Assembly: GCA_048939245.1 (NCBI GenBank)
Contig: JBHLPR010000061.1
Location: forward strand, 1 to 13,303
DNA: 13,303 nt
Origin: Promethearchaeota archaeon
GTDB taxonomy: Archaea; Asgardarchaeota; Hermodarchaeia; Hermodarchaeales; Hermodarchaeaceae
Reading direction: 5' to 3'
Shown: one piece after another, positions 1-13,303 of the stretch
Layout: the number at the start of each line of letters is the position of its first letter
How positions within the stretch are numbered: position 1 is the first letter of the stretch
Position numbers and translations under genes: made by a program
Notes under the pieces: generated by a model
The model's database searches: none
Told to the model about the DNA's origin: nothing
Seen by the model: only the letters and a program-made list of their open reading frames with translations

Positions 1-46
1 TTCTTACAGATGGTTAAAAAGTATCTGGCTACGCTTGCTGTATCTC

Positions 47-595
47 TTAGGTATTTTCGAGTTCTTCATTGGTCTTTTGTGGTCCAAGATTATCACATAA
101 CAAAGAGGTAACAAAGAAAATCACAACTAACGCAATAATCGATGTCAGTCCATAAGGGGAAATTAGGAGAAGAGTGATAAAACCAAGATATCGAATACTT
201 CCGATTACCTTCGCAAGGATGTAAGTTTCGCTTAGGATCCATGGATCTGGAACTGGATTGTTATCGCCTTTAAATCTGAAATTAAGAACACCTGAGACAT
301 TGGTAATTTCGATAATCCGATGAACGATGGGCACATCAGAACCGACTGGTGTTGCATCATAGATTACGATATCTCCGACCTGTAGCGTCGTGGGGTCGAC
401 GGCTCGGACGATCACTAAATCTCCACGATAAAGGGTTGGTTCCATCGATTCCGATTCAACAGCGAGCAAAGGCGTTGGAGTTTGCAGGTAGAATTGGAGT
501 CCAATTCCCGTGCCCCAGATAATCACTAACACAAGACCGATTACAGTTACATCTTCAATGAGTTCACGTTTCCAACTTTTCTCGCTGCTCAACAC
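47..595 (-). CDS. sec11: Signal peptidase I, archaeal/eukaryotic Sec11 (S26B) type
   Basis: N-terminal TM helix (VTVIGLVLVIIWGTGIGL), catalytic Ser box VESESMEPTLYRGDLVIV, His box PIVHRI, KGDNN..PD box and a C-terminal hydrophobic segment. GTG start at 595 (TTG at 592 also possible) preceded by GAGGT. Confidence 0.95.
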   Translation of the reverse strand: MLSSEKSWKRELIEDVTVIGLVLVIIWGTGIGLQFYLQTPTPLLAVESESMEPTLYRGDLVIVRAVDPTTLQVGDIVIYDATPVGSDVPIVHRIIEITNVSGVLNFRFKGDNNPVPDPWILSETYILAKVIGSIRYLGFITLLLISPYGLTSIIALVVIFFVTSLLCDNLGPQKTNEELENT

Positions 596-722
596 CAGAA
601 CCTCGGAACACTCATAACCTGAATTGAAATGTCCTTCACAGTTAAAAGATATGCCTATACGAAAGCATCTTACCTAATGATTTTTTAGAAGACCTCCCAT
701 AATCATGATTTGGTGCGAGTCT

Positions 723-1475
723 ATGCATTTCATTACTAAGATATTGAATGAAACAGTAGATCAGTCCGTACACCAGGCTTTCCTACGATATGGGCGAGGT
801 GAATATCCTGGCCCTGCAGCTGAGGTAACCGTAACTAAAGCAGGGACGGTCAAAGTCCGTTCAACCTACATGTATCAGGACTTAGCTGCATCTGTGATGA
901 TTGAAACAATGCCAGTCGAAACAGTGGCTATCTCCGGTTTGATCTTGGGGTATGAACCACTCGATGAAGTATTAGCGAATATAGGGTTTGACGCTGCGCA
1001 ATCAAAAAAGAAATCTCGAACATTACTTTATCAAGCCAAATTGTCTGGCGAGTATCCAATACACCAAGTTTCGAAACTTTATAGTGGTATAGACGCAATT
1101 GCTTACCTCTTCTGCTCTCTGAAAACCAATATTGGCTGGGAACACAAAGCGAAGACCAAAATACCTTCTGCTCAGAAAGAGCCTCCTGTAAGTGAAAGGC
1201 TCAAGTTCAGCAATACAAAAGTTCCAAAAAACACGAAGTTCCTACAGGCTCTTCTCTCTCAACTCTTACCTGATTTCATCAATGATGTTCCCTCAGATTT
1301 TTCGAAACTCCAAATTATAAATACCTACGAGATTCAAGATCTTATCTTTCCTCCTGATATGAAACAGCTAGCCTCCAGAGAAGTAAGACTGAAGACCAAA
1401 CGAAGCGGCATCTTGAGACGCACCCTTATCATTGATGACACAGAATTTACCAATAAACACCCCATGACAGTCTAA
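723..1475 (+). CDS. Hypothetical soluble protein (~250 aa)
   Basis: Long ORF (705..1475 in the track) filling the gap between neighbours. ATG at 723 preferred because GGTG (712-715) sits at SD spacing. No TM segment or catalytic motif recognised. Confidence 0.8.
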   Translation: MHFITKILNETVDQSVHQAFLRYGRGEYPGPAAEVTVTKAGTVKVRSTYMYQDLAASVMIETMPVETVAISGLILGYEPLDEVLANIGFDAAQSKKKSRTLLYQAKLSGEYPIHQVSKLYSGIDAIAYLFCSLKTNIGWEHKAKTKIPSAQKEPPVSERLKFSNTKVPKNTKFLQALLSQLLPDFINDVPSDFSKLQIINTYEIQDLIFPPDMKQLASREVRLKTKRSGILRRTLIIDDTEFTNKHPMTV

Positions 1476-1568
1476 CTGTATCATTAATCGAATTTGTCAC
1501 CCAAACCAAAAATAATTAAAAAGGTGAACCAGTTCACTCACCTCTGATATTTACAGGTGTTTCATAAC

Positions 1569-1772
1569 ATGCAATGGTCACTATTCCTTCCTTGGTATAC
1601 GGTATATGGTGCAATACTCATTGTCTTTGGAATTCTACTCGCCGTTTGGCTAGTCTATATTGTTGAAAAGGCTCGCCAACCACCCTGGCTAAAAATGATC
1701 ATAGCAATCATTTTGATCGCGTTGGCCATTGGGTTCGGTCTGCATCTTATCATGGTGCAACTAGCACTATAA
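1569..1772 (+). CDS. Small two-TM membrane protein, putative OST5/TMEM258-like oligosaccharyltransferase subunit
   Basis: AGGTG (1555-1559) is better read as the SD for ATG 1569 than as a GTG start, giving 67 aa. Two hydrophobic helices joined by a short basic loop (EKARQPPWLK). Motifs LIVFGILLAVWLVYIV and IGFGLHL resemble TMEM258 (LLAIGMFFTAWFFVYEV, MGFGVLF; recalled from memory). The CDS is well supported; the family call is moderate. Confidence 0.65.
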   Translation: MQWSLFLPWYTVYGAILIVFGILLAVWLVYIVEKARQPPWLKMIIAIILIALAIGFGLHLIMVQLAL

Positions 1773-1804
1773 TGCTGTAGAAAATGGCCTGCTTATTTTA
1801 TCCA

Positions 1805-3022
1805 TTAGAAAAGACGCGCCTTTCCATCAAGAATTAGCTTCTGAACAGAACATACATCTTCAAGCTCTGCATCAACAATCGCAGAGACGCTTTTTTCTAC
1901 AGCACTCCATGATGCCTTTTCATCCGTGATAACTTCGGTTGATGCAATTAACGGTTGGTCAATGGGGTATCCAATTCTTGTAAGAATTTTGATAAAAACC
2001 TCTGAGACGTTGGGTTCCTCTGCGATAACATGATCTGCAATGCGTTGGGCTAGCACATTGTATATTTTTCCAACATGATTCTGTGGATTCTTGCCTGCCG
2101 TCGCTTCGAGACTCATTGGTCGACAAGGAGTAATCAATCCATTTGCACGATTACCTCGGCCAACTCCTGCATCGTCTCCCATCTCCGCAGAAGTTCCAGT
2201 TAGTGTCAGGTAATAAACGCCTCGTTTAGGATCATCTGCAGAGTTGACGACGACACTGACCTCACGATCAGTAATTTTCTTCGCTTGGTCAAGTACAGCA
2301 TTCTCAACATCGTCGAGTATTCCTCGATAATGGTCAGCATCAGGAATTAGATGTGCAATCATTGCAGCGGCTACTGTTAATTTGATATCATCATTAGTTC
2401 GCAATCCCATAATCTTGACATCTTCTCCAACTTCCGGATGCTTCTTTTTAAACGCGTCCGAGTTGAGAAGTTGTTCTGTTTGAAAAACAAGGTTTTCGGT
2501 TTCTGAAAAGGGTGCAAAAGCTACACCAAAACTAGTATCATTAGCACGGGGAATGTCGTCAACGGTGTGGTCAAATACATGAGTAAGGTCAACTGAGCCT
2601 GATTTGATTTTGTAATCCATCAAGACCTGCTGTGTTGGGTCCAGGAAACGTAGGGTCTTTTTCAAGGTGGTTTTTATTGAGTCAAGAGTTAAAGTACCAA
2701 GCGGAATTCGAACCAATTTCTGATCTTTGAAGACTTCTGTAGTAGCACGACCAACAACACAAATGTAAATTGGTTCTAGTAATTCTCCTCCACCGAATCC
2801 TACTTGGGCACGACCTCCAGCAATTGATCCTTTGTCGACGTTGTGATGGAGGATTCCACCAAAATTGTCAATGTAGTAATTACAGAGGTTAACGCCAACA
2901 TTCTCAACAACTGCGTCAAGAATCGTGTCTGGGTGACCTTTTCCTTTTCTTTCGACAATTTCAAGCGATTGTTGTTCCATGGGAGGGGCTACGGCTTTCG
3001 TAACAGCGATGTTTCGGGGCAT
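1805..3022 (-). CDS. mat: S-adenosylmethionine synthetase, archaeal type (methionine adenosyltransferase)
   Basis: [89 protein letters not shown]. 405 aa is typical; SD AAGGTG upstream. Confidence 0.97.
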
Positions 3023-3062
3023 TTACGGCACCTTGAGTGAGCCGAGATGGATGGCTTTGTTT

Positions 3063-3077
3063 TTTAAGAATTTCCTC
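3063..3077 (-). promoter_or_regulatory. Putative BRE/TATA promoter of mat
   Basis: Minus strand reads GAGGAAA-TTCTTAAA about 40 nt upstream of the mat ATG. Confidence 0.45.
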
Positions 3078-3222
3078 TTTACACTATCAAATATTCGTCA
3101 GGCGAATAATAGGCTAGAGGGGTATTGCCATAACACTTAAGCCAATCAACAACTACTTTGTTATATCCTCGTGGCTACCGAGCGGAAAAGCTGCGCTAAG
3201 TGATTTCGAGGAGTGATAGGGC

Positions 3223-4440
3223 ATGAGCCACTTTGTTGATGAAGATGAAATACGGCGTTTAAGTCGACGCATCGCTGAGGAATTCGAGTCGACCTATGGG
3301 ACCCTTGATGAAAAGGTTGCCCGTGTACCTGACGATGCGGCAACGGCCATTGCTGATGAATGCTGTGTTCATCTCGAGGTTGCTCGAGTGGCTTATCGAG
3401 TTATGCTTGATGGTGTGATTACGGATCCTAGGCCTTCATGCCAGGTTCTTATGCAGGAATTTGATCGTCGAGCTAAACAAGGAAGCCCAGTTCCGGAAAT
3501 TGATACCTACCAACGAGAAGTTGCAGTAACCGAGGGAAAATGGGTTGAATATCTCTACGGGCAATTAGGGAAAATACTGCTAGCTGATCTTCGGAATTTA
3601 GTGAATCTCGAGCGCACAATTTCTGATGAAATTGAACCAGCCAACGAAAAAGTCATTGCTGTAATTTCCCAAAGAAAGAAAATCAATGAATGTTATTTTC
3701 AACCATTGATCGAACGGTGGTTAGGCGACCATGAAGGTGCAAATATCACTATTGCCGTTCGAGCTATTGCAGGGGGATTAATCGGATCTACTGACTCTGA
3801 TATTGATGATGCAATTAACGGTGCTCGAGCCGCGCTCCTTATCAAGTTAAGACGGTATGAACAATTTTTACGCCAAGAAGATGATGAGGAAGAAGAATCT
3901 CGTCTGATGGAAAAAGTTCTTGGCGAAATCCAGATTCTTATAAAAGAAGTTCAAGGATCCCTTGAATGGGCTTCTTCAAATACCGCAGGAGAAATCCTCA
4001 TCGAAGTTACGCCATCTCCACCTGAATCAATCGATGAGAAACCGAAATTTGGGTTTGTTTCTGCTCCATTTCCATCAAGACCACAAATGGGTCCTCCACT
4101 ACGAACACCTCTAGATTTTTTGGAAAGAGATGTTTGGCTGGCATCCATGAAGGCTCCTGATGAACGAGCTCCGTTCTTACGCGAAAAAATCACCACAGTG
4201 GCTGATAATCTAATTGAACAAGGGACACCACTTGACAAAATTGGAACGACGATTATCTTCGATTTAGATAGCCGCTTTTCTTGGACGCGCTCAAAAAAAT
4301 CAGTGGTCCGAAAAGAATTACGAGAAATCCAGGATTTAGCAGGTGAAGATTATCGTGCACAAATTGAAAACTATGTCCTAGAGAACCTTTTAGCAAAAAT
4401 CCCGGAACTCCGATCCAAACCAAATAGAGAAGAGAGCTAA
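3223..4440 (+). CDS. Hypothetical protein, acidic and probably mostly alpha-helical (405 aa)
   Basis: Long ORF with strong SD (GAGGAGTGA) before the ATG. Helical heptad-like patterning, acidic run EDDEEEE and a Pro-rich linker (TPSPPES...PFPSRPQMGPP). No family recognised. Confidence 0.85.
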   Translation: MSHFVDEDEIRRLSRRIAEEFESTYGTLDEKVARVPDDAATAIADECCVHLEVARVAYRVMLDGVITDPRPSCQVLMQEFDRRAKQGSPVPEIDTYQREVAVTEGKWVEYLYGQLGKILLADLRNLVNLERTISDEIEPANEKVIAVISQRKKINECYFQPLIERWLGDHEGANITIAVRAIAGGLIGSTDSDIDDAINGARAALLIKLRRYEQFLRQEDDEEEESRLMEKVLGEIQILIKEVQGSLEWASSNTAGEILIEVTPSPPESIDEKPKFGFVSAPFPSRPQMGPPLRTPLDFLERDVWLASMKAPDERAPFLREKITTVADNLIEQGTPLDKIGTTIIFDLDSRFSWTRSKKSVVRKELREIQDLAGEDYRAQIENYVLENLLAKIPELRSKPNREES

Positions 4441-4461
4441 ATGTGTCTGAGATGAACCGCG

Positions 4462-5238
4462 ATGACAGAACAAAATCCTCCCCTTCTATGGGTCTTAGAC
4501 TATGTTATTCCTGATTTCACTATCTTTGGAGAAAAAATAACTCTCAATGGAGAACTGCTCATTGCTTCTCGACAGCTTTTTAGTTTTCTTCAGGAGGAGA
4601 TCGTTCGATCCGCATTCATTGGTCCTGGTGTAGTTAAAGGCCAAGTGCTGATTAAGGGAAAACCGGTAGATGTAGAATATCTCGTCGGGGCGGTCCTCTT
4701 TGACCCGACAAAAATGCGACCACGTGAACCAATCCCAGTTCTTGATATCCTTAACCCCGAAATATTAGATCCCCTTGAACAGGCATCAGTCGAACAAGTC
4801 CAAGAAATTATTCGTAAACTAATTATCAAAAAAGGGTCTGTTGATGATTCCGGTCAAATCCTGAAGATAACTACAGAAGGCGGACTACCAACCACACTCC
4901 TCTCGGAGCAGCGCATTGTACCTCGAAACATTTCACTAATCTCTGGATTGAAGAAAGCCCGCTTTTTACTCGGTGGACAGAAGAATCGGCTGTATACACC
5001 TTTCAAGGATGCCCTGCAACGCAATCAATTCAGTGATCCTAGCCGAATTTGGACATTCCGAATTGATACTATGGAATTCGAAGAATTCAATCCCAAAAGT
5101 TTTGATGAATGGATTATTATAGAAATGCAATCCGACACCGCCGATTCCTCACGTTCAAGTCAGGTAGTCGAATTAGAATTTAACTCGATTCTAACTTATT
5201 TGCTAGGAAATCGGAAATATTTCATTTTTGATGATTAA
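4462..5238 (+). CDS. Hypothetical protein (258 aa)
   Basis: Long ORF starting 21 nt after the previous stop, so probably co-transcribed. No TM segment or motif recognised. Confidence 0.8.
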   Translation: MTEQNPPLLWVLDYVIPDFTIFGEKITLNGELLIASRQLFSFLQEEIVRSAFIGPGVVKGQVLIKGKPVDVEYLVGAVLFDPTKMRPREPIPVLDILNPEILDPLEQASVEQVQEIIRKLIIKKGSVDDSGQILKITTEGGLPTTLLSEQRIVPRNISLISGLKKARFLLGGQKNRLYTPFKDALQRNQFSDPSRIWTFRIDTMEFEEFNPKSFDEWIIIEMQSDTADSSRSSQVVELEFNSILTYLLGNRKYFIFDD

Positions 5239-7811
5239 TCCCCAGTTTGAATAGGACTCTCAATTGCTTCAATAACTTTTGCAGCATTTTCAGCCAATTC
5301 ATATCGACCGATAACTTCTGCTACACGGTTAATTCCTTGTAGGATGTGTACCTGATTATCAAGAAAACCGAAGATATCTCCAGGATAAATGAATAACTCA
5401 TACTCTTCAAGAAATGTGGAATTGATTTGCGACGGTGTGAAACCTCGATAACGTAGGTCCAGAACGGCTTTTGAAACGTTCCAATTGCCACAATCACAAA
5501 AGGGATTTTCTTTACAGCGGCAATTGAAGAAATCCACAGTCCATTTACTGAACATACGTAAAACCCAATTAGGCAGGCGTTTTAATCGACGACTACGCTT
5601 TGTACTCATTAAATCTAGAACAGCACCTGCGAATAATCGTGTGGCAAAACGTGTGCGTAATGCGCGTTCGATTTCACTTTGTAATCTAGGAGACAAGTAG
5701 ACATTTCTAAGCGGTTCCAATCTAACCGACAAGTCATCAGCTGAGTTGGAGCGATGTTCCTGAATTGCCACAACATTAGAGGCAGAAAAATATGAGATAG
5801 CTGCAGCACGACCTAACTCAGTAGGCATAATAGTTTGTGCGCTTTGGGTTGCCAACCCATGACGCTTCAGAAATCTAAGACCTTCAGAAAATGTCACCGT
5901 GCGAGAAAGTAGACGTTGATACGCATTTTCAAGCCGCTTACGCGAGATACCATCGTAACAAGAGAGAGTTGCCAGCAATTGATCCACAGATTGCTCGAAT
6001 GTTGCTTCTGGATAGACGTTTTCAATCGGATTATTTAATAAATCCAAAGCGACATCTTCTTCGGTTTTGGGTTCATCACCAAAATATCTTCGACCAATTT
6101 CTGCAAGTAAAACTGCTTTTCCAGCATCATGTTTACCAAGTCGACCTGCTCGACCAAGCATTTGTGTAAATTCGCCAACGGTTAGGGTCTTTGTTCCCAT
6201 CATTAGACTTTGAAAAATGACCATGCTGGCTGGGAAATCTACACCAGCAGCCAACGCCGCAGTAGTAACTACGACCGCAATTTTACCCGATGCAAATGCG
6301 GTCTCAATCTTATGTCGTTGAGGATAGGTCATTCCAGCATGATATGCCCTCGCTGGAATCCGCTGCTTTTGTAATTCCGAGGCAATCGAATGAGTGCTCC
6401 GACGCGAATTGGTGAACACGATTGTCTGGCCTTGGAAACCAAAGGAACTCTTCCGTCTATATTCCGACCTAGTAAGATCTGCAATGACTCTGAGTTTATC
6501 CGCTTCGGTAAGGACCATAATCAAATGACGTTGTAACGGCACAGGACGCCCACGAAGAATAACCGGAACTAGTTCTAACTCCTGAGCTAGTTCCTCAGGA
6601 TTTCCTACAGTTGCTGAGAGTGCAACTATTTGGGATTTAGGAAATAAGGTTCGTAAACGTATAATTAATCCATCTAGCTCTGATCCACGGTCCTCATCAG
6701 CAACCATTTGAATTTCGTCGATGACGACAACGCCGACATCACCAAACATATCGGCTTTCCCTGATCGCAGTAAATAATCGAATCCCTCATAGCTCGCCAC
6801 TATTATATTGGCATCTGTGACATCATCGTCAACAATTACAAGCGCTTCCTCTCCGACATCAATGCCACTCATCCCAACCCGAATTGCTACACGCAACCCA
6901 AGAACTTCAAATTTCTCACGATATTCGTGATACTTTTGGTTAGCTAATGCAACTAATGGTGATAAGTAGATGTAAACCTTGCCTTGCATAGCGGCTTTGA
7001 GCCCAGCAAGTTCACCTACAAGCGATTTTCCACTAGTTGTGTCAGAAACAGCTAGTATTGATTTGCCTTCTAATAACCCAGCACTAGCTGCCTTGGTTTG
7101 AATCGGAAGAAGAAATTCAATTCCTGCTTTCTTAAGGCTTTGAACAATCTCTACTGGAATGGGAAGCGTTCGGATTGGTATTTTTTTCTCCGGTTCTTTG
7201 ACCGCTTGAACTTGGTCATATAAGGTCATTGCCGGATTCTTACTTGGTCGAAATTGTGATGAAAGAAATGAAGCGACCTTTTCCACGGAGCGTAGGCGTT
7301 GTAACATCGTTTCTAGGCTGCCGTAGGCTTTTTTCGAGATTTCAACATCCATGGACTGAAGACGGTTAGTTAATTCCCGAGAAGCACATTTGTAGCACAC
7401 TGGTTGCCCCTCAAGTTGGTATACCTGTTGTTTGCGCAACATAGTGAATCGTCCATCAGCAATACACGAACTGCACGCTCGGACGATTACGGGGTCTTTT
7501 ACGCCAAAATCACGTAACATTCCTTTCAATTCCGCCAAAAATGGAAATCGGGGTTGGCGCGGGATTGCGATATATTCTGCGTTGCGCACCCAGTTCACAA
7601 AGGTTTGTGGGTCGACAGGTTTGATACCTCCCTTTTGAACTAACCATAGCTTTTCTGGTCTAAGCCGTCCTTCCTTCATCTGAAAATTAACGCGTGCCCG
7701 CAATATTGGTACATGTGAACGTTTTGGACGAAAAACGATAATAAATGCTGCTTGCTCTCGTTTCTTCTCTGGAAATAGAGCTATGCTAAAAGGGGGTTTT
7801 AATGGGCGCAT
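5235..7811 (-). CDS. Archaea-specific Ski2-like SF2 helicase (ASH-Ski2 / COG1202, DUF5814-type)
   Basis: Q motif LLPIQ, motif I DTTSGKS, Ia PLVALANQKY, II DEIQ, III SAT, IV FTNSRR, YHAGM, V TAALAAGVDFPA, VI QMLGRAGR. N-terminal CSSC..CYKC and C-terminal CRCKENPFCDC Cys clusters; 858 aa. Confidence 0.9.
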   Translation of the reverse strand: MRPLKPPFSIALFPEKKREQAAFIIVFRPKRSHVPILRARVNFQMKEGRLRPEKLWLVQKGGIKPVDPQTFVNWVRNAEYIAIPRQPRFPFLAELKGMLRDFGVKDPVIVRACSSCIADGRFTMLRKQQVYQLEGQPVCYKCASRELTNRLQSMDVEISKKAYGSLETMLQRLRSVEKVASFLSSQFRPSKNPAMTLYDQVQAVKEPEKKIPIRTLPIPVEIVQSLKKAGIEFLLPIQTKAASAGLLEGKSILAVSDTTSGKSLVGELAGLKAAMQGKVYIYLSPLVALANQKYHEYREKFEVLGLRVAIRVGMSGIDVGEEALVIVDDDVTDANIIVASYEGFDYLLRSGKADMFGDVGVVVIDEIQMVADEDRGSELDGLIIRLRTLFPKSQIVALSATVGNPEELAQELELVPVILRGRPVPLQRHLIMVLTEADKLRVIADLTRSEYRRKSSFGFQGQTIVFTNSRRSTHSIASELQKQRIPARAYHAGMTYPQRHKIETAFASGKIAVVVTTAALAAGVDFPASMVIFQSLMMGTKTLTVGEFTQMLGRAGRLGKHDAGKAVLLAEIGRRYFGDEPKTEEDVALDLLNNPIENVYPEATFEQSVDQLLATLSCYDGISRKRLENAYQRLLSRTVTFSEGLRFLKRHGLATQSAQTIMPTELGRAAAISYFSASNVVAIQEHRSNSADDLSVRLEPLRNVYLSPRLQSEIERALRTRFATRLFAGAVLDLMSTKRSRRLKRLPNWVLRMFSKWTVDFFNCRCKENPFCDCGNWNVSKAVLDLRYRGFTPSQINSTFLEEYELFIYPGDIFGFLDNQVHILQGINRVAEVIGRYELAENAAKVIEAIESPIQTGD

Positions 7812-7901
7812 TGGCGGACACAGTTCTAGTCGATTTTAGGTGAAAACCACAAGTAAGGCTTTTTAGTCTTGTCTTACTCTTAGGAATCAGGGGTTTAGAG
7901 C

Positions 7902-8594
7902 GTGCGAACAATTGAGATTTACCCCGGCATCTTGTCATTGATGTTAAGCAAGGCTGCTCGTGCTGGTCGAACTGAAATAGGGGGGTTTCTTATTGGCAAG
8001 ATTGAACGGAACAAGATCGTTGTCACTAGAGCCACATTTCCGCGTCAAAGGGGTTCAAGGACTCACGTAACCATCAATGATGCTGATATGGCTATTCTTG
8101 CTGAAGAACTCGCAGAAAGAGGAGCGGGCGAAGTTATCATCGGCTGGCATCATACTCACCCTGGTCTAGGTGTATTTATGTCAGGTACAGATGTCTCAAC
8201 GCAAATTCGATATCAAGCCTTCTTCCCTGAGGCAATTGCCTTAGTAATGGACCCAGTAAAATTCTCTGAAACCCTGAATATAGATGATTTAGATCTCCGG
8301 ATTTACCGTGTGGATGGTAGAAAAGAATTCGAGCTTGAATACGAATATGCACACGACCCCGCTGAAATAATTCCGGATTTATTTGGCATCATGCTAACCT
8401 TAGAAGAAACGTCAAATGTTGTCTACGAAGACACTTGGTTTGAAAAAATGTTACGAGACGTTTTTGGAGAGCGAATTACTACACCAGAATTCACTTGGGG
8501 GTTTGGAAACTTCTTAGAAGCGATAGCAGCATTTGGTACAGTGATTTTTCTAGTTGTATTTGTCGCCCTTGCCCTCATGGGATTATTCGTATGA
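7902..8594 (+). CDS. JAMM/MPN+ (Rpn11/CSN5-like) metalloprotease with C-terminal transmembrane helix
   Basis: E25 in EIGGFLIG; complete JAMM motif GWHHTHPGLGVFMSGTD (H84, H86, S94, D97), followed by VSTQ and ALVMDP. The last 24 residues (AIAAFGTVIFLVVFVALALMGLFV) are uncharged and hydrophobic. GTG start. Confidence 0.9.
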   Translation: MRTIEIYPGILSLMLSKAARAGRTEIGGFLIGKIERNKIVVTRATFPRQRGSRTHVTINDADMAILAEELAERGAGEVIIGWHHTHPGLGVFMSGTDVSTQIRYQAFFPEAIALVMDPVKFSETLNIDDLDLRIYRVDGRKEFELEYEYAHDPAEIIPDLFGIMLTLEETSNVVYEDTWFEKMLRDVFGERITTPEFTWGFGNFLEAIAAFGTVIFLVVFVALALMGLFV

Positions 8595-8664
8595 AATCAT
8601 CATCAACTGCCCATAAAGGGTTCAGAAAATTGTGGCTGTTTGGTTCAATAGGAAATCAGTTCAG

Positions 8665-9414
8665 TTAATCCGGCTCATCAAAACCCAACGCTTTGAGTGC
8701 AGCAAGAATAGCTTCCTTGTCATCAACTGAAACGTCATCTACATCGCTACTAGCCTCTGCCATACTAACTGTTTCCAGCCCTGGTTCCTCCACGGGAGCA
8801 ATGGTAGGTTCTGCAGCCGTTGATTCCGTAGATGTTAGTCCAGCAGGTACAGGTTCTTCCTCGGTCACAGGTGTACTGACTTCGGCGTGCTCCGGGGTTA
8901 AATCTGGAATAGATTCAGTAGTCATCGCTTCCTCAGAAGGAGTTGGTTCGGTGATTGCTACAGCAGGGCTTGGTTCGGTTGTGCCGGGCATTTTTCGAAA
9001 CCCAAGAAGCTGGTCCGGTTCGAGAGGATGAGATTCCATGATTTTGGTGACTTTAGTTGCATAAATTTTCATTAAACCGATATAATAGCCAAGGCGAATT
9101 TGGTCCCTGCTAGCGCCAACCAGAAGAGTTTCTGGTGTTCCTCGCATTATTATTGTAAAACCCTTATTGCCCCTAAGAATTACTTCTGAGAGAGTGCCTT
9201 GACTTAATTGGCGCAGCGTCTCTTCTCCAACGTTTACCAGAGTGGCTGAAGCAGCAGAGAAGATATCAGAGTCAACATCACCACTTACTGCACAAGCAAG
9301 GCGAATACCTTCACGAGTTACTACAGCAAGGGCTTCTAGGCCTGTTGATTGTTCGATTCGTCTCATTAGGTCTTGAAGGTCTTTAAAAGGCGTCTCAGCC
9401 ATCGTCCATTTCAT
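8665..9414 (-). CDS. Roadblock/LC7 (MglB/LAMTOR-like) domain protein with long acidic low-complexity tail
   Basis: Residues ~11-128 follow the roadblock pattern (GLEALAVVTREGIRLA; SAASATLVNVGE; GTLSEVILRGNKGFTII; LLVG; LGYY..MK). Residues 142-232 are E/T/P/S/A-rich with no K, R or aromatic residue. The start could be 9414 or 9402. Confidence 0.88.
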   Translation of the reverse strand: MKWTMAETPFKDLQDLMRRIEQSTGLEALAVVTREGIRLACAVSGDVDSDIFSAASATLVNVGEETLRQLSQGTLSEVILRGNKGFTIIMRGTPETLLVGASRDQIRLGYYIGLMKIYATKVTKIMESHPLEPDQLLGFRKMPGTTEPSPAVAITEPTPSEEAMTTESIPDLTPEHAEVSTPVTEEEPVPAGLTSTESTAAEPTIAPVEEPGLETVSMAEASSDVDDVSVDDKEAILAALKALGFDEPD

Positions 9415-9576
9415 CCTCTTTACCTGAGTACGTTGTTCTCTTAGTTGTTTCCTATATCAAGGTTGCTCTAGTCACTGAAGGCGTTTCCGCTGTGTTGCGA
9501 GCACCGAAAAACTCGACCGGAAAAAATTACTTTCAGTCTCCTCTAGATGATGTTTGTTTGCTTGACCGTATTGGAG

Positions 9577-9584
9577 TTTAAATA
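9577..9584 (+). promoter_or_regulatory. TATA box of the cdc6/orc1-like gene
   Basis: TTTAAATA ending 34 nt before ATG 9619. Confidence 0.55.
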
Positions 9585-9618
9585 CATTCTACAGAAAACG
9601 GCAAATGGATAGATTCTC

Positions 9619-10713
9619 ATGGTATTATCAGTCGATGCACTATTCAACATCAACTATTTACCTACTAAGCTGCTACACCGCGATCAAGAACTTGCCAGAC
9701 TCTCGAATCTGATACCTAGTGATTCGTTAACACAGCCAATTAACGTCCTTGTTCATGGAAGTTTTGGAATTGGGAGAACCACGCTGCTTCGATTTTTTGG
9801 ACAACACGAATTAGGTCAATATTGTCGCCCATTCATTCGATTCCAAGGCAATAATTCGACCGAGATTGTCTCCGATGCGCTGCATTCGCTAATTCCTTTT
9901 CATAGTTCAACTGACTCCTTTCAAGAGCAATGGGCACTCATTAAACGTGTTATTCGAAAATCAGAACAACCAATTGTGTTTGTCTTTGATGATGTAGATA
10001 CCCAGACAAGTGAAATTTACAAGAAATTCCTAAGTGTTTGCAAGGGAAATAATGTCTCTTCAATGGCAACCGCTCCAAGATATTATCCTCGAAAATTGGA
10101 TATGCAGACAGCACAATTTCTTGATGTAGCAATAGAGTTAGAACCATTTACTAATCAACAATTTTTGGACATCGTTAAACAACGTGTCGGCGAAGTTTTT
10201 ACTCAACGAATACCGATCCAAATCACCGAGTTTATCGCAGATTTAATCTGTATCTTAGATTTTCAACGACCTGCAACGATTGTTGAACTACTCCAACACC
10301 TTCATGGACTTATTACCAACCCGTCTCAAATTTCCGCGGATTTGATTCGCCAATCGTGTATTAATTCAAGGACTCTTCATTATGATTTCTGGAGTGGTCA
10401 TCTTTCTAGTCTAACTGAATTAGATGCAACGGTTGTTCTTCTCCTGCAAGCTGTGGGACAATATTTCATCACCAATCCCGGTCATATCTATGTAAGAAAG
10501 TCCGGTCTTTTAGCCCAGTTTGAGCAAGTTTCGGAAGAAATTAATTTTCCTTCCTCTTCTAGACAGTTTGCAAGAGCGCTCAATATGTTGCTCTTTCAAG
10601 ATCTTCTCCAACAATCCCGTTATTCAACAGAAAATTACTTCACACTTCTTCCCGCAGAAGGTTATCTTGAAATGGTCGAATTGCTTCTCGGTGAATATGA
10701 CTTAGAGCCTTGA
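9619..10713 (+). CDS. Divergent Cdc6/Orc1-like AAA+ protein with degenerate ATPase motifs
   Basis: Cdc6-type N-terminus (YLPTKLLHRDQELARL), P-loop NVLVHGSFGIGRTT, Walker B IVFVFDDVD, lid helix EPFTNQQFLDIVKQRV, and a C-terminal region compatible with a winged helix (SSRQFARALNMLLFQDLL). 364 aa. Confidence 0.8.
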   Translation: MVLSVDALFNINYLPTKLLHRDQELARLSNLIPSDSLTQPINVLVHGSFGIGRTTLLRFFGQHELGQYCRPFIRFQGNNSTEIVSDALHSLIPFHSSTDSFQEQWALIKRVIRKSEQPIVFVFDDVDTQTSEIYKKFLSVCKGNNVSSMATAPRYYPRKLDMQTAQFLDVAIELEPFTNQQFLDIVKQRVGEVFTQRIPIQITEFIADLICILDFQRPATIVELLQHLHGLITNPSQISADLIRQSCINSRTLHYDFWSGHLSSLTELDATVVLLLQAVGQYFITNPGHIYVRKSGLLAQFEQVSEEINFPSSSRQFARALNMLLFQDLLQQSRYSTENYFTLLPAEGYLEMVELLLGEYDLEP

Positions 10714-10731
10714 GCTCTAAGAATGGGGAGA

Positions 10732-11322
10732 TTAGTTCACTTCTACATTCTCTGCCTCAATTTTGGCACGAGCAAATAGCCTTGCAACACGAATTGGTTC
10801 TGGGATTCCTCCAAAGCGAGTAAATCGTTTGATTACTCCTTTCACAACTTCCAGGTCGCATCCTTTGAACTGGACATATACAATAGAGTTGGGTTCTGTT
10901 GCTATTCGTTTGCTTGGACCATTCTGTTGCACGAGTTTCCATCGGGTAACCCACTTTGAAGGAAAAGTCGATTTTAGGTGTTCTTTCAAATCTTCTTGAG
11001 GCTCTTTGGTGATACTAATTATGGGAAGGGCTGTCTCATCGGATAGGTGGGTTAAATCTATGATATTGAATCCAGCAATGATTGCGCCATGAAGCATTAA
11101 CCCATTGATGTCGCTTCGGGCTAAGTGTTTATACATTCGAAGAATCGCTTCGGTGGAATCTGTTGAACGGATGGTTGCTCGATCCCAAATCATGCCATCA
11201 ATTATTAGATCTCGTCGCATCACGACGCCGCCAAGAATTGTGTGGCTCGCTCCCATAACTCCACTTTCTGCAATTCCTAAGAGACGTGTCGCGGGTTTTA
11301 GTAATCTCTTATTAGAAGTCAA
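10732..11322 (-). CDS. DUF99/UPF0215 family protein (endonuclease V-like fold)
   Basis: RLLGIAES, GVVMRRDLIIDG, DSTEAI, AGFNIIDL..L...LPIISI, IPEPIRVARL. TTG start preceded by GGAG. Confidence 0.88.
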   Translation of the reverse strand: MTSNKRLLKPATRLLGIAESGVMGASHTILGGVVMRRDLIIDGMIWDRATIRSTDSTEAILRMYKHLARSDINGLMLHGAIIAGFNIIDLTHLSDETALPIISITKEPQEDLKEHLKSTFPSKWVTRWKLVQQNGPSKRIATEPNSIVYVQFKGCDLEVVKGVIKRFTRFGGIPEPIRVARLFARAKIEAENVEVN

Positions 11323-11340
11323 CGTTCAACTCCGCTTCTA

Positions 11341-11384
11341 ATAAACACGAACAAGAAAATAAAGGGGAGGGGTGAAGAGAACGA
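11341..11384 (-). terminator. Possible U/pyrimidine-rich archaeal terminator downstream of tes
   Basis: Minus strand immediately after the tes stop reads TCGTTCTCTTCACCCCTCCCCTTTATTTTCTTGTTCGTGTTTAT. Confidence 0.4.
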
Positions 11385-12902
11385 TTATGCAGGAGCGTTC
11401 ATCTTCTTACCCGGGTGAGCTTTCTGCCATTCTTCAACAGGCATCGCAAATTTCTTTTCTATTTTAGATCGATGAAAAGAGTTCATTGCGCAGAAGGGTA
11501 CAATTCGACCGTCTGGAATTGCGTAATGAATTCCGCACCGTTCAACACGTTCAAGATCGAAATTGTAGGGGTCCATGAAGTGCATTGAACCAAGCATAAT
11601 GATGCGTTTCATAAATTTGGCTAAAGCGTCGTAATCCTTCTTTATGAGCAGATTGTTGGCAAGATTCATCAACATTCCTTTCTTCTTGAAGAAGCGCATT
11701 GCGCCCATGACACCACGCATCTTTCCGCGCCACTGTTTTCCTTTTTCAAAGTCTTTCGCCATTTTCTCAAGAGTGCCGAGGAATTTTTCGACTTCTACGT
11801 ATTTTGTGATTGGTGCCCAACTGCCATCATCTTCAACAACAAGAAATGTGGCCATTCCACAAGCTGGGTGTTCTGAAAATTCCACATTGGGAGTTCCTGA
11901 TAAGGCACCTAGCGCTCTTGCGACAGGCATTACGAATGGGACAGGGTACCAGTCGCTTGGTTTTATCTGTCCGTCTGTCTGCTCATCTGCAAGGCGGTTC
12001 AAATCTGGAATGGTGATTCGCATCTCTTTGCGTTTTTCAGTATCAATTCGGCCTGTTATTGCTACAGGTTGAAAGTTAATGCACCGAACGATGTCGTGGT
12101 TTTCAATAGCAAATCGAATGATATCCCCAATCTGGTGGTCGTTCACACCCCGCACGAGTGTGGGTACCAATACGATGCTGTGAAGGCCTTCTTCACGGCA
12201 CCTTTCAAGGGCTTTTAGTTTCTGGGGAAGTAGGTTTACACCGCGTGCAGCGATATATGGTTCCTTTGTGACACCATCAAATTGCATATAGACTGTGCTT
12301 AACCCTGCTTCAACTAGTTTTTTGGGGTATCCCTTCTGAGCAAGTAATAAGCCATTTGTAGCAATTTCAACGTGGGGAAAACCAATTTCTTTTGCCATTC
12401 GAATAATTTCTGGTAGATCTGCCCGCATTGTGGGTTCACCACCGGCAAATTGGACTGCAGGGGCAGGAACAGGTTTGTTTGCCCGCAAATTTTCCAGCAT
12501 TCCCCGGATTTCTTCTAGGGTGGGTTCATAAATGTACCCAGCTTTTCCTGCATGGGCAAAGCAAATCGGGCACTCTAAATTGCAACGATTAGTTAGGTCA
12601 ATGAGGGCAAGATTGGTGTGGGTCTTATGATTAGGGCAGAGCCCACAATCATTTGGACATCCATGGACGGTTTCGGTTCGAGGGTTAGCGAGACCAATAC
12701 CTTTGTAAGCATATTGAAAAGCCCGGTTGAACTCCGATGCGCTGGACCAATACGTATCTTTCCATTCGCCGTGGTCCTCACACGTTTTTTTAATCATGAC
12801 CTTTCCGTCTTCTTCATAAACGGTGGCTTCGATAACACGGAGACATTCAGGGCATACTGATTTGGTCGTGTAGGGAAGCTCTTTAGGCGGCATTTTTTCC
12901 AT
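11385..12902 (-). CDS. tes: Tetraether lipid synthase (Tes / GDGT-MAS, MJ0619 family radical SAM enzyme)
   Basis: Rubredoxin-like CPEC...CEDH, auxiliary cluster GCPNDCGLCPNH, radical SAM CNLECPIC, GGEP, C-terminal HPACG and FMDPYNFDLERVERCGIHY..DGRIVPFCAMN. 505 aa; SD AGGAGTGA 8 nt before the ATG. Confidence 0.9.
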   Translation of the reverse strand: MEKMPPKELPYTTKSVCPECLRVIEATVYEEDGKVMIKKTCEDHGEWKDTYWSSASEFNRAFQYAYKGIGLANPRTETVHGCPNDCGLCPNHKTHTNLALIDLTNRCNLECPICFAHAGKAGYIYEPTLEEIRGMLENLRANKPVPAPAVQFAGGEPTMRADLPEIIRMAKEIGFPHVEIATNGLLLAQKGYPKKLVEAGLSTVYMQFDGVTKEPYIAARGVNLLPQKLKALERCREEGLHSIVLVPTLVRGVNDHQIGDIIRFAIENHDIVRCINFQPVAITGRIDTEKRKEMRITIPDLNRLADEQTDGQIKPSDWYPVPFVMPVARALGALSGTPNVEFSEHPACGMATFLVVEDDGSWAPITKYVEVEKFLGTLEKMAKDFEKGKQWRGKMRGVMGAMRFFKKKGMLMNLANNLLIKKDYDALAKFMKRIIMLGSMHFMDPYNFDLERVERCGIHYAIPDGRIVPFCAMNSFHRSKIEKKFAMPVEEWQKAHPGKKMNAPA

Positions 12903-12971
12903 TGTGAAATGTCACTCCTTTTGTGGTTACCACTCTGTAGTGGTGAGTTTGTTCTGTTTCGTACTGGGGAT

Positions 12972-12989
12972 TCTTAAAAGGCTTTTCCG
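12972..12989 (-). promoter_or_regulatory. Putative BRE/TATA promoter of tes
   Basis: Minus strand CGGAAAAG-CC-TTTTAAGA about 70 nt upstream of the ATG, implying a ~45 nt leader. Confidence 0.45.
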
Positions 12990-13025
12990 AAAAATCCGAG
13001 TAGGAGAAGGCTGGATTTGGAATGG

Positions 13026-13043
13026 GAGAAAGTGTTTTTATAA
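13026..13043 (+). promoter_or_regulatory. Putative BRE/TATA promoter of the RHH gene
   Basis: GAGAAAG followed by TTTTTATAA (13035-13043), 21 nt before ATG 13065. Confidence 0.6.
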
Positions 13044-13064
13044 TATCCAGGTATAGGTCAGGGT

Positions 13065-13262
13065 ATGTCCCGGGTAATACGCTTGCATTTGGTCTCGGTT
13101 AAACTCCCTAAAGCCTACGTACGAGGGCTAGACACATTAGTTGACAGAGGAACCTATCCAACAAGAAGTGAAGCGATTCGTGTGGCTATTCGTGATCTTC
13201 TCAAACGCGAGCTATGGATTTCTGGTTCTCCTCTTACAATGCCACAAACAGATGACGATTAG
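13065..13262 (+). CDS. Ribbon-helix-helix (CopG/Arc/MetJ) transcription factor, CdrS/aCcr1-like
   Basis: Beta-ribbon LVSVKLP, helix YVRGLDTLVDRG, turn-helix YPTRSEAIRVAIRDLL. The true start may be TTG 13083 (MHLVSVKLP), which better matches usual family length. Confidence 0.92.
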   Translation: MSRVIRLHLVSVKLPKAYVRGLDTLVDRGTYPTRSEAIRVAIRDLLKRELWISGSPLTMPQTDDD

Positions 13263-13303
13263 GGTGAAATTGCCCAACTAGCGTTCACGAGTTCCCTGTA
13301 TGT

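Follow-up and report, generated by a model that had tools for sequence, protein, structure and literature searches.

Eukaryotes use a multi-subunit N-glycosylation machinery at the ER translocon, and to our knowledge no archaeal multi-subunit oligosaccharyltransferase (OST) has experimental support. In yeast and human, Ost5/TMEM258 and Ost1/ribophorin I constitute the OST subcomplex I (PMC7226087). The single transmembrane (TM) helix of Ost1 is contacted by both helices of Ost5 in the yeast OST (structures 6EZN and 6C26), and ordered lipids bridge the Ost1/Ost5 helices to TM1-2 of Stt3 (PMC7226087). Although OST5 is non-essential in yeast, the OST does not reach its optimal activity without it (PMC7226087). 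Eme et al. 2023 described homologues of Ost4 and of Ost5 (TMEM258) 'in most Asgard archaeal classes', with the Hermodarchaeia included in the data set (PMC10307638). The preliminary description of the present locus was correct in stating that OST accessory homologues had already been reported in Asgard archaea; since Eme et al. 2023, the Asgard Ost5 homologues are already known at the family level (PMC10307638).

The window is the whole stretch of DNA that was analysed, with a length of 13,303 nucleotides, from a Hermodarchaeial genome (G000; assembly of 2.52 Mb in 122 contigs, 88% complete). A small gene is located at 1569..1772 on the plus strand, which encodes 67 amino acids plus a stop codon. 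The frame has no internal stop on translation; the opposite strand is full of stops. The start codon is the ATG at 1569, which is conserved as MQW or MQF among the orthologues, and the GTG at 1557 lies within a stretch that is not conserved in the ortholog alignment. That 1569..1772 is a real gene is virtually certain, based on the translation, the orthologues, the purifying selection, the AlphaFold hairpin and the family-level homology to PF05251/TMEM258. The 67-aa open reading frame with a two-TM hairpin, as first proposed, is borne out by translation, hydropathy and AlphaFold. Judged from sequence comparison, the gene is very probably the Hermodarchaeial member of the Asgard Ost5/TMEM258 family, and it is called the Ost5-like gene below.

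The Ost5-like gene is preceded by a gap of 93 nt after the gene of a 256-aa protein (up256), and it is convergent with the S-adenosylmethionine synthetase gene (metK). Putative expression signals of its own were read by eye in the sequence at 1508..1559 on the plus strand, namely a TATA-like stretch rich in A and T (1508-1522) and, 9 nt before the ATG, the Shine-Dalgarno-like motif GGTG (1556-1559). A promoter scan with the bacterial sigma-70 model, which is irrelevant for archaea, gave no match at this gene. An inverted repeat with a 10-bp stem (1520-1545) is also found between up256 and the Ost5-like gene. The repeat overlaps the putative 5' leader, and in the terminator scan it was terminator-like for the minus strand only.

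The best explanation for these observations combines membership of the Ost5/TMEM258 family with an OST role beside the Ost1-like protein and AglB, and as a whole it is held with fair confidence. The role as an OST accessory subunit, taken by itself and argued from the known complexes, is held a little less firmly, as somewhat better than an even case. The candidate partners are encoded in the same genome. Only one STT3/AglB gene was found, on contig C115 (183.7 bits). A direct Pfam scan of the genome for ribophorin I (PF04597) was negative; however, the homologue was found through its orthologues. Five genomes of the same genus have weak to significant PF04597 matches in frames of 585-587 aa, and two of these same-genus ribophorin I proteins reached 38.6 and 34.2 bits, above the cut-off of 25. 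The present genome encodes a protein of 576 aa (G000:C26:67351-69063; L044:1492-3219, plus strand), which is 64% identical to the same-genus proteins that pass PF04597 (E 6e-243). It reached only 17.9 bits itself against the same cut-off of 25, and PF04597 is among the precomputed assignments of 13 of its 35 database relatives. Judged from these matches, the protein is a divergent ribophorin I/Ost1 homologue.

The Ost1-like protein starts with a signal peptide, followed by an ectodomain that carries five N-x-S/T sequons, a single TM helix (~398-418) and a cytosolic coiled coil (~425-576). This coiled coil of ~150 residues is far more conserved than the ectodomain and contains dozens of invariant residues. 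For a Lokiarchaeal Ost1, an ability of the cytoplasmic domain to bind eukaryotic ribosomes has been reported (PMC11417166). Other OST subunits were also searched in the genome. The best match of the OST3_OST6 family (PF04756) was 22.8 bits, below the cut-off of 27, in a multi-TM open reading frame of 144 aa without a thioredoxin domain (G000:C22:10806-11138; L045:1456-1890, plus strand). It matches the membrane part of PF04756, and from its sequence it may be a DC2/OSTC-like protein or a TM-only homologue of Ost3/6. The search for Ost4 (PF10215) in this 88% complete genome gave chance-level matches inside large open reading frames only, and no match of DAD1/Ost2 (PF02109) was found in it.

We infer the topology, the Ost1 binding and the N-glycosylation role of the Ost5-like protein from the known OST systems. 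The protein would form a helical hairpin in the cytoplasmic membrane, with its basic loop toward the cytoplasm. Both of its helices would pack on the single TM helix (~398-418) of the Ost1-like protein, and the two proteins would sit beside the catalytic AglB/STT3. The hairpin would stabilise or position the Ost1-like protein, with no part in catalysis. The invariant Glu33 and the conserved Lys42 would be located at the cytoplasmic membrane boundary, and they are candidate contacts to lipid head groups or to partners. A complex prediction for residues 236-576 of the Ost1-like protein with the Ost5-like protein gave a score of 0.01 and a mark of 0.32, which makes no call for or against binding. 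The eukaryote-like multi-subunit OST proposed in the preliminary description is supported by these data, with the assembly of the complex suggested by homology. Three refuting conditions had been named in that description, i.e. no profile match to Ost5, motifs that vary among the orthologues, and a genome without ribophorin I. None of the three refutes the reading, although the negative direct PF04597 scan, taken by itself, would have fulfilled the last one.

The Ost5-like gene is unlinked to the AglB and Ost1-like genes, which lie on other contigs. Its neighbours in the window are of different types. A signal peptidase gene of the S26/Sec11 type is located at 47..595 on the minus strand (Peptidase_S26, E 6.3e-7, 29.9 bits against a cut-off of 22.9). 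It lies 974 bp upstream of the Ost5-like gene, which confirms the distance of about 1 kb given at first. The up256 gene (705..1475, plus strand) follows, which encodes a soluble orphan protein of 256 aa; no other neighbour of the Ost5-like gene is as constant across the Asgard families. The metK gene (1805..3022, minus strand) encodes the archaeal S-adenosylmethionine synthetase (PF01941, E 2.3e-159). A pair of genes for soluble orphan proteins of 405 and 258 aa (unk405 and unk258) is found at 3223..5238 on the plus strand, as defined by BLASTP and synteny. Other genes around include a Roadblock protein, a JAB protease and a DUF5814 helicase, which are archaeal and Asgard-like.

The neighbourhoods were compared among the loci L026-L034 and L049-L096. 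The up256 gene adjoins the Ost5-like gene on the same strand in the GTDB families f1, f6 and f26, and in a divergent, head-to-head arrangement in f9 and f23. The unk405 and unk258 genes are located directly downstream of the Ost5-like gene on the same strand in f6, f12 and f20, and nearby in f3, f14, f15, f18 and f24. In the own family of this genome, metK separates the Ost5-like gene from the pair. The orphan pair matched the neighbours of distant Ost5-like genes in BLASTP with E values of 3e-37, 5e-36 and 5e-50. A signal peptidase gene is found within ~1-2 kb or less of the Ost5-like gene in four families (f1, f8, f14 and f18), a recurrence that was counted in favour of the OST role.

The three orphan proteins up256, unk405 and unk258 have no sequence match in Pfam, NCBIfam or the PDB, and a search of the ESM Atlas by features gave no identification of them. 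The up256 protein is conserved across the Asgard archaea with 22-70% identity, and its predicted model has a pLDDT of 91.2 and a pTM of 0.87. Fold searches with this model (Foldseek against the PDB, VIA wide and the Atlas fold search) revealed no clear structural relative. Only a generic ferredoxin-like subdomain was matched at residues 71-140, with Z<=7.1 in VIA wide, and the matches of the Atlas fold search stayed at TM<=0.32.

The constant neighbours of the Ost5-like gene are soluble orphan proteins, and neither AglB nor the Ost1-like gene adjoins it, which was counted against the OST role. The first alternative to be weighed is that the protein is a true Ost5/TMEM258 homologue that acts outside the OST in Asgard archaea and serves some other membrane module. 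For example, it could be an anchor or partner for up256, unk405, unk258 or the signal peptidase, with the recruitment to the OST occurring later on the eukaryotic stem. Such a function is unlikely in our estimation, and the same holds for these particular partners and the late recruitment. The alternative draws on the neighbourhood with up256, unk405 and unk258, which recurs in many GTDB families, in either same-strand or head-to-head arrangement, and on the missing linkage to the AglB or Ost1-like genes. However, the gene order may be simply inherited, since the housekeeping gene metK is found in the same neighbourhood. Moreover, a strict operon is made less likely by the intergenic gaps of ~90-180 bp and by the divergent arrangements, and the neighbours are without membrane or secretion features.

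The distribution of the two families was also taken in favour of a function outside the OST. The Ost5-like gene is present in more Asgard genomes (169 of 201) than ribophorin I (PF04597, detected in 113 of 201). The difference is uneven among the families; for example, the Ost5-like gene was detected in 42 of the 43 genomes of f6 and PF04597 in only 6 of 43, whereas in f25 the numbers were 0 of 2 and 2 of 2, respectively. This uneven co-variation of Ost1 and Ost5 may reflect the sensitivity of the HMM. The lower count of ribophorin I is at least partly an artefact of this kind, as the present genome scores 0 in the direct scan and yet has the gene. The co-occurrence of the Ost5-like gene with ribophorin I is uninformative, because PF04597 misses the divergent Asgard forms.

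The conserved neighbourhood is read mainly as inherited gene order, because a housekeeping gene is present and the gaps and orientations vary. A more specific proposal is that the Ost5-like hairpin represents the membrane part of an undescribed Asgard-wide module with up256, unk405 and unk258, often with the signal peptidase nearby; we regard this as improbable, and more so than a function outside the OST in general. If such a module were true, the neighbours might act in the cytoplasm as new factors of the archaeal translocon/OST machinery, or they might be partners that are anchored by the hairpin. An accessory subunit of the OST beside the Ost1-like protein and AglB is still the preferred reading of the Ost5-like protein.

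The assignment to the Ost5/TMEM258 family is based on the relatives of the protein. The 67-aa protein alone gave no match to PF05251 even at E<=10, so that the Pfam cut-off was not reached, and its Pfam and NCBIfam scans gave no Ost5 and weak assorted DUFs only. The PF05251 scan of the genome revealed chance-level matches inside large open reading frames elsewhere, and none at the 1569-1772 locus. We read the lack of a direct match as a probable divergence beyond the sensitivity of a single sequence, because the link through the relatives is strong. Two distant Asgard relatives pass the PF05251 gathering cut-off (28.1 and 28.4 bits against 27.4) and cover the profile positions 9-70 of 73. They share 33% and 31% sequence identity with the Ost5-like protein (E 1.4e-6 and 5.9e-6). 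Ost5 was also the top Pfam match for several other relatives, including a same-genus orthologue at 18.1 bits.

The family profile was searched against a library of 1.84 billion representative proteins, which gave 41 clusters, all of 59-175 aa. A match to PF05251 at E<=0.01 was found for 28 of the 41 family representatives (best E 1.3e-8), and any other Pfam family was matched by one of them at most. Only the archaeal family was recovered from this library at E<=1e-3, without the eukaryotic TMEM258. The same profile was compared with 177,635 distinct PDB sequences, and human TMEM258 was the sole match at E<=10, with E 2e-4 (6S7O chain C and five other entries). The match extends over both helices, with residues 9-66 of the query against 17-76 of the 79 residues of the chain. 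A set of 28 metazoan TMEM258 proteins was collected starting from the TMEM258 fragment of this PDB match and was aligned. The hhalign comparison of this set with the 41-member archaeal alignment gave a probability of 96% (E 4.6e-9, 65 columns); a narrower archaeal alignment of 22 members gave only 65.5%. As controls for the hydrophobic composition, reversal of either profile gave 0.8-0.9%, and 20 column shuffles of the template gave at most 0.5%. The controls stay at or below 0.9% against 96%, and therefore the hhalign signal depends on the residue order. The archaeal G21, W27, K42 and G55-F-G57 were aligned with the invariant G29, W35, K52 and G65-F-G67 of TMEM258.

Structural comparison gave the same best relatives. 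In Foldseek, the TMEM258 chains 8b6l_L and 6s7o_C were the best matches of the Ost5-like model, with probabilities of 0.99 and 0.97 and TM scores of 0.70-0.74, at E values of 0.7-1.2 that are not significant. In VIA, the same chains reached Z scores of 9.2 and 8.8, with rmsd 2.0-2.1 Å over all 67 residues, and were followed by the ArnC/GtrB hairpins (Z 7.4-7.6). These structural scores are not decisive, because the helical hairpin is a common arrangement.

Could the Ost5-like protein be an unrelated small membrane protein of two helices, whose likeness to TMEM258 is convergent or compositional? The missing direct Pfam match with its assorted DUFs, the identity to TMEM258 of only ~12% and the PF05251 matches at E<=10 that are also found in 9 of the 14 control genomes lacking Ost5 would agree with that. 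However, the reversed and shuffled profiles do not exceed 0.9% against 96%, 28 of the 41 members match one and the same family with no other family recurring, TMEM258 is the single match in the whole PDB, and the aligned invariants G, W, K and GFG coincide. An unrelated origin is thus very unlikely, and it was largely ruled out by the hhalign controls. The protein is homologous to Ost5/TMEM258, which we state with high confidence for a link that is transitive through its relatives. The resemblance to OST5/TMEM258 first noticed is borne out as a distant homology by the family profiles, the PDB match and the controlled hhalign comparison. The expected match to the Ost5 profile held for the family, with 28 of the representatives, two proteins over the cut-off, the sole PDB match and the hhalign probability, and failed for the protein alone.

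The Ost5-like gene is well conserved. Orthologues with 53-81% identity are present in 13 of the 14 same-genus genomes and in all four sister-genus genomes, i.e. in 17 of 18 genomes of the same family. These orthologues are full length, with the same length and the same MQW/MQF start. Across the phylum, the family profile matched 169 of the 201 sampled Asgard genomes, nearly always in a single copy, and 82 of 86 among the high-quality genomes. The relatives carry only the label 'hypothetical protein' where they are named. Among 18 close orthologues, the median pS was 0.72, with the synonymous sites saturated, against a pN of 0.23; a dN/dS of ~0.17 for the pairs with usable dS indicates purifying selection. 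The codon positions 1, 2 and 3 were variable at 45, 29 and 65 of the 67 codons, respectively. A chance open reading frame between up256 and metK, for which only the short length of 67 codons and the 'hypothetical protein' labels would speak, has next to no probability and was ruled out by the conservation pattern, i.e. the frame and length kept across the phylum, the excess of third-position over second-position variation (65 against 29 of 67 codons) and the low dN/dS.

The hydropathy of the Ost5-like protein revealed two hydrophobic segments (4-36 and 37-67), and the AlphaFold2 model has helices at 2-34 and 40-64 (mean pLDDT 92.7, pTM 0.73). The protein can be divided into TM1 (~2-34), a basic loop (35-39, in the EKARQPPWLK region) that is predicted to be on the cytoplasmic side, and TM2 (~40-64). 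TMEM258 has both termini on the lumenal or outer side and its loop in the cytoplasm. For the Ost5-like protein, the most likely topology predicted by the positive-inside rule is the same, since K34, R36 and K42 are found in the loop region, which would face the cytoplasm, and the termini are uncharged and would both be outside.

The motifs first noticed, G-x5-W-x-VYxV where helix 1 ends and GFG within helix 2, are present in the translation as G21-x5-W27, W27-L-V-Y-I-V32 and G55-F-G57. Their conservation was confirmed only in part. Among 22 Asgard orthologues, E33 is invariant and W27, L28, V32, K42 and G57 are at least 90% conserved, whereas G21, Y30, G55 and F56 are variable, and the VY pair is offset by one residue in comparison with TMEM258. 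For example, G21 is replaced by A within the genus, and GFG by GVG or SFG in the sister genus. Because of this variation, W27 and the last G (G57) are the robust motif positions, together with Glu33 and Lys42. The latter two conserved positions were absent from the motif list of the preliminary description.

Extended forms of the hairpin were also observed. In one Asgard genus (family f21, genus g32), it is located at the C-terminus of open frames of 154-185 aa (genomes G107, G135, G129, G074, G174, G192, G111, G120 and G138; e.g. loci L052, L061 and L062). The loci of this genus are without the usual neighbours of the Ost5-like gene. Library proteins of 150-175 aa (P0055, P0060 and P0063) have the same layout with an extra hydrophobic segment at the N-terminal. 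The two of them included in the alignment (P0055 and P0063) contain an acidic/Thr-rich linker.

A gene family labelled 'hypothetical protein' can be assigned in this way to Ost5/TMEM258, with its presumed partners Ost1-like and AglB in the same Hermodarchaeial genome. The assignment is of use for annotation and for the choice of constructs in biochemical reconstitution. The cultured Asgard archaeon Ca. Prometheoarchaeum syntrophicum also has orthologous genes. Ost5/TMEM258 is among the 'eukaryotic signature' proteins, which suggest that the Asgard archaea already had parts of a multi-subunit N-glycosylation machinery. What is added here is the controlled homology test, the recognition of a divergent Ost1-like partner encoded by this genome, and the observation on the neighbourhood. 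Of these, only the neighbourhood with the three orphan proteins and the signal peptidase may be new.

The distribution of the Ost5-like family in 169 of 201 Asgard genomes agrees with that given for Asgard Ost5 by Eme et al. 2023 (PMC10307638). Because the Pfam link and the distribution are shared, the present family is probably the one described there as Ost5; the passages on Ost5 in that paper contain no mention of the conserved neighbourhood or of the N-terminally extended forms.

Comparison with human TMEM258 (6S7O chain C and 8B6L chain L; PF05251) showed both similarities and differences. The Ost5-like protein lacks the conserved lumenal N-terminal segment M-x-R-Y-x-S-P-x-N-P of TMEM258, shares only ~12% identity with it, and has a loop that is two residues shorter. 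The archaeal invariant Glu33 at the end of helix 1 is one residue past the Glu of the TMEM258 Y-E-V, and the V-Y pair is also shifted by one residue. Moreover, the archaeal protein would be located in the cytoplasmic membrane, whereas TMEM258 is located in the ER. However, both proteins are hairpins of two helices (67 and 79 aa) with a basic loop between the helices. Helix 1 carries the G-x5-W in both, the loop is directly followed by a Lys, and helix 2 has the pattern S/A-L-x-x-GFG-x-x-F/L-L. The Ost5-like model superposes on TMEM258 with rmsd 2.0 Å over 67 residues and a Z score of 9.2, compared with 7.6 for other hairpins.

The link to yeast Ost5 runs only through the Pfam family, because no yeast Ost5 chain was among the PDB matches of the family profile at E<=10. 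Yeast Ost5 is likewise a small non-catalytic subunit with two TM helices, and the present genome has a gene for the partner expected of such a subunit, a homologue of Ost1/ribophorin I that has one TM helix.

What the first reader, a model, noticed from the sequence alone, without database searches (positions are those of the whole stretch)
7902..8594. Tail-anchored, catalytically intact Rpn11/CSN5-like JAMM isopeptidase
Seen: a full JAMM zinc site (E25, H84, H86, S94, D97) in a context (GWHHTHPGLGVFMSGTDVSTQ...ALVMDP) that looks closer to eukaryotic Rpn11/CSN5 than to short prokaryotic JABs. It is followed by an acidic linker, amphipathic helices (WFEKMLRDVFG; WGFGNFLEAI) and a 24-residue hydrophobic helix running to the stop (8520-8591), with no signal peptide. 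Established: the characterised JAMMs I know (Rpn11, CSN5, BRCC36, AMSH, haloarchaeal desampylases) are soluble, and AMSH reaches membranes via ESCRT partners. Inference: a deubiquitinase-like enzyme fixed to the cytoplasmic membrane face that edits ubiquitin-like marks on membrane cargo, i.e. a possible archaeal membrane protein quality-control or sorting component. This is the best candidate here for an undescribed system.
Basis: partly seen in the sequence, partly recalled or inferred. Interest (0 to 1): 0.85.

Follow-up and report, generated by a model that had tools for sequence, protein, structure and literature searches.

The report
Membrane-anchored Rpn11-like deubiquitinase, Hermodarchaeon
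This Asgard (Hermod) archaeon's only ubiquitin-removing enzyme of the Rpn11 type ends in a membrane anchor, and its ubiquitin is made ready-to-use, so the enzyme probably strips ubiquitin off tagged proteins at the inner face of the membrane; I found no paper describing this layout.

Summary
Observation confirmed. 7902-8594 encodes a 230-aa JAMM protease (E25, H84, H86, S94, D97 intact). Its closest solved relative is archaeal CsRpn11 (E 6e-28), ahead of CSN5 and Rpn11. It ends in an uncharged 24-residue helix (8520-8591) and has no signal peptide. The genome is Hermodarchaeia (Asgard). The gene is single-copy and full-length in 19/19 genomes of the class. The same tail-anchored layout occurs in 15 Asgard families, all of which encode ubiquitin; no close family member was found in ubiquitin-less families. 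The genome has a ubiquitin-E1-E2-RING-ESCRT cluster, a Get3-like ATPase and a transmembrane RING protein. All 15 Hermod ubiquitins read end Gly-Gly-stop, so the enzyme is not needed for precursor maturation and is best read as a deconjugase. Activity, location and substrates are inferred, not shown. The gene lies outside the ubiquitin-ESCRT cluster, and several ubiquitin-ESCRT lineages appear to lack the anchored form, so an ESCRT-cargo role is only one option. Verdict: new variant of a known kind; not found in the papers searched. The scan noted this family before on other DNA, many times.

The parts
7902..8594 (+). Gene for a tail-anchored CsRpn11-like JAMM metalloprotease, 230 aa; stands alone between a divergent DUF5814 helicase gene and a convergent roadblock gene
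   Evidence: single-copy and full-length in 19/19 genomes of the class
7908..8336 (+). JAMM/MPN+ catalytic domain (residues 3-145); gapless against CsRpn11, which lacks Ins-2
   Evidence: Foldseek to 6FNN chain A: target TM-score 0.90, rmsd 2.1 A
7974..7976 (+). Catalytic Glu25
   Evidence: invariant in 40 and in 47 diverse relatives
8040..8075 (+). Ins-1 region (about residues 47-58), modelled as two short strands; positions the ubiquitin tail in CsRpn11
8151..8192 (+). Zinc motif H84-x-H86-x7-S94-x2-D97
   Evidence: invariant in alignments
8358..8399 (+). Helix 153-166 after the core (probably equivalent to CsRpn11 H4; inferred)
   Evidence: H4 described in PMC6043591
8427..8519 (+). Juxtamembrane segment 176-206 with amphipathic helix 179-189; as conserved within Hermodarchaeia as the catalytic domain (0.79 against 0.78), but not recognisable in other Asgard lineages
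8520..8591 (+). C-terminal hydrophobic helix (207-230), predicted tail anchor, flush with the stop codon
   Evidence: 3 charged residues among the last 24 of 34 orthologues (816 positions), hydropathy at least 2.6 in each, column conservation only 0.57

Best explanation
The protein is a zinc isopeptidase for this archaeon's own ubiquitin. One C-terminal helix holds it in the membrane with the catalytic domain on the cytoplasmic side, and it removes ubiquitin from conjugates it can reach there. Steps: (1) intact JAMM site and CsRpn11 fold: shown in sequence and model. (2) The tail is a membrane anchor with the N-terminus inside: strongly inferred. (3) Insertion after translation, possibly through the genome's Get3-like ATPase and EMC3/TMCO1-family protein: inferred from presence only. 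(4) The substrate is the cognate ubiquitin, not SAMPs: inferred from homology, co-occurrence and a model. (5) It acts as a deconjugase rather than a maturase, because the ubiquitin gene ends Gly-Gly-stop: gene feature shown, consequence inferred. (6) Its targets are membrane or membrane-proximal proteins, such as those tagged by the transmembrane RING protein or handled by ESCRT, with ubiquitin recycled or the tag edited: the weakest step. About 0.8 for steps 1, 2, 4 and 5 together; about 0.6 with step 6.
For: Closest solved relative is CsRpn11 (E 6e-28), a proven ubiquitin-specific deconjugase that ignores SAMPs (PMC6043591; PMC5654768). Tail conserved in hydrophobicity but not in sequence and present in 15 Asgard families. 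All 15 encode ubiquitin; the six families with none (including f6, 0/76) have no match better than E 2.5e-14, against 3e-45 or better for this group. It is the only Rpn11-like JAMM found in the genome; the other two are a desampylase-like protein and a JAMM beside its own E1. Own ubiquitin and 14/14 relatives' end Gly-Gly-stop. Complex model with own ubiquitin: score 0.93, best of 3 controls 0.01; the mark was reached by 58 of 80 solved complexes and 2 of 110 mismatched pairs; runs agree in at least 99% of contacts, partner pLDDT at least 92. It probably passes by likeness to solved 6FNN, so it shows compatibility only. Non-catalytic interface residues are more conserved than the rest of the domain (0.85 against 0.74, permutation p 0.006; buried and surface positions not separated). 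A signal-propeller-TM-RING protein exists in the genome; 13 of 15 same-genus genomes have a match reaching through the RING region.
Against: No activity, location or expression data. The gene is not linked to ubiquitin or ESCRT genes in Hermodarchaeia or in the Hel/Heimdall loci examined, whereas soluble Rpn11-like genes sit beside ubiquitin in several other families. Ubiquitin-bearing families f9, f21, f29 and f12/f15 gave only soluble JAMMs among the best hits read, so the anchor is not needed for every ubiquitin-ESCRT system. One f7 genome has a version without the helix. The search profile was built from this group and kin are not independent, so the co-occurrence is suggestive, not statistical. 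The genome is 88% complete, so another deubiquitinase could be missing.
Confidence: 0.6

Rival explanations
1. Sequestration: it is the cell's general deubiquitinase, and the anchor mainly keeps it away from cytosolic conjugates, or places it at membrane-associated degradation machines, so that soluble tagged proteins survive long enough to be degraded. Membrane cargo is not a preferred substrate.
For: It is the only Rpn11-like enzyme found in the genome, so it must recycle all ubiquitin. CsRpn11 is active on its own, without a lid, which would need some restraint. No Rpn8-like partner was found. No linkage to ESCRT genes.
Against: C. subterraneum manages with a soluble enzyme. A transmembrane RING protein and ESCRT-I/II/III give plausible membrane substrates.
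Confidence: 0.2
2. AMSH-like step in ESCRT sorting (a narrower form of the best explanation, its probability included there): it removes ubiquitin from cargo just before ESCRT-III/Vps4 scission, with the tail replacing AMSH's recruitment by ESCRT partners.
For: Complete ubiquitin-ESCRT cluster with UEV-Vps23, Vps28, Vps22/36, Vps25, Vps4 and a Yip1-domain gene; two ESCRT-III genes. Asgard UEV domains bind ubiquitin (PMC9192718).
Against: No MIT domain or other ESCRT-binding module. More like CsRpn11 and CSN5/Rpn11 than AMSH. Unlinked to ESCRT genes. Not found in some ubiquitin-ESCRT lineages.
Confidence: 0.3
3. It removes SAMP/MoaD-like or another ubiquitin-like modifier rather than ubiquitin.
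For: Three SAMP/MoaD-like ORFs ending Gly-Gly, and a further candidate ubiquitin-like gene near a second E1, are in the genome.
Against: A separate desampylase-like JAMM exists (E 1e-13 to the desampylase model against 0.009 for this protein). CsRpn11 does not cut SAMPs. The family was not found in ubiquitin-less Asgard families. No Ufm1 match.
Confidence: 0.08
4. The C-terminal helix is not a membrane anchor but packs into a protein complex, like the C-terminal helices of Rpn11 and CSN5.
For: Rpn11 uses C-terminal helices for lid assembly. The model gives one 36-residue helix, 194-229. No topology predictor was run.
Against: 24 uncharged residues with a low hydrophobic moment; hydrophobicity kept with little sequence conservation, at the extreme C-terminus, over linkers of very different length; no MPN partner found.
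Confidence: 0.05
5. Frameshift or assembly artefact.
For: None.
Against: 19/19 genomes of the class have a match over at least residues 2-227 without a stop; all 34 aligned orthologues share the tail.
Confidence: 0

Closest known systems
CsRpn11 (Csub_C1473) of Ca. Caldiarchaeum subterraneum; PDB 6FJU, 6FJV, 6FNN, 6FNO; PMC6043591, PMC5654768
   Same: Gapless alignment over residues 4-138, same catalytic register, Ins-1 present, no Ins-2, extra C-terminal helices, genome with ubiquitin-E1-E2-small RING.
   Different: CsRpn11 is soluble, is encoded next to ubiquitin (Csub_C1473/C1474) and must mature pro-ubiquitin. This protein has a C-terminal hydrophobic anchor, is encoded away from the ubiquitin cluster, and its ubiquitin has no propeptide.
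Eukaryotic Rpn11/PSMD14 and CSN5
   Same: JAMM fold and motif context (E 4e-14 and 7e-15).
   Different: They have Ins-2 or lid-assembly helices and work in PCI complexes with an inactive MPN partner; no such partner was found here. In the tree the eukaryotic CSN5-like rows form a separate long branch whose position is unresolved.
AMSH/STAMBP
   Same: JAMM deubiquitinase working at membranes in the ESCRT pathway (own knowledge); E 3e-14.
   Different: AMSH is soluble, is recruited through ESCRT partners, and uses Ins-2 for K63 chain selectivity. This protein has a TM tail, no MIT domain and no Ins-2; its ubiquitin has only two lysines.
USP19, a C-terminally tail-anchored ER deubiquitinase (10.1101/2020.10.05.326363, PMC9842591; titles and abstracts only)
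   Same: Same layout: deubiquitinase domain held at a membrane by a C-terminal helix.
   Different: Unrelated cysteine protease of the USP family; an analogy only.
Archaeal JAMM1 desampylases (HvJAMM1, PfJAMM1, CsJAMM)
   Same: JAMM zinc site.
   Different: Shorter, lack H4/H5, act on SAMPs; weak match here (E 0.009), and the genome has a better candidate elsewhere.

Membership tests
JAMM/MPN+ metalloproteases | E-x(n)-H-x-H-x7-S-x2-D zinc site | tested here: met
   E25, H84, H86, S94, D97; invariant in alignments
JAMM/MPN+ metalloproteases | MPN fold | tested here: met
   model pLDDT 87.9; Foldseek to 5U4P_B and 6FNO_B at E about 1e-16
JAMM/MPN+ metalloproteases | Metal-dependent isopeptidase activity | not testable with these tools
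   needs an assay
Archaeal Rpn11-like (CsRpn11) deubiquitinases | Closer to CsRpn11 and Rpn11/CSN5 than to JAMM1 desampylases | tested here: met
   groups loosely (SH-aLRT 81) with Caldiarchaeales-type and other Asgard rows
Archaeal Rpn11-like (CsRpn11) deubiquitinases | Ins-1 present, Ins-2 absent, helices after the core | tested here: met
   gapless alignment to 6FJV; model; definition
Archaeal Rpn11-like (CsRpn11) deubiquitinases | Genome encodes ubiquitin, E1, E2 and RING E3 | tested here: met
   contig C54
Archaeal Rpn11-like (CsRpn11) deubiquitinases | Encoded in or beside the ubiquitin operon | tested here: not met
   gene on C72 among helicase, roadblock and Cdc6-like genes; same in 18 Hermod loci. 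Filed therefore as a variant, not a plain member
Archaeal Rpn11-like (CsRpn11) deubiquitinases | Soluble enzyme that matures pro-ubiquitin | tested here: not met
   hydrophobic tail; ubiquitin ends Gly-Gly-stop in 15/15 Hermod genomes read
Archaeal Rpn11-like (CsRpn11) deubiquitinases | Specific for cognate ubiquitin over SAMPs | tested here: inconclusive
   complex model 0.93 against best control 0.01, probably from likeness to 6FNN; SAMPs not modelled; co-occurrence with ubiquitin
Proteasome lid Rpn11 / signalosome CSN5 | Ins-2 and an inactive MPN partner (Rpn8/CSN6) | tested here: not met
   no Ins-2; only three JAMM-fold ORFs found, all with zinc motifs; genome 88% complete
AMSH/STAMBP | N-terminal MIT domain and AMSH-type Ins-2 | tested here: not met
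Tail-anchored membrane proteins | Single hydrophobic helix at the extreme C-terminus, no signal peptide | tested here: met
   hydropathy only
Tail-anchored membrane proteins | Post-translational insertion, N-terminus in the cytoplasm | not testable with these tools
   Get3-family ATPase and EMC3/TMCO1-family gene are present, which shows a route, not its use
JAMM1 desampylases | Short JAMM without H4/H5; matches desampylase model | tested here: not met
   E 0.009, 15.9 bits against cut-off 130; helices after the core present

The most novel reading that the evidence does not exclude
Many Asgard lineages run a membrane-level ubiquitin cycle: receptor-like transmembrane RING ligases write the tag, a tail-anchored Rpn11-like enzyme erases it, and ESCRT reads it. 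The anchored form would be an old state of the Asgard Rpn11-like enzyme, so ubiquitin editing at membranes would predate eukaryotic endomembranes.
Probability: 0.3. Interest if true: 0.8.

Novelty: new variant of a known kind. Interest (0 to 1): 0.57.

Why it matters
Whether Asgard ubiquitin acts on membrane proteins, as it does in eukaryotic ESCRT sorting, rests so far mainly on gene clustering and UEV-ubiquitin binding (PMC9192718). A core, single-copy deubiquitinase that is itself a membrane protein is independent evidence that ubiquitin conjugates sit at the membrane. In Hermodarchaeia it cannot be explained by precursor maturation. An inactive mutant would be a ready trap for the unknown natural substrates, and the candidate transmembrane RING gives a writer to test against this eraser. 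The characterised JAMM enzymes I know are soluble (own knowledge), so an integral-membrane JAMM extends the family.

Tried and rejected
Literature: nine full-text searches and targeted reading of PMC6043591, PMC5654768, PMC9192718, PMC10936438, PMC10307638, PMC11354881, 10.1101/2023.07.25.550441, 10.1101/2020.10.19.343400 and 10.1101/2024.07.03.601958 found no mention of a membrane-anchored archaeal JAMM. Subscription journals and supplements were not covered. Gene neighbourhood: conserved within Hermodarchaeia (helicase, roadblock, Cdc6-like, Endo_dU, Tes, SAM synthetase) but different in Hel and Heimdall loci and uninformative. Phylogeny: 149-151 columns, quick trees only; the backbone is unresolved, and the tail label needs at least 3-4 changes, so one origin with losses and several origins cannot be told apart. 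Naming family f6 failed; reading it as Thorarchaeia is my inference from its size and from PMC9192718. OTU, USP and UCH searches found nothing, but nothing rang in the controls either, so they show no absence. No Ufm1 match. RNA runs: none was listed. The bacterial promoter/terminator scan was at chance level and does not suit an archaeon. Locus L018 is labelled Thorarchaeota but has Hermod gene order and 77% identity, so I treated the label as unreliable. The 217-aa annotations of many orthologues (start at M14) were rejected because homology to CsRpn11 begins at residue 4.

Full report
Observation. The ORF at 7902-8594 (+) encodes 230 aa. The best solved relatives by sequence are CsRpn11 (E 6e-28, gapless over residues 4-138), CSN5 (7e-15), AMSH (3e-14) and Rpn11 (4e-14). 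The AlphaFold model (mean pLDDT 87.9) has a JAMM core, a helix at 153-166, a short uncertain loop, a helix at 179-188 and one long helix at 194-229. It superimposes on the CsRpn11-ubiquitin and yeast Rpn11-ubiquitin structures. Residues 207-230 (8520-8591) are uncharged, strongly hydrophobic and not amphipathic, and the N-terminus has no hydrophobic segment.

Not an artefact. All 34 aligned orthologues (54-90% identity) keep the tail. Its hydrophobicity is conserved (at least 2.6 in each; 3 charged residues in 816 positions) while its sequence is not (0.57), as expected of a lipid anchor. The segment before it (176-206) is as conserved as the catalytic domain, which suggests a lineage-specific lipid or partner contact. 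The nearest named loci are Hermodarchaeota, and all 19 genomes of the class have one full-length copy.

Distribution. A profile of the catalytic domain was run over 301 Asgard genomes, and the best hits of representative genomes were read to their stop codons. The tail-anchored form occurs in 15 families, including named Hel, Heimdall, Odin, Baldr and Freyr/Jord records. All 15 families encode ubiquitin; six families without a ubiquitin match, among them f6 (0/76, probably Thorarchaeia, which lack ubiquitin according to PMC9192718), have no close member. The converse does not hold: ubiquitin-bearing families f9, f21, f29, f10, f12 and f15 gave soluble JAMMs as best hits, in f12 and f15 beside the ubiquitin gene. 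Kin are not independent and the profile was built from this group, so the pattern is suggestive only. In the trees the Hermod proteins form one clade (SH-aLRT 99), weakly sister to a Freyr/Jord anchored form, in an unresolved archaeal group with soluble Caldiarchaeales-type enzymes. The origin of the anchor cannot be ordered.

Genome context. The gene stands alone, between a divergent DUF5814 helicase and a convergent roadblock gene; this order is kept across Hermodarchaeia but not beyond, and holds nothing ubiquitin-related. Contig C54 carries E1, E2, ubiquitin, a small RING, UEV-Vps23, Vps28, Vps22/36, Vps25, Vps4 and a Yip1-domain gene, with no JAMM; two ESCRT-III genes lie on C19. A Get3-family ATPase and an EMC3/TMCO1-family gene are present. 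Only three JAMM-fold ORFs were found: this one, a desampylase-like protein on C64 and a Prok-JAB beside its own E1 on C96. The genome is 88% complete.

Maturase or deconjugase. CsRpn11 both matures pro-ubiquitin and removes conjugates. Here the ubiquitin gene ends Gly-Gly-stop, as it does in 14 of 14 other Hermod genomes read, whereas Odin, Heimdall and several other lineages carry C-terminal extensions. A universally kept, catalytically intact enzyme with no precursor to process is best read as a deconjugase. A model of residues 1-150 with zinc and the cognate ubiquitin scored 0.93 against a best control of 0.01; the mark was reached by 58 of 80 solved complexes and 2 of 110 mismatched pairs, the runs agreed in at least 99% of contacts, and partner pLDDT was at least 92. 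Because a like complex is solved (6FNN), this shows compatibility only. The non-catalytic contact residues are more conserved than the rest of the domain (0.85 against 0.74 in Hermod orthologues, permutation p 0.006; 0.54 against 0.45 across the wider group, p 0.04), without control for burial.

A candidate writer at the membrane. I checked it: signal-like N-terminus, repeat (propeller-like) domain, a moderately hydrophobic helix followed by basic residues, a zinc ribbon and a RING similar to the operon's small RING (32% over 50 residues, E 4e-11). Matches reaching through the RING region occur in 13 of 15 same-genus genomes, and helix plus RING motif were confirmed in seven of the twelve loci read. 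No such full-length match was seen in the four genomes of the second genus. That it is an E3 ligase, and that it opposes this JAMM, is inference.

Mechanism and rivals. Most likely the enzyme is inserted by its tail with the JAMM domain in the cytoplasm, binds the cognate ubiquitin through Ins-1 and the hydrophobic patch, and cleaves it from membrane-proximal conjugates (0.6; about 0.8 without the claim about which conjugates). An AMSH-like step in ESCRT sorting is a narrower form (0.3, included). The main rival is a general deubiquitinase whose anchor simply restrains it (0.2). A SAMP substrate (0.08) or a non-membrane helix (0.05) is unlikely.

Comparison and novelty. It works like CsRpn11 and meets the fold, motif, Ins-1/Ins-2 and genome-content criteria, but fails two of CsRpn11's features (soluble maturase, operon linkage), so I file it as a variant. 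It is not a lid Rpn11, CSN5 or AMSH. USP19 is an unrelated eukaryotic analogue in layout. Archaeal Rpn11-like enzymes in Asgard are described, and one is noted in a Borrarchaeia ubiquitin cluster, but I found no mention of the membrane anchor in the open literature searched. The scan has reported this family many times on other genomes; those notes are not independent evidence. Interest 0.57.

Noticed in passing
G000 C89:8482-10161 (+) = L176:182-1861: 559-aa receptor-like protein: signal-like start, propeller-like repeats, TM helix, zinc ribbon and a RING like the ubiquitin operon's small RING; candidate membrane E3 ligase, conserved in most same-genus genomes.
   Followed up: partly
proteins P0052, P0145, P0152, P0155, P0171, P0188 and relatives: Many other Rpn11-like JAMMs have an internal TM helix followed by a long C-terminal part, in some with PKD or Ig domains (type II membrane layout); P0084 has three C-terminal helices. 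Source organisms were not named.
   Followed up: partly
L134:503-1102 (-) (G006, family f7) and P0104: Close relatives of anchored f7 enzymes lack the TM helix and end instead in a strongly basic tail, possibly an electrostatic membrane anchor.
   Followed up: no
G000 C96:7910-12057 = L173: Second cluster: Prok-JAB and E1 on one strand; transglutaminase-like, zinc-finger and two unannotated genes (one a possible ubiquitin-like precursor) on the other; an SMC-like gene follows.
   Followed up: partly
G000 C19:3317-4810 (+) = L178:117-1610: 497-aa protein with zinc fingers, weak GRAM/PH and weak Vps23-core matches, convergent with the two ESCRT-III genes.
   Followed up: partly
G000 C54:3947-4705 (+) = L177:147-905: Zinc-ribbon plus Yip1-domain membrane protein abutting the E1 gene of the ubiquitin cluster.
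   Followed up: partly
G000 C54:6399-6635 (-): The ubiquitin has only two lysines (K59, K68), which limits possible chain types.
   Followed up: no
window 8665-9414 (-): Roadblock/LC7 protein with a long acidic Pro/Thr/Glu-rich extension; neighbour of the JAMM gene in 17 of 18 Hermod loci.
   Followed up: no
window 9619-10713 (+): Divergent Orc1/Cdc6-like protein, far below the curated cut-offs, with an unusual Walker A (GSFGIGRT); conserved in Hermod loci.
   Followed up: no
window 705-1475, 3223-4440 and 4462-5238 (+): Three ORFs without a Pfam match that are conserved in position in 14-15 related Hermod loci.
   Followed up: no
window 11385-12902 (-), 1805-3022 (-), 47-595 (-), 10732-11322 (-), 5235-7811 (-): Ordinary genes: tetraether lipid synthase Tes, archaeal methionine adenosyltransferase, signal peptidase I, Endo_dU family nuclease, DUF5814 helicase.
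   Followed up: no
L020 and L018: Records titled 'Deferrimicrobium sp.' and 'Thorarchaeota' carry Hel-type and Hermod-type loci respectively; probable mislabelling.
   Followed up: no
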